Assembly: GCA_903825245.1 (NCBI GenBank)
Contig: CAIJZX010000012.1
Location: 76,059-140,058 of the forward strand
Length of the DNA stretch: 64,000 nucleotides
Source: Candidatus Kerfeldbacteria bacterium
Lineage (GTDB): Bacteria > Patescibacteriota > Patescibacteriia > SBBC01 > CAIJZX01
Direction: 5' to 3'
Shown here: one piece after another, positions 1 to 64,000 of the stretch
Layout: every line of letters starts with the position of its first letter
How positions within the stretch are numbered: the first letter of the stretch is position 1
The notes under the pieces: model-generated
What the model saw: only the letters and a program-made list of their open reading frames with translations
What the model was told of the DNA's origin: nothing
Database searches by the model: none
Program-made: the position numbers and the translations under genes

Positions 1-402
1 ATTACTAAACGAATCGATGGATAATACTGAGGGCAATCCTTTCAACGAGTTAGATTGAAATGGTGTTAATGTCACATCGCGACGTAAAACCGGTAACGAC
101 GGAATGGTGAAATCACCGGCCGTATAGATGAAGGTAATTGTTGACGGCGACGTACTCACCGCGCCTGAACCGGCCGACGTGGTGGCTAAATCTTTCGTCG
201 CTAACATTGGTACGGCCGCCTGATTCGCCGACCGAGGAGTGAGCGATGATGCAGATAATTCACCAAAAGCATTTGGCACTGACGACGTGAGAAACTGTTT
301 TGTAGATACTCCTTTGGGATGATCCGGCTTCGTTATCACAACCATAAATGTTATCGCCCCGATTGACAGGATACAAGCAACGGACAGGAGTATTTGTTTC
401 AT
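1..402 (-). CDS. hypothetical secreted/anchored protein (3' end beyond the window)
   Basis: Minus-strand ORF with a start codon at 400-402 (translating MKQILLSVACILSIGAITFMVV..., N-terminal hydrophobic segment) that runs off the window edge. It is absent from the ORF track because it is incomplete. Confidence 0.35.
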   Translation of the reverse strand, partial: MKQILLSVACILSIGAITFMVVITKPDHPKGVSTKQFLTSSVPNAFGELSASSLTPRSANQAAVPMLATKDLATTSAGSGAVSTSPSTITFIYTAGDFTIPSLPVLRRDVTLTPFQSNSLKGLPSVLSIDSFSN

Positions 403-440
403 AGGTCAGAAGTATACCATACTACTCACGACCAAAATAT

Positions 441-950
441 CTACTTATTTTTCGAGACGCGATATTGAATTATCGTTTTTGCCTTCAGTCCAGGTCGAGA
501 AAGATAGACTTCTTCGTGCGCACCGATTAATTTCAATTTCTGCGTTTTGACAAACTCATGGAGCTTCATGATATTCGATCCTTCCGTAGCGTACGTCCCA
601 ACATGAAGAATCTGTGCATATGTTCCGGCCGGTAATGTCACGAGCTTGACTGGCAATTTCGGATTCTTTTGAATAAGATCTTTCGCTTTCACAAATGAAG
701 GTATTTCGAGGTTCCACACACCGATCCATTTCGACTTTGGTTTCAAATGCGCATCCGGCCAAAAAGCGGAACATTTGCCAATATCCATCTTCTTGCCTTT
801 CGGCTTAAAGACCTTGAACTTCGTGCCATAAGCGGTGCCATACAGCGATGGCATTATTGCAGCAGTTACTTTATTTGGATCACCAACCGTAGTAATTGTT
901 AGCACTGTACGCTTAGGGAGCTTGGTTAGCTCGGGCGTGGAGGATTTCAT
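441..950 (-). CDS. GyrI-like / AraC-effector-binding-domain small-molecule-binding protein (tentative)
   Basis: The 169 aa ORF has a C-terminal region (TYAQILHVGTYATEG...EEVYLSRPG) that resembles the GyrI-like fold. The call rests on motif-level resemblance only. Confidence 0.4.
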   Translation of the reverse strand: MKSSTPELTKLPKRTVLTITTVGDPNKVTAAIMPSLYGTAYGTKFKVFKPKGKKMDIGKCSAFWPDAHLKPKSKWIGVWNLEIPSFVKAKDLIQKNPKLPVKLVTLPAGTYAQILHVGTYATEGSNIMKLHEFVKTQKLKLIGAHEEVYLSRPGLKAKTIIQYRVSKNK

Positions 951-968
951 ATGCGTAAAGAAGTATTT

Positions 969-1292
969 TTATTTCCACTCACGTTTCTTATTCATCTCTT
1001 CCTTGTCACGAAATGCCTGTTCAAGATCAATGCCGAGGTGGTTACAAATATCAAGCAAATAAATAAACACGTCAGCCGCTTCATGTTGGGCGTCGCTGAG
1101 CTCCTTGCCTTCGTGCGATTTCATTGCAGTTGATGTACGTGCTGAACGCGCTAATTCCCCACTCTCCTCGAGAAAGAGCATAAATAGCTCTGGCAGTGTT
1201 TCGTCGCTAAAACCTCGTTCTTCAACTAACGCTCGCACATACTTCTGAAAATCGCTTACCGTGGGTTTGGTTGGTAATTCGAGTGTACTCAT
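969..1292 (-). CDS. MazG-like nucleotide pyrophosphohydrolase
   Basis: The EESGELA...EAADVFIYLLD pattern is typical of the MazG family. The likely start is the internal Met (MSTLEL) at 1292 rather than the ORF-track start at 1343. Confidence 0.6.
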   Translation of the reverse strand: MSTLELPTKPTVSDFQKYVRALVEERGFSDETLPELFMLFLEESGELARSARTSTAMKSHEGKELSDAQHEAADVFIYLLDICNHLGIDLEQAFRDKEEMNKKREWK

Positions 1293-1511
1293 ATTATTTA
1301 AGTCCTTATGTTGATGGCGTGATTGCACAAGGCAAGTATACACCTGAAGCAGGGGTATACAAAAAAACCGAGATTATGCCAACAATTACCGTTTTTTATT
1401 TCCCTATCTGAATCACCTGGTCAGCATCACCAGAAACAACTTTCCCGCTTGCAAGATCAACAATACCAAAAGCCCACTCCGCTCATAACGGAATGGGTTG
1501 GTGCAATCTGC

Positions 1512-1967
1512 TTACAACTTCATGTGGCCGTGGCCTGGTCCGACGAATCCAAGGTTTATCAATGGCGATGTGGCGGCATTATTAATCCATTGCTGGAGGA
1601 AAGTATTGGCCTCCGTTTGCGTCAGGTAGCCGACTTTGACCATGTCATTGAGTTTCGCCTGGTACGTGGCCTGCGCGCTGGCTTTCAACTTGTCATACGT
1701 TACCCCATGTTCGGCGGCAATTTGGTAGAATTGTTTGCCGGCGTTGAGCTCCGATTGGAGTTGCGAGGTAGTTATGCCAAGAAGTTTCGCCTCTTCGGTC
1801 AAGTTTTGACCACGGCTCGGAGGCGAACTATCATTCGTCGTTGGAGTTGTGGTCGATGTCGTTGACGTGGTTGAGGTGGCCGCGCGAACTGCGGTGGTAG
1901 CAACTGCGCCGACGCTAGCGATGCCAAGACCTGCGGAGAGGAGTGCTAATTTGGTAGAACGTTTCAT
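1512..1967 (-). CDS. secreted hypothetical protein
   Basis: The internal Met MKRSTKLALLSAGLGIASVGAVA gives a signal peptide. It is followed by a Thr/Ser-rich linker and then a small domain. Confidence 0.45.
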   Translation of the reverse strand: MKRSTKLALLSAGLGIASVGAVATTAVRAATSTTSTTSTTTPTTNDSSPPSRGQNLTEEAKLLGITTSQLQSELNAGKQFYQIAAEHGVTYDKLKASAQATYQAKLNDMVKVGYLTQTEANTFLQQWINNAATSPLINLGFVGPGHGHMKL

Positions 1968-2116
1968 AGGTGTATGGGTGTTAGTTAGTTGAGCTAATCT
2001 GTTATGAACACAGCGTAACATCACGTTCTGAATTATCGCTTAACCGACCTCATGAAATTCCTTCAGCAACATAAAAACCATCACCTAGCTGTGACGCTAG
2101 CGTTTGTCCTTGTTGT

Positions 2117-3373
2117 TTACTTCAGGCTTCGAAGAATTTCCGTCGCATCCCCTGCCGAAACCTTCCCGCTTGCCCGATCGACAATTTCGAATGCTTTGGC
2201 TGCCACTGTTTTACTGCTCACCACCACGCGCATTGGAATACCAATCAAGTCGCTGTCAGCGAATTTTTGACCAGCTGTCGCATCGATACGATCATCATGA
2301 AGTACTTCGATACCTTCTTGTTCTAAGGATACAATCAGATCTCTTACCCCGCTCGAGATGACAGAATCTTGTTTTGGATTTAGTTCAACCACGTGCACAT
2401 CAAATGGTGCAATTGCTTTCGGCCATACGAGACCTTTTTCGTCACCTAATACCTCAACTACGGTCGCCAATAAACGTCCCAGTCCAATTCCATAGCAACC
2501 CATCACTACCGGATGATGCTTTCCCGTTTCATCGGCAAATGTTAATCCCAGTGGTTCAGAATATTGTGTACCCAGCTTGAAAATATTACCGACTTCGATT
2601 GCTTTGACTTCATCGAAATCCTTGGTCGTTTTCTTGTACATCGTTAAGGCCTCGTCATTGTATACTTCCTTATTGATGGCGACTGATTTATCCTTCGCTA
2701 GATAAATCGTATCCTCGCCGGCGTCGGTCAACGTTTGGAATTCATGTGAGTATTTTGTAAACACCCCGCCGCTGGCAAATGTTTTATAAGTAACATGGCC
2801 GATGCCAACAGCATTGTATATTTTTTTGTACGCTTCTGCCGCGCGTTCGTAGAATATATCAAGGTCAGCTGTATCCTTCGTAAACGAGTATAAGTCTTTC
2901 ATTAAGAATTCTCGACCGCGCAAGAGGCCGGACTTTGCCCGTAATTCATTCCGGAATTTCGTTTGGAACTGATAGACAAATTTTGGCAAGTCACGATATG
3001 AGCCGATAAACTGCTTCATGATGCGTGTCAGCGGCTCTTCGTGTGAAAATGATAAACCAAGCTCGGTATCGTTCTTGAGTTTGGTTTTGAACCAATTATC
3101 GACGACCTTGTCGTCCCATCGACCGCTGGTTTTCCAAAGTTCCGGATCCTGCAAAGCCGTCATTGATACTTCCTGGCCATCAATCGCGTTCATTTCTCGG
3201 CGAATAATACTGACTATTTTATTTTGCACACGAAGGCCAAGCGGCAACATTGAATACACACCGGCTTGTTCTTTAAACACAAATCCGGCGCGAATCAGGA
3301 GTTTGGCGCTTTTTGCGGTCTCGTCCGACGGCGCTTCTTTGCGGGTTTTGGTAAAGAGTTGGGACTGGCGCAT
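2117..3373 (-). CDS. proS: prolyl-tRNA synthetase, short form lacking the INS editing insertion
   Basis: The N-terminus (MRQSQLF.TRKE.PSDE..KSAKLLIRAGF) and class II motifs (FRNELRAKSGLLRGREFLMKD) match ProRS. At 418 aa it lacks the roughly 180 aa insertion domain found in E. coli-type ProRS. Confidence 0.8.
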   Translation of the reverse strand: MRQSQLFTKTRKEAPSDETAKSAKLLIRAGFVFKEQAGVYSMLPLGLRVQNKIVSIIRREMNAIDGQEVSMTALQDPELWKTSGRWDDKVVDNWFKTKLKNDTELGLSFSHEEPLTRIMKQFIGSYRDLPKFVYQFQTKFRNELRAKSGLLRGREFLMKDLYSFTKDTADLDIFYERAAEAYKKIYNAVGIGHVTYKTFASGGVFTKYSHEFQTLTDAGEDTIYLAKDKSVAINKEVYNDEALTMYKKTTKDFDEVKAIEVGNIFKLGTQYSEPLGLTFADETGKHHPVVMGCYGIGLGRLLATVVEVLGDEKGLVWPKAIAPFDVHVVELNPKQDSVISSGVRDLIVSLEQEGIEVLHDDRIDATAGQKFADSDLIGIPMRVVVSSKTVAAKAFEIVDRASGKVSAGDATEILRSLK

Positions 3374-3383
3374 AGTGAAAAAG

Positions 3384-3947
3384 TTATTTGAAGTACACTG
3401 AATGATACCGATAACTAGCCATCGTTCGCGTTGATAAACGGATGAGCATAAAAACCACCAAAATAGTGATCGGCGAAATACGGCTAATCAAACTGATGCC
3501 GGAAAAGAACAGGGCCGCGCAAAACTCAATGAATTCGAATCGCTGCCAATTGACGAGAAACGGCCGATCGTGTAGATCGAGTTTGTATGATTTCTGCAAT
3601 CGCCACATCCAAACCAAATCAGCAAGTCGGTAAATGGCGAAAGCAAATAGTAATACAGCCAGCGATCGCTGAGTTGCAAAGACCAAATAAAACATCATAA
3701 AAATAATGACGAAGTGCAGCACCACGTCAATCTCCCGTTTGAACGGATAACGCTTCAAGACCGGCGAATAGTCGATCCAGTAATCAATCAGATTTAAATA
3801 AATGAAAATAAAAGCAATGTACTGCCATGGCTGATGGAGATTTGGCCACCACTGAAAACCTAAACCCAATACAATGCCGATCATGATATCGGCAAATTTC
3901 AAACTGAAATCGCGTAATTGTTTTTGTTCAGAAGCGTTAGCGGGCAT
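3384..3947 (-). CDS. polytopic membrane protein, unknown function
   Basis: Several hydrophobic helices are present. The likely start is the internal Met (MPANASEQKQ) at 3947. Confidence 0.4.
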   Translation of the reverse strand: MPANASEQKQLRDFSLKFADIMIGIVLGLGFQWWPNLHQPWQYIAFIFIYLNLIDYWIDYSPVLKRYPFKREIDVVLHFVIIFMMFYLVFATQRSLAVLLFAFAIYRLADLVWMWRLQKSYKLDLHDRPFLVNWQRFEFIEFCAALFFSGISLISRISPITILVVFMLIRLSTRTMASYRYHSVYFK

Positions 3948-4147
3948 GTCTCTAGTTTGGCGAATTGGAGATTTTCCACTTAAGAAATATGTAAGTAGTA
4001 TGCCAGAAAGAAGCTTATCAGTCAAAGAAAAGCCTACCATGACACTACAATGGATCACGTCGTACCAGCTGTACAAAGAATACAACACCGCCGCTCAACG
4101 GCGGTATAATCCTAAGTCAACTATACGACTTTTTCAAACAACCAAAT

Positions 4148-4603
4148 TTACTGGCCGCGAATCTTGCTGGCTAATGACGCCAATGTCGCGTCATCCGCGC
4201 GTTGGAAATCGTGAGAAGAAATATATCCTTCGTAGTCATCAAAATATTTCTCAACATTAGACTTCAGCGGTTTCCAATCTTTCATCTTCGTACCATGCAT
4301 CGGGAAAAGTTTGGCATGCAGATGGTCGACGCCAAAACCTTCAAACATCACACCCGTACGTCCGACATCCTCGAGTTTTTCATCGAGCAGTTTAGCCACT
4401 GTTCGAACCGCGTGCATCAGCCCATCAAGTACGTCTATTGGAACATCAGCAAAATAACTCGGCTGGTGCGCCTTAGGAATAACGACAGTAAACCCTTTCG
4501 TATTCGGAAAGATCGACAGAAAGGCCATATACTTTTCATCCTGCCAAATCATGTGGGCTAGCGATGCTCCCTGGGCGATAGCGCAAAAAATACAGTCGTT
4601 CAT
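4148..4603 (-). CDS. HIT-family (histidine triad) hydrolase
   Basis: CIFCAI near the N-terminus and the HLHAKLFPMHG histidine-triad motif are present. Confidence 0.7.
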   Translation of the reverse strand: MNDCIFCAIAQGASLAHMIWQDEKYMAFLSIFPNTKGFTVVIPKAHQPSYFADVPIDVLDGLMHAVRTVAKLLDEKLEDVGRTGVMFEGFGVDHLHAKLFPMHGTKMKDWKPLKSNVEKYFDDYEGYISSHDFQRADDATLASLASKIRGQ

Positions 4604-5184
4604 GATGATTGCCGCTGTTGACGTTTATGAAAAAGATACATTAATCCAAGTACCAATAATCCACCAATCATATTCTGAAACAAATCGTGTGGGGTATCAT
4701 ATGGACCGCGGACGCGCGAGGTGTGGAACCAGAAATCACCAAGCCACTCACTCATTTCGTAGATTGCCCCAAGCATTTGCCCAATGAGAAAACCCATCCA
4801 AGCGGCAAATGGCCAATCAGCATTTAATTTTCCCGATTTTCGAAGTGCCAAAAAAATATCGATGAACAACGCGCTCAGTGCCATTCCGCCCATGGTATGC
4901 GTTATGCGATCCCACCACCAGTACCCGCCGTACAAATGCTGAAAATTCCCTAAGGCATCAAGCCATACCGATCCGGCCACGAAAAGAAAAGTAATAATCG
5001 AAAGTTTGCTCCCCTTGCGGAGCAGCCAACGGTCAAACCATAGCACACCAATCATTGTCGCTACATCGGTAATAGCTAAGGCTATTTGCCGTTGTGTTGT
5101 ATCATAGTGTGTGAACAGTTCAATACCAAGCAATACCAGTTGCACAAAGATAAACGACCAAACGATTATTTTTCTGTTATTCAT
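4600..5184 (-). CDS. membrane protein, unknown function
   Basis: The protein is hydrophobic and Trp-rich. Its likely start (MNNRKII) at 5184 overlaps the mntH stop by 4 nt. Confidence 0.4.
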   Translation of the reverse strand: MNNRKIIVWSFIFVQLVLLGIELFTHYDTTQRQIALAITDVATMIGVLWFDRWLLRKGSKLSIITFLFVAGSVWLDALGNFQHLYGGYWWWDRITHTMGGMALSALFIDIFLALRKSGKLNADWPFAAWMGFLIGQMLGAIYEMSEWLGDFWFHTSRVRGPYDTPHDLFQNMIGGLLVLGLMYLFHKRQQRQSS

Positions 5185-6428
5185 CGGAAGAATTGAATGA
5201 TAGTAAGAATACCCGAAGCAACCATGAGTGCAAATGTTGCCCAACCGATCGTGGCGAACGACCGTGGACTCGTGTTACCACCCATCACGTTCTTGTCCGA
5301 CGCGAGGCGAACAATGAACCACAGAATAACCGGCGCTAACAAACCATTCAGCACCGCCGCCAGGATAAGGAATGTAATCGGATTCGTGCCAACCATCGTA
5401 GCAATCGCGCCGCCAATAATGGCGACCGCGATCATGACGTAAAATGCCTTGGCGTCGCGGAACTTTTTCCCTAAACCTTCTTTCCACTGAAACACTTCCG
5501 ACATCGCATACGCCGCTGATCCAGCTAACACGGGAATTGCCAACAAGCCGGTACCGAGAATGCCGATGGCGAACAAGGTAAATGCGAATGATCCGGCGAT
5601 CGGCTTCAGAGCACTCGCGGCTTGATCTGCCGACGTGATGTTCATGATGCCAGCCTGATGCAGCGTACCAGCTGTGGCCACAATAATGAAGAACATGATG
5701 ACGTTCGACAGAATCATGCCGACCATGGTGTCGTGACGCATTTTCCGTATTTTTGTTTTCATTTCGATGCGTCCCTTCATTTTATCGAGCAACGACTCTT
5801 CCTCAACTTCCTCCGACGCTTGCCAGTAGAATAAGTACGGTGAAATCGTCGTCCCGAGAATGGCCGTGATCAAATACCACGACTCTTTCCCGCCGGTCAG
5901 CGTCGGCACAATTGTATGGAATGCAATCGCGCTCCAATCCTGCTTCGTCACCAACACCACGAGCACATAACTGAACAACGTAATCGTTAGCCACTTCAAC
6001 ACATTCGCGTACTTCGAGTAACTGACTGTTACTTCCAAAATGAGGATCAATACAGCAAAGCCGAATAAAAACGCTACCGCATTTCCCGGCACAATCAATT
6101 TCATCACCGCCGCCATAGCATTCAAATCGGCGCTGATGTTTATCGTATTCACAATTAACAAGCCGACCGCCAAACTCAACGCCACGCGTCGCGAAACATG
6201 ACGACGAATGACATTCCCCAATCCCTGTCGAGTTACCAAGCCGATCCGCGCCGACATTTCCTGAACCGCGATCATTAACGGCGTGGTAAATAGCGCCAAC
6301 CACAGGAAGCGGTAACCGTATTGGGCGCCGGTTTGCGAATACGTCACCACGCCCGACGGATCGTCATCGGAAGCGCCGGTAATCACGCCGGGGCCGATAT
6401 TTTTGAATAGTTTACGTGGGTGGAGCAT
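5181..6428 (-). CDS. mntH: NRAMP-family divalent metal (Mn2+/Fe2+) transporter
   Basis: The N-terminal GPGVITGASDDDPSGVVTYSQTGAQYGY motif is the NRAMP signature. The protein is 415 aa with multiple TM helices. Confidence 0.85.
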   Translation of the reverse strand: MLHPRKLFKNIGPGVITGASDDDPSGVVTYSQTGAQYGYRFLWLALFTTPLMIAVQEMSARIGLVTRQGLGNVIRRHVSRRVALSLAVGLLIVNTINISADLNAMAAVMKLIVPGNAVAFLFGFAVLILILEVTVSYSKYANVLKWLTITLFSYVLVVLVTKQDWSAIAFHTIVPTLTGGKESWYLITAILGTTISPYLFYWQASEEVEEESLLDKMKGRIEMKTKIRKMRHDTMVGMILSNVIMFFIIVATAGTLHQAGIMNITSADQAASALKPIAGSFAFTLFAIGILGTGLLAIPVLAGSAAYAMSEVFQWKEGLGKKFRDAKAFYVMIAVAIIGGAIATMVGTNPITFLILAAVLNGLLAPVILWFIVRLASDKNVMGGNTSPRSFATIGWATFALMVASGILTIIQFFR

Positions 6429-6533
6429 GAAAAGAAGGAGGATGAATAACGCCTATAGTGTACCATAATTCACTAGCAACTGCTGGGCAAAAGAAAAACC
6501 TATCGAACATGTCGATAGGGTGCTAGAGAATAC

Positions 6534-7274
6534 TCACTTTGTGCTTCGCGAGACCTTTGTCCGCCGCGGCTTCTTCATCTGATCTTCGTGTTGATCGACA
6601 AAGGTCTGCATGTCCCGATCAAGCTTGGGCGACCATACCATGCCGAGGCACGGCAGAGCTTCCACCAGGGCTCGCAGTTTCGGGATCTGATTCCCAAGTA
6701 CGTGCATGGCAACTCGCACATTCTTCTTCTGCCGATACTGCTCCCAGGCATACACGAGGTAATCGTATCGCTCGACGAAGTCGAAAAACTGCGCTTCGCG
6801 GCGGCAGGTCATGCTGAGATCCGACATGATAACCTGCGCTTCGCGCGGGAAGCGGGAGTAGTCCTTCAAACAGAACTGCAGAAGATAGGCCTGCTGAAAC
6901 GACAGTGTGCTCCAGCCATGTTCCTTGAACAGCCGGAGGAAGGCCTTGTACTCAGCCACGTCGCTAGCCTGGCTCTTGTTGTTGTACAACACATCGCGAC
7001 GCAGAACGCCTTCAGGAATGTCGTGAACGATACAGGCGCTCAGTAGAAGACCGACATCGAGACTTGACTCCAGGCCGCTTCGGCCAATGACATTCTTCAT
7101 CATCAAGGCCAGACCCAGAGTGTGTTGCGTCGAGGTCTGACGCCGCACGCTTGGCCGGCGCCGCAGGAACACGCTCCACCGCACCACCTGATTCAAATCT
7201 TCTTGAACCGAGATCCAGGGCGCGAGTTCCCGATCGAGTTCATTCAGCGGCAGTGCTTTGCCATTTCGAGACAT
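6534..7274 (-). CDS. HD-domain phosphohydrolase-like protein
   Basis: H..LGLALMM...VHDIPE resembles the H...HD metal-binding pattern. The gene lies in a GC-rich patch. Confidence 0.4.
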   Translation of the reverse strand: MSRNGKALPLNELDRELAPWISVQEDLNQVVRWSVFLRRRPSVRRQTSTQHTLGLALMMKNVIGRSGLESSLDVGLLLSACIVHDIPEGVLRRDVLYNNKSQASDVAEYKAFLRLFKEHGWSTLSFQQAYLLQFCLKDYSRFPREAQVIMSDLSMTCRREAQFFDFVERYDYLVYAWEQYRQKKNVRVAMHVLGNQIPKLRALVEALPCLGMVWSPKLDRDMQTFVDQHEDQMKKPRRTKVSRSTK

Positions 7275-7402
7275 GCCGTCTCCTCGGTTTGGGTAAAAAG
7301 GGCAACGGGAAAAACAATGCCCGCACCTTACATCCGGTAAACTGCCCTGTCAAGATTGTCAACTACTATAGCAGGCGCCCTGTTCGGCGCCCACATGGAC
7401 AG

Positions 7403-7708
7403 TTACGACCGCAGATACTTCTTTCCATACTCCGCCATCGCCCGCTCAATAATCTTCAACCCCTCGCCTTTTCGCGTGGCATGATACACACCGTTGTTCG
7501 ATTTTCGTATCATGCCTTTTGACGACAGCTTCTGTAATTTCAACGTCAGCGTTCGTGAGGAAATATCTTCCAGCCAATCCTCGAGCTCCGAAAAACGCTT
7601 CGGTGATTCGGTCAGCGCCCGCATAATCAACATCGTCCAGGTATCGGACAATACTTCGGCCGTGCCCGTGATTGGGCATGTATGCTTGGTCGATGGCTGT
7701 TTTTCCAT
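7403..7708 (-). CDS. HxlR-family (MarR-like) HTH transcriptional regulator
   Basis: CPI..TAEVLSDTWTMLIMRAL...KRFSELEDWLEDISSRTLTLKLQKL matches the HxlR signature. The likely start (MEKQPS) is at 7708. Confidence 0.7.
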   Translation of the reverse strand: MEKQPSTKHTCPITGTAEVLSDTWTMLIMRALTESPKRFSELEDWLEDISSRTLTLKLQKLSSKGMIRKSNNGVYHATRKGEGLKIIERAMAEYGKKYLRS

Positions 7709-7734
7709 AGGCGGCAGTATAGCACGGGATATCA

Positions 7735-7800
7735 TACTTTACAAAGTAAAGTATTAGGAGTATGCTGTGGATAACTTTACATTGTAAAGTACTTACTCAC
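7735..7800. promoter_or_regulatory. two palindromic operator-like sites in the hxlR / LUD-gene divergent promoter region
   Basis: TACTTTAC-AAA-GTAAAGTA lies at 7735-7753 and ACTTTACA-T-TGTAAAGT at 7784-7800. The two sites share the half-site ACTTTAC. Confidence 0.4.
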
Positions 7801-7822
7801 TACGAGTCACCCCATATAACGT

Positions 7823-8440
7823 ATGTCCTACACCGACCTCGCCACTACTGATCAGTTGAATGCTACCGTTGTCACCCTGACCGCCAATGGTTTTTTACCG
7901 GCTATCATCGCAACAAAAGAAGAAGCTCTGAAAAAAATCAAAACCTTGATACCGCCAAATGCTTCGGTGATGAACGGCGCTTCAAAAACGCTCGAAGAAA
8001 TTGGTTTCATCGATTACTTAAAAGCCGGACAACACGGTTGGAAGAATCTTCATGCCGACATCCTCGCCGAAACCGACAAGGCGAAACAGGGCGATTTACG
8101 AAAACAAGCATTGCTGGCTGATTTCTATCTCGGTAGCGTTCACGCCCTGACCGAAACCGGAGAAATGGTCATTGCATCGAATACCGGCAGTCAACTCCCC
8201 CATCTCGTCTTCACGTCGCCGAATCTCATTCTCGTCGTGGGTGCGCAAAAAATCGTACCAGACATGGGCACGGCATTCGATCGGCTCACCACGCACGTGG
8301 TGCCGTTAGAGAACGCCCGGATGCAAGCTACGCGCGGCGTCAATACGCAGAACTCTAAAACGCTTATCCTGCACAAGGAAAACCCGATGATGGGTCGCAA
8401 GGTGCACGTGCTCATCGTCAAAGAATCGCTCGGGTTTTAG
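7823..8440 (+). CDS. LUD-domain protein (LutC/YkgG-like)
   Basis: The 205 aa protein has a LutC-like overall pattern and is divergently transcribed from the HxlR regulator. Confidence 0.55.
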   Translation: MSYTDLATTDQLNATVVTLTANGFLPAIIATKEEALKKIKTLIPPNASVMNGASKTLEEIGFIDYLKAGQHGWKNLHADILAETDKAKQGDLRKQALLADFYLGSVHALTETGEMVIASNTGSQLPHLVFTSPNLILVVGAQKIVPDMGTAFDRLTTHVVPLENARMQATRGVNTQNSKTLILHKENPMMGRKVHVLIVKESLGF

Positions 8441-8886
8441 AGGCCTCGGTACGCAAATACCAATCACTCATAAACGCATCGAGGGTGGTTTTGGTATTTG
8501 ACAGCAATTTCCTAAAGGAGTAGTACAAAGATAACCATTCAGATTGGTAGCTCCTGTCACTCATACCATCGAGTGGCATATTCATACGCCCCTTCCACCA
8601 AGAGTCGTTCACCATTAAAGCATCGGAGCTTATCGTGGACACCGATGTCAGTAAAGTACAGGGGTTCTGTAGCGTTTGTGAGCAGTACCATGGGGTCACC
8701 ATTCGGGCTGCATACGAAGCTCTCCCCGAGGGACACGAGGAACGGTACCTGACGGTTCAGCACAACCATCAGGGTAGCGAGTGCCTCGGATCTCAGCGCA
8801 TGCCGGAATTCGTGGTCAAGTCCTGAATTCCAGCACGTCACCCGCGGAAGCATTTCCGTGGGATTTTTCTTTTATAAATCCACAGT

Positions 8887-10605
8887 ATGCGGGCAATAAA
8901 TATTCAGAAGTGCTACACTTGTGACATGGGAATATCGCGACTACAAACAAAACAGGCAGCACAAAAACACCTTCCTATACTTCCTGTTTTCAGTCGAGTA
9001 GTGTTGCTCGGCGTCGTTGGTATGAGCTTACTGTTCTTTGGACGTTCATCACCGACACCAGCTAAAGCCGCAACGTTAGCCAACCCACCTAGTACTGATG
9101 TTTATCAGGTAAACTCCCCGCACTGGTCACATATCAATGTCATGGACTACGGTTCCGATCTTCGGCTCCTTCCAGCTGGAACGGTGCAACAAAGCGGCTA
9201 CGAATGGTACGCCCGCCACGTCGATTTTATGAGTGTCGCTATGGCCACCGACTCCTTCGTTGAGAGCCACTCCACACTTTCGGCTCAGCTTAAAACCATG
9301 AACCCAAGTATTAAAACATTCGGATCGACACTCGATCTGACCATTTGCCAACATCGGCCGTGTGCAATGGACCAGCCAGTCAACGATCTTCAAAACGCCT
9401 ATCCTGAAGATCAGTACCTCCATTTTTCCGAAGACACAACGATGACGTTTATCGATTTGGACCAGACGGTAATAAAAACTATCACTATCCCCGGCTGCCC
9501 TGAACCGCAACCGATTACTGCGGCTTGCCGCGCCCAAACATTTATTTGGCATGAGGCACGATGGTTTCCGAATTTGAATAATACAGCGTGGCGACAGATG
9601 ATGTCCGCTCAACTGATCGAAAGGTTAATTCACAACACCGATAACACTCCAGATCCAATTGACGACTTGTATCTCGATGAGCACGGATTTGATACAACCT
9701 TCGGTTACCAAGCCACCGTCACCAGCGGCGGTGCGATTCGCGAATATAATGGACTTGCGCCATGGAATAACGCCACCCCGTCAGTACGAAATGCCTTTGA
9801 CGCCGCCTACAACGCTGACGTGGTCAGCTGGCTGACCTACCTACGTGCACAAGTAACAGCCGCCGGAAAGACCATGCACATCAACACTGGTGAATATTTT
9901 ATGAATGCCCTGGAATTCCAGCAGGCATTAGCCGCCAAGGGCGTGATGACCGAATGGCTCAATGCACCGGATCACTTTCGTTTTGGGGCGCCGATGTACT
10001 CACAATTTATCGACCAGGTGCACCAGATGACTTCATCCGGCGGTATGGTGGATTTAGCATACTCGTGGTGTACCGAAATGCCTGCTGGTTATAATGCTGG
10101 AAATTATCCGACGAGCACCGATCGATATTCGATGTGGAATCTCGCTAGTTACTACATGTCGAAGGAATTCCCTAGCGAATCCGGCCGTGTCTACTTTAAT
10201 CCTAATTTATGTATCCATCCTAACGCCCCGGATCCGCTCGACTTTGAACAGCAGTGGCTGAAGGCTTACGAAAAAGATGTCGGACAACCAGTGGACACCG
10301 CCACTATTATTCAACATGGCGCCGTCAGTTGCTCTACCAATAACAAAGAATACGGTATCTTCGCCCGTCACTACACGAACGCGTATGTTCTGTTACGAAC
10401 GCGTGATGATTACAACTGTTTGGATTATGGCGACACCACTGCTGTCACTGTCCCTCTCGCCTCATCTATGGTTCTTCTTGAACCCGACGGCACGTTCTCT
10501 GCGCCGATGAATTCCGTTTCAATTCGCAACGGTGAAGCAGTCATTCTCTTTCCTGCACCGGATACAATCGCGCCGGCCAAGGTCACTGACCTGCACACAA
10601 AATAA
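8887..10605 (+). CDS. secreted protein of unknown function, tandem paralog A
   Basis: It has an N-terminal hydrophobic segment; its start codon is uncertain. The NSPHWSHIN...GYEWYA.HVD block and the C-terminal VPL.SSMV.LE.DGT.SAPM.SV.IRNGEAVI..PAPDT block are shared with the downstream paralog. Confidence 0.5.
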   Translation: MRAINIQKCYTCDMGISRLQTKQAAQKHLPILPVFSRVVLLGVVGMSLLFFGRSSPTPAKAATLANPPSTDVYQVNSPHWSHINVMDYGSDLRLLPAGTVQQSGYEWYARHVDFMSVAMATDSFVESHSTLSAQLKTMNPSIKTFGSTLDLTICQHRPCAMDQPVNDLQNAYPEDQYLHFSEDTTMTFIDLDQTVIKTITIPGCPEPQPITAACRAQTFIWHEARWFPNLNNTAWRQMMSAQLIERLIHNTDNTPDPIDDLYLDEHGFDTTFGYQATVTSGGAIREYNGLAPWNNATPSVRNAFDAAYNADVVSWLTYLRAQVTAAGKTMHINTGEYFMNALEFQQALAAKGVMTEWLNAPDHFRFGAPMYSQFIDQVHQMTSSGGMVDLAYSWCTEMPAGYNAGNYPTSTDRYSMWNLASYYMSKEFPSESGRVYFNPNLCIHPNAPDPLDFEQQWLKAYEKDVGQPVDTATIIQHGAVSCSTNNKEYGIFARHYTNAYVLLRTRDDYNCLDYGDTTAVTVPLASSMVLLEPDGTFSAPMNSVSIRNGEAVILFPAPDTIAPAKVTDLHTK

Positions 10606-10671
10606 TACAAGCAAACGATTTGAAATACAGCCCGAGTGCTGTTTTATGGTTCCTGTGCTAAACTTTAGGAC

Positions 10672-12411
10672 ATGGAAGACACACATGGTGATGTACATAA
10701 GAGTGCGTTCAAGCCGCAACGAGCACGAGTAGCTTTGGTGGGTTTGATTATTATTGGTATAGGCACGCTTATTATCCAACCGTCTTCGACACCTATCGTC
10801 AAAGCTCAAACGACCACGGTGTCTACCTACAACACCAACTCCCCGCACTGGTCACATATTAATATTGCCGACTTCGGAACAAACCTCCGTGCCCTCCAAC
10901 CCGGAGCTATACAACAAGCCGGGTACGAATGGTATGCCAGTCATGTTGACTCCCTAACCGTAGGTATGAATACGTTTTCCTACCCTGATAGTACCTCCAC
11001 CCAGGCAGCCACGATGAAATCACTCAATCCAACCATCAATACCGTTGGAAGTGATATTGATTTATTCATGTGTGAGCACTTTGGTTGTTGGAAAACCAAT
11101 GCAACGAACACGAATCAAAACAACCTGCCGGAGGAGTACTACCTTCACTTTTCTCAGAATACGCATATCGATTTTTTTAACCATGATCACGTCACCCCAG
11201 TCGGCTCGGTTGATATACCCGGCTGTCCGGATACCGGTCCCGTGACTGCTGCCTGTCGAGTCCAACTCTTCGAGTATGGAGAAGATACGGCTTGGCTTCC
11301 GAATACAAAAAGTACCGCTTGGCGAACCTGGTACGCCGACAACCTGCTGAGCAATATGGCCGTCACCGGGAGCGTTAGTAATCCAATCGATACTGTTTTT
11401 TTCGATGGTCACGGCATGTCCGGTTTTTCCGGAGCCATGTATGTTGGTAGTGCATTGGAAAACAGGATTACCACTGGCGGCGGTATTCGTGAATACGGAG
11501 GCAAGGCGCCACGCGATTTTAGCGTTGACCCATACCACGGTGACACTTTAGCTCAGGCTGACGCGCTCGACACCGAGTGGTCATCCGATGTTACGAGTTG
11601 GTTGGCTTATTTACGGTCTCGTCTTGCTGCCGTCGGAAAAAATATTCGCATCAACACCGGCACGACAATTTATGAGCCGTTGATATTTCAAGAAGTGCTG
11701 GCAGCCAACGGCGTTTTACCGGAGTACTTCAATTCCGCATACGGATTCGCATTTGGTGCGACTCAGTATACACCGTTCTTGCACAGTGTCCGGCAAGTGA
11801 CCGCAGCTGGCGGAACGGTTGATTTATATTTCCGTCCCTGCGCCGACAAACCCGCAGATCTTGCTACGTTCTTTTATACCTCGCCCGGTAATTACGATAC
11901 CGCGGTCAACAGATTCCGAATGTGGAACTTAGCCGGCTACTATATGGCGAAAGAGTCGACCAACGAATCCGGGAAAGTGTATTTTGATCCAACATTCTGT
12001 TTTGATTACACCAGTACGACCCCCGCACAAGATCTCGAGGCACAGTGGTTGAAAGCCTATGAACACGACGTCGGCCAGCCTGTCGGCGAACCTTCGGTTA
12101 TCCAGGAAGGAAAGGTCACCTGTCCGTCTAATGGGCATACCGATCCATCGGACGCCTACCATATCTATTCTCGACAGTATTCGAAAGCGCTCATTCTGCT
12201 CCGTACTCGTGACGCTTTATACTGCGAAACCTACGGCGATCCCACCATCGTCAATGTCCCTCTCTCTTCGTCAATGGTCATGCTCGAAGCAGATGGCACA
12301 TACTCCGCACCAATGACGTCCGTACCGATTCGCAACGGTGAAGCAGTCATTATGGTTCCCGCTCCGGACACCACAGCACCCGGCGCCATACACGATCTAC
12401 AAACGAAGTAA
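10672..12411 (+). CDS. secreted protein of unknown function, tandem paralog B
   Basis: The 579 aa protein has a signal anchor and is collinear with paralog A over its full length. Confidence 0.55.
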   Translation: MEDTHGDVHKSAFKPQRARVALVGLIIIGIGTLIIQPSSTPIVKAQTTTVSTYNTNSPHWSHINIADFGTNLRALQPGAIQQAGYEWYASHVDSLTVGMNTFSYPDSTSTQAATMKSLNPTINTVGSDIDLFMCEHFGCWKTNATNTNQNNLPEEYYLHFSQNTHIDFFNHDHVTPVGSVDIPGCPDTGPVTAACRVQLFEYGEDTAWLPNTKSTAWRTWYADNLLSNMAVTGSVSNPIDTVFFDGHGMSGFSGAMYVGSALENRITTGGGIREYGGKAPRDFSVDPYHGDTLAQADALDTEWSSDVTSWLAYLRSRLAAVGKNIRINTGTTIYEPLIFQEVLAANGVLPEYFNSAYGFAFGATQYTPFLHSVRQVTAAGGTVDLYFRPCADKPADLATFFYTSPGNYDTAVNRFRMWNLAGYYMAKESTNESGKVYFDPTFCFDYTSTTPAQDLEAQWLKAYEHDVGQPVGEPSVIQEGKVTCPSNGHTDPSDAYHIYSRQYSKALILLRTRDALYCETYGDPTIVNVPLSSSMVMLEADGTYSAPMTSVPIRNGEAVIMVPAPDTTAPGAIHDLQTK

Positions 12412-12537
12412 GCATTGAACCGGTTTTCAACGGTAGATGATTGACTGGATCAACGGAATTTGGTAGGGTTTTTATGTTAACGACCTTTCAGCAATTGTGC
12501 TGTGGGGCCGCTCTTTGACATCTCAAAGGAGGTTCAC

Positions 12538-14016
12538 ATGTCTCGTTCATCGTTCAGTCTGCTGTGCTTCTGCGTACTTCTCTTCGCCCAAAGTGTTCAC
12601 GCGCAAATTTCACCTTGGCCGTCAATTCAACACGACCAGTACCACACCGGTCGGACTTCAGTCACTGGACCGGCAACCGCGGACACTTCGTGGACGCGCC
12701 TGCTCGACGGCGACATACTGGGCGCAAATACCGCACCGGTCATCAGTACCACTGGCGCGATCTTGATCGGAACAACCCAGGGTCATGTCTTTGCCTACGA
12801 CGCATCAGGCCAGCGCCTGTGGAAGATCACCCTGCCCGGCACAATCAGTGCCCCGCTCGGCGTCGCGGATAATGGCCGAATCCTGGTGTCCACGGAAAAT
12901 GATTCATGCTACGTCCTTGATCCGAACGGCCTGGTACTCTCGCGACTCTTCATCGGTTTCGCCAACAGCGGACCGACCATGGTCGGCGATATCGCCTACC
13001 TATCTGGGAACTATAACGGCGCCGGTTTCGTTTTCAAGATCGATATGGATGTCCTGTGGTATACCGCGCAATCGAATAATCTATGGCAGATTGATCGATC
13101 GTCGCCCATCGTCACTCTTGGCGGGCAGGTCGTCGTCGGCACCACCGAAAACGTTTTCCCGTACAACTCGTCGGGTCATATTTCGGTGCTCGATGCGAAC
13201 TGCCAGGAGATCTGCTCCTACAACGTCGGATTTTTCAATGGCCGAGGTGTCCGCAGTTCAGTTTCACAAACCTCTACCGGTCGTATTGTTTGCGGTAGCG
13301 TCGGCGACAACGCATCACTGTACGGCGACGGCGCCTTCTGCAACAGTGACGTTACCTGCGGCGGTTGCGGTACAGGCGCCGGTCACTACTTCAGTTCTCC
13401 GGCGTTGTTAAGTAATGATACCGTCGTCCTCGGCACAAAGAATGGTCTCAGCCTGCGCGATCCGGCGGGGTGCGGACAAACCGCGCTCTATCCGACCGGA
13501 CCGATCCTCAATCCTTCACCGGTCGTCGACGGTCAAAACACGATCTACGTCGGCGACGATAATGGCAAGCTCTGGGCTTGGTCGTCTGCCGGCGTCAATA
13601 TCTGGAACCGTCAGCTCAACGCCGCCGCTACCGGCATCGCTATCGATGTACACGGCAACTTGTTCGTCGCCAGTACGCTCGGGCGATTGTACTGTTTCCG
13701 TGGTCCGAATCAGACTGCAGTAAATAGCGAACCTCAACCAGCGCACCTGCAACTGTCCGTTTGGCCAAATCCAGCGACCACGCAAACAACGTTGCAGCTG
13801 TCACCGCCGAAAGACGCTTTCGTCCACTGTGCCGTCTATGACCTGAGCGGCCGTCCAGTTATCACCCTTCTCGATGAACTTGTCACCGGTGGAACTCGAT
13901 CGATCACCTGGAATGGTCGGAATGAGCACGGCCAAAAAATCCCTTCCGGCATGTATTGGATTACTGCCCGTGCCGGCAACCAACGCATGACCAAAACCGT
14001 CGTCCTCCTTCCGTAG
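12538..14016 (+). CDS. beta-propeller (PQQ/BamB-like repeat) secreted protein with a T9SS-type C-terminal sorting domain
   Basis: AAGGAGG lies 6 nt upstream of the ATG at 12538. A signal peptide is followed by repeated G..V.A.D..G..LW blocks. The C-terminus (WPNPATTQTTLQL...VYDLSGRPVITLL...WNGRNEHGQKIPSGMYWI...VLL) matches the Por-secretion CTD pattern. The gene lies in a GC-rich patch. Confidence 0.6.
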   Translation: MSRSSFSLLCFCVLLFAQSVHAQISPWPSIQHDQYHTGRTSVTGPATADTSWTRLLDGDILGANTAPVISTTGAILIGTTQGHVFAYDASGQRLWKITLPGTISAPLGVADNGRILVSTENDSCYVLDPNGLVLSRLFIGFANSGPTMVGDIAYLSGNYNGAGFVFKIDMDVLWYTAQSNNLWQIDRSSPIVTLGGQVVVGTTENVFPYNSSGHISVLDANCQEICSYNVGFFNGRGVRSSVSQTSTGRIVCGSVGDNASLYGDGAFCNSDVTCGGCGTGAGHYFSSPALLSNDTVVLGTKNGLSLRDPAGCGQTALYPTGPILNPSPVVDGQNTIYVGDDNGKLWAWSSAGVNIWNRQLNAAATGIAIDVHGNLFVASTLGRLYCFRGPNQTAVNSEPQPAHLQLSVWPNPATTQTTLQLSPPKDAFVHCAVYDLSGRPVITLLDELVTGGTRSITWNGRNEHGQKIPSGMYWITARAGNQRMTKTVVLLP

Positions 14017-14024
14017 TACCTTCA

Positions 14025-14052
14025 CCGCATATACAACAGTATGCGGTTTTTT
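14025..14052 (+). terminator. rho-independent terminator
   Basis: The hairpin CCGCATA-tacaacag-TATGCGG is followed by TTTTTT. Confidence 0.5.
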
Positions 14053-14200
14053 CTTACCACGAAATTATGCTTCGAGGTTGGTGCTTGTATCATCTGCCGA
14101 CGATTTATAGACTGACGGCATTATACCGCCAGCGAGGCGAATTCTTTTTTCGCGAGCTTGAGGAGTTCTTGTTTGGAAATCATGCGCTCAATGATTAGTA

Positions 14201-14647
14201 TTAATAGTACCCGACCGACCACTCCACATTTTTAGGATTCACTTTAACAAACAGCTCATATGATGCTCCACCTGGCACGTCGGCGTAATAAAAAACGGAA
14301 TCACTATACCTTCTAACAGATAGCTCGCAAGTCTCCCCTTTTGGACAGTGAAGCGCTTGGTCTGCGTTAAAAAGTTGTTGTGCTTCCTGGTCGGATAATC
14401 GAAATGTACCGCGCATAGTTCCATCTCCCTTAAAGTCGGAATCTTCTTGAGATCGGATTAACTTCGTTTTATCAAATACAGCATCATTTTTTACCACCTC
14501 GTGGAGTGTAGTTAACAATCGTTGTGGCAGCGGCGGCGTGTGAATTAAGTAAAACACGTATGCTAGCCCGACTGAAATACAAAACAAACCGATTGCAATA
14601 CTAAATAACTGAATAATGGGGTGGAGCCGCTTCCAAAACTTGAGCAT
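14201..14647 (-). CDS. membrane-anchored hypothetical protein
   Basis: The 148 aa protein has an N-terminal TM helix. Confidence 0.35.
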   Translation of the reverse strand: MLKFWKRLHPIIQLFSIAIGLFCISVGLAYVFYLIHTPPLPQRLLTTLHEVVKNDAVFDKTKLIRSQEDSDFKGDGTMRGTFRLSDQEAQQLFNADQALHCPKGETCELSVRRYSDSVFYYADVPGGASYELFVKVNPKNVEWSVGYY

Positions 14648-14708
14648 AGTAGTCTTGCTTGTCTTTACGTTTGCATTCTCTTGTTAGAGAGATTTTTGGT
14701 TGAAGGAA

Positions 14709-15269
14709 TTAGCGGGTTTGACTCAGTAACTCGATAATCTCTTGCACAGTCCCCGTCTCACCAAGCCGCGGGAAAATTCGCGTGATACTATTTGTTTGCG
14801 CATCGATATTCATATCCGTCATAGCATCGATCGCTAATGTCACGCTGTACCCATGTTCGTGGGCTGAGCGGGCAGTGGATTCGACGCCAGCGCTTGTCGC
14901 AATTCCGCACACAACAACTTGCGTTACGCCGCAGTCTTTGAGATACGCATCAAGGTCAGTGTTCGTGAACGCGCCCCAACTGCGCTTCGTTACCAGTTTA
15001 TCGCTGGATTCTTTATGCAACTCCGGTACGAGTTCCGCCCAATCAGCCGGACGCTGTCCGACCGACATTTTTTGCTCTACCCGTCCTGGCGCTCCGCCGG
15101 TAACATTCACTAAGACTACCGGCAATTTGTGGTGATGGAAGACATCGAGCAGGTCGTTCGTTCGCGCCACAACATCATTCGCCGCCGTCAGATTGGGACG
15201 GCCGGCAATGCCTTTTTGGAGGTCAATGACGACCAGAGCGGTTTTTGGATCGAGGGTGGTTAATGCCAT
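14709..15269 (-). CDS. isochorismatase-family cysteine hydrolase
   Basis: ALVVIDLQ, VVCGIATSAGVEST and the overall 186 aa pattern match the family. Confidence 0.75.
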   Translation of the reverse strand: MALTTLDPKTALVVIDLQKGIAGRPNLTAANDVVARTNDLLDVFHHHKLPVVLVNVTGGAPGRVEQKMSVGQRPADWAELVPELHKESSDKLVTKRSWGAFTNTDLDAYLKDCGVTQVVVCGIATSAGVESTARSAHEHGYSVTLAIDAMTDMNIDAQTNSITRIFPRLGETGTVQEIIELLSQTR

Positions 15270-15295
15270 GCGATAACAATGCGTATTGATAATTA

Positions 15296-15772
15296 TTAGA
15301 CCTCCGTTTCGCCATCCGCGGCATAGAGTTTTTCAATGCCGAGTTCTTTTTTCTTTTTATCGACAAGGTCAAACATTTTTTCCATCGCTTCGGCGCGAGC
15401 AAAAGGGAAATCACGGATTGCTTCACTAATCGCGGCCAACCGCGCTACCGGCTGATATTGCTGGTTCTCAGCCTCGCTCTTGTCTGCCAAATTTATGATC
15501 ATCCCAGCAAATAATTCTTGCGCCCGATTATCATAGAGCGTTTTCATCTCTTCTTTTTCTGGTCCTTCCCCTAATGATTCAATTTCGATTTCCCAAATTC
15601 GTTGCAATCGTTGCAGCGGTACGTAGTGCTCATTCCCTTCGACTCGATCTGGAACATTGAGGTGTTGCTTAATTTCAGCAAAAGAAAATTCTTCAGGATG
15701 TCCCTCATGGAGTGCATCTCGAGCGCCAGCTTCGGCCGCATCTTCTGGTGTTATTTCGTCTTCTGATCCCAT
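15296..15772 (-). CDS. acidic hypothetical protein
   Basis: The 158 aa Glu-rich protein has no recognised domain. Confidence 0.4.
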   Translation of the reverse strand: MGSEDEITPEDAAEAGARDALHEGHPEEFSFAEIKQHLNVPDRVEGNEHYVPLQRLQRIWEIEIESLGEGPEKEEMKTLYDNRAQELFAGMIINLADKSEAENQQYQPVARLAAISEAIRDFPFARAEAMEKMFDLVDKKKKELGIEKLYAADGETEV

Positions 15773-15848
15773 ATGTTTTCGTTGAGTAAATAAGAGAGAC
15801 TCGTGTAGTATAGCACTAGACCAGACTCTTCATGAACGATGGTAACAC

Positions 15849-16436
15849 TTAATCATTCAACCCCAACCCTTCAAGAATTTGCTCGGTGCATTTTTCCACT
15901 CGCGCCGCTCGTGTGGCGGAAAGTTTTGGCGCAGAAAAAAATAATAAGTACCCGTGTTGCCGTCCGGGCGTCAAAGATTCAAACGCTGTCTTCAACGCCG
16001 GATTTTTCACCAGCGCTTGCTGAAACTCTTCGGCCATAGGAAACTCGCTAGTTTTTTTTAGCGGCACTTTCGCCCCAGACTTTTCTATATTAATTGCCTC
16101 CTGGAGATATTTTTTCAAAGTGGATTTCAGCTTAACGATCTCCTGAACGCTGGTAAACCGAATGTGTCGTGCGGCCTGGACGTTTGACGTTTGTTGAACG
16201 AGTACATGCTTCGGATCTTTCAGTAAAACACCTTTCACCAACAGCGCCGCGCAGTAGTCTTTAAAGTAATGCAAGAGCGCAACATTTTTACCTGCGAGTG
16301 TGTATGTCGGCACGCCCCACTTTAATTCCTCGTTCAAACCGGCATCAAGAATGATAGCGCGTAGTTTTTTCAATTCCGCCTGCCATGGTGTTGGTTTGTT
16401 GAAGTACCAATCAACCTTAGGATTTGGCGTATTCAT
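15849..16436 (-). CDS. YdeI/OmpD-associated (DUF1801-like) protein
   Basis: The likely start (MNTPNPKVDWYF) is at 16436. The C-terminus (GRQHGYLLFFSAPK..TRAARVEKC) is typical of the family. Confidence 0.5.
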   Translation of the reverse strand: MNTPNPKVDWYFNKPTPWQAELKKLRAIILDAGLNEELKWGVPTYTLAGKNVALLHYFKDYCAALLVKGVLLKDPKHVLVQQTSNVQAARHIRFTSVQEIVKLKSTLKKYLQEAINIEKSGAKVPLKKTSEFPMAEEFQQALVKNPALKTAFESLTPGRQHGYLLFFSAPKLSATRAARVEKCTEQILEGLGLND

Positions 16437-16515
16437 AGTGGACTCAGTATAGCACGAACTTGTATGCGTTTCTGAAAAGCGTATACTACAAGTGTTTATC
16501 AATGAATTCACACCT

Positions 16516-17055
16516 ATGACCTCACCCACCCTGCGTGTCATCGCGCTCACCGCTCTCGGCGGTTGTGCCCTTCTTTTGGCTGGCTGTTCTAAAAAGACGG
16601 TCGATGAAACGGCCAATATCAACAAAGCCCCAAAGATTGCCGTTTGTACATCGGCTGGACTCACCGCGTCGTTGAACGGCATCACGGGTACGGCTGGCAC
16701 ATACTACACAACCCTGACCGTCACGAACACCGGCACATCATCGTGTGTATTGAAAGGGAAAGCAAAACTCGCACTCCTCAATGCCAATGCTGAAGAGCTT
16801 GGTAATGTCTCGTCACCGGATACGAATATGACACTCACCCCGGGTGAGCCGATTTACGCTTCGGTCGCATTCCCCGACGCCAGCAATTATGCCGATACGA
16901 ATGCCTGTAAATCCGGCGGCGTGATCGTGAACTTCTACGCCCCGGGTCAATCCGCGCCAATCCAAGCCTACGACACCCGTACGGTAAAAGCTAACTGGGC
17001 TGTTCACGCCTGTCCGGGGTTTGCCCTTAATGCGTTTTCAACGGTCAAACCGTAA
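16516..17055 (+). CDS. DUF4232-like lipoprotein
   Basis: A signal peptide with LLLAGCS cysteine is followed by a C...L.GL..SL......T.TN.G..SC.L.G pattern. Confidence 0.45.
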   Translation: MTSPTLRVIALTALGGCALLLAGCSKKTVDETANINKAPKIAVCTSAGLTASLNGITGTAGTYYTTLTVTNTGTSSCVLKGKAKLALLNANAEELGNVSSPDTNMTLTPGEPIYASVAFPDASNYADTNACKSGGVIVNFYAPGQSAPIQAYDTRTVKANWAVHACPGFALNAFSTVKP

Positions 17056-17074
17056 CACCAACAACGTTACCAAG

Positions 17075-17099
17075 GACCGCCGCCAGGCGGTCTTTTGTT
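17075..17099 (+). terminator. rho-independent terminator
   Basis: GACCGCC-gcca-GGCGGTC is followed by TTTTGTT. Confidence 0.45.
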
Positions 17100-17117
17100 A
17101 TCCAGACGATAACACTC

Positions 17118-17146
17118 TTGACGCCTTTACTACTCGGTGATACTAT
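17118..17146 (+). promoter_or_regulatory. sigma70-like promoter upstream of padR
   Basis: TTGACG is separated by 17 nt from TACTAT. The palindromes TAGTACTA and TAACTATCTAGTTA follow. Confidence 0.4.
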
Positions 17147-17187
17147 CTACTAGTACTACGTATAACTATCTAGTTATCCACAACCCC

Positions 17188-17517
17188 ATGGACAATATTA
17201 CCGAAATGCTCAAAGGCGTGCTCGAAGGTTGCGTCCTCGAGATCATCAGCCGCAAGAAAACCTACGGCTACGCCATCACTGCCGCCCTTCGCGAGCTTGG
17301 GTTTACGGACGTGGTCGAAGGAACCGTGTACACGATTCTCTTACGCCTCGAAGCGAATAAGCTGGTGGACATCACGAAAGAACCTTCCGACGTCGGTCCC
17401 CCGCGGAAATTCTATACCCTGAACGCGAAGGGGCGCAAAGAGTTGGCCAGCTTTTGGGAAAAGTGGAAATTCATCTCTTCACACATTAACGAATTAAAGG
17501 GACAACATCATGCATAA
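17188..17517 (+). CDS. PadR-family transcriptional regulator
   Basis: LEGCVLEIIS..KTYGYAIT..L..LGF....EGTVYTILLRLE matches PadR. The likely start (MDNITE) is at 17188. Confidence 0.75.
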   Translation: MDNITEMLKGVLEGCVLEIISRKKTYGYAITAALRELGFTDVVEGTVYTILLRLEANKLVDITKEPSDVGPPRKFYTLNAKGRKELASFWEKWKFISSHINELKGQHHA

Positions 17518-17851
17518 ATTCCTCAAGAAAATCATCGGCGATAAACAGGCGTGGAAAAAGTTAGAGGCGCGATCGAAAGCACTGCCGAACGACTATCAGA
17601 TCGTGTATAACGAAATAAAAAGCTACATGTTTAACCTGTGGCGGTTCGAGACCTCGGCCGGTAACGAAGCGGAAAGCATGGCCGTGTTAGAAGATTTACT
17701 CAACCTCTTCGAGGCGGGCGCTGGATCAGGAAAGACAGTGCTCGAGGTCACAGGCAAAGACGTCGCGGCGTTCTGCGATGATCTGTTTCACGCCACGGAA
17801 TCTTGGCGCAAGAAGCTCAACGCGAGTATTGCGAGAAAGTTGGGGCAGTAG
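17510..17851 (+). CDS. DUF1048-like protein (PadR partner)
   Basis: The 113 aa gene overlaps the padR stop; this pairing is typical. Confidence 0.55.
   Translation: MHKFLKKIIGDKQAWKKLEARSKALPNDYQIVYNEIKSYMFNLWRFETSAGNEAESMAVLEDLLNLFEAGAGSGKTVLEVTGKDVAAFCDDLFHATESWRKKLNASIARKLGQ
17744..17851 (+). repeat. direct repeat copy 1 (3' end of the DUF1048 gene)
   Basis: These 107 bp are about 92% identical to 18684-18791. Confidence 0.7.
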
Positions 17852-17988
17852 CTGGAACGTGTGAGTTCTCGACACAGACCTACGAGCAGAAGAATATAAC
17901 CTATTCTATTACAGATTTCTCAAAAAACTGCTTGACATATACAAAGCCACAAACCATACTAGTAGAAGTATTCGATAATAAAACACTT

Positions 17989-18657
17989 ATGACAATAAAA
18001 CTTCCTGGTAATACCAATATCCCAGAGACCTACATCTGGCGACTTTCAGAACACAAAGCACCAAGCGGATGCACCTGGCGCGGGAAATCACTTATTTGGT
18101 CATTTGATCGAAGTAATCCAGCGAATGCCATCCTCAAAGCACGGGGTGGCCGAACTATCGCGCTCCGATGTTTGTGGATGGCAACCGCCACTATTATTGA
18201 CTCTTCTCGATTACTTATTCAAACGACGGTACCTACCGGCACTGATCTTCTCCTTGTTGATTTTCGTTCCCCGGTTGTGAAGAAAAGCAGACTCCACCTC
18301 CCCCATCAAACGTCGGGTACGCTTGCAATCCCATCAATCCCACCAGCGTTCCAAGCACTCGCGGAAGGTGGGCTCGACGAAATAGTCTTCTTTGAAGACC
18401 GTTCAAAGGATGTCGGCCAGGCCACTCTCCATATCGTCAATCTGTCCCAGAAACGTGATCAGATAATACCGCAAACGTGGTATCCAAAAATCAAGAATTT
18501 TGATCCTGGGTATACCTACCTCGTTGATGCGATTCGTTCAAAATCAGGTGGTTCGATTTTTGGCTGGGGTGCCCGACTTGGGTTCTTCCAACTTACCGCC
18601 AACGGACGTACACTGTCTAAATGGATTGTCCGCGATCCGTTTTATCTCATGCGGTAG
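17989..18657 (+). CDS. hypothetical protein carried on an approximately 830 bp insertion
   Basis: It lies in the AT-rich segment between the two 107-bp repeats. The ORF-track start at 17803 reads through from the DUF1048 gene in another frame; the first internal ATG is at 17989. Confidence 0.35.
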   Translation: MTIKLPGNTNIPETYIWRLSEHKAPSGCTWRGKSLIWSFDRSNPANAILKARGGRTIALRCLWMATATIIDSSRLLIQTTVPTGTDLLLVDFRSPVVKKSRLHLPHQTSGTLAIPSIPPAFQALAEGGLDEIVFFEDRSKDVGQATLHIVNLSQKRDQIIPQTWYPKIKNFDPGYTYLVDAIRSKSGGSIFGWGARLGFFQLTANGRTLSKWIVRDPFYLMR

Positions 18658-18683
18658 ATTCGTAATTGCACTAAAACGCCCTA

Positions 18684-18791
18684 GAGGTCACGGGCAAAGA
18701 CGTCGCGGCGTTCTGCGATGATCTCTTCCACGCTACGGAATCTTGGCGCAAGAAGCTCAACGCGAATATTGCGAGGAAGTTGGGGAATTAA
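18684..18791 (+). pseudogene. duplicated 3' fragment of the DUF1048 gene (direct repeat copy 2)
   Basis: It encodes ...EVTGKDVAAFCDDLFHATESWRKKLNANIARKLGN* with no start codon or 5' part. Confidence 0.5.
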
Positions 18792-18812
18792 GACGACGGT
18801 ATAGTCGGTAAG

Positions 18813-19820
18813 CTAGTGATGACCCGGCCATATCGTCCAGAAAACCAAGACGATAGTCGAAACCGCTGCTAGAACCATGACAAAATTAAACCAAGTCCCC
18901 TGAAACCATCTCCTTGACTCTGTGTTTTCCTTTGCAAGGTGTAATACGGGGTGGTTGACGGTTCCAGTGCTTGCTTGTCCTACATTTCCATGAATGATTT
19001 GGACATTGGCTGCAGGAATAGGTATTTGAGTAACTGGTTTTGGTTGTGGCTGAATATCCCAGCACTCCTTGGTTTTGATTTCGGTACCAGTTGGGATTGA
19101 AGTAAATACATCATGATCCACAGATGTAACTTCTTCTTGCTTCCGACCCATTGCATCAAGAGTTGGAGGATTCGGAATATGCCGCTTTTCGTCTACCGGG
19201 GTTGTAAACCGAGCGAACACTGGAGCGTGTTTGCTAACATCTCTGATTAACGTTACGCTTGATACACTTTCAATGTTGTCTCCGGTTGGGTATTTAGCAA
19301 GCTCCGATTCACTTACCGGAGTAAATCTATCAAGGCGATAACCTAAAGCATTACGAGTTACACTATCCGGAATGTAGTATTTTTTATCTTTGAAAACTAC
19401 GAACTTTCGGTCGTTGACGTCTTGGATTAAGATCGCCTTACTCCATGCCCATTCAGAATCAAGTTGTTTTAATGTAAGTTCATAGGTTCGAGGGCTATTG
19501 TCAGTCCTAAACTTACGCTCGATTCTTCGTGATGGAAGACCCTTTTCAATTTCAATCCAAGACACTACCTGTGTAAGTTCTGTAAGTATATCCTCATCAA
19601 CTCGTTTTTTATTTGCGTCGTTACGAATCTGGTATCGAAGTAGGTCTTCAGAAATATCAACAAATATGTGCGTCACATCACCTGCGCTCCTCTGCGTCAC
19701 TTTAACAACCATTAGAGCCAAATCGTTGAATGGCCCCTCATACTGAAGTGGACTTATTTGAAGATCAAAAAGTCGTCCCTGTCTGTCCTGATATTCGGTT
19801 TGTATCGTTTGGCGTGGCAT
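18813..19820 (-). CDS. hypothetical protein with a C-terminal TM anchor
   Basis: The 335 aa protein is AT-rich and has no recognised domain. Confidence 0.4.
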   Translation of the reverse strand: MPRQTIQTEYQDRQGRLFDLQISPLQYEGPFNDLALMVVKVTQRSAGDVTHIFVDISEDLLRYQIRNDANKKRVDEDILTELTQVVSWIEIEKGLPSRRIERKFRTDNSPRTYELTLKQLDSEWAWSKAILIQDVNDRKFVVFKDKKYYIPDSVTRNALGYRLDRFTPVSESELAKYPTGDNIESVSSVTLIRDVSKHAPVFARFTTPVDEKRHIPNPPTLDAMGRKQEEVTSVDHDVFTSIPTGTEIKTKECWDIQPQPKPVTQIPIPAANVQIIHGNVGQASTGTVNHPVLHLAKENTESRRWFQGTWFNFVMVLAAVSTIVLVFWTIWPGHH

Positions 19821-19898
19821 AGAAAATAAACGCCTATAGTTTACGCCTGTCCGTTTCCCCTGTCTACAGCCCGCCGACGATTGACGAAATCCCCGATT

Positions 19899-20483
19899 TT
19901 ACGAAGTTAGGAGAGCGAGAAGAGCGTAGGCGCCAATTCCTAACAATACAGTCGGAAGGAGCACGGCAAAAGAACGGCGGCGATCTTTCCAAGAGCGGGG
20001 TAGAAAAATCACCATGATAATTCCGATCAGAATAGAAACCCAACCTGCTGGCTTATCCTGGATTTTAACCAGTTCATACCAACCTTCCGCGATAAAAACA
20101 CCACCCATCAGGGCTGAGCCGATAGCGGTGCGCCAGGAATTAGCCGCATGTCGCCACCAGTAACCGGACAAGCCGAATACAGGTCCACCAACCAAGGCAA
20201 CTGAACTCCACAATGCTATGGCAGAAAATCGATATGTGTACCCGAGAACGGCAGCAACAATTGTATAGCTTAGCAGTGCCAAAACGAGGCTGAGGAATCC
20301 CCCGACCATTGCCCATGTAGTCGATCGCATCAACGCTCCGACCACAAAGGCGGCAACTAGCCAGACCGCACCAGAGTTCGCGAAATGATTCCAGCTTCCC
20401 GGCAATGCTCCTTGCCCAAGAACCGTTAACGCCCCGCAGGCCAATCCGACGCCGATCATCAAGAATATGCTTTTTCGATTCAT
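19899..20483 (-). CDS. polytopic membrane protein
   Basis: Hydrophobic helices are present. The likely start (MNRKSIF) is at 20483. Confidence 0.4.
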   Translation of the reverse strand: MNRKSIFLMIGVGLACGALTVLGQGALPGSWNHFANSGAVWLVAAFVVGALMRSTTWAMVGGFLSLVLALLSYTIVAAVLGYTYRFSAIALWSSVALVGGPVFGLSGYWWRHAANSWRTAIGSALMGGVFIAEGWYELVKIQDKPAGWVSILIGIIMVIFLPRSWKDRRRSFAVLLPTVLLGIGAYALLALLTS

Positions 20484-20540
20484 GGCTTCAAGTATAGGTT
20501 GTATTCCTTCTGAATGGAAGGAGCACATTTAATAAAATGA

Positions 20541-20569
20541 TTGACATAATGCCTTATTTTCGCTACTAT
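20541..20569 (+). promoter_or_regulatory. sigma70-like promoter for tRNA-Lys
   Basis: TTGACA is separated by 17 nt from TACTAT and ends 17 nt before the tRNA 5' end. Confidence 0.45.
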
Positions 20570-20586
20570 TTGCACGCTATCTTTTT

Positions 20587-20661
20587 GGGTTCCTAGCTCA
20601 ATGGTAGAGCAACGGCCTTTTAAGCCGTGGGTTCTGGGTTCGAGTCCCAGGGGACCCACCA
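20587..20661 (+). tRNA. tRNA-Lys (anticodon UUU), CCA encoded
   Basis: The 7-bp acceptor stem is gggttcc/gggaccc, the D-arm gctc-aatggta-gagc, the anticodon stem acggc/gccgt with loop cTTTTaa, and the T-arm ctggg-ttcgagt-cccag. Confidence 0.85.
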
Positions 20662-22418
20662 GCCAACAATTTGCGCCCCGAACTCATCCCGGCGATATGC
20701 CCAAGGATGTCTTGGGGCAACTTCAATTTAATACGTATTTCATAGGGTAAAAGTTGTTTTTCCTTACGTCGTCCGGCAATGCTGTCTTCCGCAGTGGAAG
20801 GACGGGAATATATAATGATCTCCTCGATCAGGGCATGAAGAAGCTGGTCGAGCTCCCGGCGGTCGCCAAAAATATCATTAAGTGCCTCCGAGTACTTTTT
20901 ATTGAACACATTAAGGCTAGAAATGTAGCTATCTGGCATTGCGTTTTTTGAAATGAGTAGGTCTAGCTTTTCCAATTCAGCTGTTAGTAGCACAATCTGC
21001 TTCTCCAACTTCTCCATTTCCTCTTTAAGCTTCGGCTGTTTGATATAACCAAGCTTATGCTGTTCCAAGATATTGTTTTTCCTCGCTGGCATTGCATCAA
21101 GCAACTGTCGCAACTGCTCTCTTTTCTTGGCGAAGTGTTTCTTTTCCGATTGTGTAGATTTTAGTTTTTGTTGGTACTTGAATACAGCCTCTGGGTTTTG
21201 TAAAAACTCTTTTGTCTTAGTAACTACATATCGTTCTATTTCTTCGGCTGGCAATGGAATTGTAAAACAATTTATTTCGTATTTGCTCGTATTTTTTCGA
21301 GCACACTTGTAGTAATAGGCAAAATTATCAGGCGCTGTTGTAAGCTTCTTTCGTTCCCCAATCCACCGATACATTGTAGGATCAGCGTCCGGCTTGAAAC
21401 ATGCATCACATTTAAGTAATCCTCTTAATAAATATATGTGTCCTTCTCGGGGCTCATCAATGATGTTTTTTGTCTGGGCAAGTATGTTTTGGGCTTTTTC
21501 AAAAGTCCCTACATCAATGATCTGTGGCAATGCATAGGGTGAAATACTCCACTTAGAAGGTTCTACCCGCTTACCGTCTCTTGTTTTACCAAAGTAGTAT
21601 TTACCAATGTATATGGGGTCTTTTAATATCTCTCTTACAATTTCCATTCGCCAAAAGTTCGGCGAACTCTTCTTTCTTATTGCCCCTTTATATTCTTTAT
21701 ACAAGACTGATGATGTTTCAGGTGAAGGCCGCTCCTCCTCCGTGAGTATCTTCGCGATCCGCTGTGCGGAAAGTTTTTGTGAAACGCACATGTCGAAAAT
21801 TGATCTGATAACTTCGGCTTCGGCTTCGAAGATGACCAACCTCTTTTCACTGTCTTTAATGAAGCCGTATTTCATGCCCGATCCCATGACAACTCCGTTC
21901 TTAATCGCTTGTTCCCGTCCGGCTTGTGTTCTTTGCTTGATCGTCTCAACTTCTAATTCAGCGATGACACCAATGATGTTCAAAATCGCCTTTCCAAAAG
22001 GTGTAGACGTGTCTATGCTCTCTGTTGCCGACAAGAATTGAACGTCGTATTCACCGAAAAAGTCGATAACTTCTAAGAGGATTTTTAATCGACGTGCGAA
22101 ACGATCAATTTTGTATACCGCAACTGCGTCGAAAGGCCTGTCTTCGGGTGTAGAGTTTGTGAGATCCTCTTGAAGTTTCGCAAAAGCAGGTCTCTCTGGA
22201 AGATCAACGGTACCGCTAATCCCTTCATCAAAATAAATATACTGATCCCCAGCGAGAACCATTGCATCAAGCCCATTATCGAGTTTTCCTCGGGCTTTTA
22301 TCAAGCCTAGTAACGCTTCTTGTTGGAGCTTTTTTCCGTACCTCTCAACCTGCTCATCAGTCGAAACCCGCAGGTAGAGAGCGACGCGGAGAGACGATTG
22401 TTGTTGGTTTCCGATCAT
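20598..22418 (-). CDS. large serine recombinase (integrase)
   Basis: The N-terminal resolvase catalytic domain (LRVALYLRVSTDEQ) is followed by a recombinase domain, a CxxC zinc ribbon and a coiled coil. The last roughly 64 nt of the ORF overlap the tRNA on the opposite strand. Confidence 0.85.
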   Translation of the reverse strand: MIGNQQQSSLRVALYLRVSTDEQVERYGKKLQQEALLGLIKARGKLDNGLDAMVLAGDQYIYFDEGISGTVDLPERPAFAKLQEDLTNSTPEDRPFDAVAVYKIDRFARRLKILLEVIDFFGEYDVQFLSATESIDTSTPFGKAILNIIGVIAELEVETIKQRTQAGREQAIKNGVVMGSGMKYGFIKDSEKRLVIFEAEAEVIRSIFDMCVSQKLSAQRIAKILTEEERPSPETSSVLYKEYKGAIRKKSSPNFWRMEIVREILKDPIYIGKYYFGKTRDGKRVEPSKWSISPYALPQIIDVGTFEKAQNILAQTKNIIDEPREGHIYLLRGLLKCDACFKPDADPTMYRWIGERKKLTTAPDNFAYYYKCARKNTSKYEINCFTIPLPAEEIERYVVTKTKEFLQNPEAVFKYQQKLKSTQSEKKHFAKKREQLRQLLDAMPARKNNILEQHKLGYIKQPKLKEEMEKLEKQIVLLTAELEKLDLLISKNAMPDSYISSLNVFNKKYSEALNDIFGDRRELDQLLHALIEEIIIYSRPSTAEDSIAGRRKEKQLLPYEIRIKLKLPQDILGHIAGMSSGRKLLAGGSPGTRTQNPRLKRPLLYH

Positions 22419-22743
22419 AGGACAAGAGAGGTAACTAGCCCAGAACTATGCAAACATGATTATCATACTCGTTTTATTGCTATAAAGCCATAATTGCTAA
22501 CCCGAGGTAATTAAACTATAATTCAATCTGTTTCCGAGGCCTAGATGCTCATTTCTACAATTTACTTAGCCTAAACTTCGGCCTATGGCCGGGGCACGGC
22601 GATCAAACCAAGAGAGGCGAACAGCTCCTAGTCAGAGCACCTCTCTTGGTCGTGCGTGGAAACGCGCACGGGTGGCCGTAAGGTCATCGCTGGCTAGGGG
22701 CTTTGTGTTTGTACAAACCCGCCGCCAGATATTTACAAAATAT

Positions 22744-22971
22744 ATGGCACAGGCAAAAACTGTTGGAATTATGAGCTTGGTTATTCTCGGCACATTGTTG
22801 CTTGGGACTACTTTTTGGTGGTTTCAGCTACGCCCATTTTCTGACCATAGGGCATGCGCGAAATATACTACTACCCAAGCAGAAAAGATGGATTTTGACC
22901 TCCATACGCCCATTTACTTTCCCGGTTATGGTGTGGTTTATGACATGTGCTTACATGGTAAGGGCTATTAA
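22744..22971 (+). CDS. small membrane-anchored protein (island cargo)
   Basis: The internal Met MAQAKTVGIMSLVILGTLLL gives a TM anchor. The 12-bp palindrome GTTTGTACAAAC lies just upstream. Confidence 0.35.
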   Translation: MAQAKTVGIMSLVILGTLLLGTTFWWFQLRPFSDHRACAKYTTTQAEKMDFDLHTPIYFPGYGVVYDMCLHGKGY

Positions 22972-22974
22972 CGT

Positions 22975-23835
22975 ATGCAAATACTTCTCTGGTTGGCTTA
23001 CGCCGTTGTCGGTATATTCGTGATAGTGTTTCTCGCTGGTGGAGTTACTGCCGCTGTAAAGAATTCAGGAAAAAGAAGGCGTCTCCATTCTATAGGGGCA
23101 GTAGCACAAATTCCTGCTGATTTAAGGATAATCATGCGTGAGATTTATACTGCACATAAAAAACAAGACGTTGCACTCGTAAACTCGGTTACCGTTTCCA
23201 CTGGCATCGTGCAACTAAATAAAATTCTAGAATTGATGAAGCCAGAAAACCGACTCAAATACCTATCAGCAGGTATGCAGGGCGATGTGACTGCTTTTAC
23301 GGCAATGGAGAACGAGCTAGTATCAAGAAACTACAAGGTCAATGCGGCAAAGATTGTTACTGGTATTATCCTGAATGATCTCGATGATCCGCTTTTGAAA
23401 ATGAAAGGGCAGGAGACAGCCCCACCTTCCCCAAGTGCTAAGAGTAAAATCCTTCTCTTTGAAGATGACAAGATATTACGAACTTTGTATGAAGCAAAAT
23501 ATCATCAACAAGGGTTTGACGTTGCTGGGTATGACAATCCAACCAGCGACCCGGTGAGCGTTGTTTTGAGAGAAAAGCCTGATGTGATTTCAATGGATAT
23601 TGTCATGCCAATTATGGACGGGTTTACTGCAACCGAGTTGCTGAAAACCGATGCGCGAACAAAAGGTATTCCCATTGTTATTTTTACTAACCATGCACAG
23701 CATAAGGACATTGATCGTGGCAAGGCATTGGGTGCGGCGGATTACCTGATCAAAGCACATTTTACGCCTGATGAGGTGGTGGATCGTTTTCGGCGGGTTC
23801 TCAATTTAAATGACGTAGCAAATCGTAAACTTTGA
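22975..23835 (+). CDS. membrane-anchored protein with a C-terminal response-regulator receiver (REC) domain
   Basis: An N-terminal TM helix is present. The C-terminus (KILLFEDD......ISMDIVMP..DG......K) matches the CheY-like receiver pattern. No output domain was recognised. Confidence 0.55.
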   Translation: MQILLWLAYAVVGIFVIVFLAGGVTAAVKNSGKRRRLHSIGAVAQIPADLRIIMREIYTAHKKQDVALVNSVTVSTGIVQLNKILELMKPENRLKYLSAGMQGDVTAFTAMENELVSRNYKVNAAKIVTGIILNDLDDPLLKMKGQETAPPSPSAKSKILLFEDDKILRTLYEAKYHQQGFDVAGYDNPTSDPVSVVLREKPDVISMDIVMPIMDGFTATELLKTDARTKGIPIVIFTNHAQHKDIDRGKALGAADYLIKAHFTPDEVVDRFRRVLNLNDVANRKL

Positions 23836-23856
23836 AGCCGCTAATCGATTATACCT

Positions 23857-24855
23857 ATGAGCCACTTCACTCCTCAAACTAGAGCACTCTCGATCCTCAC
23901 TTTAATCACGGGGTTATTACTACTTGGCGCATCTTGCTCAAATAAAAGAGCGATAGATACGAACACAACTAACTCAAAGGTTACAGAAACCAACAATGCA
24001 GTATTGGCCAATATAAACACCACATATTCTAACCAGAATACTTCGGTTGTTGTAAATAACTCGGTAAATCCATCATCCAACTCGAATCAATCTATTACAA
24101 ACGGAAAAGTTGTTGTACAACCAAAAAACACGAATACGGAGAAAAAAGTATTAAATACCAACACGGCTCCAAAAGTGTTGAGCACCAACACTAACGTGGA
24201 TGTCCCACCAGCTACAACACCTGCGCCCACAGCGCGGCTAACAGCATCAACAGATTGCCCAGTTTTGCAACCGGCGGTGCTGACTTGGAATACAACCGGC
24301 GCTCAAACCGTCACATTAGAATCCTCAACGGGTGGGGATCGCCAGACGATAGACATACAAAATGCGGCTACGGGAAACGTAACTATAAATTCTCAAAAAA
24401 CCACGAGCTATTATCTAACTGCAACAAATCAAAGTGGACAGAAAGCAACGGCGCAGGTTCGGCTAGATCGCCCAAACGTAGACCCTAACTATCCGATTAT
24501 CACCGGCTACGCCGATACTTTGGGCGTGGTTTCTCATTCATCAAGCTATAACGGGTATGGCTGTGGTGGTAAGGGTCAGCCGATTGCACACATCGGCGAC
24601 ACCATAACGTTAACTGTTGACGCGTATGATCCGAATGGCGATCCGTTGGTATACAGATTCAGCTCAGTGTTTCCATCAGCCATGGGTGTAACCAGTGGTT
24701 GGACAAGCAGTAGCACCTATACGTGGACATTCACTTCTGCTGATGTGGGGTCGATGAGATGCGTCTATATTTCCGTAAAAGATAATGACGGGTATGACCG
24801 AATTGCTGATTATGACGATACAAGCCCTGCTTGCTATGATATTGCACACCCATAG
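23857..24855 (+). CDS. secreted Asn/Thr/Ser-rich protein with a C-terminal beta-rich domain
   Basis: A signal peptide is followed by an N/T/S low-complexity region. The C-terminal 150 aa are of normal complexity. Confidence 0.45.
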   Translation: MSHFTPQTRALSILTLITGLLLLGASCSNKRAIDTNTTNSKVTETNNAVLANINTTYSNQNTSVVVNNSVNPSSNSNQSITNGKVVVQPKNTNTEKKVLNTNTAPKVLSTNTNVDVPPATTPAPTARLTASTDCPVLQPAVLTWNTTGAQTVTLESSTGGDRQTIDIQNAATGNVTINSQKTTSYYLTATNQSGQKATAQVRLDRPNVDPNYPIITGYADTLGVVSHSSSYNGYGCGGKGQPIAHIGDTITLTVDAYDPNGDPLVYRFSSVFPSAMGVTSGWTSSSTYTWTFTSADVGSMRCVYISVKDNDGYDRIADYDDTSPACYDIAHP

Positions 24856-24903
24856 TTACGTTAACAGCGCAGTAAGTAATCAACAATGATTAGCTAAAAC
24901 ATT

Positions 24904-25161
24904 ATGCCGAGATTAAATTCAAGTGACAACGAGGACGAGATGAGTTCAAGGTTACGGCAAGGGGTTCTTGCTACTGTATTGACTTTGTCGCTTATCGGAT
25001 TAGGCGCGGCTGTTTTCGACGTTCACCATGTCTGGTGGGAAAATGATACGGTACAGGGAATACAGATGCTCTCATTGATTGGTGTGTTCTACTGCCTATT
25101 GGCAACATTGCTCAAAATTCTTAATAAAAAGAAACTATCCGAGGATAACTCCGAGGATTAG
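24904..25161 (+). CDS. small membrane protein
   Basis: The 85 aa protein has two hydrophobic helices. Confidence 0.3.
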   Translation: MPRLNSSDNEDEMSSRLRQGVLATVLTLSLIGLGAAVFDVHHVWWENDTVQGIQMLSLIGVFYCLLATLLKILNKKKLSEDNSED

Positions 25162-25435
25162 CCCTTCCTGGTAATTTACTACTTAATTAACGAATCTTTC
25201 TTTGGCCGTATTTGTCAATACGTCGATAGATTTTTTAGTAACTTCCGGCGCACTTGTGCTGGCGTTTTTTTCTTTGTTGAAATGAGGGTGATCAATCGCT
25301 TTTTCATATAATTGAGTATACCATCCGCCCTTATCTTTCCAAGGGTACTCTTTGAATCAAGATAGCAAAAATTAGGAGGATGTGGTTTTATGGACTATAA
25401 TTGAGTAGTTAAACCGTGCAATCTCGTTATTGGCA

Positions 25436-28400
25436 ATGATCCTAAGTGCAGCATTAGACCGAATAAACGACCCCGAAGTGTCCTTATTTGTTTTGTTATT
25501 GCTTATTATGGTAGGAATCATCTACCTTTCCCGATGGATAGTTCAAAAGATCAAGGAGAGTGGAAATACAATTTCGGCAAAGACGAACAAAGAATACAAG
25601 AATCTATGTAAAAAAAGAGAGTTTTTTTGGCACAGGCTATTTAGGGATTTTTACGCCCCCTCAGTACGCTCTTCAATTGCAATGGGTGTAATCGCATTTG
25701 GAATATATGCGTTGTCACACTTTATCCAAACAAAGAGCCAAACCCTTTCTTTTGTTAATGGCAGTCACTACCAAAACTTGATCGCAATTTACTCTGGTAT
25801 CGCCGGCATTATCTTTGCACTTATAATCTTTGTCGCTGAAAGCTTGCGCGATGAGCAATCACGCGATCAAGCACGCGTAATACTTCGAACGACTTACCTA
25901 TACCCACTGGTGGTTCTTGCTGTTCTAAACTATAGCGTTTACGCATGGGGAGACGTCAATTCTCTTGGCGTAGTCCCCGTTTTATTTCTTGGAGCATTTT
26001 CTATTTTTTCACTTTTCCGTCTATTTAGAATACTCTTAGATAGGAGTGAAAACTTTAACCAAAAAATTAAGTTGCTAACCGATCGTTTGAGGCTAAGTAT
26101 TGATGGCGCTATTCGTCAGCGACTGGGTAATGTGATTTTATTTAAATGGCTTACTGATTATAAAATACCGATTTCCTTCTACCCGTTTACTACGGAGGGC
26201 TCAGCATACTACAATTTTACTTCAAAAAAATCGGGAATTGTTGCAGACATCGATCTGGGAAAACTCGAAGACTTTGCCAAAATGGTTGAAGAGGCGGCAA
26301 ACAAGAATGATTTTAGTTTTTTTGGCAGAGAAGGAAAGGCGCTATCGATCAATACATCGACGGATACGACGGAACCAAGTGAGGGCAGCACTAGAACGTA
26401 TTCAAAGAATGATCACGTATATTTTGGCAAGCTATACAGAGACGAGGTCAAGCTTGACGACGTGCTTCTTTCTGTTAAAAAAGACATCATCGGCGATCAA
26501 AAGAAGGTGCTAGATAAGCTCAATGCCACTTTTAAAAAAATCTACGTAGTAAAAAAAGAAGAGCACGGTATTTCCGAACAAAACCGACTAGAGCTTTCCG
26601 CACAGAAAGACCAATTTATAGCCGCTGTAAAAGCGGGAAGTATGGGAAAGATAAGAGAGGGCTCGGCAATATATTTAAGCCTTGCAGAGACTTTTCTAAA
26701 AGCCCTCAATGAATGTGGCGGGGGTTATAGTTTTGATCAAGCTCGCCGCGAAATGGGTTCGATAATTAGCCGTTGGAATGAAGCGGATTGGCTTCAAGAG
26801 GATATTAGCGAAATACATAGAGCAGCACTAGACACGCATGATCAAAACGTGATTGATGAAATTGCCTTTTTGCCTATGAAGATCGTGAGTCTAGCCATAG
26901 AATCACGAGACCATTTTATTTTTCAGACCTTCATTCAGTTTCAATTGAGGTTGTATCTCGGATCACTGCGCGAGAATGATACCGATTTAAAGAGGCATTT
27001 GCTTGATCGTTCATGGCGATATTTAAAAGAATCTGCTGATTTTTGGGTCGAGCACGAAATAACAAAGGAAGATAATGAGAAAGATATTCCTAGGTTGAAG
27101 GATTTTGCTATATACTACTTTTCTGTATTTCAGACCATACTGCGGGAAGCCGTAATAAAAAAGGACAAAGATGGGTTTGAGCTCTTCGCAGTTGCCCTTT
27201 CAGGCTTGTTTGATTCTTTCAAATATACCCTTGAAGATGAGCGCACTCGGCAACCAGTGGCTGATGCTATTAAGGAAATTTGGTTAAATAAAGACCAGAT
27301 GATATTTGGCCTAACGAGCTGGATTTTTTCAGAATATAAAAAGAATCCAAACAATGAGACAACAAAAAGTTCATACGGAAAAATTCAGTCCCTAATAAAA
27401 AACAATATAGTTGATTTAACGTCTACCTTTCTATCAGTTCATGACTTTAAAGTAGGTGATTTCTGGGGATGGGATCGTTGGGATATGATTGCCGATGGTC
27501 AGGTGCATACTATCGATGTTAGCGGGAAAATAGAAAGATATTTTATTGTTCGCGGGTTGAAGATACTAGCCACAATGACTGACGATAACATTCGAGCCAT
27601 AGAACTACCGACGAACCGAAATATGGCATTTCAGGCTGATAGCGGTGGCGGCTTGCTTATGGTATTGGAGCAAATTCAAAACAATCAAAGTGATTGGGAT
27701 GCGCACCTTACCCCGGTTGAAATTGGGAAAATTGATCTTTTTAAGGCACTTCTCCAAAAGGCGAAGGCGAAACAAGAATCAGACGAGCAAGAACAGGTAA
27801 AGGCTAGTCCAATCAGCGAAAAGAAGAGGAAAGAATTCATTCAGGAGTTTCTTGAAGGCTATCGTCAGTCGAGTTATTTCCGTCATATCGTGAAGCACTA
27901 TGGCAATTTGGTCGAAAAACCAAATGATCAAATTTCAGAAAACAGACTGGGCGTGAATATGGTGGAAGATAAGCAAGTCTTCTTTGAGCACTGGCACGTG
28001 CACTACTCCAAATGGGGTAACCAGTTTGGGCACGACATGGCCAGAGCCGAAAATGACAGCATACTTTCTAAGGTCGTTAGTTTTAGTGCAACTCTAAACG
28101 AGACGGACTTAGATCAAGTTATTGAAAGATTTACAGAAAAGAACGACATCATCATTATCGCTTTAAACCAAGCGATATTTGGATTCTTCCATCAATCAAA
28201 CAAATTTGAATATAAACGTTTTGATGATCCTGAAAAAATACCATCATACAGTCAGGAGGGGTGGTGGAAGATTGATCAAAACCTCCGTATCCCAGTTTTT
28301 GAAATCCATGACCGTAATCAGAACAACGCCATCCTAGTTTTAAACAAGAAAAAAATGGGTCGATTAGAACAATACTCGCCATTGCGTGATGCAGAACTGC

Positions 28401-28636
28401 CTAGTGACCAAGTTGAACATTTCTATTTTTCCATTAAAGCTTTCTCAGAGAATCCTGATTTGATGACAAAGATCATATCCAATCCGCCTGCTTGGTTAAC
28501 GGAGAAGGGAAATGAAGAACAACAAAAAGATCACCTCAAAGGAAAGGTGTGGATGAAAATATATGAGTCCTATGCCTATAACAAGGGTGATGATTTTGAG
28601 GGGTATATTTTCCCAGTTGCTAACCCGCTAGTCTAG
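25436..28636 (+). CDS. large (about 1066 aa) polytopic membrane protein with a big soluble domain, unknown function
   Basis: Five to six N-terminal TM helices (first about 210 aa) are followed by about 850 aa of soluble sequence. No Walker or other recognisable motif was seen. The ATG at 25436 is preferred over the TTG at 25430. Confidence 0.55.
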   Translation: MILSAALDRINDPEVSLFVLLLLIMVGIIYLSRWIVQKIKESGNTISAKTNKEYKNLCKKREFFWHRLFRDFYAPSVRSSIAMGVIAFGIYALSHFIQTKSQTLSFVNGSHYQNLIAIYSGIAGIIFALIIFVAESLRDEQSRDQARVILRTTYLYPLVVLAVLNYSVYAWGDVNSLGVVPVLFLGAFSIFSLFRLFRILLDRSENFNQKIKLLTDRLRLSIDGAIRQRLGNVILFKWLTDYKIPISFYPFTTEGSAYYNFTSKKSGIVADIDLGKLEDFAKMVEEAANKNDFSFFGREGKALSINTSTDTTEPSEGSTRTYSKNDHVYFGKLYRDEVKLDDVLLSVKKDIIGDQKKVLDKLNATFKKIYVVKKEEHGISEQNRLELSAQKDQFIAAVKAGSMGKIREGSAIYLSLAETFLKALNECGGGYSFDQARREMGSIISRWNEADWLQEDISEIHRAALDTHDQNVIDEIAFLPMKIVSLAIESRDHFIFQTFIQFQLRLYLGSLRENDTDLKRHLLDRSWRYLKESADFWVEHEITKEDNEKDIPRLKDFAIYYFSVFQTILREAVIKKDKDGFELFAVALSGLFDSFKYTLEDERTRQPVADAIKEIWLNKDQMIFGLTSWIFSEYKKNPNNETTKSSYGKIQSLIKNNIVDLTSTFLSVHDFKVGDFWGWDRWDMIADGQVHTIDVSGKIERYFIVRGLKILATMTDDNIRAIELPTNRNMAFQADSGGGLLMVLEQIQNNQSDWDAHLTPVEIGKIDLFKALLQKAKAKQESDEQEQVKASPISEKKRKEFIQEFLEGYRQSSYFRHIVKHYGNLVEKPNDQISENRLGVNMVEDKQVFFEHWHVHYSKWGNQFGHDMARAENDSILSKVVSFSATLNETDLDQVIERFTEKNDIIIIALNQAIFGFFHQSNKFEYKRFDDPEKIPSYSQEGWWKIDQNLRIPVFEIHDRNQNNAILVLNKKKMGRLEQYSPLRDAELPSDQVEHFYFSIKAFSENPDLMTKIISNPPAWLTEKGNEEQQKDHLKGKVWMKIYESYAYNKGDDFEGYIFPVANPLV

Positions 28637-28707
28637 TTAGCTTTATCCGGCCAACATCAAAGTAAAATCGGACTTTTCATTTTGTTTTTTGGTGCTATGG
28701 TTAATTT

Positions 28708-29127
28708 ATGGCTACCAGTAAACAAATCAAAACGGCAAGAATTATGTCCGAAAATGTCCGAAAATCGGTGTCCGCCGCCATGCGCGACGCTGGTTATTCA
28801 AATCGCTCGGCCGAGAAACCACAGCGGCTCACTCGGAGCAAGGGTTGGCAGGACTTGATGGATGAACACTTGCCTGATAAAACACTGCTAGGCGTCCATA
28901 AAGGCCTGTTACGAGACCCTGATTGGCGGGCGCGGGATTCTGGTCTAGATATGGCTTATAAACTCAAAGGCTCCTACAAAGCCACCAAGGTAAGTGTAGA
29001 GGATTCACTTGAACACTTGTCAGACGATGAGCTTGATGTGTTACTAGCCGAGCAGAAGCCAGCTATTGAACGGTATCAGCAATACAAAAGAACAAGACGT
29101 CATCCCGCTGCGCAACCGATTAAGTAA
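28708..29127 (+). CDS. terminase-small-subunit-like (Terminase_2-like) DNA-binding protein, tentative
   Basis: The N-terminus (MATSKQIKTA....AAMRDAGYSNRSAEK...LTRSK) resembles the TerS N-terminal HTH pattern KQ......A...AGYS..TA. The resemblance is at motif level only. Confidence 0.4.
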   Translation: MATSKQIKTARIMSENVRKSVSAAMRDAGYSNRSAEKPQRLTRSKGWQDLMDEHLPDKTLLGVHKGLLRDPDWRARDSGLDMAYKLKGSYKATKVSVEDSLEHLSDDELDVLLAEQKPAIERYQQYKRTRRHPAAQPIK

Positions 29128-29135
29128 ACGATTGA

Positions 29136-29318
29136 ATGACCATGTTGACCGACAAACAGATCGAGGAGTTTCAGGCGCTTTATAAAAAGAATTTTGGGAC
29201 TGATATTAGCCGAGAGGAGGTGCTAGAGTCGGCTATTCGGCTCATTAACCTGATCAAAGTGGTATACAAACCGATGACAAAAGAAGAGTACAAGAGGTAC
29301 TCCGACGATCTGAGATAA
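29136..29318 (+). CDS. small hypothetical protein
   Basis: It is 60 aa long. Confidence 0.3.
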   Translation: MTMLTDKQIEEFQALYKKNFGTDISREEVLESAIRLINLIKVVYKPMTKEEYKRYSDDLR

Positions 29319-29328
29319 ACTAGATGCC

Positions 29329-29589
29329 CTACTTTTTTCTTTTTCTTACGGCACTAAATAACTTGTGAAGTAGCTGATCGTCGTCACTTGCAGTTGAAGA
29401 TATAGCCACATTGATCTTAGTGCCTGCGTGTAGGCCGGTTCTTACGACTGGGGCGTTGTCCGTAGATAAATGTTGTTTTACCCGACCAGTATGATCCCAA
29501 GCGGTTGCAATAAGGGAATCACCAATGCCAAGTTTATCGGTTTTAGCTCTTGGTTTGATTAGCCTTTTGATTGATTGAGGTAACTTCAT
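29329..29589 (-). CDS. hypothetical basic protein
   Basis: It is 86 aa long. Confidence 0.3.
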   Translation of the reverse strand: MKLPQSIKRLIKPRAKTDKLGIGDSLIATAWDHTGRVKQHLSTDNAPVVRTGLHAGTKINVAISSTASDDDQLLHKLFSAVRKRKK

Positions 29590-29721
29590 GTATATACCTA
29601 TTAGCTTGTCGTAGGGGGCTTTTACGGGCTCCTAGACGCTTAATGTGGCGGTCTAAGCCCACGCAGAGTATAACAAAGTTTAGCCCTTTTGGTATAATTG
29701 AGTTCGGGGTAGAATGTGTTG

Positions 29722-29991
29722 TCCCACCAAAAACTAGCTATTACCAGACATCTGTATCGAAGATACGGAGTGTTTGGATATGAAAAATTGGGACGAGAAG
29801 GGCCGAGCACTTGCGCCGGTGGCGCGAGAGCGCAGGCCCCGGCTCGACGAAGTGCCGTTGCCGGGAACCCCGCAGGGTCGGCAACAAGCTTCGGCGAGGA
29901 GTCCCAGGGGACCCACCAAAAACTAGCAATTACCAGACATCTGTATCGAAGATACGGAGTGTTTGGATATGAAAATTGGGACGAGAAGGGC
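29722..29991 (+). repeat. two approximately 80-bp direct repeats (29722-29802 and 29912-29991) flanking a GC-rich approximately 110 bp insert that ends in the tRNA 3' fragment
   Basis: CCCACCAAAAACTAGC[T/A]ATTACCAGACATCTGTATCGAAGATACGGAGTGTTTGGATATGAAAA(A)TTGGGACGAGAAGGGC occurs twice. The first copy begins with a truncated gtcccacca. Confidence 0.55.
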
Positions 29992-30004
29992 TGTTTTGGG
30001 TTGC

Positions 30005-30661
30005 CTACGCCGCGTATTTGATGATGGCGAAGTAGTGCAGGACGGTTCCGGCGATCACGAAGATGTGCCAGATGAAATGCGCGTACGGCAGGCGTTTCGC
30101 GTTAAAGAAGGCAATCCCGCCGATATAGGCGACTCCCCCGGCGCCGAGCCAAGCGAGTACCCACGGCGACGCTTGCACCCACAGTGGCCGAGCCGCAATC
30201 ATAATCAGCAAACCCATGCCGACGTAGAGCATGTTCGAGAGATGACGATTCGAGAGTTTTCCTAAAGATTTCAGAACGATACCGCCGGCCGCGAGGATCC
30301 AGATCGCCCCGAACAACGGCCAACCCCAGGCGCCGCGCAAAACGCCAAGCGTGAACGGTGTGTACGTTCCGGCGATCAGCAGATAAATGCCGCTGTGATC
30401 AAGGACGCGAAAGACTTTCCGCGCTCGCGGATGTGGAATAGCGTGATACAACGTCGAACCGAGATATAAGAGTGAGGCACAGCCGATGAAGATGCTCACG
30501 CCAACAATATCCCAGGTGGTGCCGTGGTGAATCGCATGGAGAATCAAAAACGGTGCACCGACAATCACCGCGACAACGCCGAGGCCGTGGGAAATGCTGT
30601 TGGCGATTTCTTCGCCAATTGTTGGCTGGCGTTCACCTGGCCGCTCTTTGTCACTTTCCAT
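30005..30661 (-). CDS. hemolysin III / PAQR-family channel protein
   Basis: The protein has seven TM helices and HxxxH-type motifs (HAIHHG, HFIWH). The likely start (MESDKERP) is at 30661. Confidence 0.7.
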   Translation of the reverse strand: MESDKERPGERQPTIGEEIANSISHGLGVVAVIVGAPFLILHAIHHGTTWDIVGVSIFIGCASLLYLGSTLYHAIPHPRARKVFRVLDHSGIYLLIAGTYTPFTLGVLRGAWGWPLFGAIWILAAGGIVLKSLGKLSNRHLSNMLYVGMGLLIMIAARPLWVQASPWVLAWLGAGGVAYIGGIAFFNAKRLPYAHFIWHIFVIAGTVLHYFAIIKYAA

Positions 30662-30803
30662 AGATGTTGATTGGAACCAAATAGTGAACACTCTTGAACC
30701 TGCACCGTAACACAAGGAGGCTGAAAAATCAATGAAAAATGCTTGACGACACGGTGTATATAGCCTACGCTTGATGTAACACCAATTACCAGTCAACACG
30801 TCT

Positions 30804-31730
30804 ATGGACAATCCACCCCTCGTTCCGCCGCAACAGCCGCCACACCACGTGTCTGTCGGTAAGGCTATCGTCAAAGCTCTTGGATTTGGTTTGCTCCTAG
30901 CCATACCAATGACCTATATATTTACTTTGGGTATTGGAACTGTTATAAGCTATTTCCGACTGAGCTATCACTGGGGACTTGGTGGAATTTTTGTTGGCCT
31001 AGCAATCATCATCTACGCCTTTATCGTGAATGCGATCATCATGGTTTTGGCGACCTTTATCACCCTCGAACGATCATCGCGACCGTACGTGCACGCCATT
31101 TTGATTGGCCTACTCATCAACGTCATCGCTGTCGCCGGAGGCTGGGGGTATAATTTGTACACGCACCAAGGTCAACTTACACAACTCGCTGTCGATCGTA
31201 ACAACGACAAATATGTTGATGCAAAAAAATTGAGTGATTGTGCTAAGCTAACAGAAGTGAACGCTTGGACAATTTGTATCAAAGATAAGATCATTGACAC
31301 CACTACGTTAGCGACCTGCAAAACGCAAGCTGCACGATACGGTGGTTCGAATAGTGAAGCTGCATTAACCTGTCAGGATCGCTTCATTATCAATACCGGC
31401 GCTATAGCCCAATGCAACGATTTGCCGCTTGTTGGATCCGACCCAAACAGCCAACGGTATTGCCTGCTCGACACCATTGAGAAATCCTGGGAAAAGAATA
31501 ATCGAAAAACTCCGGCATCAATCGTGGCCGGATGCTCTGGAATGGCCAATGCCGCGGAAAAACAATTCTGCTATGTCGCTTCCCTTCGGCAGTTATCCAA
31601 AGGTGATGCCGCAGCCGCGGCCGCTTGCCAAGGTATCAATCCTGCTGTCTGGTTTGGTATTGTGAATAATGCCAATAATGATTTGACCAACATTCAAACC
31701 ATTTGCGGAATTACGATCACCGCGTCGTAA
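30804..31730 (+). CDS. membrane protein with a Cys-rich extracytoplasmic domain
   Basis: Three to four TM helices are followed by about 180 aa containing many Cys residues. Confidence 0.45.
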   Translation: MDNPPLVPPQQPPHHVSVGKAIVKALGFGLLLAIPMTYIFTLGIGTVISYFRLSYHWGLGGIFVGLAIIIYAFIVNAIIMVLATFITLERSSRPYVHAILIGLLINVIAVAGGWGYNLYTHQGQLTQLAVDRNNDKYVDAKKLSDCAKLTEVNAWTICIKDKIIDTTTLATCKTQAARYGGSNSEAALTCQDRFIINTGAIAQCNDLPLVGSDPNSQRYCLLDTIEKSWEKNNRKTPASIVAGCSGMANAAEKQFCYVASLRQLSKGDAAAAAACQGINPAVWFGIVNNANNDLTNIQTICGITITAS

Positions 31731-31850
31731 TAACTCTTTTTTGTTTTTTTAGTCATTATGAAACATGCCTGTACTGGACATGTTCTATCTTGACTTCCGA
31801 AAAAATATATGATAAGACCGTACTAAATGTAGCTCCTTTTACCCGCGGAG

Positions 31851-32174
31851 ATGCCCATGAGCACTTCATCTGCTCCGACGACAATCATCACCGTTGTGGA
31901 ACAAGAGGGCAAGCGTCTCTTTCGCTTTCCCGACGGCACCGAAAGCGAAGCGTTGGCGGCACACCCATACGCAGGCCAGTGCTTGACAGTTCTTCGGGAA
32001 GGATTGGCCCTTGCCCGGACACGAGAAATTGCCATTGACGGCAACCATGGTGCCTGTACGTGTTTCTGCGGCCTGCCGTGGCCATTCGGATTCGAATCGC
32101 GCGTTCCCAGTAGTCACCTCGTCGCTAGTTGGTTTGTTATCGGCGATGAGCTCCGTATCAGCGATACTGCATAG
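31851..32174 (+). CDS. hypothetical protein (GC-rich patch)
   Basis: GGAG lies 5 nt upstream of the ATG. The ORF ends inside the plus-oriented terminator hairpin. A competing minus-strand ORF at 31866-32216 exists. Confidence 0.3.
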   Translation: MPMSTSSAPTTIITVVEQEGKRLFRFPDGTESEALAAHPYAGQCLTVLREGLALARTREIAIDGNHGACTCFCGLPWPFGFESRVPSSHLVASWFVIGDELRISDTA

Positions 32175-32192
32175 CACACTATGCAGTTTTTT
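32167..32192 (+). terminator. rho-independent terminator
   Basis: CTGCATAG-caca-CTATGCAG is followed by TTTTTT. Confidence 0.5.
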
Positions 32193-32718
32193 ATTTCTTT
32201 CCTTGAGCTCTCTCAATGAGCTTGTAGAAAACTTCCCGCGTCGTAATCACATCAATCAACGCGCGGTGCGCGCTCGGTTGCGGAATTTTGAGGTAGGCGG
32301 CGACGTTCGATAAACGGTAACTTGCGAGCAACAAATAGCGCTTAGCGATTTCCAGTGTGTCGATGTACTGATTTGGTAGCGGCTCTTTGCCGAGGCGCTT
32401 TAGGTGTTCGTTGATAAAACCAAGATCGAAGGTGACGTTGTGGCCGATAATCACACAGTCGCCGACAAAGGCGATGAGCTCAGGTATAACATCTGCCACG
32501 TCTTTCCCTTCGGCATCGATGTCAGCCTGGGTGATGCCATGGATTTTCGTGGCTTCGGCCGGAATCGGTTTTGTGGTTTTTAACAGCGACACAAACTCCC
32601 CGACGACATCGCGGCCATGGATCTTTTGGGCGGCAATTTCAATAACCTCGTCGCCGGCAGACGCATTGAGGCCGGTTGTTTCCACGTCGAGGACGACGAA
32701 ATCGAGGGGCAATGGCAT
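32191..32718 (-). CDS. DnaQ-like 3'-5' exonuclease (DEDDh)
   Basis: VVLDVETTGL, H..FD..F and H.AL.D motifs are present. Confidence 0.75.
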   Translation of the reverse strand: MPLPLDFVVLDVETTGLNASAGDEVIEIAAQKIHGRDVVGEFVSLLKTTKPIPAEATKIHGITQADIDAEGKDVADVIPELIAFVGDCVIIGHNVTFDLGFINEHLKRLGKEPLPNQYIDTLEIAKRYLLLASYRLSNVAAYLKIPQPSAHRALIDVITTREVFYKLIERAQGKK

Positions 32719-32837
32719 AGAACCACAGTATACGGAATATCTGCCCAGTCTTCAAGACTGTGGATGAATTCGGTGGACAAGATGGTATCAACAGCCGTTG
32801 CAGGTAATGCCCTCCTCAGGTACACTACTTGAGCTAT

Positions 32838-32917
32838 GTCCCGTTAGAAACTCCTTGGGACAAGCCTTAATTTCAACTATGGTTTTCGAACTCATTATAG
32901 GAAGTTTCTAACGGGAC
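32838..32917 (+). promoter_or_regulatory. 15-bp perfect inverted repeat (GTCCCGTTAGAAACT ... AGTTTCTAACGGGAC) in the dnaB 5' leader
   Basis: The arms lie at 32838-32852 and 32903-32917. The right arm ends 1 nt before the dnaB ATG, and the loop is 50 nt. Confidence 0.4.
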
Positions 32918-32918
32918 T

Positions 32919-34289
32919 ATGGCCATTACTTCTGAACTCCGCATACCACCCCAGCAACTCGAGGCTGAACAGGCCGTCTTAGGGTCAATGCTGATTGACC
33001 GCGATGCAGTTATTCGAATTGCTGATACGCTGATTCCGGAGGATATGTATGCCGATAAGCATCGTTTCATCTACGATGCCATGTTGACGTTGTACCAACG
33101 CCACGACCCAATCGACATTGTCGCCCTCTCAAACCTTCTCGAAGAGCGCAAACAATTGGACACCGTGGGCGGACGAAGCTTCCTGGTATCGTTGTCGAAC
33201 GCAGTTCCGACCGCCGCTAATATCGTTCAGTACGCCCAAATTGTTCAAAAGAAAGCTACACTCCGGCGTTTACTCGACGCGGCTGGAACGATGCTCCAGC
33301 TCGGGTATGAAGAAACCGAGGATGTTTCTGCTTTGCTCGATAAAGCCGAACAATCAATCTTCAACGTTTCGCAACGCTACCTTCGCCAGAATTTCATTAA
33401 CATTCGCGACGTCCTCGATCAAGCTTTCGACCGTATCGACCAGCTCCACCATGATTCGGGACAATTGCGTGGCGTACCGACCGGCTTTACGAAACTCGAC
33501 TCACTTCTCGGTGGTCTGCAAAAATCCGACCTTATTATTCTTGCCGCTCGTCCATCTGTTGGTAAGACATCATTAGCGCTTGATATCGGACGCAACGTCG
33601 CGGTCAAAACGAAACAACCGGTCGGCATCTTCAGCTTAGAAATGTCCAAGGAACAACTCGTTGATCGTTTGCTCGTGGCACAAGCCGACGTCGATTTGTG
33701 GAAAATGCGCACCGGTCGTTTGAAAGACGATGAAGACTTTCAACGCATCGGCCATGCCATGGGCATGCTCGCGGAAGCACCGATTTTCATTGACGATAGC
33801 GCTAGCGCGAATATCATGGAACTCCGCACTAAGGCACGACGATTGCAAGCCGAACACAAAGGTCTCGGATTGATCATCATCGACTACCTCCAACTGATGG
33901 AGAGCCGGACGGGCGAAAACCGCACGCAGGAAATTTCGGAAATTACTCGCGGCTTGAAATCAATTGCTCGCGAATTGAACGTGCCAGTGCTCGCGCTTTC
34001 GCAGTTGTCCCGCGCCGTCGAACTCGAGCGGCCGCCGATCCCGAAACTCGCCCACCTTCGCGAATCCGGTTCAATCGAACAGGACGCCGACGTGGTCATG
34101 TTTATCTACCGTCCGGCCGTCTATGACCGCGATATCGAGGAAGATAAGAAGAACTTAGCTGAAATTATTGTCGCCAAACATCGTAACGGTCCAACCGGCC
34201 GCGTGAACCTCTCTTTCGTCGACCGACGAGCTTCCTTCGATAACCGCGAAGAACGCCCGGGCGAAACCGAGTTTTCGAGCGAGGGATAA
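32919..34289 (+). CDS. dnaB: replicative DNA helicase DnaB
   Basis: The N-terminal IPPQQLEAEQAVLGSMLID is followed by Walker A (ARPSVGKTS) and the rest of the DnaB C-terminal domain. Confidence 0.9.
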   Translation: MAITSELRIPPQQLEAEQAVLGSMLIDRDAVIRIADTLIPEDMYADKHRFIYDAMLTLYQRHDPIDIVALSNLLEERKQLDTVGGRSFLVSLSNAVPTAANIVQYAQIVQKKATLRRLLDAAGTMLQLGYEETEDVSALLDKAEQSIFNVSQRYLRQNFINIRDVLDQAFDRIDQLHHDSGQLRGVPTGFTKLDSLLGGLQKSDLIILAARPSVGKTSLALDIGRNVAVKTKQPVGIFSLEMSKEQLVDRLLVAQADVDLWKMRTGRLKDDEDFQRIGHAMGMLAEAPIFIDDSASANIMELRTKARRLQAEHKGLGLIIIDYLQLMESRTGENRTQEISEITRGLKSIARELNVPVLALSQLSRAVELERPPIPKLAHLRESGSIEQDADVVMFIYRPAVYDRDIEEDKKNLAEIIVAKHRNGPTGRVNLSFVDRRASFDNREERPGETEFSSEG

Positions 34290-34306
34290 ATTGACACAAA
34301 GTAAAA

Positions 34307-34329
34307 ACCTACTACGTAGTGTAGTAGGT
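34307..34329 (-). terminator. terminator hairpin for the upstream minus-strand gene
   Basis: ACCTACTA-cgtagtg-TAGTAGGT is followed by TTTTTACTTT on the minus strand. Confidence 0.4.
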
Positions 34330-34344
34330 GAAATTGTAATGCAG

Positions 34345-34767
34345 TTACAGACGCTTGAGCGTCGCCAGACCGACCATGCTGGCCATTTTCTTGACCGCCC
34401 TATTGATTGATTCATCCCAACGAACCATCGCCTCGAACATCGGCCTTCCGCCAGGATGTTGCGCCACATCAGGAACAACGTAGAGCACCGTGCCGGTTCG
34501 CAATCCGTCAACATAGCTCACGCGGTGACCATTCCACTCGATCTGGAGCTGACGAACAATATCCGCGCGACGAGCTGCGGTGATGCCCCTGACCCGGTTC
34601 CCCCACAGGACATACCACATGATACGCGTACACGTTGAGGATCGCGGGGCTCGTTTCAACCGATAGGTTTGAAAGAATTCCATAACCTCCGATTCAAGCT
34701 CATCGTCTGGTCTCATCCGATGGGAAATCTTATTCTTCCCGACTGTGCTCCTAGTTGAACTGCCCAC
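34345..34767 (-). CDS. hypothetical protein (GC-rich patch)
   Basis: A GTG start has the strong SD GAGGAGGTG 4 nt upstream. A terminator lies downstream. Confidence 0.4.
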   Translation of the reverse strand: MGSSTRSTVGKNKISHRMRPDDELESEVMEFFQTYRLKRAPRSSTCTRIMWYVLWGNRVRGITAARRADIVRQLQIEWNGHRVSYVDGLRTGTVLYVVPDVAQHPGGRPMFEAMVRWDESINRAVKKMASMVGLATLKRL

Positions 34768-34870
34768 AAAGCACCTCCTCGTGTAGAAGGAACAAACGAA
34801 TCAAAACGTGGCCGAATCCTAGTCCAGGATTATTACTATGTCAAGTTCACTATAAGAAAAAGCGTCCGGG

Positions 34871-35098
34871 TTACGAACGCGTGGTTTTTGGCTGTTGGGC
34901 AGCGATGATAGCGCAACCGATGCCGAGACCAGCCGAAAGACTGAAGATGTTCGTGACCACCGGTCTTGCAGCATCAAGGTGATTTGCCATGCAGATTGGA
35001 ATGACCACCAGGAGAATAATCAGTTCGATCAAGAGACAGGTGCCGGAGATGTTGCTAGCCAGTATCCGCGGTTGCATGTTCTTGAAGATTCGGTGCAT
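34871..35098 (-). CDS. small membrane protein
   Basis: GGAGG lies 4 nt before the ATG. The 75 aa protein has two TM helices. Confidence 0.35.
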   Translation of the reverse strand: MHRIFKNMQPRILASNISGTCLLIELIILLVVIPICMANHLDAARPVVTNIFSLSAGLGIGCAIIAAQQPKTTRS

Positions 35099-35211
35099 GG
35101 AACCTCCATGGAAAAGGACTATAATCTACTTACAACGACTCTAAACCATATTATGTGGTCGGTCAACAAGGCGTTTGCCTAGATAGCCACTTTTTGATAA
35201 ACTATCGTCCT

Positions 35212-35517
35212 ATGACAATGTTTACCAAGCTCAAACAGTACAAAGACCTCCGCGATCAAGCGAAGGATATTCAGGGCGTTTTAGCCCAAGAAACCGTCTA
35301 TGCCGATAAGGCCGGCGGCAAGGTTCAGGTCGTGATGGACGGCAATCAGCACGTCAATGGCCTGACCATCGATCAAGAAATGCTCAAGCCTGAACGCAAG
35401 ATAGAACTCGAAAAAGCCGTTCAGGAAGCCTTCAATGATGCCGTCAAGAAATCACAGATGGCTATGGCTAAGAAAGCGCGCGAGATGGGCAATTTGAACC
35501 TCCCATGGCTCTCCTAA
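35212..35517 (+). CDS. ybaB: YbaB/EbfC nucleoid-associated protein
   Basis: MTMFTKLKQ...GGKVQVVMDGNQHVNGLTIDQE matches the family. The gene sits immediately upstream of recR. Confidence 0.75.
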   Translation: MTMFTKLKQYKDLRDQAKDIQGVLAQETVYADKAGGKVQVVMDGNQHVNGLTIDQEMLKPERKIELEKAVQEAFNDAVKKSQMAMAKKAREMGNLNLPWLS

Positions 35518-35523
35518 AGGAAT

Positions 35524-36123
35524 ATGGCCACGTACCCGCCGGCCATTTCACGTCTCCTTGATGCGCTGACCACATTGCCAGGCGTCGGACCAAAGACCGC
35601 TGAGCGGTACGTCTTTTCGTTACTTCGACAATCCCCGCAACGCCTCCATGAACTCTCCGAAGCAGTCGAACATTTACGTGATCGTATCGTGCTCTGTTCA
35701 CGTTGTCATACCTTTGATGAACAGAATCCTTGCCGCTACTGCTCCGATAAGAATCGCGAAACCACCACGATTTGCGTCGTGACCGACTCCCCTGATGTGA
35801 TTGCGATCGAACACACCGGCGCCTACAAAGGCCAATACCACGTCCTCGGCGGCACGGTCAGCGCGATGGAAGGACGCGGTCCGGATCAGCTCTTCATCCG
35901 CGATCTTGTTGAGCGTATTGCCAAAGAAGGCATCACGGAAATTATCTTGGCCATGAATCCGGATATCGAAGGCGAAACGACCACGCTGTACCTAAAAAAA
36001 GCGCTCGAAGGTCAGCCAGTGAAAATCACTCAACTCGCCCGCGGCATTCCGCAGGGCGGAGACGTGACCTACCTCGACGAAGCGACGTTATCAGAGGCGA
36101 TCAGCCACCGACAGACGGCCTAG
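35524..36123 (+). CDS. recR: recombination protein RecR
   Basis: LPGVGPKTAERYVF, a C4 zinc finger (CSRCH...CRYC) and a Toprim domain are present. Confidence 0.9.
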   Translation: MATYPPAISRLLDALTTLPGVGPKTAERYVFSLLRQSPQRLHELSEAVEHLRDRIVLCSRCHTFDEQNPCRYCSDKNRETTTICVVTDSPDVIAIEHTGAYKGQYHVLGGTVSAMEGRGPDQLFIRDLVERIAKEGITEIILAMNPDIEGETTTLYLKKALEGQPVKITQLARGIPQGGDVTYLDEATLSEAISHRQTA

Positions 36124-36125
36124 CG

Positions 36126-37244
36126 CTAGCTACACTGCTCCGTATTTTCATTTGCATCTCCCGAGCATTCGCGGATTTTTGTATTTGCCTGGTTGACCGG
36201 ATTAAAGGTGTATTCGCCAAACCAATACGCACCAGCATCGCCAGAACCACAACGATAGGAAATAATTCCAGTTTTTATATCCCAGGAAATGTGCCCAGCA
36301 CATTCACCACCGTAGATTGCCCGTCGAGGCGTTGCTTTAACGAAAGAGTCTGTCGCGATGGTGTACACACCAATAAGCGATTGCCCTTTGCTATCGTTCG
36401 ACTTTTCATACACCACCTGCTGTAAACTCTCATTGAGACAAGCTTCATTGACCGCCCAGCCATCAATAATTTGACTGGAGAATTTTTTCCACCATGGTTG
36501 AGATAGTACTGTATTGTCCGTGAAGGGCGCGGCAAAACAACGCAAACGATATGCAGCGGTCGTACTTGGATGGTCTGGAATGGTAAGGGTGGAAAAAATT
36601 TCAGCCGCGATGGACGAAGAGGTAGCGCCCCATACTGTCACGTGCAACAGCAGGTCTTGTTCTTGACCGAAGAATTGAAGTTGAGATTGAACCTGATCGG
36701 CACCGGACTCAATTGCGCCCCAAACAGCTGTTCCGCTCGAAAGCGATACTTGCGTTGGCTTTGTAATTATTTCACTATCGCTTAATCGCAGCACCTCCCC
36801 AAGTCGATGATCAGAAACAGAAACTTCAAGATACATCGAACCTGGAGCGGTTACTTCCTCCGGAGGATTTGGAGAATACGAACCAAAAACGAAATGCGTG
36901 GTACTTGCCGCGGAAGTATCAAAGGTTATTGTTGGCGGGTACTTGAATGAATAACCGTAAGTTTTATCTGTATACGTTTTCCAATCCTTCATTGTGTCGG
37001 AAGCGCCGTTGGTATTACTAACAGTGTTGGTGTTAGTTGCAGCATTTGTGTTGACCGCCGTATTTGCGTTCGCTGTTGTATTCGTCGCCTTGTGCACAAG
37101 AACTGGAGTTATTGTTTCGTCCTTTTCCGTCGGCCATTGCGAATAAGCGAAAACACCAACCAAGGCGGACATGGCTAAGATGACAGTCACAACCGGAATG
37201 AGATGGCTCGGTTGTTTTGGTTTGATTGGCGTGGGGTCGGCCAT
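36126..37244 (-). CDS. signal-anchored N/T-rich secreted protein, tandem paralog 1
   Basis: Its N-terminal 100 aa are nearly identical to the adjacent paralog (PKQPSHLIPVV.VIL.MSALVGVFAYSQWPT), including an ANTN low-complexity linker. Confidence 0.45.
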   Translation of the reverse strand: MADPTPIKPKQPSHLIPVVTVILAMSALVGVFAYSQWPTEKDETITPVLVHKATNTTANANTAVNTNAATNTNTVSNTNGASDTMKDWKTYTDKTYGYSFKYPPTITFDTSAASTTHFVFGSYSPNPPEEVTAPGSMYLEVSVSDHRLGEVLRLSDSEIITKPTQVSLSSGTAVWGAIESGADQVQSQLQFFGQEQDLLLHVTVWGATSSSIAAEIFSTLTIPDHPSTTAAYRLRCFAAPFTDNTVLSQPWWKKFSSQIIDGWAVNEACLNESLQQVVYEKSNDSKGQSLIGVYTIATDSFVKATPRRAIYGGECAGHISWDIKTGIISYRCGSGDAGAYWFGEYTFNPVNQANTKIRECSGDANENTEQCS

Positions 37245-37270
37245 ATTGATGTTCGTTAAAGTATTTCGAA

Positions 37271-38446
37271 TTACTTTGTGAAGGTGGAGAGAATTGTGTT
37301 GTAAGTACTATATGAATCTGGGACATCTTGTGTCCAGCTAACAACAATGTAGGAGCTACCGGTCTTAAAAAAGGTTGCTACTTCAGCTCCGGCATAACTA
37401 CAGCCTTCAACTTGTTGTGGACGCTCTTCCCCGGCAACAGTCACATTTGTATGGGACGTCAGACAGGAATCTGACGGATAAAGAGTATTTTTCGTCTTTA
37501 CTACAACCATTGGTGTTGAATACATTTTACCTGAAGTACTTTTACCACTGAAAGTAACATTCGCATCAGTCTTGACAACATTCCAATCAGCTGGGTATTT
37601 CAATGTGTATGAATTATCGGTACTCGTATACGTCTTCCAATCGGCGGTTGGGGAGGTAAAGGAAAAGGTTGCAGCTATACTTTTCCAAATGTCTACGTTT
37701 TTTGTCGCTTTCCCTATAGCACCATCGAGCGGCGCTCCAGAACTGAAATTTAATTCGACAACTTGGTTTTTGTCAGTGTTAATGAAAAGAATACTATTTG
37801 TTAAAGCACCCATATCGCCGATACCGGTAATTGAACCGGTTGCATTAACACCAGAAATCGTTTTGAGTTGTGCATCGTGCATAGCGGTTGCTCCTTCGGC
37901 TACCCAGAAATCTTTTGTAGTTGCGTGGTAAACATAGATTGATCCACCCGGCGGATCGTTATAGGCGTATTTATTTAAAGGAAAGACATTAACCGTTAAA
38001 CCGGGATATTCGGCTTCGGTTACTGGATTTACTTTAAACGTTGCAAGTGCGGTTAGCGTACCTGATTCAGAAACCACTCCAGTACTACTTTCGACATAAC
38101 CAGTTTGTTGTTGGGTTGTTGTCGGGATGATAGTGCTATAGCCCTTTGGATAGCTGAACGAAAACTCATAGGTCGAATTCGAATACGCCTTCCAATCCTT
38201 AGTTACATCAGAGACACTGTTCGTATTTGTGGCCGAATTCGTGTTAGCGGTTACGTTTGTATTTACCACAGTATTGGCATTCGCCGTCGTATTCGTCGCT
38301 TTATGCACCACCACTGGCGTTACAGTATCCTCACTTTTTGTCGGCCATTGCGAATAGGCAAAAACACCGACTAAAGCGGACATGGATAAGATAACCGCCA
38401 CGACCGGAATAAGGTGGCTCGGTTGTTTTGGTTTCGGATCGGTCAT
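37271..38446 (-). CDS. signal-anchored N/T-rich secreted protein, tandem paralog 2
   Basis: It is paralogous to 36126-37244. Confidence 0.45.
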   Translation of the reverse strand: MTDPKPKQPSHLIPVVAVILSMSALVGVFAYSQWPTKSEDTVTPVVVHKATNTTANANTVVNTNVTANTNSATNTNSVSDVTKDWKAYSNSTYEFSFSYPKGYSTIIPTTTQQQTGYVESSTGVVSESGTLTALATFKVNPVTEAEYPGLTVNVFPLNKYAYNDPPGGSIYVYHATTKDFWVAEGATAMHDAQLKTISGVNATGSITGIGDMGALTNSILFINTDKNQVVELNFSSGAPLDGAIGKATKNVDIWKSIAATFSFTSPTADWKTYTSTDNSYTLKYPADWNVVKTDANVTFSGKSTSGKMYSTPMVVVKTKNTLYPSDSCLTSHTNVTVAGEERPQQVEGCSYAGAEVATFFKTGSSYIVVSWTQDVPDSYSTYNTILSTFTK

Positions 38447-38521
38447 AGGTTTTTCTCTTAGTTTTTTGTATTTTCAGAATAGCACAAAACCGCCTATAAG
38501 GCTACATCAGCTCCGTTCGCC

Positions 38522-38830
38522 TTAGGCGTTAATCTTGGTAATCGTGACCGTCGTCTGGAGTTGGCGATGGCCGAATTTTCGATGGTAACGGACTTTATTG
38601 TGGAACTTTACGCCGGTCACTTTCTCATGGCGGTCATGGTTCAACACCGTACCTTCAACGGTCACACCCTTCAGCTTCGGATCGCCGAGTGTCGCTTCGG
38701 TTTCTCCAGTCAGCAAGACATCGTCAAAGACGACCTTTTTTCCGGCCTCAACATCGAGCTTTTCGATGGTGATTGTTTGGTTAGCGGTGACGAAGTATTG
38801 CTTGCCACCTGTGCGTATAACTGCGTACAT
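38522..38830 (-). CDS. rplU: 50S ribosomal protein L21
   Basis: MYAVIRTGGKQY... matches L21. The ORF-track N-terminal extension is spurious. Confidence 0.85.
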   Translation of the reverse strand: MYAVIRTGGKQYFVTANQTITIEKLDVEAGKKVVFDDVLLTGETEATLGDPKLKGVTVEGTVLNHDRHEKVTGVKFHNKVRYHRKFGHRQLQTTVTITKINA

Positions 38831-38975
38831 AGGAAAATAGGAAAAGTAGTGCCCCGACAGTGTACCGGATTCGCTATTGACTGTCAACCCAGCACTACAA
38901 TAGTGCACTCCAAATATGGTGAATAAGCAAATAATGCACTAGAAAAGGAAAAATAGTCCACTAAAGTGGTTTTTT

Positions 38976-39518
38976 CTATTGTAGTGCTGGGTCAACCCCT
39001 GTATTGACCGTCTGGTGATTCGTGACCACATCAACCCTGGCCACATCCCCGACTTGGATCCCATGGCGTTGGATAAACCCACTCGATACTTCGAGAACAC
39101 CATCCACCTGGACGTCAGGCTGGATGATCGGTAAGTCGGTTGAAGTTGGGTTCGAGGGTGGTGGAACATCGGCTTCTACTTCCACAACCTGGCCGTTATT
39201 CAACCAAATGAAGTCTAATGGAATCAACATACCTTTCATCCAAAAAGACGGGCGCTCCGGCGTAGGATACTGCCAGTACATTCCCTCGTTATCGTTCAAT
39301 AATCTGCGTCCGCCAAGCCCAAGCTCCTGAGTGGCGCTCGTAGTCGGAATTTGTACGGTGATACTCGTATCAGAAAATTGAATACGAGCATGCGCGTAGC
39401 CTTGGGTATCAACATCCGACGTATTCGAGAATACGAGTTGTTTTTCATACGGCCAAAACAAGGCTACCACAAACAAGTAAAAGGCAGCCGCAACGATGAC
39501 AAACCAAAGCGATTTCAT
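38976..39518 (-). CDS. DUF192-domain protein
   Basis: A signal anchor is present together with the MLIPLDFIWL motif. Confidence 0.5.
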   Translation of the reverse strand: MKSLWFVIVAAAFYLFVVALFWPYEKQLVFSNTSDVDTQGYAHARIQFSDTSITVQIPTTSATQELGLGGRRLLNDNEGMYWQYPTPERPSFWMKGMLIPLDFIWLNNGQVVEVEADVPPPSNPTSTDLPIIQPDVQVDGVLEVSSGFIQRHGIQVGDVARVDVVTNHQTVNTGVDPALQ

Positions 39519-40615
39519 GGGTTTATATTTTTACGATGTGCGATCCGATACATCACCCACCACACAAGCAATCCCATGACTACCAATAATGCACCGAGCA
39601 CTTCAATTTTTTGGATGCCGGTTACATATAATGTACTCATACCGAAGAGTGCCACTAAAACATACAGTGTGATAACACTCTGCCGTGTACTGAGCCCGGC
39701 ATCAAGCAATCGAAAATGTAAGTGCAATCGATCGGCGCTGGTGAATGGTGATTTTCCTGCTCGCAAGCGCTGAACAATTACCCACACCAGGTCGAGAATC
39801 GGTAACCCGAGGATGAGTAATGCCGTCGCTATTTTTCCGCCGGAAATAATCGACAGCGCCCCGAGCATAAATCCAATGTAAAGCGAACCACTTTCACCTA
39901 AAAATATTTTCGCCGGATACCAATTCCATACCAAAAACCCGGCACAGGCGCCGACTAAACTTAGTGCTAGTAACCCAACTCCGGTTTGACTCACTTCCGG
40001 CCGCAACGTCAACAGAAAAACAATGAGGGCGCCGATGACGCCAAAGCCGCTGACCAATCCATCGAGTCCGTCAAGAATCTTCGTCGTATACGATGATCCA
40101 AGTAACCACACGACGGTGAAGAGATCGGCCCACAGCGTCAGATGGTACGGCGTCGTGTGCCAGGTCAAGATGGTCCACTGCACCGTCGTTAACCGCAGTA
40201 AACCTCCGAACGGATTTGTGATATAGGCGACACCGATGCCTGAGGCACTGACTACGGCTACCGCCAGAACCATCCACCAAATTTGCTGTTTCGCCGATAA
40301 TTTCTTCTTATCATCAAGCACACCACCGAGGGCAATAATCAACCCGGCGATCATGAGTCCGATAATGTTTTTTTGTACGACATCTACACCAGAAAAATCG
40401 TGACGCCACAACAATACCCCCCACGTTATCCAGGTGCTCAGGATAATAGCTACTCCACCAAGTAGTGGTGTCGGTCGGGCATGGTATTTTCGGTCCGGTG
40501 CAATTGCCGGATCATCGATCACCCGCCACCGGCGAGCAAGATACATGACTAGCGGCGTTAACGCCGCCGCTGCCACAAGACTCACGGCTACGGACAGGAA
40601 TTGTGCGCCAGTCAT
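39515..40615 (-). CDS. glycosyltransferase family 4 (MraY/WecA-like) polyprenyl-phosphate sugar-1-phosphate transferase
   Basis: The protein has ten or more TM helices, an LDD.KK motif and an LDGLDGL motif. Confidence 0.7.
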   Translation of the reverse strand: MTGAQFLSVAVSLVAAAALTPLVMYLARRWRVIDDPAIAPDRKYHARPTPLLGGVAIILSTWITWGVLLWRHDFSGVDVVQKNIIGLMIAGLIIALGGVLDDKKKLSAKQQIWWMVLAVAVVSASGIGVAYITNPFGGLLRLTTVQWTILTWHTTPYHLTLWADLFTVVWLLGSSYTTKILDGLDGLVSGFGVIGALIVFLLTLRPEVSQTGVGLLALSLVGACAGFLVWNWYPAKIFLGESGSLYIGFMLGALSIISGGKIATALLILGLPILDLVWVIVQRLRAGKSPFTSADRLHLHFRLLDAGLSTRQSVITLYVLVALFGMSTLYVTGIQKIEVLGALLVVMGLLVWWVMYRIAHRKNINP

Positions 40616-41016
40616 GGCCGCTCACTCAAATACGATTCAAGCAGAAGCTGCGCAGCTAAACTATCTTCCTCTCCGCGTTGTAACTTCCGGCCGGCGCGCT
40701 GTTGTTCGCGCTGAACAGCTACACTAGTATTGCGCTCATCACGCTTGATAATCGGTACGGAACTCCGTTGTTTCCAGGCATCAATAAATTCTTGAACACG
40801 CGAACTTTGCTCACTATGACTGCCATTAGCGTGCATCGGCCATCCAACAATAATCGTTTCGATATGCTCAGCCGCAACAAGTGACAGTAATTCCGGCCAC
40901 GCTTCAGACCATAACGACACCAGGATTGCCGGACGCACAAACGCCATCCGCGTCTCCGAATCGCCGATCGCCAGACCGATTTTTTTCTCCCCGACATCTA
41001 TGGCCAGGACGCGCAT
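40612..41016 (-). CDS. ruvX: Holliday junction resolvase-like RuvX/YqgF
   Basis: MRVLAIDVGEKKIGLAIGD matches RuvX. The start is at 41016. Confidence 0.75.
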   Translation of the reverse strand: MRVLAIDVGEKKIGLAIGDSETRMAFVRPAILVSLWSEAWPELLSLVAAEHIETIIVGWPMHANGSHSEQSSRVQEFIDAWKQRSSVPIIKRDERNTSVAVQREQQRAGRKLQRGEEDSLAAQLLLESYLSERP

Positions 41017-41020
41017 ACGT

Positions 41021-41770
41021 TTAGGGTTGAGTAATGATGTCGCACCCATTCTCCGTCACCAGAACTGTATGTTCGACATGCGCTGACGGCTGATGATCAG
41101 ACGTCACGACCGTCCAGCCGTCATCCAATGTTTCGACCTCAGCGGAACCAAGATTGACCATTGGTTCGATCGCTAAAACCATACCCGGCACGATCAGCGG
41201 TCCAGAATTTTTTCGGCCGACATTCGGAATCGCCGGAGCTTCATGAACCGTATATCCAAGACCATGGCCTGTGAGCTGGATAACGATTCCGTAGCCAAGT
41301 GGTTTTAAAAAATGTTCAATAGCAAAACCAATATCACCAATGTGATTCCCCGGCTTTACGGCTCGTAAGCCGATTCGTAACGCTTCTTCGCTATCGGTAA
41401 TAAGTTTTTTTATTGCTGGAGTGATAGTACCAACTGCCACCGTCCGCGCATGATCAGAAAATAGTCCCTGAAAATTCGTGCCGATATCTAGACCAATGAT
41501 ATCACCGTCTACTAGTACACGATTTCTTGACGGCATACCGTGCACCACTTCGTCGTTCACCGAGGTACACAAACCAAACGGATATCCTTCATATCCTTTA
41601 AACGCCGGTTTCCCACCAGCTGCGATAATCGTCGCTTCGGCGACAGCGTTCAGTTCGGCCGTGGTCACACCAGGTTTGACGATTGCCACCACTGCCTCGA
41701 GCGCTTGCGCCGAGATGCGGCCACTCGTCCGGAGCTTGTTTACTTCGTCGACAGTTGTGATGATAGCCAT
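41021..41770 (-). CDS. map: methionine aminopeptidase type I
   Basis: Metal-binding D, D, H, E, E residues are in context across the 249 aa protein. Confidence 0.9.
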   Translation of the reverse strand: MAIITTVDEVNKLRTSGRISAQALEAVVAIVKPGVTTAELNAVAEATIIAAGGKPAFKGYEGYPFGLCTSVNDEVVHGMPSRNRVLVDGDIIGLDIGTNFQGLFSDHARTVAVGTITPAIKKLITDSEEALRIGLRAVKPGNHIGDIGFAIEHFLKPLGYGIVIQLTGHGLGYTVHEAPAIPNVGRKNSGPLIVPGMVLAIEPMVNLGSAEVETLDDGWTVVTSDHQPSAHVEHTVLVTENGCDIITQP

Positions 41771-42414
41771 GGCAATCGTTTCAATTTTTTGAGCACTTCA
41801 CGGTAGACGACCGCAATTGGTTTCGAGGCATCGATTTCTACTACCAAACCTTTTTGTCGATACCAGGAAATAACGGGTTCTGTACGCGCATGAAAAATTC
41901 GTAAGCGTTTGCGGATCGCCGTCGGTGTATCATCAGCACGCTGTTTCAACGGCAGTCCGTCATGATCGCAATGACCGCGTTTCTTTTTCGGCGGGTCATG
42001 GCGCAAATGGTAAATATGCCCCTGCGGACAAACGCGACGCCCTGATAATCTTTTGATCGCGTCTTTATCGCGAAAATGTAGTTCAATCACCACGTTCGGC
42101 TTTCCAAACACATGAAATGGTTTTGCTTGTTCAATGGAGCGCGGATAGCCGTCCACAATCCAACCGTTACTGCAATCCGTTTGGCGGAGGCGATTCCGCA
42201 TCACAGCATTCGTCATGTGGTCAGGAATCATCTGGCCGCCATCAATAATGGCGCCGATTTTTTTCCCTAACGCCGTTTTCCGCGCCACGTTATCGCGCAA
42301 GATGTCACCGGTAGAAATATGAGGAATGTGCAATCGGTGCATCAAACGACCGGCTTGTGTCCCCTTACCAGCTCCTTGGGCACCGAGAATAACGATTCGT
42401 GGCGTCTGTTTCAT
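41740..42414 (-). CDS. adk: adenylate kinase
   Basis: A P-loop GAQGAGKGTQ is followed by a LID with a C/H cluster. Confidence 0.85.
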   Translation of the reverse strand: MKQTPRIVILGAQGAGKGTQAGRLMHRLHIPHISTGDILRDNVARKTALGKKIGAIIDGGQMIPDHMTNAVMRNRLRQTDCSNGWIVDGYPRSIEQAKPFHVFGKPNVVIELHFRDKDAIKRLSGRRVCPQGHIYHLRHDPPKKKRGHCDHDGLPLKQRADDTPTAIRKRLRIFHARTEPVISWYRQKGLVVEIDASKPIAVVYREVLKKLKRLPWLSSQLSTK

Positions 42415-42471
42415 AACGTTATGAGTATACCGAAAAAACACGGATTTGGCGAACCGTATTGAAGATACTGA

Positions 42472-43749
42472 TTAAAAACCTTCGTAATCACGGACGATAA
42501 GTTGTGATTCTATTTGCTTGACAGTTTCGATGACCACGCTGACCACAATCAACAATGATGTACCGCCGACAATGAGTGTGGTGACACCGGTAAAACGTTG
42601 CACGAGATTCGGCAAGATGGCGATCACGCCGAGGAAGAACGCGCCAGCTAACATGATTCGATTGGTAACGTAACCAAGGTAATCAGCGGTTTGCTTGCCA
42701 GGGCGAATACCAGGAATAAAGCCGCCCTGTTTCTGCAAATTTTCGGCGATTTGCGTTGGTTGGAAAACCACCGCCGTGTAGAAATATGTGAAGGAAAACA
42801 CTAACACGAAGTACAGTGTGTCATACAACCAACCACCCTGCTGAAATAGGCGCAGTGTTGTTGACGCAAAATGTTGCAGCCAGAGAATATGCGAATTCAC
42901 AAAGAATTGTGATACTAACGACGGCATTAAAACAATCGACACGGCGAAGATAATCGGGATCACGCCGGCTTGGTTTACCCTGAGCGGCAAGAATGTATCC
43001 GAACCGCCGACTAACTGCGAACCGCGAATTCGGCGGGCATAGGACACCGGAATTTTTCGCACCGCCTCGGTCACGAAGACCACACCAAATATTGTGACAA
43101 TGGCCATTCCGGCGAAAATCAGTGTCTGCACTAACTTACTACTATCGAAGACCGCCACCGTTTGTTGCAACTGTGTTGGAACGCGAGCCACAATTCCGGC
43201 GAAAATCATCAGCGAAATACCATTCCCAATCTTCTTTTCCGAAATCAATTCCCCTAACCACATCAGGAATACCGTTCCGGCGGTGATGGTAATCAATGCT
43301 GTCACGAATTGGTAGGCCGTCATGTTCGGTAAAATAGCCGCACTAGAACGACGAATGAGCGTGATAGTACCGAAACCTTGTAAGGCTGCTAATGGCACAG
43401 CGAGGTATCGCGTCCATTGATTAATTTTTTCCTGCCCGCGCTCGCCTTCTTTTTGTATTCGTTCCAACGATGGAATAATCATCGTTAAGAGTTGGAAAAT
43501 AATTGAAGCCGTAATGTACGGACCAACACCAAGCATGACTACGGAGAAGGTATCATAGCCGCCGCCAGAAAAGACGTTCAATAACCCGAGGAATTGATTC
43601 GAGGCGAAAAAGTTTTTCAGGGCCGCGATGTTCACGCCCGGTACCGGAATATGGGCGGCGGCGCGGAAAATTAACAACATCGCCAGAACAAACAGAATCT
43701 TGTTCCGAACTTCAGGTATCTTCCACACCAGTGAAAGTTTTTGCCACAT
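42472..43749 (-). CDS. secY: preprotein translocase SecY
   Basis: The 425 aa protein has 10 TM helices and conserved SecY blocks. Confidence 0.9.
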   Translation of the reverse strand: MWQKLSLVWKIPEVRNKILFVLAMLLIFRAAAHIPVPGVNIAALKNFFASNQFLGLLNVFSGGGYDTFSVVMLGVGPYITASIIFQLLTMIIPSLERIQKEGERGQEKINQWTRYLAVPLAALQGFGTITLIRRSSAAILPNMTAYQFVTALITITAGTVFLMWLGELISEKKIGNGISLMIFAGIVARVPTQLQQTVAVFDSSKLVQTLIFAGMAIVTIFGVVFVTEAVRKIPVSYARRIRGSQLVGGSDTFLPLRVNQAGVIPIIFAVSIVLMPSLVSQFFVNSHILWLQHFASTTLRLFQQGGWLYDTLYFVLVFSFTYFYTAVVFQPTQIAENLQKQGGFIPGIRPGKQTADYLGYVTNRIMLAGAFFLGVIAILPNLVQRFTGVTTLIVGGTSLLIVVSVVIETVKQIESQLIVRDYEGF

Positions 43750-43763
43750 GGGCGTGTAGGTGT

Positions 43764-44249
43764 TTACGTTGTCGGCCGTTCACGCTTCGGCAGCGTTCGG
43801 GTCGGTTGAATCAATTGAATGACTGATCCGCCGGCTTTCGTGATTGCCTCAGCTGCGCCGTGCGAGAACTTCGTCGCTCGAACCGTCAGTTTCTTGGAAA
43901 TGGTACCGCTGGCGAGTACTTTGACACCAGGCCACGCGTTGGGGATAACGCCTAAACGGGCTAGTTCATTTGGTGTCACCTGCGCGCCATCAGCAAAGCT
44001 GTGCTGCAGTTGCGTCAACGTCACCACAAACAGTTTCGGCTTGTGACTGCGGAAACCGCGCGACTTCGGCGTCGGGAGAATCAACGACTTCAAACTACGT
44101 CGCGTTAATTTATTGCGGCCACCGGTTCGCGCGCGCTGACCTTTCGTTCCGCGACCAGCAGTCGTGCCTTTGCCTGAAGAATTGCCGCGACCGACGCGCT
44201 TGTACTTACCGCGGGTCGATGAGGCGCGAAGTGTGGAGAGTGTAATCAT
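43764..44249 (-). CDS. rplO: 50S ribosomal protein L15
   Basis: RVGRGNSSGKGTTAGRGTKGQ matches L15. Confidence 0.85.
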   Translation of the reverse strand: MITLSTLRASSTRGKYKRVGRGNSSGKGTTAGRGTKGQRARTGGRNKLTRRSLKSLILPTPKSRGFRSHKPKLFVVTLTQLQHSFADGAQVTPNELARLGVIPNAWPGVKVLASGTISKKLTVRATKFSHGAAEAITKAGGSVIQLIQPTRTLPKRERPTT

Positions 44250-44779
44250 ACGGTTTTTCCTCGTCGTGCGGCCGCTTGTTCGCGTGTGCGCAGTTTCTGC
44301 AAAGCTTCCATTAAAGCATAGACGTTGTTAATCTTGTTCGATGATCCAAGAATTTTGCTGACCACGTTCTTGACGCCGGCCAGTTCCATAATCGCGCGAA
44401 CTGGTCCGCCGGCGATAACGCCACTTCCTTTCGGCGCTGGTTTCAACATCAAGTAGGCGCCGCCGTGCTTCATGAAAATAGTGTGCGGAATTGTATCATC
44501 AACGATCGGCACGCGAATCATTGTCTTTTTTGCCGCCGTAACTGCTTTTTGGATAGCATCAGAAACGTCCGATCCTTTAGCAATACCTAAACCAACCCGT
44601 CCTTTTTGGTCGCCAATAGCAACTGTCGCACGGAAACGCATGCGCTTACCGCCAGCGACCACGCGTGTCACGCGCGCTAAGTCGATGGTCTTTTGTTCAA
44701 ATTCACGTGGTTCACGCGGGCCACTCCGACGTCCTCGTCGTTGTCCGCCACCGCGCTGTTGTCCTGAAGGTAATGCCAT
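44246..44779 (-). CDS. rpsE: 30S ribosomal protein S5
   Basis: VTRVVAGGKRMRFRA...GLGIAKG matches S5. No L30 gene lies between S5 and L15. Confidence 0.9.
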   Translation of the reverse strand: MALPSGQQRGGGQRRGRRSGPREPREFEQKTIDLARVTRVVAGGKRMRFRATVAIGDQKGRVGLGIAKGSDVSDAIQKAVTAAKKTMIRVPIVDDTIPHTIFMKHGGAYLMLKPAPKGSGVIAGGPVRAIMELAGVKNVVSKILGSSNKINNVYALMEALQKLRTREQAAARRGKTV

Positions 44780-44783
44780 AGAT

Positions 44784-45134
44784 TTAGAATGTCAGTCCGC
44801 CGGCTCGTGCGGCATCAGCTAAGGCCTTAATTCGGCCGTGGTATTGAAATCCACCGCGATCAAAAACGACGACGGTGATATTCTTTTCTTTGGCCTTGGC
44901 GGCAATCGCCGTACCAACGGCGGTCGCTAATTCCGTCTTTGTGCCTTTGGTCTTTAACGATCGATCCGTGACCGCTGCCAACGTCTTTCCTAAGGTATCA
45001 TCAACCAACTGCGCTTCAATATGCGCTAAACTCCGGAAAACAACGAGTCGCGGACGCGCCGACGTACCAGACATACGCGATCGGATACGAGCATGGCGAT
45101 TGGTTCGAGCGGATGATTGTGGTCGTGATGGCAT
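44784..45134 (-). CDS. rplR: 50S ribosomal protein L18
   Basis: [18 protein letters not shown]...VVFDRGG matches L18. Confidence 0.85.
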
Positions 45135-45142
45135 ATGCGTGA

Positions 45143-45694
45143 TTACTTGGCGCCAGCGGCTTTAACAACTTTACCGGCCTTACGGCGAATGACTTCATCA
45201 ATATACTTGATGCCTTTGCCTTTGTACGGCTCCGGCTTCTTCATGCGGCGGATGGTGGCCGCGGTTTCGCCAACCAATTGCTTATCAATACCGCTGATGG
45301 TAACAATATTTTTATCAACCGCGATCGTCGTTCCTTCCGGAATCGGAAAATCAATCGGATGGGAAAAACCGAGGTTCAAATGTAAACTCTTTCCGGTCAC
45401 TGCGGCCTTAAAACCGACACCGTTAATTTCCAATTTCTTTTCGTACCCGGTGGTCACACCAATAACCATGTTCGCTACCAACATTCGTGTTAATCCCCAC
45501 AGCGCCCGATCTGATTGCAAATCCGGATTGGAAACCGTTATGGTCAAGATGTCGTTCTCTTGGTGCACCTGAACGTGCGAGTGCGCCGTTAACGACAGGG
45601 CACCTTTTGGTCCTTTGACATCGACAGCTTGTCCGCTAAGCGTCACGGTGACGCCGGTCGGAATAGTGATAGGGAGTTTACCGATACGGGACAT
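45143..45694 (-). CDS. rplF: 50S ribosomal protein L6
   Basis: [12 protein letters not shown] matches L6. Confidence 0.9.
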
Positions 45695-45700
45695 ACAGTT

Positions 45701-46084
45701 TTAGAATATTTCGCAAATAACTTCGCCGCCGAGTTTCGCTTTGCGCGCTTCGGCGCTGGTCATCAATCCTTTCGGCGTGGAAATGATTGCCGTACCGAGG
45801 TTATTGACGACATTCGGAAGATCGTGACGATTGACGTAGACGCGGCGACCCGGCTTGCTGATTCGCTTCAGGTCATTGATGACCGGCGTATTTGCTTCGT
45901 ACTTCAATAAAATTTTCAACTTGGTATTCTGTTCCAAAACCGCCAAGCCGGTTATCCAGCCTTCGCGCTCCAACACTGACGCTAACGCATACTTCAATTT
46001 TGCGTACGGCAGGATGACTTCGCGCTGGCCAGCGAGCTGGGCATTGCGAATTCGAGTGAGCATGTCTGCGATTGGATCGGTCAT
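45701..46084 (-). CDS. rpsH: 30S ribosomal protein S8
   Basis: MTDPIADMLTRIRNA matches S8. The start is at 46084. Confidence 0.9.
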   Translation of the reverse strand: MTDPIADMLTRIRNAQLAGQREVILPYAKLKYALASVLEREGWITGLAVLEQNTKLKILLKYEANTPVINDLKRISKPGRRVYVNRHDLPNVVNNLGTAIISTPKGLMTSAEARKAKLGGEVICEIF

Positions 46085-46097
46085 AGAGGGCAGTTCG

Positions 46098-46283
46098 TTA
46101 CCAAGAAGCTTTGTGGACGCCGGGCACGTCACCTTTATTGGCTAATTCCCGGAAACAGATACGGCACAGTTCAAAATCTCGAATGTATCCGCGTTTGCGG
46201 CCGCAGCGCCAGCATCGTCGAACGCGTCGCGTCGAAAATTTCGGTTTGCGCTTCGACTTTGCAATTTGTGCGGACGTAGCCAT
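46098..46283 (-). CDS. rpsZ: 30S ribosomal protein S14 type Z (Zn-ribbon)
   Basis: The 61 aa protein has a CWRCGRK...C..C pattern. Confidence 0.9.
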
Positions 46284-46285
46284 AG

Positions 46286-46831
46286 TTATATCGTGCTAAA
46301 AGGAAATCCCAAGTGTTTAAGTAAACTTTGTGCTAAAGGTTGGTCGTTTGTCGAAGTAACGATCGTAACCTCTAAACCGTGCAGGTGTTCGATTTCGTCG
46401 CTGCGGATTTCTGGAAAGACAATGTTTTCTTTAATGCCGATGGTAATCGAACCACTCTTACCCATCGAGGTCGCGGGAATACCGTGGAAGTCGCGGACGC
46501 GAGCTAAGGTGACATTCACGAACTTATCGAGGAATTCCCACATTCGTTCGCCGCGGAGGGTAACACTAGCGCCGATAACCATGCCCTGGCGGAGTTTGAA
46601 CGCAGCCACTGACTTCTTGGCCTTCGTTTTAACCGGATGTTGGCCGGAAATTCGTTCCAAGGTCAGCATGACGGTCTCTTCGTGTTTTGGATCCTTGAGG
46701 TGTTTACCAAAACCAACATTGAGCACAATTTTTTTGATCGTCGGCACAGCTAAGGTATTCGTTAATCCATATTGCTTTTTCAGCTCAGGAACAACGGTTT
46801 GACGGTAGAGTTGGTGGAGTCGAGAAATCAT
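46286..46831 (-). CDS. rplE: 50S ribosomal protein L5
   Basis: The 181 aa protein follows the L5 pattern. Confidence 0.9.
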
Positions 46832-46834
46832 GGG

Positions 46835-47152
46835 TTACGAGAGAGGTTCTTGAGAGACGATTGCTTTACGAACTTTTTTATCACCGACCATGGCTGATCC
46901 GACGCGGGTCGGCTTTCCCGATTTTGGATCAATCAACATCACATTCGAAAGATGGATTGGGCCATTGAACTGCACTCGTTGGCCGGATTCTTTTTCCTGC
47001 CGCGCCCGGACATTCTTGGTCATTTGGTTGACACCTTCAACCACGACGCGCCATTGCCCTGGGAATACCTGTAAGACCTTCCCCTTCTTGCCTTTGTCTT
47101 TGCCGCTCAGGATCAGGACTTGGTCGCCGGTTTTGATGCGTGGAGGTTTCAT
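46835..47152 (-). CDS. rplX: 50S ribosomal protein L24
   Basis: It has a KOW motif (IKTGDQVLILSGKDKGKKGKV). Confidence 0.85.
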   Translation of the reverse strand: MKPPRIKTGDQVLILSGKDKGKKGKVLQVFPGQWRVVVEGVNQMTKNVRARQEKESGQRVQFNGPIHLSNVMLIDPKSGKPTRVGSAMVGDKKVRKAIVSQEPLS

Positions 47153-47156
47153 AGCG

Positions 47157-47528
47157 TTACAATACTTCAGGTGCTAGTGATACAATCTTAGTAAAACCTT
47201 TAGCTTTTAATTCACGAGCTACCGGTCCAAAAATACGCGTGCCTTTTGGTTCTTTTGTCTTCGGGTCGACGATCACACCAGCATTTTCGCTGAAACGAAT
47301 GTAACTACCATCGCTGCGTCGGTACTCTTTTCGCTGACGGACAATAACCAAGTGAACCACGTCGCCTTTCTTGACCATGCCGTGTGGCGTGGCTTCTTTG
47401 ACTGAACCGGTAACGATGTCCCCGAGTTGGCCGTAGCGCTTCTTGTACCCGCCCCAAACACGGAAGACGGCGACGCGTTTGGCGCCTGTGTTATCGGCCG
47501 GTTTGAGAATGGATCGAAGTTGAATCAT
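47157..47528 (-). CDS. rplN: 50S ribosomal protein L14
   Basis: [17 protein letters not shown] matches L14. Confidence 0.9.
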
Positions 47529-47529
47529 A

Positions 47530-47775
47530 TTAGAGTTTCTTGATCACGCGCCATCGCTTGGTTGATGACATCGGACGGGTTTCTTCAATCATGACTTTGT
47601 CGCCGGTATGATAGGCTCCCGATTCGTCATGAGCGGCGAAACGCTTGCTGGTTTTCAATTTTTTTCCGTACAGCGGATGGCTCAACGTACGGTCGACGCG
47701 GACGACAACCGTCTTCGTCATTTTGTCGGAGACGACGGTGCCGGTGAGTTGTCGACGTTGCGGTAGTGTAGACAT
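47530..47775 (-). CDS. rpsQ: 30S ribosomal protein S17
   Basis: The 81 aa protein contains [16 protein letters not shown]. Confidence 0.85.
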
Positions 47776-47776
47776 A

Positions 47777-48007
47777 TTACGTAGTTGGAGTTGTTACCTT
47801 CGTTTCCTGTTGAGACGCGGTTATACCATCTTGCGTGCGCTTGGTCAAGAGACGGGCGATATCGCGCTTAATTTCTCGGATTTCCCGGACATCTTTGTGC
47901 TGTCCTTGCGCAACTTTGAATCGTCGATCGCGAAGCTGTTGATTTTTTTCCTGCAACAAACGATCAAGCTCCGTTTTCGATTTTTGCGTTATCTCTTTCC
48001 AATCCAT
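47777..48007 (-). CDS. rpmC: 50S ribosomal protein L29
   Basis: The internal Met (MDWKEITQKSKTELDRLLQEKNQQL) gives L29. The ORF-track N-extension overlaps rplP and is spurious. Confidence 0.75.
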   Translation of the reverse strand: MDWKEITQKSKTELDRLLQEKNQQLRDRRFKVAQGQHKDVREIREIKRDIARLLTKRTQDGITASQQETKVTTPTT

Positions 48008-48011
48008 AGCG

Positions 48012-48422
48012 TTACTGTTCTTTCTTGATGAACTTCGTCTTAACTGGTAGCTTATAGGCTGCGAGGCGCATGGCTTGACGAGCCACATCTTCCTTCACAC
48101 CATCCATTTCGAAGAGCATAGTTCCTGGTTTCACCACAGTCACATAGTGATCGACTGCGCCCTTACCGCCACCCATACGAACTTCATTACCTTTGATGGT
48201 GACCGGCTTGTCGGGAAAGACGCGAATCCAGACCTTACCACCACGTTGAATGAAGCGGGTCATGGCTCGACGAGCAGCTTCTAATTGTCGCGCCGTCACC
48301 CATCGCGGCTCCAACGCTTTCAGGCCGAACGTGCCGAAGCTCAATTCAAGTTTATCGGTCGCCTTTCCACGGATTCGTCCGCGATGCCATTTGCGATGTT
48401 TTACTTTCTTCGGGGTCAACAT
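48012..48422 (-). CDS. rplP: 50S ribosomal protein L16
   Basis: [16 protein letters not shown] matches L16. Confidence 0.9.
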
Positions 48423-48425
48423 AAA

Positions 48426-49091
48426 TTATTTGAGAGGAGATTCCTTCTTATCTTTGGCGAACACTTCACCGGTATACACCCAAACTTTGATACCAATTTT
48501 CCCGTAGGTGGTATGCGCTTCGCCACGACCATAATCGATACCGGCGCGAATCGTCTGTAGTGGTAGGCTGCCATTCGATAACATTTCGGTACGAGCGATT
48601 TCTGCGCCGTTCAGGCGTCCAGCTAACATGACTTTGACTCCTTTTGCACCAGCCTGCATCGTCTGTTCAATCGTGTTCTTCATAATCCGACGGAACGGTA
48701 AGCGTTTTTCAATTTGTTCCGCAATGTTACCGACGATGATTTGGGCTGACAGTTCCGGATTTTCCACTTCTTGAACGTTCAATTTAACGTTCACCTTTCC
48801 CTGCCCCATATGGAGTCGTCGGACGGCTTGGCGGAGAGTTTCAATACCTTGACCACCACGTCCAATGACGACGCCGGGTTTCGATGTATGTACCGTGACG
48901 GTAACGTTTTGGAGAGAGCGTTCAATATCAATGCGCGCGATACCAGCATTGTGCAGTTTTCCTAATAGGTATTTTCGAATTTGCACATCTTGTCGTAACA
49001 AGGTGGCATAATTTCGGGCACTAAACCAACGGGAATTATAGGCGCCGGTAACGCTCAGACGGAAACTTTTCGGATGGACTTTTTGACCCAT
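48426..49091 (-). CDS. rpsC: 30S ribosomal protein S3
   Basis: MGQKVHPKSFRL and the KH domain match S3. Confidence 0.9.
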   Translation of the reverse strand: MGQKVHPKSFRLSVTGAYNSRWFSARNYATLLRQDVQIRKYLLGKLHNAGIARIDIERSLQNVTVTVHTSKPGVVIGRGGQGIETLRQAVRRLHMGQGKVNVKLNVQEVENPELSAQIIVGNIAEQIEKRLPFRRIMKNTIEQTMQAGAKGVKVMLAGRLNGAEIARTEMLSNGSLPLQTIRAGIDYGRGEAHTTYGKIGIKVWVYTGEVFAKDKKESPLK

Positions 49092-49095
49092 AGTA

Positions 49096-49632
49096 TTATT
49101 CCTTTCCCTGACGGCGGACCGTCACATCTTGAGCATCACGCGCCTTCGACTTGGCTGTGGACGATTTCTTGGCAACAACTGATTTCGACTTTTTCGGAAC
49201 TTCAATTCCCGAGGTGGCTGGCGCGCCGGCAACTTTTTCCGCAGCAATACTGATGGTATTCGCCTTTTCTACCTTCTTCTTGCCTTTCGGCGCCGAGGGA
49301 ACAATTTCATCCAAAATAATTGTAATATGCGTCATTTTCTTTAAAATCTCGGCAGCGCGGCCGAAGGCTCGAGGCTGCCAGCGTTTCAAACGTGGACCTT
49401 CGTTAGCCACAATCGACTTAATACGTAAATTGCTACGTTCCAGTTGAAAATTATGTTCGGCATTGGCGACTGCTGAATTCAGCAATTTCAACACCGGCAA
49501 AGATGAACCTTTTTGCAAAACACTCAGTTGATCAACCGCCTGTTCGACGGTCAACCCTCGTACCAGGTTTACAACTAAGCGAACTTTACGAGGAGCGATG
49601 CGGAGATAACGAAGATGAGCGCGGACTTCCAT
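49096..49632 (-). CDS. rplV: 50S ribosomal protein L22 with a Lys/Ala/Ser-rich C-terminal extension
   Basis: The L22 core (about 110 aa) is followed by a basic tail of about 65 aa. Confidence 0.85.
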   Translation of the reverse strand: MEVRAHLRYLRIAPRKVRLVVNLVRGLTVEQAVDQLSVLQKGSSLPVLKLLNSAVANAEHNFQLERSNLRIKSIVANEGPRLKRWQPRAFGRAAEILKKMTHITIILDEIVPSAPKGKKKVEKANTISIAAEKVAGAPATSGIEVPKKSKSVVAKKSSTAKSKARDAQDVTVRRQGKE

Positions 49633-49635
49633 GGA

Positions 49636-49959
49636 TTATTTCTTAGGTGCTGGAGCGGCTGCGGCCGGTTTCTCTTGAGCGGCAGTTTCAATTTCTTTCT
49701 GCATTTTACCGCCGTGTCGAATAAATTTCTTGGTTGGTGAAAATTCACCGAGTTTATGACCGACCATATTTTCGACGACGTAGACCGGAAGGTGGACTTT
49801 CCCATTGTGGACGCCGAAAGTAAAACCAACCATCTGCGGCGTGATAACAGAATCGCGCGACCAGGTTTTGATAATTGTCTTATCGCCAATCTTCAACTTC
49901 CCGAGCTTCTTCAGCAGGTTTGGATCGACGAACGGTGCTTTTTTCAGTGATCGTCCCAT
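49636..49959 (-). CDS. rpsS: 30S ribosomal protein S19
   Basis: [12 protein letters not shown] matches S19. A short A/P/K-rich tail is present. Confidence 0.9.
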
Positions 49960-49963
49960 ACAA

Positions 49964-50800
49964 TTATGCGCGTCGGCGACTAATAATTAATCGAGCTGAA
50001 TACTTCTTCTTATCGCGGGTGCGAACACCTAAGGCGTGCTTGCCCCACGGCGTCTTCGGATACTTCATACCAATCGGTTGGTTTCCTTCGCCGCCACCGT
50101 GCGGGTGATCAACCGGGTTCATGGCTTTACCGCGGACACTCGGACGGCGGTTCTTCCAACGCATGCGTCCGGCTTTGCCCCAACGAATATTCCCGTGATC
50201 CATGTTCGACATCTGGCCGATTGAGGCCATGCAGGTCTTCATGACTTTGCGAATTTCTCCTGATGGCATTTTCAACGAGACGTAATCGCCTTCGAAGGAC
50301 ATAATGGTAGCGACCGTTCCAGCCGAGCGGACAATAGCTCCGCCGCGTCCCGGCGATAATTCAATATTGTGGATCGGGATACCGGTCGGAATGAATTCCA
50401 TAGCGGTGCGGTTGCCGGTAGCGATTTCTACCGCTTTCGGCGAACTGACGACGATCGCTCCGACAGCTAATCCAGTTGGCGCGAGGATGTATCGTTTTTC
50501 ATGATCCGCGTATTCAATCAACGCCACGTGCGCTGAACGATTCGGATCGTATTGAATGCCGAGAACGGTCGCCGGCAAATCGTAGCGTTCCTGTTTAAAA
50601 TCAACTTGGCGATAGAATCGTTTGTTACCCGCGCCACGGTGGCGAACAGTGATTTTTCCTGAAAAGTTACGTCCGGCATCTTGCTTGATCGTCTTGAGAA
50701 GTGCTTTGTGCGGTGTTTGGACACCAACCAGCTCAGCATAGTCGTTGACTGACGACTTGCGGCGACCTGGCGATGTTGGACGATAGATGCGGACTCCCAT
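49964..50800 (-). CDS. rplB: 50S ribosomal protein L2
   Basis: The 278 aa protein follows the L2 pattern. Confidence 0.9.
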
Positions 50801-50808
50801 AGGTGTAG

Positions 50809-51303
50809 TTAAACGCTGACGACGTCAATAGTTTTTCCAGCTGGCAGGGTGACAATCATTTTTTTCCGTTTTGCGGTGCGACCCATCATGCGACCGAAGC
50901 GGACTTCTTTGCCCAGCATGGTGATCGAATTCACGTTGATCGGCATGACGCCGTAGAGGTGATGGACCGCTTGGCGGACATCTGCCTTCGTAGCAGTCGT
51001 TGCGACTTCAAATGTGTACTGTGATTGAGCGCCACCGCGGGTGGACTTTTCGGTGACTACTGCGCGAATAAGCGCGCGCTTGATCATTTCTGAAGCTGGA
51101 TTGCCTTTAGCGACCGGGGCCGTTTTCGGTTCCGACTTGGCTTTCTTGGCGACAACTGGCTCTTTCGCGGCGCCGACTTCGGCGAACGCTTTCTTTTCCG
51201 CGTCTTTAACTTTATCCGCCTTCGTCGCTTTGACCACGCCGCGCTTCGGGCCAGCTGTCTGGTCCTTACCTTTTGTACTCGTGAAGCGATCAAAGAGACC
51301 CAT
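50809..51303 (-). CDS. rplW: 50S ribosomal protein L23 with an approximately 70 aa Lys/Ala-rich N-terminal extension
   Basis: The L23 core occupies the C-terminal 94 aa. A 5-nt gap to rplD supports the long form. The internal Met at about 51093 is the alternative start. Confidence 0.8.
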   Translation of the reverse strand: MGLFDRFTSTKGKDQTAGPKRGVVKATKADKVKDAEKKAFAEVGAAKEPVVAKKAKSEPKTAPVAKGNPASEMIKRALIRAVVTEKSTRGGAQSQYTFEVATTATKADVRQAVHHLYGVMPINVNSITMLGKEVRFGRMMGRTAKRKKMIVTLPAGKTIDVVSV

Positions 51304-51307
51304 ACAA

Positions 51308-51934
51308 TTATTTAGCGTACGTTGAGCGAATAATATCTAGCGCCGGTTTCACAATCAGTAATTGCTTGACGTTGACAACATCGTAGGTATTCAAGCTGTC
51401 GGCCCGAATGAAGGTCACACCTGGAACATTGCGACCAGATTTAATTAATGACATGCTGGTGGTCGGCACGATAACCAATGCTTTTTTCGTGACGGACAAC
51501 TTTTTCAACATGGTCGCGAAATCTTTCGTTTTCGGCGCCGCCATTATCATATCATCAACCACGGTAATCGCTGCACCTTCAGCTTTATCGCTGAGTGACA
51601 TCAGTAACGCTTTGCGCTTGGCCGAAATATTCATTTTCAATTCGAAATTGCGGTTCTTACGTGGTCCGAAGATAACGCCGCCGCCTTTCCATTGCGGTGA
51701 ACGAATAGAACCATGTCGAGCGCGACCGGTTCCTTTTTGCTTCCACGGTTTCTTACCGCCGCCGCGAACTTCACCCTTCGTTTTGGTGTGAGCAATTGCG
51801 ACACGTCGGTTGGCTAAGTGCGTGATGATCGCTTGTTCAATCAAACCGGCGTTCGGCTTGATGCCAAAGACTTTGGCGTCGAGTTCGACGTCGCCGATGA
51901 CCTCACCAGTTTGGTTGTAGAGCTTGGTGTTCAT
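51308..51934 (-). CDS. rplD: 50S ribosomal protein L4
   Basis: The 208 aa protein follows the L4 pattern. Confidence 0.9.
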   Translation of the reverse strand: MNTKLYNQTGEVIGDVELDAKVFGIKPNAGLIEQAIITHLANRRVAIAHTKTKGEVRGGGKKPWKQKGTGRARHGSIRSPQWKGGGVIFGPRKNRNFELKMNISAKRKALLMSLSDKAEGAAITVVDDMIMAAPKTKDFATMLKKLSVTKKALVIVPTTSMSLIKSGRNVPGVTFIRADSLNTYDVVNVKQLLIVKPALDIIRSTYAK

Positions 51935-52539
51935 GCGCGTGCTTGGACAATCACCATTCCGTTACGTGCGCCAGGAACTGCGCCGGAAATCCAGAGTTCA
52001 TTCTTTTCTGTATCGACGGCCACGATTTTCAAACCGATGACGGTAACTTTTGCGTTGCCGAGTCGGCCGGCCATGCGCGTGCCTTTCATGACGTGCTGTG
52101 GGAATGTTGCACCGATCGAACCAGGCGCGCGAAGGTTATCTTTGTGACCATGGGAAGCCGGACCGCCGCGGAAGTGGTGTCGCTTAACGACACCAGCAAA
52201 ACCACGGCCTTTCGAGGTCGCGGTCACTTGGACTTTATCACCAACGGCGAACGAAGAAACATCAACCTTCGCGCCGCGTTCTAACACTTCCGTTGACTTC
52301 GTTTCGCGAACGTAGCGGAAGAGACCGAGTTCTTTCCATTGTCCCTGTTGTTGCTTCGCCACACGGTTCTTTTTCTTGGTGCCGGCAGCGACGCTCATCG
52401 TTTTCATCTCCACGCCATCACTCGACCGGACGTTGGTAATAACGTTCGGTTCAGCTTTGACGACCGTCACCGGCACGACGGTTCCGTCGTCCTGGAAGAC
52501 TTGTGTCATCTGCAATTTGTGACCGATGATGAATTTCAT
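51931..52539 (-). CDS. rplC: 50S ribosomal protein L3
   Basis: The 202 aa protein follows the L3 pattern. Confidence 0.9.
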
Positions 52540-52567
52540 TGGGAAACTGATTGATGAAGAGAAAAGC

Positions 52568-52597
52568 GCTCGCGGCGGCCAACTGGCCGCCGCGAGC
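52568..52597 (-). promoter_or_regulatory. GC-rich perfect hairpin in the rpsJ-rplC intercistronic spacer (attenuator/terminator-like)
   Basis: GCTCGCGGCGGCCA-ac-TGGCCGCCGCGAGC is followed on the minus strand by TTTTCTCTTC. The spacer is unusually long at 174 nt. Confidence 0.4.
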
Positions 52598-52713
52598 GGC
52601 GATCCTGTTAGCTACCGTTGTCCTGGGATTACTTCTGCTGGTACCGGTCTTGTCATCCCTGGAACTGATGGCTGGATTGTAGAGTTAAGTTATGCCCTTC
52701 GACGGGCTCAGGA

Positions 52714-53064
52714 CTACGACTTAATCTCGATGTCCACGCCCGCCGGAAGATTCAGGTTCGTCAGGGCATCCACCGTTTTCGGCGTCGGATCGATGATATC
52801 GACCAGGCGCTTGTGCGTCCGCATTTCGTACTGCTCTCGCGAATTCTTGTGAGCGAAAGCCGAACGAATCACCGTGTACTGACTCCGTTCCGTCGGCAAC
52901 GGCACCGGACCTTTGATTTTTGCGCCGGTACGAATCGCCGTATCAATGATCGTCTTGGTCGACTGATCGATGATCTTGTGATCGTAAGCGCGAATCTTGA
53001 TCCGAAGTCGTTGGTGGACTTCTTCGTCGGGAGTAGCGGTGAGAGGAACGTGTGGTTCAGGCAT
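52714..53064 (-). CDS. rpsJ: 30S ribosomal protein S10
   Basis: [15 protein letters not shown] matches S10. Confidence 0.9.
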
Positions 53065-53091
53065 GGAAAGGGCGAGAGATTGTCGTGGGTA

Positions 53092-54276
53092 TTACTTGAT
53101 GATCTTCGTTACCACGCCGGCGCCGACTGTGTGGCCACCTTCGCGAATGGCGAAGCGTTGCTGTTCTTCAAGTGCGACTGGAGTGATGAGCTTGATGACG
53201 AATTTCATCTGGTCCCCAGGCATTACCATTTCGGTACCAGCCGGTAATTCGATTTCGCCAGTCACGTCCGTGGTGCGAATGTAGAATTGCGGTTTGTAGC
53301 CTTTGAAGAACGGTGTATGTCGTCCACCTTCTTCTTTGGAGAGGACGATGACCTCAGCTTCAAACTCGCTGTGCGGGGTAACTGTACCTGGCTTAGCTAG
53401 CACTTGACCGCGTTCGACATCTTCTTTCTTCGTACCGCGGAGGAGTAAACCAGCATTATCGCCAGCCACACCAGAATCCAATTGCTTGTTGAACATTTCG
53501 ATACCAGTCACGACGGACTTGGCGGTCGGTTTCAGACCGACGATTTCCACTTCGTCATTAATCTTGATTTCACCGCGTTCGATACGACCCGTAACAACGG
53601 TACCGCGACCTTCAATCGAGAAGATATCTTCAATTGGCATCAAGAACGGTTTATCGGTCGCGCGCTTCGGTTCCGGAATGTATTCATCGAGCGTCTTCAT
53701 GAGCTCCATGATTTTTTCCTGGTAGGCCGGATCGCCTTCCAAAGCCTTCAATGCTGAACCGCGGATGATCGGGGTGGTATCGCCTGGGAAATCATACTTC
53801 TTTAACAAATCGCGGATTTCGACTTCGACGAGGTCAATCAATTCAGCATCATCAACCGTATCGCACTTGTTCAAGAAGACGACGATGTATGGTACACCGA
53901 CCTGCTTGGCCAAGAGAATGTGTTCGCGGGTCTGCGGCATCGGACCGTCAGCGGCCGAAACAACGAGAATTGCACCGTCCATTTGGGCAGCACCGGTAAT
54001 CATGTTCTTGACGTAGTCGGCGTGTCCTGGACAGTCGACGTGTGCGTAGTGACGATTCGCTGTTTCATACTCAACGTGGGCCGTAGCAATCGTAATACCG
54101 CGAGCCTTTTCTTCCGGTGCGTTATCGATATCATCAACGCCTTTCGTTTGCGCGATGAATCCCTTATCGGCTAATGTCTTGAGAATAGCGGCCGTTAATG
54201 TGGTCTTACCATGGTCGACGTGACCGATAGTACCAACGTTGACGTGCGGCTTACTGCGATCAAATTTTTCTGCCAT
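53092..54276 (-). CDS. tuf: elongation factor Tu
   Basis: [27 protein letters not shown] matches EF-Tu. The start at 54276 is internal to the ORF-track extension. Confidence 0.95.
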
Positions 54277-54325
54277 AGACTCGTTTGCGCTAGTTAGAAG
54301 AAAAAGGTTACAGAAATGCCTGGCG

Positions 54326-54354
54326 ATTATAGCAGGGCTTGATAAACTTGGCAA
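54326..54354 (-). promoter_or_regulatory. sigma70-like promoter for tuf
   Basis: On the minus strand TTGCCA is separated by 17 nt from TATAAT, about 50 nt upstream of the tuf ATG. Confidence 0.45.
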
Positions 54355-54611
54355 GTGTCTACCCTTCAACCACAAGATCTAAACGAGGAAATTTTCAATT
54401 TTGGCTAATGTTAGCCTTTTTTTAATTTTTCCTGAGTTTTTTCCAAAAAATACACTCCATTTTCCGTTATACGCCTATATTTTAGCTAAAATTAGCCATT
54501 TTTTTATCCACAGGCTGTGGACTAACTTTTATTGAACTAACCATCAAAAATTGACTAATTCCATAAAAAGCCTAGTGTTCATGGGCGCTGATCTTTGACA
54601 ATGGAGGTTCG

Positions 54612-54989
54612 ATGCATCAACTGACGCCAAAGGACGCATCTGTACTTGCGATCGTGGTTGAGAACCCGAAGATGTCCGAGCGGCAATATCAAAGGCTGCT
54701 CACCCACGTCACTGACCCGGAACTACGGGAGCTCATCGGTGCTATTCGGGACAAGGATCTCGAAAAGCCTTTGACCGATCGTACGTGGCAATTTATCCCT
54801 GTTATACAAGATATTGAGGCTTGGCGTACCGCCAACGAAGGTCGACGCGGTCCAAACAACCGAACGCAGGAGGACGCAATGTATGGATTGGTAGGTGCAC
54901 TGATACTTCTTGGCGTCGGGTGGGGCGGTTTTAAACTGCTGACGTGGTCACTCGACAGACGTATTCGTCGGGTCAAGAAGCGGGTATAG
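54612..54989 (+). CDS. hypothetical protein with a C-terminal TM anchor (GC-rich small-protein operon, gene 1)
   Basis: GGAGGT lies 5 nt upstream of the ATG. The protein is 125 aa. Confidence 0.35.
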   Translation: MHQLTPKDASVLAIVVENPKMSERQYQRLLTHVTDPELRELIGAIRDKDLEKPLTDRTWQFIPVIQDIEAWRTANEGRRGPNNRTQEDAMYGLVGALILLGVGWGGFKLLTWSLDRRIRRVKKRV

Positions 54990-55175
54990 GAGAATCGTGA
55001 TGAGCACGAGAAGGTCTCTGAGAAGGTACCGTTCACTCGCGCCACGGAGATTACGGCGAGCTACTAGTAAAGCAGAGCTGGAAAGAATGATGCTCAAGCA
55101 CTTTCCATGGATGTCGATGATATCGAAGTCGACCCCCAACAAGAGCCAGTAGCTCAAGGGAGACGAGGAAACGCT

Positions 55176-55421
55176 ATGAACAAGCGCTCAGCTATCCCGA
55201 CTCCGCACGGACTTCGGCTGAAACGCGGCAAGAACGGAATCTTCACTGCACCCGATCCCGGTCCGGAAGCTCAACGTGAGGCAGTGAAACGAGCTTTTCC
55301 TGACACGAATGTGGATCCGCCTGAATCCAACGACAACACGATCATCTGCGATGAGTGCGGATGGCGTGTCGAGAAGGAACGAACCTGCTCGAACTGCGGC
55401 AAGACTATGTCGTGTCCATAG
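55176..55421 (+). CDS. small zinc-ribbon protein
   Basis: The likely start is the internal Met MNKRS. The C-terminus has CDECG....CSNCG. Confidence 0.35.
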   Translation: MNKRSAIPTPHGLRLKRGKNGIFTAPDPGPEAQREAVKRAFPDTNVDPPESNDNTIICDECGWRVEKERTCSNCGKTMSCP

Positions 55422-55430
55422 GAGGAAGCT

Positions 55431-55631
55431 GTGAGAACCTTCATCAGGCTGTTACCTGTGTTCAGCCTGTTCGTGATCATTTGCGGCCTGGTATTCGCCT
55501 TCACATATCCGGAAAGACTAAATTTTGGACGAATCGTCGCTTGGGCGTTTCTCAGCTATTTCCCGATCTCAGAAACTGTCTCCAAGTGGAGCGATCGTTT
55601 CATAACAAAGTCCGGATCGGCGAACTTGTGA
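55431..55631 (+). CDS. small membrane protein (66 aa, two TM helices)
   Basis: The protein is hydrophobic. Confidence 0.3.
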   Translation: MRTFIRLLPVFSLFVIICGLVFAFTYPERLNFGRIVAWAFLSYFPISETVSKWSDRFITKSGSANL

Positions 55632-55671
55632 CCACCGCCAGTAGCAGTTTGTGCCCTCAAGAGGAGGCTCC

Positions 55672-55827
55672 ATGCCGAAAGCAGGCGTAGTAGTATCCGA
55701 GCAGATGGTGGCAAGAATGTTCTGCGGCGGAATCATTGGCGCACTGGTTGCGTCATTCCTGGGTCCCGAAGCCATCTTCGTGGGCGCGATCTTCGGTGCC
55801 GCGGCAGGTTTCGCAGTCACTCCGTGA
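55672..55827 (+). CDS. small membrane protein (51 aa, Gly-zipper-like)
   Basis: AGAGGAGG lies 6 nt upstream of the ATG. The ORF is not in the track because it is under 60 aa. It translates as MPKAGVVVSEQMVARMFCGGIIGALVASFLGPEAIFVGAIFGAAAGFAVTP. Confidence 0.3.
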   Translation: MPKAGVVVSEQMVARMFCGGIIGALVASFLGPEAIFVGAIFGAAAGFAVTP

Positions 55828-55850
55828 TCAACTCAGAAGTCGTGGGAGGT

Positions 55851-55976
55851 ATGATGGAATTCCTCGCTGCAGTTGCTACCGTCTGTCTCTTGACCGCAGT
55901 CATGACGCTCGGGATACTGCGCTATGGCCACATCGCCTTCCAGGTCATGGGTCGTATCATGGGTATCGCGAAGTAG
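55851..55976 (+). CDS. small membrane protein (41 aa)
   Basis: GGGAGGT lies upstream of an ATGATG start. It translates as MMEFLAAVATVCLLTAVMTLGILRYGHIAFQVMGRIMGIAK. Confidence 0.3.
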   Translation: MMEFLAAVATVCLLTAVMTLGILRYGHIAFQVMGRIMGIAK

Positions 55977-56030
55977 TCTGAACTACAACGTTACACACAA
56001 ACGTACAACCACCCCGCTAGCACATCGCTC

Positions 56031-56058
56031 GCGGTTTTTTTATGTAAGAAAAAACCGC
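56031..56058. terminator. bidirectional rho-independent terminator between convergent operons
   Basis: GCGGTTTTTT-tatgtaag-AAAAAACCGC has A/T tracts on both sides. Confidence 0.5.
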
Positions 56059-56092
56059 ATATCACCAGGACATACGGTTCGGTACAAAGAGC

Positions 56093-57115
56093 TTAGCTGA
56101 GCTGAGCGAGAAGCCCCTGAATCAGCGGAACGTCGCTGTCATTACCCAGACGACGATCGATAGCCAAAGACTGCTGGTACAACGCCCGGGCTTGTTGAGT
56201 CTCTCCTCCGCGAGCGTGGAGCGCTTCGGCGCGGCGGAAACATGACAAGGACTGGAGTGCGAGGTACGCTTGATTACTCGACGATTCCCCTAGCAATTCT
56301 TCGACAATGGAAAGCGATTTTTCGAAAGCGTCATCCGCCTCGTCAAATCGGTTCATCATCCGCAACAGCAAACCCATTTCTTCGTAGGCGGTGGCGATAT
56401 TCTGCCGGTGTTTATTCGTCACCATTCGAAACGATCCGCCAAAACTATTGATGTACAGTTTGCCGCCCATACTCTTGACGGTCATCATTTTGCCGCAAAA
56501 CGGACATCCACCCATTCCGCCGGAACCGGGATCGACCGGCACTTCTCCAGACATCCCGCAGTTAGGACAACCAATCCGCGCAGTACCGCGATACGAAACA
56601 TTGACCTCATCAAGATCAATGATTTTGGTACGCGTGCTGGTAGTTGTGCCTTTTTCCTGAGCATCAATGGACCGTTTGAACATGCGCAGAGCTTGCTGCG
56701 CCGCCGGAAAATTTTCCAACACCTGTGCATCACTACCCATCCGAACACCAGGCCGGTAATGTCGAGCGGTCCAGAATGTGGTTCTGAGGATGGCGCGGTT
56801 GTAGTCATACAAACCCGCCGCCAACACCACGTGACGGAAGAAATACATCCACACGATAGGCGGCCCGAAGAGAATCGCGCTGGTCACCCACAAATGCTGA
56901 TTGTTCAGGTAGTGGAATTCCAGGTGAAACTGCTTTTGCAGTAGACCGGCCGCCAACAACGTCAGCATGCCAACCATACTTGCTCCGACTGCCCGAGGGT
57001 TCAGTGGCCGCTGCAGACCCATTTCCCACAGTCCGTATCGCGCCCATTCGGTGGTCAAGACGCAGTTACAGACCAGTAAAATCGCCAACACGGCATATTC
57101 CACGCTCATAGTCAT
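56093..57115 (-). CDS. membrane protein with a CxxC...CxxC zinc ribbon and C-terminal TPR-like repeats
   Basis: Four N-terminal TM helices are followed by CPNCG...CPFCG and then helical TPR-like repeats. Confidence 0.45.
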   Translation of the reverse strand: MTMSVEYAVLAILLVCNCVLTTEWARYGLWEMGLQRPLNPRAVGASMVGMLTLLAAGLLQKQFHLEFHYLNNQHLWVTSAILFGPPIVWMYFFRHVVLAAGLYDYNRAILRTTFWTARHYRPGVRMGSDAQVLENFPAAQQALRMFKRSIDAQEKGTTTSTRTKIIDLDEVNVSYRGTARIGCPNCGMSGEVPVDPGSGGMGGCPFCGKMMTVKSMGGKLYINSFGGSFRMVTNKHRQNIATAYEEMGLLLRMMNRFDEADDAFEKSLSIVEELLGESSSNQAYLALQSLSCFRRAEALHARGGETQQARALYQQSLAIDRRLGNDSDVPLIQGLLAQLS

Positions 57116-57118
57116 CCC

Positions 57119-57607
57119 CTATTCCCTAATGGCTTCAACAAACGAGAACATCCGGCTCATCGCAAAATTCGCGAAGAACATGATAAGGGTGACGCCCACC
57201 GTGATAAAAATCCGACCGATTGACGTCTCGGAAAGAAAGTGTCCTTGCGTCGCATACGCGGTGATCGTGCACACGATCCAACACAATCCGCCGACACTCA
57301 TCGAGAAGTGGCCACGCGGAAAGGTAGCGTCGTTATTCAAACCGACAAACAACCCAATAGCCAATCCGGGAATCGTGCCGTACCGAAGCGTCTGCTGCCA
57401 GATAAACGCCTGAACACCATCAGGCAACATCAACTCCGGCGACGTAATCGGTCCGCAGATGAGGAATTTTGCCGGAAGCAGGTAGTACAAAGAACCGAGC
57501 AAGACACCGAGGATGGCACCAGTCAGAACTGAAAGGCCGAGATTGTATCGCATACACCCTCCATTGATATGGATAGGCTCCGGGACTTGGAACAAATTGT
57601 CAAACAA
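57119..57607 (-). CDS. polytopic membrane protein
   Basis: The 162 aa protein has four TM helices. Confidence 0.4.
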   Translation of the reverse strand: MFDNLFQVPEPIHINGGCMRYNLGLSVLTGAILGVLLGSLYYLLPAKFLICGPITSPELMLPDGVQAFIWQQTLRYGTIPGLAIGLFVGLNNDATFPRGHFSMSVGGLCWIVCTITAYATQGHFLSETSIGRIFITVGVTLIMFFANFAMSRMFSFVEAIRE

Positions 57608-57727
57608 CCGTACTGAATTGCGCCGTATCCTAGCCGTTTTTTCTATACGATGTCAAGTTGCGAACGACGCACCAGCCACAAGAAAAAAACACCCAATTGA
57701 GTGTCACCTATCATAGTTACTTGTTTA

Positions 57728-58348
57728 CTATCTGATTGTCGGCTGTGTTGCCTCGTCGAGGTGTGTTGAGTCGTTGATAATATGGGCGACGTGGGAGTCA
57801 TCATCGCGCATTTGGACAATCGTTACGCCGGTGTTGACGGTCCGAATTGGCGGATCTTTCTCGTAGTCTTGTTTCAGCAAATACACCAGCAGGGCACGAA
57901 TAAATCCCATGTGTGAGACGACCAGCACGGTTTTTCCCGCATATTCTTTCCGAAACTGTTGAATGAAGTGCGCAGCCCGGTCTCGCGTTTCCAACATTGA
58001 TTCACCATTGACCGGGCGATACTCATACCATTTCACGCCGCTTTTTTCGGCTGCGGCCATAAATTCTTCCCGCGGCTTGCCTTCCATCTCGCCCATGTGG
58101 CGTTCGCGAAGATCTTCGCTGATATGTAAGGCAATCCCCGGATGAAATTGCAAAATCCCCTGCGCCGTATCGCGCGCCCGCTCAGCGTCGCTCGTAAACG
58201 CGGCATCAATGTGTTCGTTTTTTAGCCGGTCAGCCACGCGCTCAACTTGTGCTTTTCCTTTTTCCGTCAGACGCGATGGACCGTGCGCGACCATCAGCGG
58301 TCCGACGTTATGTTCCGCTTCAGCGTGACGTACAATGATGAGTTTCAT
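57728..58348 (-). CDS. histidine phosphatase (phosphoglycerate-mutase-like) family protein, paralog 2
   Basis: MKLIIVRHAEAEHN and a later VVSHMGF second-His motif are present. Confidence 0.65.
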   Translation of the reverse strand: MKLIIVRHAEAEHNVGPLMVAHGPSRLTEKGKAQVERVADRLKNEHIDAAFTSDAERARDTAQGILQFHPGIALHISEDLRERHMGEMEGKPREEFMAAAEKSGVKWYEYRPVNGESMLETRDRAAHFIQQFRKEYAGKTVLVVSHMGFIRALLVYLLKQDYEKDPPIRTVNTGVTIVQMRDDDSHVAHIINDSTHLDEATQPTIR

Positions 58349-58449
58349 CCCGTTAGAGGTGATTGAAATAAGAACTATCTGAATTGTTTCTGGTAGAAAC
58401 TTGAAATGCGACTTTCGGAATTTGCATAGTATTGGTCACCTCTAACGGG
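58349..58449 (-). promoter_or_regulatory. 14-bp perfect inverted repeat filling the intergenic space between the two phosphatase paralogs
   Basis: CCCGTTAGAGGTGA lies at 58349-58362 and TCACCTCTAACGGG at 58436-58449, with a 73-nt loop. The distal arm on the mRNA abuts the downstream start codon. Confidence 0.4.
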
Positions 58450-58458
58450 ATTTCATGA

Positions 58459-59085
58459 TTACGCGTTTTCTCCTTCTTCGTTAACATGTGTAAGATGACT
58501 AACGTCATTTATTAACATTGGCTTAGCCGGTCCTTGTATTGGAATGTCGAGTATCGTTACAGCCGTATTGTGATGATGGTATTCTTCTTTTTCCACATCA
58601 GCACCTTCTTCGAGCGCCCATTCCATCAATGTTGAAAGAAAGAGTCCATGGCTAACAACTACCACCGTGCGTTTTGCATCGCGAACACGATGGTCCTCAT
58701 ACCATCGCCGCGCACGTTCTTTCACCTCGCGCATTGACTCGCCACCCTCCGGTTTCCAATCGCGAAAATGTTGCCCGGATTTTATGAACGCTTCTTTTTT
58801 TGCTACTACCGGCTGGTGGGTAAAAACACCCGAATCCCGTTCACGAAGTTCAACTTCTTGTGCCTGTTTTGCTTCCGGATGATGTTCAGCGATGAGCGAT
58901 GCCGTCTGTTGGGCGCGAATCATATCGCTCGAATAGATGATATCGATTTGTTCATCAGCCAAACGCCGAGCCACAGCCGCCGCTTGACTTAGACCTACCT
59001 TATTCAATGCCATATCACTCGATCCAGCTAGTGTTTCAGATACGTTTCGATCGGTTTCGCCGTGACGGACGATAATGAGTTTCAT
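58459..59085 (-). CDS. histidine phosphatase (phosphoglycerate-mutase-like) family protein, paralog 1
   Basis: MKLIIVRHGETDRN and VVSHGLF motifs are present. Confidence 0.7.
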   Translation of the reverse strand: MKLIIVRHGETDRNVSETLAGSSDMALNKVGLSQAAAVARRLADEQIDIIYSSDMIRAQQTASLIAEHHPEAKQAQEVELRERDSGVFTHQPVVAKKEAFIKSGQHFRDWKPEGGESMREVKERARRWYEDHRVRDAKRTVVVVSHGLFLSTLMEWALEEGADVEKEEYHHHNTAVTILDIPIQGPAKPMLINDVSHLTHVNEEGENA

Positions 59086-59597
59086 GGTTGCAGAATTTGC
59101 TCCCAGCCACCGTTTGGTGCCGTGCGCACAAATACAGACAGTTCTTCGATGTTACAGCTACCTTCTACGGTTTGAGATTGAACTGCGTCCCAAACCGATT
59201 GGAAAACATTATCCGGAATGTTGTTGGCAACGGTAACATGATACACAGAATCTCTTCCTCCCCGGTATTGACCGCTATCAAGGTGCTCAAGTTCCGGAAA
59301 TTTTTGGCGCAACTCCTTGGAAACACTTCTTAGCTCTTCTTGTCCTGGGTCAAGCCAAAGGACACTATGCTCGAGATGATGAAATGATTGCCATCCCTGA
59401 AAGGTAATATTCAGGGTGTAGCGGGTTGTGAAGATATGTTTTTTGATCGCTCCAGGTAAAGCACGAAATGGCGGAATAATCGTGATATGCGACGGCAATG
59501 TACTCTTCGTCCAACGATCGTATTTTTTTCGCAGCTGAACAAGTTGCGTTTGAAACGGCTCGGGTAAAACAGCGATAATGACATACTCGTAACCCAT
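59082..59597 (-). CDS. 2H phosphoesterase superfamily protein (LigT-like 2'-5' RNA ligase / cyclic phosphodiesterase)
   Basis: Two H-x-T-x motifs (SHITIIPP about residue 36 and YHVTVANN about residue 127) sit at typical spacing in a 171 aa protein. The 4-nt overlap with the downstream phosphatase gene indicates an operon. Confidence 0.6.
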   Translation of the reverse strand: MGYEYVIIAVLPEPFQTQLVQLRKKYDRWTKSTLPSHITIIPPFRALPGAIKKHIFTTRYTLNITFQGWQSFHHLEHSVLWLDPGQEELRSVSKELRQKFPELEHLDSGQYRGGRDSVYHVTVANNIPDNVFQSVWDAVQSQTVEGSCNIEELSVFVRTAPNGGWEQILQP

Positions 59598-59630
59598 ACA
59601 TGCAGTATATCACTTATTACCTTACATTTC

Positions 59631-59653
59631 TTAATGGGACTGAGTCCCAATAA
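59631..59653. promoter_or_regulatory. 23-bp near-perfect palindrome upstream of the ligT-like operon
   Basis: TTAATGGGACTGAGTCCCAATAA lies about 35 nt upstream of the ligT-like start on the minus strand. Confidence 0.35.
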
Positions 59654-59696
59654 GGAAATAACAACAACACCGCGGGTTTCCTCCCACCACCCAAAA

Positions 59697-59717
59697 GCCC
59701 TCCTCAGGCAGGAGGGC
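59697..59717 (-). terminator. rho-independent terminator downstream of fusA
   Basis: GCCCTCCT-caggc-AGGAGGGC is followed on the minus strand by TTTTGGGTGG. Confidence 0.5.
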
Positions 59718-59743
59718 TAGTCGCGTTGTGAAGAATGGTATTG

Positions 59744-61822
59744 TTAGGCCTTCGCTTTATCCCCCACAATCGCTTCCGCCACGTTGCGCGGAACTTCTTG
59801 GTAGTGCGAGAATTCCATTGAGTATGATGCGCGGCCTTGGGTCATGGAACGAATTGCTGTTGCATACCCGAACATTTCGCCGAGCGGCACGTGAGCATCA
59901 ATAACTTTCGCCTGGCCGCGGTTGGACATTTCGTTAATGACCGCGCGCTTCGCGTTCAAGTCGCCGATAACGTCGCCCATATTCGCTTCCGGCGTAATGA
60001 CTTCTACTTTCATGATTGGTTCAAGCAATACCGGTTTGGCTTTGCGGCAGGCCTCTTTGAAGCCCATCGAACCGGCGATTTTGAAAGCCGCTTCAGACGA
60101 GTCAACGTCGTGCGATGAACCATCGAAGACTGTCGCCTTTACGTCGACCATCGGATAACCGGCGACCACGCCGTTGTCCATAGATTCTTTAACGCCTTTT
60201 TGAATTGGTTGGATGAATTCTTTCGGAATTGAGCCACCTTTTACTTCGTCGATAAATTCGAAACCTTTGCCTTTTTCATTCGGTTCAACGCGGATCCAAC
60301 AATGGCCATACTGACCGCGTCCGCCGGACTGCTTGATGTATTTACCTTCACCTTCTGCCATTTGGGTAATTGTTTCACGATAGGCAACGCGTGGCCGGCC
60401 AACATTGGCTTCAACTTTAAATTCACGCTTCATACGATCAACAATGATGTCGAGGTGGAGTTCACCCATACCGGAAATAATCGTCTGGCCGGTTTCTTCA
60501 TCACCGTGCACGCGGAAGGTCGGATCTTCTTCCGCCAATCGCGAGAGGGCCATGCCCATCTTTTCTTGGTCTTGTTTCGTCTTCGGTTCGATCGCGATGT
60601 CGATCACCGGTTCCGGGAAGACAATGTTTTCGAGTTTCAACGGATGATCCGGATCGCACAGCGTATCACCGGTAACCGTTCCCTTCAAACCGATAGCGGC
60701 GGCAATTTCACCGGAGAAAACTTCGTCCACATCTTCACGTGAGTTGGCATGGAGTCGAACGATACGGCCAATGCGTTCTTTATTGCCAGTGGTCGTGTTC
60801 AAGACATACGAACCTGCGGCTAAATGGCCGGAGTAGACGCGGAAGAACGCCAACTTACCAACGAACGGATCAGTAGCGATTTTAAACGCGAGGGCAGTGA
60901 AAGGCGCGTCATCGCTGGCCGGACATTCAATTTCGGCGTCCGTTTTCGGATCAGTACCGACGAGTGCTTTCACGTCAAGCGGCGACGGCAGGTAATCATT
61001 GACGGCATCGAGAAGGAATTGCACGCCTTTGTTCTTCAAAGCTGAACCGCAAAGCACCGGCACTAAGGTGTTGGAGATGACCGCTTTGCGCAAGGCGGCT
61101 TTCATTTCGGCAATTGAGGGTTCTTTACCGCCGAGATACATTTCTAAAAGTTTATCATCCGTTTCACAAACCGCTTCCACGAGACGGTGGCGATATTCTT
61201 CCACCTTGTCTTTCATGTCTGCAGGAACATCGGTCTGTTCAAACTCTTTACCCATTTCATCTTTGTAGATTTCGGCTTTGCGCTCGAAGAGATCGATAAT
61301 ACCAGTGAAGGTTTCGGCGGCGCCGATTGGCAGTTGTACCGGATAAGCGCTCGTCGTTAAGCGTTCATGAATCGACTTGATGTCAAAATAAAAGTCGGCG
61401 CCCATACGATCCATCTTGTTGATGAAACAAATACGCGGGACATGGTACTTTTCCGCTTGATGCCACACTGTTTCCGATTGCGGTTCTACGCCGGCTACAC
61501 CGTCGAAGACAACCACGCCGCCATCGAGCACGCGGAGAGAACGCTGCACTTCGACCGTAAAGTCAATGTGTCCCGGGGTATCAATAATATTGATACGATG
61601 GTCTTTCCAGAAACAGGTCGTGGCGGCGGCGGTAATCGTAATACCGCGTTCTTTTTCCTGTTCCATCCAGTCCATTTCGGCCGCACCCTCGTGCACTTCG
61701 CCGATTTTGTGCTTCTTGCCAGTATAGAAAAGAATGCGCTCCGAGACGGTGGTTTTTCCCGCGTCAATGTGAGCGATGATTCCGATGTTACGGGTTTGTT
61801 CGAGAGAGTATTCACGTGCCAT
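59744..61822 (-). CDS. fusA: elongation factor G
   Basis: The N-terminus is [16 protein letters not shown]. The protein is 692 aa. Confidence 0.95.
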
Positions 61823-61833
61823 ACAATATGTCC

Positions 61834-62649
61834 TTACTGTTTAACGAAATCAATCAATTGTTGAAGAGAAAAGTTTGTCGATTTTTGTCCGGTCGTCGGA
61901 TCGACGTTAGCGGTCAGAATTTTCTTGCTTTGATGTAAATACCATGTCCCCGGTTCGAGCGCATTCAGTTTTGCGTAGAGCTCCGTTAAATCGACATCGC
62001 TAGCGGCCGGAGCGCGGAAATCACCGAACGGCTTCGTCGGGTCGGTTTGGACGCGAAGGAGAAAATTGTGGTGGTAGGCGATCGCATCGGAACCTCGGAA
62101 ACTGCTATGGACACCGACCGCTTTACCCCATTTCGTATCGAATTCAATCCGCTGATCCCAATCTTTCAAAAATTTTGCGCGTTCATTGAGCTGAGCAACT
62201 ACGGCAGCCACGATATCAATACCCTTCTTCATCAAAATCTGGTCATCTTGTTCTATCATCCAAATCCCGCGCAGAATTGCCGGAATGGAAAAACTCGTGT
62301 AATTCGGATCGGTAATTTCCCATTGCCCAGTATCTTCTTTATGGGCGTAATCAACGAGCCATTCAATCGCCTTATCTTCATACTGGTCGTTCGGAATCAA
62401 CCCGCGATGCATCAAGTCTTGATAGACGAGCTGATTGCACGAGTGGCCGACTTTGAGTCCGTGTTCATCAAATTTTCCACGACCGACACCGATCGCTAAA
62501 TAGTTATCCCCGGTCGGAACATTGTGGCCATCAGTCGTATAGCCAACAAATTCAAATGTCGCGTCTTTCAGCGAGGGATCGAACGTGGTGAGTAGCCAGG
62601 CAGCTACAACTTCGTCGAGGTGTGGCTTTTTGTGGGTGACAATAATCAT
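61834..62649 (-). CDS. hypothetical protein, possibly a MYG1/UPF0160-like metal-dependent hydrolase (tentative)
   Basis: The N-terminal [19 protein letters not shown] resembles the MYG1 THxxxxHxDExxAxxLL pattern. A FDEHG motif follows. The 4-nt overlap with the upstream gene supports the start at 62649. Confidence 0.35.
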
Positions 62650-63350
62650 GATTGTTCTTTGTGCTGTTCGCGCCAATCAGAAGTGGCTTTCAACATGCTT
62701 GTATGTTCATCGTTAAGTTTATCTTGGGCTTTCTTTAAACATCGTGCTACAGCTTGTAATGTATATGAATCAAAATTGCGGAGCTTCACATCATCCTTTA
62801 ATACCGCAGAAACCTGTTCCATAGGAATTTTTCCTAACAATGTGCCAACATCTTGATAGGTCGTTTCAAAGATGTTTTTTGATTTGGTAACGATCTTTCG
62901 CATCGAATCCGGAACCGTGGTAACAGCAATATCCGCCATCATGGCAAGAATGTCTTGATAAAAGCCCGGAACGGATTCTGCATATTGCGGAATTTCGCGG
63001 CGTGCCTGTTCCTGGTCGTTCAACTCATGTGATTCAACATGATCGTTGATATGCCGCAGAGCCGTATCACTGGTTACCACTTGGGTGGCGACATACGGGT
63101 GCTCGGCTTGGAGACGTTTTTGAATATCGGCAATCGTATCCGGATCCGGATGTTCTTTCTTTTGCTCAACGGATAATTCGTCAATTAACACATCAACAAC
63201 ACTTAGCGGATCGCCTTCGATCTGCTCGGCGTGCTTCGCCATAATTTTTCCGGCAGCTTGAACTGCGGACTCATGATCGATGTCCGTGCGAAAATGGTTC
63301 TCACGCTCTGCGGAGAACTCGTCGAATCGGCCGGTGTCAGGATCGGACAT
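62646..63350 (-). CDS. acidic hypothetical protein embedded in the str operon
   Basis: The 234 aa protein is translationally coupled to both neighbours. No domain was recognised. Confidence 0.4.
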   Translation of the reverse strand: MSDPDTGRFDEFSAERENHFRTDIDHESAVQAAGKIMAKHAEQIEGDPLSVVDVLIDELSVEQKKEHPDPDTIADIQKRLQAEHPYVATQVVTSDTALRHINDHVESHELNDQEQARREIPQYAESVPGFYQDILAMMADIAVTTVPDSMRKIVTKSKNIFETTYQDVGTLLGKIPMEQVSAVLKDDVKLRNFDSYTLQAVARCLKKAQDKLNDEHTSMLKATSDWREQHKEQS

Positions 63351-63353
63351 AGT

Positions 63354-63842
63354 CTATGCTCCTTCCTCTCGCAAATGTACGGCCAGTCGCTCCTTGAGCG
63401 CAAGTACCTGACTATGCAATTGTAATAATCTAAATATGGTCACTTGAGGGTCAATCTTGCTAGCCGTTTCAGGATTCATTATTTCTCTAAAACGCTTGAT
63501 ATCTTCTTGTAAATCTTCACCGTATGCCAGCCACATATCTTCAAGTGTACTGCCGGGTTTTGGCCAATGATCTTTCATGAATCTAAATATCTCCTCATAA
63601 TTTTTCGGAATCGCTTTAATTGCTTCATTCCATTCAGGGAGTTCCTTTTCAAGTCGATGTAACTTCATTTGGTTCCGATCAGCACCAAGTACTTGTTGCT
63701 CGTTTAATGCACTTTCAAGCTCTCGAATAACATTTCCCGGTAAAAAAACATTACGATCAGCCTGTTCAGACTTCGGTGTAATTCCTTCAGCTGTCCGATA
63801 CTCTTCCGGCGATAATCGACCGCCCGGTTCCTGTTCGCCCAT
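63354..63842 (-). CDS. hypothetical protein embedded in the str operon
   Basis: The 162 aa gene starts 5 nt after the rpsG stop. Confidence 0.4.
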   Translation of the reverse strand: MGEQEPGGRLSPEEYRTAEGITPKSEQADRNVFLPGNVIRELESALNEQQVLGADRNQMKLHRLEKELPEWNEAIKAIPKNYEEIFRFMKDHWPKPGSTLEDMWLAYGEDLQEDIKRFREIMNPETASKIDPQVTIFRLLQLHSQVLALKERLAVHLREEGA

Positions 63843-63847
63843 ACGCG

Positions 63848-64000
63848 TTACGCGAAGTGAGCAAACGCGCGGTTCGCTTCAGCCATACGGTGGACGTCAA
63901 GCTTCTTCTTCATAGCATCACCTTGTCCGGTTGAAGCCAGAACCAACTCTTCGGCCAACTTGATGGCCATCGGACGACCTTTCTTCGATCGAGCAGCATT
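63848..64000 (-). CDS. rpsG: 30S ribosomal protein S7 (C-terminal part; 5' end beyond the window)
   Basis: The minus-strand frame reads ...[43 protein letters not shown], which matches the S7 C-terminus. Confidence 0.8.

Follow-up and report, generated by a model that had tools for sequence, protein, structure and literature searches.

Hairpins adjoining the ATG of dnaB and that of a histidine phosphatase gene are probably copies of a MITE family that rebuilds the start codon upon insertion

Examples of bacterial MITEs are the Correia/CREE elements of Neisseria, RUP, ERIC, Nezha and the Rickettsia palindromic elements. The group has been reviewed (PMC3184786). The family described here, to which two hairpins in a 64-kb stretch of DNA (the window) probably belong, resembles these elements in being small (56-170 bp) and non-coding, with terminal inverted repeats that would form a long hairpin in the transcript and with target-site duplication. 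It is also present in many copies, shows presence/absence polymorphism and inserts near or within transcription units, with possible effects on expression. Contrary to other bacterial MITEs, its members share only 13 bp at each end, interiors of its subfamilies are unrelated, the same 9-mer occurs in several phyla, and 41% of the elements among the matches listed adjoin a start codon rebuilt from a terminal purine and a duplicated TG. A further difference is that no parent insertion sequence was found in the loci searched.

Our main proposal, to which we assign a probability of roughly 0.78, is that both hairpins of the window are copies of a family of non-autonomous DNA transposons (MITEs), inserted at start codons in such a way that the start is rebuilt. 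At dnaB, the inverted repeat has the geometry originally predicted: two 15-nt arms on the plus strand, GTCCCGTTAGAAACT (32838..32852) and AGTTTCTAACGGGAC (32903..32917), are 100% complementary and enclose a 50-nt loop, and the right arm, with a TAA inside at 32909-32911, stops 1 nt short of the ATG at 32919. The element itself (element 1, 78 bp, 32839..32916, without strand assignment), delimited by its sequence and inverted repeat as TCCCGTTAGA...TCTAACGGGA, is located at the dnaB start codon. It is flanked by two plus-strand copies of CTATG, a 5-bp target-site duplication. The left copy (32834..32838) carries the original ATG, now a decoy, at 32836-32838, and the right copy (32917..32921) the working dnaB ATG at 32919-32921. 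The decoy opens a mini-ORF, ATG TCC CGT TAG (MSR*; 32836..32847, plus strand), whose stop is the TAG within the left arm. A -10-like hexamer, TACACT (32821..32826, plus strand), lies 9 nt upstream of the original ATG and suggests a promoter of leaderless type; in all relatives the dnaB ATG is preceded, at a distance of 9-11 nt, by TACACT, TACAAT or TAGACT. The gene downstream (32919..34289, plus strand) contains PF00772 and PF03796, and its matches are named replicative DNA helicase. Exact-protein look-up with DnaB of the window gave no match, although one protein of the homolog database, P0001, is identical to it.

The second element is situated between two phosphatase paralogs, and all its features are given for the minus strand. 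The predicted loop of 73 nt was found here, together with perfectly complementary arms of 16 nt (58347-58362 and 58436-58451) instead of the predicted 14; the arm next to the gene overlaps the AT of the ATG of the ORF at 57728..58348. Element 2 (103 bp, 58348..58450) reads TCCCGTTAGAGGTGA...TCACCTCTAACGGGA and, with its final base (58348), supplies the A of the working ATG. Its 5' arm, ATCCCGTTAGAGGTGA (58436..58451), holds a TAG and a Shine-Dalgarno (SD)-like GAGGTGA; its 3' arm, TCACCTCTAACGGGAT (58347..58362), holds a TAA 4 nt before the ATG. The 5-bp duplication is TGAAA. Its upstream copy (58451..58455; TTTCA on the plus strand) is part of the decoy ATGAAA, and its downstream copy (58343..58347) forms the working ATG AAA together with the terminal A of the element. 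The decoy mini-ORF is ATG AAA TCC CGT TAG (MKSR*; 58442..58456), and direct reading places the original SD, AAGGAG (58470..58475), 13 nt upstream of the decoy ATG and outside the element. The downstream gene (57728..58348) encodes a histidine phosphatase (PF00300); the upstream paralog (58459..59085) terminates with TAA (58461-58459) 2 nt before the decoy ATG. A 24-codon ORF inside element 2, preceded by an SD, is probably incidental.

As predicted, the core CCCGTTAGA/TCTAACGGG is common to both inverted repeats, each of which adjoins an ATG (32919; 58348 on the minus strand). In the window, CCCGTTAG is present only at the four arm positions. This count, compared to 1.28 expected and reached in 2/100 shuffles, is weak evidence for a non-chance origin if taken alone. 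Perfect 15-nt inverted repeats spaced 40-120 nt apart are more telling: there are three in the 64 kb, versus about 0.005 expected by our own calculation with uniform base composition. The fold of the dnaB-site region has -39.7 kcal/mol (z = -5.3 versus shuffles) and that of the phosphatase-site region -34.7 kcal/mol (z = -4.6). A 5-bp direct repeat, missed in the original prediction, brackets each element. Relaxed search found no further copies of the family in the window, and the second hairpin family of the window (38888-38991) had zero matches in the metagenome scan.

Comparison with relatives reveals uninterrupted sites. In six close relatives (L123, L124, L129, L130, L131 and L132) the dnaB site is without the element and contains a single CTATG. 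One of them, L130, has DnaB 90% identical to that of the window and an upstream flank identical over 20 nt, and reads ggtacactacttgagCTATGgct. In L121, the same start codon has an element of another type (about 170 bp, versus 78 bp in the window), which would reflect either two independent insertions or one old insertion with precise losses. At the phosphatase site in L126 and L127, the stop codon is followed by 2-6 nt and then by ATG, again with no element. Because of the 5-bp flanking repeats and the uninterrupted site in close relatives, both window elements are insertions; the presence of filled and empty sites among relatives, a trait of MITEs, was found at the dnaB site as well as at the phosphatase site. 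In a set of 79 more distant dnaB loci, none has an element at the start codon.

Scanning of species-representative genomes yielded at least 120 loci, with at least 116 elements passing strict criteria. More than 110 elements with the same ends exist outside the window. Among the matches listed, whose taxon shares are not quantitative, the hosts are mostly Patescibacteria, together with Omnitrophota, Planctomycetota and Desulfobacterota. The terminal inverted repeat is 13 bp long and consists of Y, CCCGTTAGA and three covarying bases. Positions 10, 11 and 12 pair in 86%, 88% and 68% of the elements among the matches listed, compared to 42%, 45% and 34% with shuffled partners, and each of them employs four Watson-Crick pair types; pairing of position 13 equals background. 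Interiors (56-170 bp) are unrelated in sequence and length between copies. The usual target duplication is a 4-bp TNNA, within the flank consensus R-TNNA: an exact 4-bp direct repeat beside the terminal Y/R is present in 64/116 elements, versus 8.5 with shuffled partners (among the matches listed), and the middle two bases of flanking RTNNAY are identical on both sides in 62/78 elements and complementary in 5/78 (same matches listed). A 6-bp duplication (RTNNAY, with the element starting from CCC) was considered and rejected: the base beside CCCG pairs with its partner in 73/78 cases and matches the distal flank base in only 35-36/78.

Subfamilies found in different genomes are 78-85% identical, with unrelated flanks, and a Mu-like phage contig also carries copies. 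Copies are multiple and located at non-homologous loci: the window has two, the 4.4-kb locus L121 has three, and other loci of 8 kb have at most three each. Coding within the elements is limited to incidental peptides of 10-38 codons, with no transposase gene. In the lineage of the window, duplications are 5 and 5 bp (window) and 3 and 2 bp (L121) long, versus the canonical 4 bp; such irregular length is odd for a single DDE transposase. Terminal inverted repeats, target-site duplications varying from copy to copy, small size and multiple loci are all traits of MITEs. The suggestion of a small MITE-like repeat, one of two put forward in the original prediction, is supported by target-site duplications, empty orthologous sites, more than 110 family members in other genomes and subfamilies at unrelated loci. 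The family is apparently a real, undescribed MITE family with unusual occupancy of start codons; no description of it was found in full-text literature searches of incomplete coverage.

The contact between an arm and a start codon, noticed at the two original sites, is a genuine and statistically strong property of the whole family (47/116 elements among the matches listed). In these 47 elements (41%, versus 1.7% for random positions, among the matches listed) a long ORF begins at the first base after ...CTAACGGG (offset 0), and the terminal purine of the element together with the duplicated TG rebuilds ATG or GTG. Start junctions represent 2-4% of permissible TNNA sites, or 2.3% by a matrix derived from intergenic copies; the observed value is 20/47, an 18-fold excess over the matrix-weighted expectation (both among the matches listed). 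Combined stop/start junctions are occupied in 17% of cases, versus 0.2-0.6% expected (among the matches listed). Even the most generous target model, RTGAA only, predicts 23% start codons where 72% are observed among the matches listed, and therefore something beyond passive tolerance is at work. The target motif and loss of coding insertions do not fully explain the start-codon excess. A TANNNT hexamer is located 5-11 nt upstream of the decoy ATG in 12/17 start-abutting sites outside operons (among the matches listed), and the stop codon of the upstream gene lies within the duplication in at least 18 elements. Host genes are of leaderless type or are situated at stop/start junctions.

These observations lead us to the following scheme. 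Each window copy landed in or just after a start codon. Thanks to the duplication and the terminal purine, the right arm is followed at once by a complete ATG, and the coding sequence remains unchanged. The original ATG, with its promoter or SD, has become a decoy 5' of the left arm, and its mini-ORF of 3-4 codons ends at the arm TAG. As far as sequence comparison goes, insertion, rebuilt ATG and decoy mini-ORF can be regarded as shown. In the transcript, pairing of the arms would mask the rebuilt start codon. Loading of the decoy would proceed by leaderless initiation at the 5' end in the case of dnaB, and by SD and coupling to the upstream paralog in the case of the phosphatase. A ribosome on the decoy would cover and melt the left arm, leaving the right arm and the real AUG free, a few nucleotides from the point where the decoy ribosome terminates. 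Since the melted left arm would release the right arm and the real AUG, the gene could still be translated by unmasking and re-initiation. We suggest that the decoy mini-ORFs (MSR* and MKSR*) melt the stem and expose the rebuilt start codon. Start and stop junctions may be the main tolerated insertion sites in these compact genomes, and the family may have built up there because insertion is tolerated.

A possible, though rather doubtful, extension of the MITE explanation, not exclusive with it, is that a former MITE has been exapted as a translational device and that its hairpin has become a shunt or coupling module in the service of the host. At the closed stem, ribosomes coming from the decoy or from an upstream stop at the stem base would be handed over to the start codon on the far side, and the arms would be held by selection at the host level. 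Several observations agree with this, and those on orthologous arms and on decoy ORFs also with the MITE explanation itself: orthologous copies in L121 and L125 have identical arms (28 + 26 nt) and interiors differing by about 25%; start junctions and stop/start junctions are occupied in the excess given above (18-fold; 17% versus 0.2-0.6%; among the matches listed); in 9/33 cases, versus 2.5 expected (among the matches listed), the decoy ORF runs through the whole element without interruption and terminates with the arm TAA, 4 nt ahead of the real start; at 4/4 junctions in the lineage of the window, decoy ATG and arm TAG share one reading frame; and an element resides on the essential gene dnaB. 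On the other hand, L121/L125 is the only pair of orthologous sites that are both filled, and most relatives thrive with no element there. The decoy ATG, moreover, has degenerated into AAG in L125 and has been deleted at the recR copy of L121/L147. A decoy ATG is thus not always needed.

In the same tentative way, the element might be called a "translation-transparent" transposon, with the hairpin acting as a bacterial ribosome shunt or coupling device. The element would enter a start codon just after its first base, or a junction of stop and start, the terminal purine would rebuild ATG or GTG, and the TAG in the left arm with the TAA 4 nt before the new start would let ribosomes from the old start or from the upstream gene cross the stem. 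The arms would then be frozen because the host relies on the stem after insertion. Analogues of coupling across a structure are long-range pairing in RNA phages, the ribosome shunt of CaMV and the bypass in T4 gene 60. As a working analogy only, the family shares with translational coupling a short ORF that ends in or at the foot of a stable stem, with the next start immediately 3': the decoy stop is paired against the bases that directly precede the real AUG, and the right-arm TAA lies 4 nt before the start. Contrary to coupling and bypass systems, it would need no matched take-off and landing codons, and its structure comes from transposon insertion and not from an evolved leader. Coupling by unmasking or by termination-reinitiation, including ATGA overlaps, has been described (PMC6728339).

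Sequestration of an SD-like arm, claimed for both sites in the original prediction, does not hold generally. At the phosphatase site, the original SD AAGGAG (58475-58470) is free, outside the element, and about 95 nt separate the purine-rich GAGGTGA arm from the real ATG downstream. Within elements, the end facing the gene is not clearly richer in SD-like motifs than the far end (11 versus 5 of 46 among the matches listed, a weak difference). A small ORF consisting of SD plus ATG was rejected as a family feature, being present in 12/47 elements toward the gene and in 8/47 away from it (among the matches listed). Near the rebuilt start codons no SD was found, and no internal feature distinguishes the gene-facing from the far end.

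These results would add a cross-phylum family of mobile elements to candidate-phyla-radiation and other uncultured bacteria, usually called transposon-poor. They also show how a transposon can hold out where spare DNA is nearly absent, by inserting at start codons and stop/start junctions that it then restores. In annotation, the elements shift or hide true starts, and gene callers may choose wrong starts or invent mini-ORFs. If the hairpin passes ribosomes from the decoy to the real start, it would offer a natural and portable means of studying how bacteria perform leaderless initiation, re-initiation and structure-bridged coupling; if the translation-transparent reading is true, a mobile element could colonise essential genes of the most compact bacterial genomes.

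Transposition of a REP/REPIN-type palindrome as single-stranded DNA by RAYT, an IS200/IS605-like HUH transposase, is very improbable. Like REP/REPIN, the family has two conserved inverted arms separated by a variable spacer, forms a long hairpin and resides at the boundaries of genes; its total length (about 80-100 bp) and, in some genomes, its abundance fit REPINs as Bertels and Rainey reportedly described them. REP/REPIN and IS200/IS605 insertions, however, make no target duplication, whereas an exact 4-bp one is seen in 64/116 elements (among the matches listed). REPINs further have a conserved 5' tetranucleotide and are lineage-specific; in our family the 5' GT[AG]G is not conserved, the flank consensus is R-TNNA and not GTAG, and the same 9-mer extends across phyla. 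No Y1 transposase was present among the ORFs tested.

The original prediction also offered a recurring structured 5' leader, or translational control hairpin. A dedicated cis-regulatory RNA (riboswitch, thermometer or protein-binding hairpin) controlling dnaB and the phosphatase gene would agree with the stability of both hairpins, which mask the start codon region, and with the recurrent ATG geometry. As a conserved, gene-specific regulator it is strongly disfavoured: element and arms are absent from the dnaB leaders of the six close relatives and from 79/79 more distant loci, neither the interiors (in sequence or length) nor the host genes are related to one another, and target duplications are present. 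No conserved ligand- or protein-binding interior was seen. At the gathering threshold, none of the elements in the window or in 18 loci coincides with an Rfam family, and the relaxed threshold gave only spurious miRNA-hairpin matches at elements (E >= 0.1). A secondary influence of the hairpins on translation would be plausible.

It is exceedingly improbable that the hairpins are recombinase sites, either integron attC-like or belonging to an invertible (phase-variation) switch. Core motifs of attC are GTTRRRY and RYYYAAC, and GTTAGA and TCTAAC of the arms fit them; the length of 56-170 bp with a variable centre is also attC-like, and inverted repeats by gene starts are inverton-like. In attC, however, RYYYAAC precedes GTTRRRY, and the site closes a cassette at its 3' end beside an integrase. 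Here the motifs come in the opposite order, GTTAGA being 5' and TCTAAC 3', neither a cassette array nor an integrase was found in the neighbourhoods examined, and the flanking repeats vary by site, as in transposition, unlike a fixed crossover core. No outward promoter was predicted inside the two window elements. Chance inverted repeats, for which one could quote the only marginally unusual 8-mer count and a 16-base pattern expected about 4000 times in 596 Gb by our calculation, are refuted by arms that in most matches exceed the searched core, by flanking duplications, by several copies per contig and by empty sites in relatives.

For the MITE family, the ends also provide a lead, not a finding, toward a piggyBac/IS1380 link. 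According to ISfinder, IS1380 elements end with CC and make duplications of 4-5 bp. The 13-bp terminal repeat of piggyBac is CCCTAGAAAGATA, close to CCCGTTAGAAAG of some family copies. Our family has Y-CCC...GGG-R ends and duplications of 4 bp (5 bp in the window), in agreement with ends and duplications of IS1380/piggyBac; as in piggyBac, its ends begin with CCC and its 4-bp duplication is of T-N-N-A type, and it differs from both in an additional Y before CCC. Likeness to IS1380 does not extend to the terminal repeat: ends of ISEcp1, IS1247-like and Lactobacillus IS1380 elements (CCTAGATTCTACGT, CCCACATTTCCCAAGT and CCTGAATTATTC) have only CC(C/T) in common with the family. Duplication of TTAA (variants TAAA, TCAA, TATG) and repeats starting with CCC have been described for piggyBac, with IS1380 as its prokaryotic outgroup (PMC10813416).

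Within 1.09 Mb of loci and among the window ORFs tested, neither an autonomous copy nor a transposase bearing these ends turned up. A cognate DDE transposase would be of PF13701/PF01609 type; tblastn with the transposases of ISEcp1, the IS1247-like element and Lactobacillus IS1380 gave no match in the same 1.09 Mb. Unpaired arms and pairs of arms 0.26-4 kb apart in the collected loci proved to be only composite or duplicated MITEs. At one locus, L019, two inverted MITE copies surround a gene of 686 aa.

Inverted repeats are present upstream of dnaB and between the two histidine phosphatase paralogs, in agreement with the original prediction. At dnaB (element 1, 32839..32916), the 15-nt left arm (32838-32852, plus strand) is the perfect complement of the right arm (32903-32917, plus strand), which ends 1 nt before the dnaB ATG at 32919; 50 nt separate the arms. 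The predicted arm length is correct here, but the arms at the phosphatase site (element 2; 58347-58362 and 58436-58451, minus strand) measure 16 nt each instead of the predicted 14. They are 73 nt apart, and one covers the AT of the ATG of the downstream ORF (57728..58348). The 8-mer CCCGTTAG has four matches in the window, restricted to the four arm positions; taken alone, this count is weak evidence (1.28 expected, and 2 of 100 shuffles reach four). By our own calculation, 64 kb should hold about 0.005 perfect inverted repeats of 15 nt with such a spacing. Both regions are predicted to fold far more stably than shuffled sequences, with z = -5.3 (dnaB) and -4.6 (phosphatase). When the elements are read as TCCCGTTAGA...TCTAACGGGA, a 5-bp direct repeat, absent from the original prediction, brackets each at its boundaries: CTATG / element / CTATG at dnaB and, on the minus strand, TGAAA / element / TGAAA at the phosphatase gene.

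The source genome belongs to Patescibacteria (CPR), close to Candidatus Kerfeldbacteria according to its DnaB matches, one of them 100% identical. We compared the RNase T/dnaB intergenic region across nine relatives. In the closely related locus L130 (DnaB 90% identical) the site reads ggtacactacttgagCTATGgct, with one CTATG, no element and the same upstream 20 nt as in the window. It is likewise empty in L124, L123, L129, L131 and L132. At the same dnaB start codon, L121/L122 and L125 have another element, about 170 bp long, whose termini match those of element 1. Relatives L126 and L127 have no element at the phosphatase site, where the upstream paralog's stop is followed by 2-6 nt and the ATG; the left copy in the window retains this layout exactly (TAA tc ATGAAA). 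On these comparative grounds both window copies are shown to be MITE insertions: the "MITE-like repeat" offered as one alternative in the original prediction proved right, given the duplications, the empty sites in relatives and the family copies elsewhere.

The other alternative, a regulatory leader with a sequestered SD, found no support. In a wider sample of 80 more distant CPR loci (214 kb), selected for DnaB irrespective of the element, none of the dnaB starts holds an element, and a single family element is present across all of these loci. Because those starts are unoccupied, the hairpin is not a conserved dnaB leader; six of the nine closer relatives are empty as well. The original SD of the phosphatase gene, AAGGAG, lies at 58475-58470 (minus strand). 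In the sole orthologous filled pair, L121/L125, the arms match at all 54 nt, against a difference of about 25% in the 115-nt interior; since insertion the arms have been constrained.

L121, from a close relative from Hainich groundwater, holds three members of the family within 4.4 kb. They touch the start codons of RNase T (1012-1144), dnaB (1331-1501) and recR (3272-3366). The recR copy, whose counterpart in locus L147 is at 1663-1759, occupies the entire gap from the ybaB stop TAA to the recR GTG. Judged against relatives, it seems to have lost the decoy ATG (the original start codon, left 5' of the element) and the spacer by a deletion that followed insertion.

Further copies exist in other genomes. 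Scanning a single genome of each species for CCCGTTAG-N57-87-CTAACGGG gave at least 120 matching loci. The number of matches proves nothing, because chance alone would give roughly 4000 in 596 Gb (own calculation). It is by arm extension, terminal pair, 4-bp direct repeat and T-N-N-A site that the matches clearly form a family. Among the matches listed, Watson-Crick pairing beyond the searched core, measured on elements chosen by the 8-mer alone, reaches 86%, 88% and 68% at positions 10, 11 and 12 (42%, 45% and 34% with shuffled partners), with four pair types at each, and falls to background at position 13. The base immediately outside CCCG is paired with its partner (C:G or T:A) in 88% of the elements listed, and an exact 4-bp direct repeat adjoins this terminal pair in 64 of the 116 strictly defined ones, against 8.5 after shuffling. 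The duplicated site is T-N-N-A, chiefly TGAA/TTCA and TAAA/TTTA, preceded by a purine. Interiors (56 to 170 bp) are unrelated in sequence; within subfamilies, however, they are 78-85% identical across different genomes with completely unrelated flanks, and single contigs can hold near-identical copies.

By record title, and not to be read as frequencies, about 55 of the at least 120 loci are from Patescibacteria; the remaining matches listed come mainly from Desulfobacterota-type "delta" MAGs (18), Planctomycetota (13), Omnitrophota (7) and Nitrospirota (3), and almost none from cultured groups. The pattern also occurs in eleven viral contigs. One of them, the Mu-like phage contig IMGVR_UViG_3300038429_000794 (L136, L143, L146), with capsid, Mu F and Mu transposase domains, bears at least three family elements. 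Phages could carry the family between hosts.

The element has every testable defining feature of a MITE, a known autonomous partner excepted. It fails the tests for an integron attC site and for a REP/REPIN element, and no Rfam family matches a copy in the window or in the 18 loci compared. No published description of the family was found in the searchable literature. Compared with described bacterial MITEs, its ends are very short and conserved across phyla, its interior is free, and it occupies start codons and rebuilds them.

As to mobilization, piggyBac elements have TTAA duplications and repeats starting with CCC, and IS1380 is their prokaryotic outgroup (PMC10813416). The family resembles piggyBac in its CCC...GGG ends (here after one extra base), its 13-bp repeat and its 4-bp T-N-N-A duplication. 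Ends of the IS1380 family begin with CC and its duplications are 4-5 bp long. Three findings count against the link: the ends of three real IS1380 members and ours have CC(C/T) alone in common, no IS1380-like gene lies within 1.09 Mb around the elements, and the duplication lengths in this lineage are irregular (5, 5, 3 and 2 bp). We regard the link as a rather doubtful lead.

Among the matches listed, 47 of 116 elements (41%) are followed, directly after ...CTAACGGG, by the first base of an ATG, GTG or TTG that begins an ORF of 70 codons or more; the same holds for 1.7% of random positions. ORF-start offsets in this set peak sharply at 0 (48 cases, against at most 5 at any other offset), and in 18 of the elements listed the upstream gene's stop codon is inside the left duplication copy. 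Insertion cuts A / TGAA / N and doubles the TGAA; as the element's last base is a purine, the right junction is R-TGAA, an ATG or GTG. Some genes, for example at L024 and L041, have visibly gone from ATG in the left copy to GTG in the right. For an expectation, empty sites were restored and every T-N-N-A site was classed with crude gene calls. Start junctions make up 2-4% of non-coding T-N-N-A sites, or 2.3% after weighting with a position matrix of intergenic copies, against 20 of 47 observed; a target restricted to RTGAA would give 23%, and the T:A-ended class gives 13/18. A start-like target motif and loss of coding insertions account for part of the bias, not all.

Host sites are of two kinds. 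The first are operon junctions. In the second, a TANNNT box is found 5-11 nt upstream of the original ATG (12 of 17 non-operon sites, peak at 7-10 nt), and these hosts look like genes of the leaderless type. dnaB belongs here, with TACACT, TACAAT or TAGACT 9-11 nt upstream of its ATG in every relative. The divergent RNase T and dnaB have -10-like hexamers TATACT (32727-32732, minus strand) and TACACT (32821-32826, plus strand) 8-9 nt upstream of their starts, with spacing kept in relatives and no evident SD. In this CPR lineage, mRNAs may therefore be leaderless or nearly so.

In the window, the original dnaB ATG (32836-32838, plus strand), 9 nt downstream of TACACT, opens ATG TCC CGT TAG (MSR-stop); the working ATG is directly past the right arm, 83 nt downstream. 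The original phosphatase ATG (58456-58454, minus strand) opens MKSR-stop, and the working one consists of the element's final A (58348) and TG of the duplication. Read at this level, the insertions are shown to regenerate the start codon, leave a decoy start 5' of the stem and place stop codons in both arms. According to structure prediction, the extended stem takes in all or part of each working start codon.

We propose that in the mRNA a 13-16 bp stem would shut over the rebuilt AUG. A ribosome initiating at the decoy would cover the left arm and melt the stem. At dnaB it would load at the 5' end (leaderless); at the phosphatase gene the SD, together with coupling to the upstream paralog, would bring it in. 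Once it had terminated at the arm UAG, the right arm would be unpaired and the real AUG, also single-stranded, would be close by, and initiation there could follow by unmasking or re-initiation. Indirect support comes from the arm constraint in the L121/L125 pair, from the 9 of 33 decoy ORFs in the family (2.5 expected) that run open through the whole element as far as the arm TAA, 4 nt short of the real start, and from the decoy ATG being in frame with the arm TAG in 4/4 lineage junctions (two in the window, two in L121). Against the proposal, the decoy ATG is decayed in L125 and deleted at the L121/L147 recR copy, and among the family elements compared no internal feature separates the gene-facing from the far end.

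Element 2 contains a 24-codon ORF (MQIPKVAFQVSTRNNSDSSYFNHL-stop; 58353-58427, minus strand) starting 8 nt past the SD-like GAGGTGA of the left arm and ending with the arm TAA, 4 nt short of the ATG of the phosphatase gene; it could couple translation into that gene, but such ORFs are not a feature of the family. Element 1 has a similar 10-codon ORF (32879-32911) without an SD.

Some loci depart from the common architecture. In L019 (2167-5033), a 2.7-kb segment coding for a secreted-looking protein of 686 aa lies between two identical, oppositely oriented copies, whose outer flanks form inverted repeats as well; the arrangement may resemble a composite transposon or represent an inverted duplication. 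A subclass has outward-extended arms, CTTG-Y / CCCG...CGGG / R-CAAG (L033, L056, L058, L064, L089, L136 and L029, L052, L099, L105, L145), with a recurrent left flank AC[CT]TGT, ATG on the right and no 4-bp duplication, so element boundaries may differ between subfamilies. L008, L027 and L092 (Prevotellaceae/Tannerella MAGs) carry a different repeat with the same 8-mer, CCCGTTAGGGATGCATC...GATGCATCCCTAACGGG, flanked by GCAT/ATGC, probably a separate Bacteroidales palindromic element.

The window holds a second, unrelated hairpin element at 38888-38991 (38884-38995 with flanks), whose 16-nt arms CCCAGCACTACAATAG/CTATTGTAGTGCTGGG pair perfectly around an interior of 72 nt. Its CCC...GGG ends are directly bordered by the 4-bp direct repeat TCAA, which fits the family's style of transposition (CCC...GGG ends, T-N-N-A duplication); its arms had no matches in a metagenome scan. 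The insertion point is among the final codons of a DUF192 gene (38976..39518, minus strand), whose stop codon the element provides, by which the protein's C-terminus was presumably changed from ...GVDSQ-stop to ...GVDPALQ-stop. Elsewhere in the window, 22568-22688 matches the LOOT RNA motif over its full length (Rfam RF03000; 79 bits, gathering score 46), next to a tRNA at 20587-20658.

Follow-up and report, generated by a model that had tools for sequence, protein, structure and literature searches.

Between the normally adjacent elongation factor genes fusA and tuf of a Patescibacteria/Kerfeldbacteria-like member of the tiny uncultured bacteria, we found a compact operon encoding a YjcG-like 2H phosphoesterase and two branch-1 histidine phosphatases (HP1 and HP2). 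We propose, with evenly balanced confidence, that it is a lineage-conserved cassette inside the str operon, with one or two phosphatases depending on the genome, that removes cyclic phosphates in two steps. Its features are collected in Table 1, in which positions refer to the window, the whole 64,000-nucleotide stretch of DNA analysed.

Table 1 Features of the fusA–tuf spacer and its flanks
Feature	Position	Strand	Evidence
tuf (EF-Tu, 394 aa)	53092..54276	-	ORF and translation
tuf promoter-like site, TTGCCA-17-TATAAT with upstream TG	54326..54354	-	consensus scan, 11/12
Run of small ORFs (125, 104, 66, 58 and 50 aa)	54612..55976	+	ORF list, hydropathy
Terminator-like hairpin 3' of TPR gene, 12-bp stem then T run	56052..56080	-	
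TPR340: 340 aa, N-terminal hydrophobic segments, CPNC...CPFC Zn-ribbon-like, TPR	56093..57115	-	TPR_12 at 1.9e-9
mem162: 162-aa hydrophobic protein (144 aa by gene callers)	57119..57607	-	no family match
Promoter-like site before membrane-protein gene, TTGACA-18-TAGGAT	57627..57656	-	10/12 matches
Intrinsic-terminator-like hairpin and U7, end of 2H-HP1-HP2 unit	57688..57705	-	canonical
HP2, branch-1 histidine phosphatase, 206 aa; RHA and R, E, H catalytic residues	57728..58348	-	PF00300 at 7e-47
16-bp perfect inverted repeat (I3) around HP1-HP2 spacer	58347..58451	-	-34.3 kcal/mol, z = -5.35
HP1, branch-1 histidine phosphatase, 208 aa; RHG, R57, E82, H146	58459..59085	-	PF00300 at 2e-43
YjcG-like 2H phosphoesterase, 171 aa; H37xT39 and H120xT122	59082..59597	-	PF13563 at 3e-17
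TGATATACT, extended -10-like element ending 6 nt before 2H start codon	59604..59612	-	read from sequence
Terminator-like hairpin and UUUU, 3' of fusA	59696..59718	-	
fusA (EF-G, 692 aa)	59744..61822	-	ORF, Pfam domains
DHH/DHHA1-fold phosphoesterase, 271 aa, 11 nt upstream of fusA	61834..62649	-	model pLDDT 93.1
rpsG (S7) 3' end, truncated by window edge	63854..63997	-	tblastn with E. coli S7

A split str operon

The spacer between fusA and tuf, both on the minus strand, spans 5,467 bp (54277-59743), bearing out the distance of about 5.4 kb and the split str operon described in an earlier sequence-only reading of this DNA. The same reading had given fusA its own terminator and tuf a strong promoter of its own, and both signals were recovered. 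The fusA hairpin has a 9-bp GC-rich stem followed by UUUU and then GGG (region z = -3.5), and was missed by the consensus scan because its U tract comprises only four U; the tuf promoter-like site had the top consensus-scan score in the region. The identity of tuf to that of relatives L003, L009 and L024 is 92-93%.

The 2H gene opens the intervening operon and overlaps HP1 by 4 nt, as previously claimed. The extended -10-like element lies so near the 2H start codon that the mRNA is possibly leaderless. The cassette has promoter-like and terminator-like signals of its own, so it may not be co-regulated with fusA and tuf, a point against the proposed reading. The HP2 start codon has its first two bases paired by the 3' arm of inverted repeat I3.

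A YjcG-like 2H phosphoesterase

Its motifs and predicted fold (model pLDDT 93.9) mark the 171-aa protein as a genuine member of the 2H phosphoesterases. Its two HxT motifs (H37-I-T39 and H120-V-T122) are invariant in a 28-sequence family alignment, and the top structural match of the model is Bacillus subtilis YjcG (2d4g, TM 0.75), to which the family profile also aligns over its full length (4e-18). Next in the fold ranking comes the Arabidopsis Appr>p cyclic phosphodiesterase. Members of the family are scarce: about 33 of 1.84 billion are genuine representatives.

The protein shares with YjcG its size, the placement of the HxT motifs within PPHxT...F and HVTV contexts, and the lack of the ThpR-type HxTxxF and HxTxxR extensions (PMC4201822). 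It differs in genomic context and sequence, with an identity of only 19% and, on NCBIfam PRK13679, a score of 25.6 bits where the cut-off is 129; the activity of YjcG itself has been called indeterminate (PMC4201822). Thus the earlier assignment as a LigT-like 2H phosphoesterase stands for the fold and both HxT motifs and fails for the subgroup. Escherichia coli ThpR/LigT, an RNA 2',3'-cyclic phosphodiesterase, has the same fold and catalytic HxT pair, but its TM to the 2H model is only 0.52-0.57 and its motifs are HxTxxF and HxTxxR rather than HITIIP and HVTVAN. We rejected a ThpR/LigT-like identity on the absence of these extended motifs and of a TIGR02258 match.

Two divergent histidine phosphatases

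The two phosphatases were correctly read from the sequence as paralogous PGAM-type enzymes with RHG or RHA and SH motifs. They are old paralogues, 34% identical, and both retain all catalytic residues. Each has counterparts beside 2H genes elsewhere, HP1 in L003, L009 and L027 (45-62% identity) and HP2 in L023 (46-47%). Among eight phosphatases from this context, R7-H8 occurs in all full-length sequences and R57, E82 and H146 are invariant.

Their nearest solved relatives, PspA, PhoE and TIGAR, are phosphatases of metabolism or of broad specificity, which counts against the proposed cassette function. PhoE of Geobacillus stearothermophilus (1h2e, the nearest solved structure to HP2) and PspA of Hydrogenobacter (4ij5) are the closest at full length and share the catalytic residues and the short form of about 205 aa. 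In contrast to both, the phosphatases described here have their own genomic context and their own C-terminal (L/I/V)N(D/E)xS(H/Y)L motif. They score 70-77 bits against a cut-off of 350 for the PspA equivalog of NCBIfam, and lie far under the cut-offs for all three of PspA, CobC and dPGM.

Conservation of the 2H gene and its pairing

Six other species-level relatives have contigs spanning the spacer (L003, L009-12, L013, L021/22, L024 and L027), and each carries a 2H gene there, so the split seen in the window, with its 2H gene, is conserved. EF-G of these relatives is 88-90% identical, while 2H identity drops to 24-50%. Adjacency of 2H and phosphatase genes recurs in the window and, among relatives and short contigs, in L003, L009, L020, L023 and L027. 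The pair occurs in both gene orders, and 4-nt overlaps are found in two arrangements, 2H/HP1 in the window and HPb/2H in L009. In L027, an AAA_33 P-loop kinase gene (only generic AAA_33/AAA_18 matches) overlaps the phosphatase gene by 4 nt, placing kinase, phosphatase and 2H genes in a row, and the L009 spacer adds a Nudix hydrolase.

Two observations count against the cassette reading. No phosphatase lies between fusA and tuf in L013, L021/22 and L024, which keep the 2H gene, and distant members of the 2H family (L004-L008 and L014-L019) are not near a phosphatase, fusA or tuf. Other spacer cargo includes a GNAT gene, a DUF5678 gene beside an aspartyl protease gene, a methyltransferase and unknowns.

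Neighbouring genes

The gene upstream of fusA, previously called MYG1-like, proved to have the two-domain DHH/DHHA1 fold common to MYG1 (UPF0160), NrnA and RecJ, and Foldseek paired its model with NrN, NrnA, RecJ and family II pyrophosphatase (probability 0.8-0.99). The name MYG1-like is good for the superfamily only: Pfam gave no match to the MYG1 family (UPF0160) and only a marginal ChrB_C hit, and hhalign to human MYG1 (an approximate sequence) gave E = 0.003 at 10% probability. The N-terminal TH-x3-H-x-DE and DEH motifs nevertheless align with those of MYG1, a 3'-5' RNA exonuclease (PMC6582341). H6, H10, D12, E62, H63, D106 and H239 are invariant in the DHH protein, and D61 is present in at least 90% of sequences. 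The gene also lies upstream of fusA in L003, L009, L021, L026 and L027; L013 has a tblastn match there, with an additional 294-aa ORF called between.

On the tuf side, the membrane and TM/Zn-ribbon/TPR genes reported earlier are present with the features described, although they do not belong to the module. They form a separate unit, because 2H-HP1-HP2 ends at its own terminator and mem162-TPR340 has its own promoter- and terminator-like sites. Hydrophobic segments are all that mem162 offers, with no Pfam match; TPR340 has nine full-length homologues (38-58% identity), one of them named Patescibacteria. Within the plus-strand run of small ORFs, across which the AT skew flips sign, the 125-aa product has a C-terminal TM segment, the 104-aa product a Zn-ribbon-like CxxC...CxxC pattern with weak Zn-ribbon matches, and the 66-, 58- and 50-aa products are hydrophobic. 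These small ORFs, too, are transcribed separately from the cassette. None of the genes on this side occurs in the fusA-tuf spacers of relatives; we read them as variable cargo, unrelated to the cassette, in the same permissive spacer.

Composition gave no grounds for the suggested horizontal acquisition of 54.6-57.7 kb. Its GC of 0.528 ranks 4 of 244, the window as a whole having 0.484, and equals that of the adjoining ribosomal-protein genes (0.53-0.54), and GC3 of its genes is at most about 1.5 sd from that of the window's genes.

Proposed function and alternatives

Known systems offer partial parallels. In animal UBASH3/Sts/TULA proteins, a YjcG-like 2H domain is fused to a histidine phosphatase domain (PMC10218301, PMC10253181), and the substrates cut by the Sts-1 2H domain include 2',3'-cyclic nucleotides and an RNA 5-mer bearing a cyclic phosphate (PMC10218301, PMC10253181). 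The pairing is the same as in the cassette, but the cassette consists of separate genes, the animal proteins add UBA and SH3 domains, and their phosphatase domain acts on phosphotyrosine. As no Sts phosphatase structure is among the PDB matches of HP1 and HP2 at E <= 1e-5, the resemblance is at superfamily level and is not evidence of common descent of the pairing. T4 and Clostridium Pnkp and fungal and plant Trl1 (5' kinase with 3' phosphatase or 2H CPDase) likewise turn 2',3'-cyclic phosphate ends into usable ends, and the gene row in L027 recalls them. Unlike theirs, the cassette phosphatases are of the histidine phosphatase superfamily and not of DxDxT or calcineurin type; a kinase is missing from the window, and a linked ligase from every locus.

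The cassette enzymes fit the salvage of RNase-derived 2',3'-cyclic NMPs as well as they fit RNA-end healing. The 2H enzyme would open these nucleotides, as the Sts-1 2H domain does in converting 2',3'-cNMP to 3'-NMP (PMC10218301), and the phosphatases, similar to broad-specificity PhoE-type enzymes, would yield nucleosides for re-phosphorylation, for example by the L027 kinase, whose matches are compatible with nucleoside or nucleotide kinases. The host probably lacks de novo nucleotide synthesis, and the L009 Nudix hydrolase and the nanoRNase-like DHH protein would suit nucleotide recycling. We nonetheless consider salvage unlikely overall: it makes the str position incidental, leaving unexplained why so deep a divergence has not moved the 2H gene from its place between fusA and tuf, and the cassette has neither a transporter nor a nucleoside phosphorylase linked to it.

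That the spacer does no more than tolerate insertions, with 2H and phosphatase as independent housekeeping enzymes (the latter, for instance, a phosphoserine or sugar-phosphate phosphatase), seems to us improbable. Its highly variable cargo (GNAT, DUF5678, Nudix, methyltransferase, membrane/TPR and unknowns), the three spacers devoid of a phosphatase and the position of PspA as closest to the phosphatase profile would suit this explanation; adjacency that recurs in six genomes or contigs although their gene order is shuffled, the overlaps in two distinct arrangements and the low PspA, CobC and dPGM scores argue against it. Action on NAD/ADP-ribose-derived cyclic phosphates (for example, ADP-ribose 1'',2''-cyclic phosphate), or on proteins, for instance dephosphorylation of EF-Tu or EF-G by the phosphatases, is very improbable: the Appr>p fold match, the Nudix gene of the L009 cassette and the existence of protein phosphatases such as Sts-1 among histidine phosphatases (PMC10218301) are outweighed by the absence of linked Tpt1/KptA, macro domain or ADP-ribosyltransferase genes, the restriction of the Nudix gene to one relative and the lack of anything specific to protein substrates.

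The sequence-only reading is thus partly supported, and neither contrary outcome that it named, a missing 2H fold or phosphatases grouping with metabolic mutases and cobC-type enzymes in an unconserved arrangement, was found. Its RNA-end-healing idea is plausible for the two-step cassette, and is strengthened by the conserved adjacency, the translational coupling and the AAA_33 kinase in one relative; that no RNA ligase, RtcB or Tpt1 is encoded among the scanned window ORFs counts against it. What we observe are the folds and catalytic residues, the operon structure, the conserved place between fusA and tuf and the recurring 2H-phosphatase adjacency; substrates, reaction order and any tie to the upstream DHH phosphoesterase or to translation are inferred. 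The 2H enzyme would open the 2',3'-cyclic phosphodiester of an RNA 3' end, or of a mononucleotide or small oligonucleotide, giving a phosphomonoester at the 2' or 3' position, which the PhoE/PspA-like phosphatases would strip via a phospho-histidine intermediate. HP1 and HP2 may each take one isomer (2'-P or 3'-P), or one may act on polymer and the other on monomer substrates. The outcome would be a 2',3'-diol end, usable for exonucleases, the CCA-adding enzyme or aminoacylation.

Gene organization of the fusA–tuf spacer

The sequence-only reading had described a split str operon with an RNA-end processing module between fusA and tuf; we confirmed the observation, and its interpretation is partly supported. 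The two genes lie 5,467 bp apart, exactly the interval proposed, and the signals assigned to them were recovered, with fusA followed closely by a GC-rich hairpin (9-bp stem, then UUUU; 59696-59718) and tuf preceded by a near-consensus extended promoter. Our signal scan added elements absent from that reading: a canonical terminator directly after the second histidine phosphatase gene, and promoter-like and terminator-like sequences that bracket the genes for a hydrophobic protein (mem162) and a TM/Zn-ribbon/TPR protein (TPR340). The spacer therefore consists of three units, namely 2H-HP1-HP2 (a 2H phosphoesterase and two paralogous histidine phosphatases), mem162-TPR340 and a convergent set of plus-strand small ORFs. 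No known RNA family was detected in the spacer using Rfam.

Coordinates of genes, signals and other features in the window.
Feature	Coordinates	Strand	Remark
rpsG fragment	63854-63997	-	cut by window edge
Acidic protein without assignment	63354-63842	-	
Acidic protein without assignment	62646-63350	-	
DHH-fold protein, 271 aa (predicted)	61834-62649	-	11 nt upstream of fusA
fusA	59744-61822	-	
fusA–tuf gap	54277-59743		
-10-like element	59597-59612		
2H phosphoesterase, 171 aa	59082-59597	-	
HP1	58459-59085	-	
Inverted repeat	58347-58362 / 58436-58451	-	arms, in mRNA
HP2	57728-58348	-	
Terminator	57705-57688		7-bp stem and U7
Promoter-like signal	57656-57627		
mem162, hydrophobic protein, 162 aa	57119-57607	-	
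TPR340, TM/Zn-ribbon/TPR protein, 340 aa	56093-57115	-	
Terminator-like signal	56080-56052		
Five small ORFs	54612-55976	+	
tuf	53092-54276	-	
rpsJ	52714-53064	-	then rplC, rplD, rplW, rplB, named from translations
ORF at rplW (L23) position, 164 aa	50809-51303		
LOOT RNA (RF03000)	22568-22688	+	79 bits
Large serine recombinase	20598-22418	-	
tRNA-Lys	20587-20661	+	

A rare YjcG-like 2H phosphoesterase

The 171-residue protein belongs to the 2H phosphoesterase superfamily. Both H-x-T/S-x motifs of the superfamily are present (H37-I-T39-I and H120-V-T122-V), and H37, T39, H120 and T122 are the sole invariant residues in an alignment of 28 family members. The protein scores 63.4 bits against Pfam 2_5_RNA_ligase2 (PF13563; cut-off 27; 3e-17), and its AlphaFold model (pLDDT 93.9) has the pseudo-twofold alpha/beta 2H fold, with every top Foldseek match being a 2H enzyme. 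Bacillus subtilis YjcG is its best structural neighbour (TM 0.75), with the Arabidopsis Appr>p cyclic phosphodiesterase second and ThpR/LigT after it, and YjcG is also the first match of the family profile (4e-18). Against the YjcG equivalog model (NCBIfam PRK13679) it scores 25.6 bits, below the cut-off of 129, and it is a relative of YjcG, not a YjcG equivalog. There was no match to TIGR02258 (ThpR/LigT) at E ≤ 0.01, and where ThpR/LigT carries HxTxxF and HxTxxR (PMC4201822) this protein reads HITIIP and HVTVAN. YjcG likewise lacks these extended motifs (PMC4201822), so the protein is YjcG-like, and the label LigT-like that had been suggested does not hold in its strict sense.

When 1.84 billion cluster representatives were scanned exhaustively with HMMER, only 36 family matches reached E ≤ 1e-3, three of which (the long matches P0024, P0032 and P0039) are repeat or low-complexity artefacts and not fusions; the subfamily is therefore rare. 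This full scan supplied the homologues, a word-indexed search having returned nothing beyond the protein itself and exact look-ups of it no contig. A phage origin was rejected on tblastn searches of 50,697 phage records, which gave no match to the 2H protein or TPR340. The neighbour-joining tree of 2H proteins is star-like, with the fusA–tuf members not set apart from the others, so we draw no conclusion on a single origin. The 2H gene has no Shine-Dalgarno sequence, and only 6 nt separate its ATG from the end of an upstream extended -10-like element, TGATATACT, pointing to a leaderless transcript.

Two histidine phosphatases

HP1 and HP2 match PF00300 (2e-43 and 7e-47, respectively); R7-H8 is found in all full-length HP sequences, R57, E82 and H146 do not vary among eight HPs, and the nucleophile motif of HP2 is RHA. 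Both are accordingly branch-1 members of the histidine phosphatase superfamily with the full catalytic set kept. At 34% identity they are paralogues of long standing, too divergent for a recent tandem duplication. The nearest solved relatives are PhoE, PspA and TIGAR, which are short broad-specificity phosphatases. At the equivalog level, we rejected identity with dPGM (43.5 and 53.4 bits; TIGR01258 cut-off 81.7), with the CobC alpha-ribazole phosphatase (86.5 and 104.6 bits; TIGR03162 cut-off 162.9) and with the PspA metal-independent phosphoserine phosphatase (70.4 and 76.9 bits; NF045917 cut-off 350), and scores were also far below the curated cut-offs for GpmB and SixA. The dPGM matches span only the first ~100 residues and do not extend to a full-length alignment with the insert and tail of dPGM. 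Among solved structures, PspA comes closest to the HP profile despite its sub-cut-off equivalog score.

The 73-nt HP1–HP2 spacer is flanked by the arms of a perfect 16-bp inverted repeat, and the 3′ arm takes the HP2 start codon into the pairing at its first two bases. The resulting structure (-34.3 kcal/mol, z = -5.35) may gate translation of HP2 or serve as an RNase III-type processing site.

Conservation of the arrangement in relatives

Loci of relatives (L003–L028) were fetched via the 2H family, using a 10-sequence alignment for the locus search, and via the DHH protein encoded upstream of fusA. In the tabulated relatives, EF-G is 88–90% and EF-Tu 91–93% identical to the window proteins. 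The arrangement noted between fusA and tuf proved to be conserved, which is the principal new finding: 2H lies between these genes not only in the window but also in each of the six relatives with contigs across the spacer, and this position is kept though 2H identity drops to 24–50%. An HP gene abuts 2H in six of nine informative contexts; 2H comes first in the window, and HP comes first elsewhere. Two different arrangements have start and stop codons that overlap by 4 nt, namely 2H/HP1 of the window and HPb/2H of L009. Conservation is strongest for the HP1 type, the L027 HP being 62% identical to HP1 and the L027 DHH protein just 43% to its counterpart; an HP2-type counterpart (46–47% identity) adjoins 2H in L023.

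Gene order at the fusA–tuf junction in the window and its relatives.
Locus	Gene order
Window	fusA, 2H-HP1-HP2, membrane-TPR, small ORFs, tuf
L003	fusA, DUF5678, Asp-protease, GNAT, HP, 2H, tuf
L009-L012	fusA, (membrane protein, opposite strand), Nudix, HP, HP, 2H, tuf
L013	fusA, 198-aa protein without assignment, 2H, tuf
L021/L022	fusA, 128-aa protein without assignment, 2H, tuf
L024	fusA, 2H, 147-aa protein without assignment, 2H, tuf
L027	fusA, GNAT, 130-aa protein without assignment, AAA_33 kinase, HP, 2H, (methyltransferase, opposite strand), 167-aa protein without assignment, tuf
L020, L023 (short contigs)	HP, 2H

Distant 2H members (L004–L008, L014–L019) lie beside genes for glycosyltransferase-like membrane proteins or beside RarA and UvrD, with no HP, fusA or tuf nearby, and the distant DHH homologue of L028 is likewise not near fusA; the arrangement therefore defines one lineage.

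Several relatives show local peculiarities. L024 (1974-3563) has two divergent 2H paralogues flanking the 147-residue protein and no HP. An Acetyltransf_3-type GNAT follows fusA in two relatives (L027, 13170-15932; L003, 6492-6983), and in the same L027 segment the AAA_33 P-loop kinase gene shares 4 nt with the HP gene, so that kinase, HP and 2H stand in a row. The DUF5678 (67 aa) and retropepsin-like aspartyl protease (140 aa) genes of L003 (5745-6358) overlap by 13 nt and are part of the variable spacer cargo.

The mem162, TPR340 and plus-strand small ORFs have no counterpart in any relative's spacer; TPR340 has nine full-length homologues (38–58% identity), one of them named Patescibacteria. 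This block had been thought horizontally acquired on account of its GC content, a proposal that the composition does not bear out. Its GC of 0.528 (window, 0.484; rank 4 of 244 among 3.1-kb windows) equals that of the neighbouring ribosomal-protein genes, and its GC3 values (0.61 and 0.64) are within ~1.5 s.d. of window genes (0.522 ± 0.078), so composition is no evidence for horizontal transfer. The comparative data show only that the spacer collects variable cargo.

The DHH gene and other features of the window

The 271-residue protein encoded upstream of fusA had been called MYG1-like. This held at the superfamily level and failed at the family level, as there was no match to MYG1/UPF0160 (PF03690) at E ≤ 0.1 and only a marginal match to ChrB_C (1e-5). 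Its model (pLDDT 93.1), predicted with homologues from the DHH protein search as input, matches NrN, NrnA, RecJ and family II pyrophosphatase in Foldseek (probability 0.8–0.99); global TM scores are low (0.23–0.33), as is to be expected when two domains are mobile. The sequence has conserved TH-x3-H-x-DE and DEH motifs, with H6, H10, D12, E62, H63 and D106 invariant and D61 nearly so. The model thus places the protein in the DHH phosphoesterase superfamily, with a predicted DHH and DHHA1 two-domain fold and the metal-binding His and Asp residues kept. The gene is directly upstream of fusA in L003, L009, L021, L026 and L027, and its match in L013 is upstream of fusA with an extra 294-residue ORF called in between; two homologues carry the source name Candidatus Kerfeldbacteria. 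The rpsG and fusA genes are also apart in the window (61834-63997), where acidic proteins of 162 and 234 residues without assignment and the DHH gene intervene. The order is rpsG, variable protein, DHH, fusA in L003, L021 and L026, and rpsG, DHH, fusA in L027.

Elsewhere in the window, the ORF at the rplW position, assigned by gene order and translation only, has a Lys/Ala-rich low-complexity N-terminal extension estimated at ~65 residues, and S10 has a short N-terminal extension common to relatives. The LOOT RNA adjoins the large serine recombinase gene, which overlaps the 3′ part of tRNA-Lys; the segment 20587-22688 looks like the edge of an integrated element.

Possible function and significance

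Branch-1 histidine phosphatases remove phosphomonoesters, and the most likely mechanism here is that the 2H enzyme and the HPs act in series, which would take a cyclic phosphate to a hydroxyl. 2H enzymes open 2′,3′-cyclic phosphodiesters to 2′- or 3′-monoesters (PMC4201822, PMC10218301), yielding the 2′-phosphate for ThpR (PMC4201822) and the 3′-nucleotide for the phosphodiesterase (PDE) domain of Sts-1 (PMC10218301), and the ThpR authors proposed the same scheme, with the CPDase acting with ‘an RNA phosphomonoesterase’ (PMC4201822). The basis for this mechanism here is the intact catalytic residues of 2H and the HPs, the co-orientation, adjacency and occasional translational coupling of their genes, and their fixed place in the str operon. 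A nucleic-acid or nucleotide theme is indicated by the AAA_33 kinase coupled to HP in L027, by the DHH phosphoesterase preceding fusA and by the animal UBASH3/Sts proteins, in which a YjcG-like 2H domain and a histidine phosphatase domain are fused (PMC10218301, PMC10253181) and whose phosphodiesterase substrate is still unknown (PMC10218301). This physical linkage appears here as adjacent but separate genes in six genomes or contigs, with a 4-nt overlap in two.

The 2H substrate could be either polymeric RNA ends or 2′,3′-cyclic mononucleotides. It seems to us unlikely, though worth stating, that the str operon holds a dedicated RNA 3′-end maintenance pathway, made up of a DHH exonuclease upstream of fusA and, between fusA and tuf, a YjcG-like CPDase and HPs (and in some relatives a 5′ kinase). 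Expressed together with EF-G and EF-Tu, it would clear cyclic-phosphate or phosphate blocks from tRNA, rRNA or mRNA fragments, with the 2H-HP pair as a prokaryotic counterpart of the UBASH3/Sts pair. As to a complete RNA repair system, no 5′-OH kinase was found in the window, the AAA_33 kinase occurring in L027 only, and no RNA ligase (Rnl or RtcB) in the spacer, the relatives' spacers or the window ORFs scanned. Since the same evidence does not tell RNA ends from cyclic mononucleotides, we give substantial weight to salvage, in which 2H and HP would act on 2′,3′-cyclic mononucleotides. Lower weight goes to the 2H and HP genes being functionally unlinked passengers, and to ADP-ribose-cyclic-phosphate or protein substrates.

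The enzyme superfamilies and the proposed chemistry are known. What is new is a rare YjcG-like subfamily fixed inside the fusA–tuf junction of one Patescibacteria lineage, the repeated association of this subfamily with a histidine phosphatase clade of its own, and the likeness of this gene pair to the UBASH3 domain pair. We did not find the pairing described in the literature searched, and we know of no earlier contextual clue for YjcG-like proteins such as this recurrent, sometimes translationally coupled pairing offers. If the RNA 3′-end maintenance reading is true, YjcG-like enzymes and the Sts PDE domain would gain a testable substrate class. Few bacterial gene orders are as well conserved as that of the rpsL-rpsG-fusA-tuf operon, and it is unusual for a lineage to maintain phosphoesterase genes stably within it, a hint that clearing of cyclic-phosphate ends or nucleotide recycling may be tied to translation in these reduced-genome organisms.

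Follow-up and report, generated by a model that had tools for sequence, protein, structure and literature searches.

A conserved gene of CPR bacteria, predicted to encode a DHH/DHHA1-like phosphoesterase, and two younger orphan genes between rpsG and fusA in the str operon of Candidatus Kerfeldbacteria

The canonical str operon, established in E. coli, has the gene order rpsL-rpsG-fusA-tuf and is subject to S7-mediated translational feedback. In the DNA analyzed here (a stretch of 64,000 nt, hereafter the window), three ORFs lie between rpsG and fusA, raising the question of what these genes are and how they came to be there. The host, Candidatus Kerfeldbacteria, is an uncultured bacterium from groundwater. 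A prior, sequence-only reading of the locus had regarded the ORFs as a single, tightly spaced unit encoding proteins of 162, 234, and 272 aa. The same-strand order and close spacing were borne out, with rpsG (3' end), ORF1, ORF2, gene X, and fusA following one another on the minus strand at distances of 5, 3, -4 (an ATGA overlap), and 11 nt (Table 1). Lengths were also correct for the first two ORFs, while X encodes 271 residues and reaches 272 codons when its stop is counted.

Table 1. Positions of the features discussed, numbered from the first nucleotide of the window.
Feature	Position	Strand	Remarks
rpsG (ribosomal protein S7), 3' end	63848..64000	-	Runs off the window; stop codon at 63850-63848
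ORF1 (family A)	63354..63842	-	162 aa; 5 nt past the rpsG stop
ORF2 (family B)	62646..63350	-	234 aa; 3 nt past the ORF1 stop
ORF2, first eight codons (MSDPDTGR)	63327..63350	-	Putative captured start of the ancestral X gene
Gene X	61834..62649	-	271 aa; ATG overlaps the ORF2 stop as ATGA
X, predicted N-terminal DHH-like domain (~residues 1-135)	62245..62649	-	From structure model and invariant columns
X, predicted C-terminal DHHA1-like domain (~residues 165-271)	61837..62157	-	Invariant W236-x-L-H239 motif
fusA (elongation factor G)	59744..61822	-	692 aa; begins 11 nt past the X stop

The part of rpsG within the window encodes a product with 98% identity to S7 of a related locus, and the complete gene, present on an identical contig, carries the Pfam Ribosomal_S7 domain. 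Likewise, every EF-G Pfam domain is present in fusA on an identical contig, and its product shares 82-95% identity with the EF-G proteins of related Kerfeldbacteria loci. Since the identical layout, with proteins that are 100% identical, recurs on contigs of at least four separate ENA samples, the arrangement is not an assembly artifact. As in the canonical operon, rpsG and fusA are on one strand, rpsL precedes rpsG in relatives, and tuf and the S10 gene are found further downstream in the window. The locus differs from the canonical operon in having one conserved and two accessory genes between rpsG and fusA, and in a fusA to tuf distance of ~5.4 kb, an interval containing a 2H phosphoesterase, two histidine phosphatases, an unknown ORF, a TPR gene, and an ORF-poor stretch. 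We also searched for signals that might isolate the inserted genes from their neighbors. No terminator-like site was found on the minus strand from 63850 to 61822, and the single promoter-like match in that interval (63454-63425, 9/12) was within chance expectation. Matches over the whole scanned region were likewise at chance level (10 vs. 8.3 +/- 3.0 in shuffles), in a scan of sigma-70-type sites only, which may not apply to CPR bacteria. An Rfam scan of the region found no RNA elements. The close spacing (11 nt and ATGA) and the absence of terminator-like sites make it most likely that X shares a transcript with the S7 and EF-G genes and is coupled to them in translation.

The three inserted genes are not equivalent; the conserved core among them is X. 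Wherever the flanks of a Kerfeldbacteria locus could be read, the order was rpsG-X-fusA (X identity 43-100%); about nine distinct loci have it without any extra ORF, and it recurs in two more distant lineages (L030 and L131; X identity 31-36%). X, and not ORF1 or ORF2, has the attributes of a str operon member, i.e., a position between rpsG and fusA, the same strand, short spacers, and lineage-wide occurrence. Conservation in related genomes had been set beforehand as the test that could refute the sequence-only reading; that reading held for X, which stays beside translation genes, and failed for ORF1 and ORF2, which are lineage-specific, and the ORFs do not form one unit, as lineage-wide conservation is limited to X. 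In Kerfeldbacteria, this old, conserved gene is now a fixed part of the str operon (rpsL-rpsG-X-fusA).

The family to which X belongs comprises 909 clusters at 50% identity, spread across the CPR (Patescibacteria) bacteria, and its named members are all annotated as "hypothetical protein." Elsewhere in the CPR, X has a class II aminoacyl-tRNA synthetase as its upstream neighbor at 18 of 44 loci. Downstream neighbors include DnaG and a nucleotidyltransferase-like gene (10 of 58 loci each) as well as EF-G, SerRS, and a CCA/poly(A) polymerase-type nucleotidyltransferase (two of 58 each), and one member of the canonical subfamily described below lies behind ProRS, inside an rpsB-tsf-frr cluster. 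These neighborhoods outside Kerfeldbacteria are mixed (synthetases, primase, GT4 glycosyltransferases) and do not point to one pathway. A candidate X-DnaG fusion of 885 aa in L035 was rejected; a run of 100 N joins two ORFs there.

A structure model of X (pLDDT 92.5) showed two domains, DHH-like and DHHA1-like, i.e., both the DHH-fold N-terminal domain and the DHHA1-type C-terminal domain by which membership of the DHH/DHHA1 superfamily is judged. X gave no match to Pfam DHH (PF01368) or DHHA1 above the gathering score; some of its relatives had sub-threshold DHH matches (E 1.6e-4 to 7e-3), with P0161, P0156, P0141, and P0128 scoring 17-22 bits against a cut-off of 28.1. The sole Pfam match of X was a marginal one to ChrB_C (PF09828; residues 4-150; 26.5 bits vs. 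a cut-off of 25), a domain also matched by 21 of 28 relatives (best E 1.3e-7). Profile searches of the PDB with a 28-sequence alignment and with a single long X-family member found no match, and a search with 104 X-family sequences found only a weak match to 6mtz, an uncharacterized protein of Helicobacter pylori G27 from a structural-genomics project. This protein is longer than X (347-355 aa) and, since it has neither a known function nor a publication, is uninformative on the activity of X. A literature search on 6MTZ, PF09828/ChrB_C, nanoRNase in Patescibacteria, and DHH in CPR found nothing relevant. On the strength of the model, X is predicted to be a two-domain, phosphoesterase-like protein of the DHH/DHHA1 superfamily, belonging to a never-characterized CPR family.

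We compared X with the small phosphodiesterases of this superfamily, namely NrnA nanoRNase/pAp phosphatase (4ls9, 8iu7, 5ipp), the TM1595 pApA phosphodiesterase (5o1u), PggH (7d62), and an archaeal PAP phosphatase (8a8k). There was no significant sequence match, and X is shorter (271 aa vs. ~310-320 aa), with H10/E13/G54/E62 where their metal site reads D/A/D/H and with WxLH(Q/H)SK where their C-terminal domain has GGGH. By sequence (DHH plus DHHA1 with a GGGH motif), X is not an NrnA-type nanoRNase. NrN, a SAM-AMP phosphodiesterase associated with CRISPR type III-B (9lq9; PMC10600005), has 6-9% sequence identity to X and, unlike X, a canonical DHH triad (D85/H86/H87); moreover, NrN adjoins corA and cmr genes, whereas X occurs in housekeeping translation/replication operons without CRISPR genes nearby.

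Predicted metal-site residues in the N-terminal domain of X are H6, H10, D12, E13, G54, D61, E62, H63, and D106. The motif THxxxxHxDExxAxxLL, recognized earlier from the sequence, is present as a pattern, but with three residues between its histidines (T5-H6-x3-H10-x-D12-E13-xx-A16-xx-L19-L20) and not four as in MYG1. Across 104 X-family sequences, H6, D12, D61, H63, and D106 were invariant, and H239 of the C-terminal domain was present in 103. A sister subfamily has the canonical PDLD, VDTG, and DHH motifs plus D106, for which the counterparts in X are PHLDE, GVG, DEH, and D106; X retains motif IV and one half each of motifs I and III but lacks the motif II Asp. Relative to the sister subfamily, four positions are switched (D10/A13/D54/H62 to H10/E13/G54/E62), and these covary fully, dividing the sequences into 43 variant and 61 canonical with no overlap. 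Since the number of carboxylates is kept while their positions have moved, the alignment argues that the metal site has been rewired and would still work, with altered chemistry, and is not dead.

With its motif II aspartate lost (G54), X could nevertheless be non-catalytic and ligand-binding, i.e., a ligand- or oxyanion-binding protein of DHH fold that serves the translation machinery as a sensor or adaptor. Precedents would be Cdc45, the C-Ala domain of AlaRS, and possibly the C-terminal half of ChrB; the catalytically inactive DHH-fold proteins Cdc45 and C-Ala are among the structural matches of X, three residues of the classical metal site have changed (D10H, D54G, H62E), and the single Pfam match is to the part of the transcription regulator ChrB that has been proposed as its chromate sensor (PMC3817168). 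ChrB itself is a chromate-responsive, DNA-binding regulator composed of ChrB_N and ChrB_C, whereas X has no ChrB_N and has an extra DHHA1-like domain, and no chrA or chromate transporter was found among the neighbors of X in any locus examined. As to the replaced residues, His and Glu retain metal-binding chemistry, the new carboxylate at position 13 leaves the count of acidic ligands unchanged, and the D-to-H change in motif I is also present in active MYG1. Furthermore, H6, D12, D61, H63, D106, and H239 are invariant over 43 highly divergent variant sequences. We consider a non-catalytic X unlikely; most likely, X has a housekeeping role as a phosphoesterase acting on short RNA or nucleotides.

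ORF1 and ORF2 encode, as previously noted, acidic proteins (pI 5.1 and 4.9, respectively) with no recognizable domain, and searches of Pfam, NCBIfam, PHROGs, and PADLOC found nothing significant for either. Among 5.8 billion proteins, ORF1 had two homologues (66-67% identity), both encoded directly behind rpsG (L171 and L172), and a family-A profile (ORF1, P0069, P0070, and the L091 ORF) identified a diverged member, also behind rpsG, in the redundant loci L094-L096. A word-indexed search with ORF2 returned nothing except ORF2 itself. When tblastn and HMM searches were performed on fetched loci, homologues of ORF2 were found in L171, L089, and L015 (36-39% identity) and, more distantly, in L018, L014, L091, and L098, lying before X, inside the X start, or after X. 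An AlphaFold model of ORF2, made from the single sequence, was all helices with a pLDDT of 47, too poor for a fold search. No paralogues of ORF1 or ORF2 were found elsewhere in the window. Since dS was saturated in all genome pairs and dN/dS values were rough, we relied on pN vs. pS. Values for ORF1 were 0.15/0.66 and 0.17/0.58 (with a rough dN/dS of 0.10-0.18), and ORF2 had, when the window was compared with L089, a pN of 0.44 against a pS of 0.71. Within matched genome pairs, the rate of ORF2 exceeded that of X 4- to 12-fold, the upper figure being that of the window vs. L089 (dN 0.67 for ORF2 and 0.053 for X, ~12 times). Going by these substitution patterns, ORF1 and ORF2 are real genes under purifying selection, which is weak for ORF2.

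All three proteins had been suggested to be new translation factors. For ORF1 and ORF2, such a role could lie with the ribosome or translation or in partnering or regulating X, and it would be required alongside S7 and EF-G. Their tight coupling to rpsG, X, and fusA, the purifying selection on both, and the observation that orphan ORFs in relatives always adjoin X, in either the rpsG-X gap or the X-fusA gap, are consistent with such a role. However, many Kerfeldbacteria with the rpsG-X-fusA order lack both ORFs (e.g., L090, L093, L016, L017, L097, L008, L006), neither has a domain match in the four databases searched, and ORF2 outpaces X 4- to 12-fold. Moreover, the X-adjoining sites are occupied by at least three mutually unrelated orphan families; hhalign among families A, B, and C and the unclassified orphans detected no relationship except a weak one between L009 and family B (E 3.7e-4). 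Because ORF1 and ORF2 are lineage-specific, fast-evolving, variably placed, and absent from many close relatives, the suggestion is without support for these two proteins, and we regard it as rather improbable.

We think it highly improbable that ORF1 and ORF2 are non-functional, i.e., chance ORFs, mobile-element cargo, or a prophage remnant. Their orphan status, patchy distribution, and variable position, and the very fast evolution of ORF2, would be expected of such sequences, but pN is below pS for both, and their frames stay open in several diverged genomes. In addition, no flanking direct or inverted repeats were found around the insertion, nor any PHROGs or PADLOC matches or an integrase, and the shift in composition is not beyond local noise. 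The repeat search produced only a 12-nt palindrome, located at the ORF2/X junction. ORF1 and ORF2 are later, lineage-specific, fast-evolving additions, variably placed around X.

MYG1/UPF0160 (PF03690; human MYG1, PDB entry 24ah) had been the family proposed for X, as a metal-dependent hydrolase; X is indeed a predicted metal-dependent hydrolase and shares the DHH superfamily with MYG1, but it is not a member of MYG1/UPF0160. Both proteins have the H-x-D-E version of motif I, in which His replaces the first Asp (THNGTFHCDE in human MYG1, THKKPHLDE in X), followed by a hydrophobic A-xx-LL helix, and both have a conserved C-terminal His (H344 in human MYG1, H239 in X) thought to mark RNA-acting members (PMC6582341). 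MYG1 retains the motif II Asp and the DHH triad (residues 106-108 in the human protein; PMC6582341), whereas X has lost the former and reads D61-E62-H63 at the triad, and their lengths and spacings differ. It is highly improbable that X is a bacterial MYG1/UPF0160-type 3'-5' RNA exonuclease trimming rRNA, since, although MYG1 has the DHH motif and degrades RNA 3'-5' with rRNA among its targets (PMC6582341) and X lies among translation genes, the Pfam MYG1_exonuc profile did not match X at E<=1 or any of 28 family members at E<=10 (human MYG1, its sequence confirmed by PDB entry 24ah, scored 458.7 bits as positive control), hhalign of the family profile against human MYG1 gave a probability of 0.55% (E 0.11; a single-sequence template of limited sensitivity, with aligned segments that are not homologous), X is ~55 residues shorter than the MYG1 core, and the His-His spacing of motif I differs.

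The start of ORF2 bears on how it entered the operon. In the window it reads ATG TCC GAT CCT GAC ACC GGC CGA. X itself starts with ATG TCG GAT CCT GAC ACC GGC CGC AAG GTC ATC GTC ACC CAT in L090 and with MSDPATGPRVIVTH in L172, and in both loci the codons matching the ORF2 start run straight into the ...IVTH of X. This match indicates that ORF2 probably sits inside the ancestral X reading frame and uses the first eight codons of X, with X restarting at the ATGA overlap.

Taken together, it seems fairly probable to us that the insertion consists of an old X hydrolase, fixed in the str operon, and the younger orphans ORF1 and ORF2, i.e., two layers that would differ in age. X, as we infer it, would depend on divalent metal to hydrolyze phosphoester bonds in nucleotides or small RNA-derived substrates (candidates are nanoRNA, pAp, and dinucleotides), and its production would keep pace with that of the translation apparatus. 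ORF1 and ORF2 would come from unrelated orphan families that have repeatedly colonized both junctions adjoining X, and ORF2 would have taken over the ribosome-binding site of X along with its initial codons. A more specific version of this explanation, which we offer as a doubtful though conceivable one, holds that X is a CPR-specific, translation-linked RNA/nucleotide phosphodiesterase with a dinuclear metal center rewired at four residues, stoichiometric with S7 and EF-G, and with acidic proteins as its modulators. If true, X would be the nanoRNase/pAp phosphatase of reduced CPR genomes or an enzyme trimming tRNA or rRNA 3' ends, its rewired dinuclear DHH metal center would use a different metal or mechanism, and the fast-evolving acidic proteins beside it, one of which captured its start codon, would be lineage-specific modulators of X.

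The CPR (Patescibacteria) make up a large share of bacterial diversity and have very small genomes, in which many core functions are without an assigned gene. Since X represents a CPR-wide "hypothetical" family that is locked between S7 and EF-G here and located by aminoacyl-tRNA synthetases or primase elsewhere, it makes a promising candidate for a housekeeping step still missing from RNA/nucleotide turnover. The clean four-position switch in its metal site would also offer enzymologists a natural experiment on how a DHH center can be rebuilt. Lastly, the ORF2 junction may show, resolved at sequence level, how a new gene joined an operon that is essential and highly expressed: the newcomer borrowed a resident gene's initial codons and signals for initiation, and the resident restarts by a stop-start overlap. 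As such, the junction would bear on how orphan genes come to be expressed.

Three ORFs separate rpsG from fusA in the str operon of this Kerfeldbacteria contig, as the sequence-only reading had reported. The arrangement, which is real and unusual, was confirmed by coordinates and spacings (table): ORF1 starts 5 nt after rpsG and ORF2 3 nt after ORF1, X overlaps ORF2 by 4 nt (ATGA), and fusA follows 11 nt after X. At least four separate ENA samples yielded contigs with the same gene order and identical proteins. Scanning the rpsG-fusA interval showed no terminator-like hairpin on the coding strand and one promoter-like match, within ORF1, at chance level. A 12-nt palindrome (AATAATCATGAT / ATCATGATTGTT; 62641-62656) is centered on the ATGA where ORF2 stops and X starts, and may be due to chance or tied to the junction.

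Features of the rpsG-tuf region, in order of transcription
Feature	Position	Strand	Length	Remarks
rpsG 3' end	stop 63850-63848	minus		S7 C-terminus in translated frame; window opens within gene
ORF1 (family A)	63842..63354	minus	162 aa	
ORF2 (family B)	63350..62646	minus	234 aa	
gene X	62649..61834	minus	271 aa	
fusA	61822..59744	minus	692 aa	
LigT-like 2H phosphoesterase	59082-59597	minus		after fusA
His_Phos_1 paralogue 1	58459-59085	minus		tandem pair
His_Phos_1 paralogue 2	57728-58348	minus		tandem pair
unknown ORF	57119-57607	minus	162 aa	
TPR protein	56093-57115	minus		
tuf	53092-54375	minus		then S10

Gene X has 66 close relatives in a 90%-clustered protein database, and an exhaustive profile search recovered 909 clusters at E<=1e-3 (114 at E<=1e-30) from 1.84 billion representatives, with members mostly of 265-290 aa. 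Named homologues belong to Candidatus Kerfeldbacteria and further Patescibacteria, and every one is called "hypothetical protein"; the window itself derives from an uncultured member of the CPR. The sole Pfam model passed by X was ChrB_C (26.5 bits vs. a cut-off of 25, residues 4-150), also matched by 21 of 28 relatives. An AlphaFold2 model built with 28 homologues was confident (pLDDT 92.5, pTM 0.85) and places a long helix (residues 136-164) between alpha/beta N- and C-domains. Its top Foldseek matches in the PDB were DHH/DHHA1 proteins, i.e., NrN, family II pyrophosphatase, NrnA, RecJ, Cdc45, PPX1 and the AlaRS C-Ala domain, with low TM-scores because the orientation of the two domains differs. 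The best PDB sequence match of a profile from 104 diverse members was 6mtz (E 0.0055). Together these results indicate that X is a two-domain DHH/DHHA1-superfamily protein in a separate family of its own. Two long members of the family, P0215 and P0216 (353 and 360 aa; the latter from Candidatus Paceibacterota), carry the variant metal site described below; they also contain an internal insertion and end in a Cys-rich tail (C..G.C.S....CPW...G..RC) that looks like a zinc-binding extension.

The gene adjacent to fusA had been likened to MYG1 (UPF0160). The superfamily guess was correct and the local motif is real, with the length corrected to 271 residues and the motif to TH-x3-H-x-DE (TH-x4-H-x-DE in MYG1); in both proteins DHH motif I takes the H-x-D-E form and precedes an A-xx-LL helix. 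Membership of the MYG1 family itself was rejected. Neither X nor any of 28 relatives matched MYG1_exonuc/UPF0160 (PF03690) in Pfam, and hhalign of the X family against human MYG1 gave a probability of 0.55%. The human MYG1 sequence used was validated by a score of 458.7 bits on MYG1_exonuc and a near-perfect match to PDB 24ah ("MYG1 exonuclease"). MYG1 retains the two features that define its catalysis, a motif II Asp and a DHH triad (PMC6582341); X has neither.

Across the 104-sequence alignment, H6, D12, D61, H63, D106 and W236 were invariant and H239 was present in 103. The sequences fell into two metal-site classes with zero intermediates. The canonical class (61/104) has the motifs H-x2-P-D-L-D-A, V-D-T-G and D-H-H, while the variant class (43/104), including X and all Kerfeldbacteria, has H10 for D10, E/D13 for A/G/S13, G54 for D54 and E62 for H62. 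The number of carboxylates is equal in both classes, with two shifted in position, and the D-to-H replacement in motif I of X has a precedent in active MYG1. From the alignment we infer that the variant site is a working, remodelled metal center and not a decayed one. In a neighbor-joining tree computed without the four class-defining columns, all 61 canonical sequences lay within one clade, which also held four long-branch variants, suggesting that the switch is old and occurred once or a few times.

A survey of insertions between rpsG and fusA showed that X has kept its position, with rpsG upstream and fusA downstream, in every Kerfeldbacteria locus with readable flanks (X identity 43%-100%). 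About nine distinct loci have a bare rpsL-rpsG-X-fusA order with short gaps, and since these include the most diverged (L006, L008, L099 and L100), this order is the ancestral state. The order rpsG-X-fusA also occurs in two non-Kerfeldbacteria lineages, L030 and L131 (31-36% identity). Many loci with CPR- or Kerfeldbacteria-like str operons containing X, including L014, L015, L016 and L019, are titled "uncultured Gammaproteobacteria bacterium", and these labels of metagenome-assembled genomes look wrong.

ORF1 and ORF2 are later additions. Among 5.8 billion proteins, ORF1 had two homologues (66-67% identity), both directly 3' of rpsG (L171, L172); its pN of 0.15-0.17, well under its pS of 0.58-0.66, argues for a real gene under purifying selection. 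A word-indexed search with ORF2 returned nothing beyond itself, and tblastn and HMM searches of fetched loci uncovered its family: L171, L089 and L015 carry members at 36-39% identity, and L018, L014, L091 and L098 more distant ones. Between the window and L089, dN was 0.053 for X and 0.67 for ORF2, yet pN of ORF2 (0.44) was under a saturated pS (0.71), so ORF2 appears to evolve very fast under weak constraint. Family B lies before X in L089, L015 and L018, inside the start of X in the window and L171, and after X in L014 and L091. A third orphan family occupies the X/fusA junction in L010 and L172, and further unclassified orphans lie near X in L004, L009, L010, L011 and L012. No relatedness was detectable among the orphan families, no paralogues were found elsewhere in the window and no library scanned gave a domain. 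In L018, a Kerfeldbacteria metagenome-assembled genome, frameshifts break the ORF2-like gene into 141 + 99 aa and X into 61 + 262 aa (CAVSWO010000002.1, 5284-6817), reflecting either assembly errors or true pseudogenes.

The ORF2/X junction retains a trace of this history. In L090 and L172, X starts with ATG TCN GAT CCT GNC ACC GGN CNN and continues directly to ...VIVTH (MSDPDTGRKVIVTH and MSDPATGPRVIVTH, respectively). In the window and L171, the same eight codons (MSDPDTGR) start ORF2 instead, and X restarts ~677 nt later at ...CAA TCATG ATT ATT GTC ACC CAC, overlapping by ATGA, with its ATG standing where the ancestral gene had its ninth codon. These shared codons and the restart argue that ORF2 lies within the 5' part of what was ancestrally the X reading frame; ORF2 would employ the X initiation region, and translation would return to X via the stop-start overlap. 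Since basal loci lack family B and have an MxDPDG extension on X, insertion is more likely than deletion at this junction, though losses and moves must have followed as well. The insertion showed neither flanking repeats nor genes of a mobile element. X, family A and family B genes share a similar acidic N-terminus (MG[DE]x[DE]..G or M[SGD][DE]PD[GT]) when they lie first 3' of rpsG, which suggests that each newcomer re-employs the initiation region downstream of rpsG.

In the window, fusA and tuf are ~5.4 kb apart. A 2H phosphoesterase (2_5_RNA_ligase2) also follows fusA in L004, L006 and L008; in L006 it is accompanied by an AAA_33 kinase and a His_Phos_1 gene, a group that resembles an RNA-end healing set. 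The phosphoesterases may hint, if weakly, at RNA-end metabolism. From the TPR gene to tuf (54376-56092, ~1.7 kb), neither strand had an ORF >125 aa, and Rfam gave no match; one 104-aa plus-strand ORF (55107-55421) matched a zinc ribbon weakly. Elsewhere, a full-length LOOT RNA motif (RF03000) lies at 22568-22688 (+), scoring 79.1 bits vs. a gathering score of 46.4.

In other CPR lineages, 18 of 44 loci have a D/K/N-type class II synthetase upstream of X, and its length of ~500 aa suggests LysRS. Downstream are DnaG primase, a small nucleotidyltransferase-like gene or a GT4 glycosyltransferase (10/58 each), and EF-G, SerRS or a CCA/poly(A) polymerase-type nucleotidyltransferase (two loci each). 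One canonical-site member lies directly 3' of ProRS, inside an rpsB-tsf-frr cluster. In L035 (6742-6850), X and dnaG form an apparent 885-aa ORF across a run of 100 N, and this fusion was rejected as an artefact of that run. The shared setting is housekeeping information-processing operons, often of translation, consistent with a generally required RNA or nucleotide turnover enzyme whose substrate these neighborhoods do not pinpoint. X is very probably a DHH-superfamily protein fixed as a str-operon member. As to its function, we infer that it is probably catalytically active and, more tentatively, that it may act on short RNA or a nucleotide. X thus represents a conserved, uncharacterized family of DHH/DHHA1 enzymes in CPR bacteria that has become fixed in the Kerfeldbacteria str operon and has had its metal site rewired in a coordinated fashion, and the two junctions of X are a hotspot for fast-evolving orphan genes.
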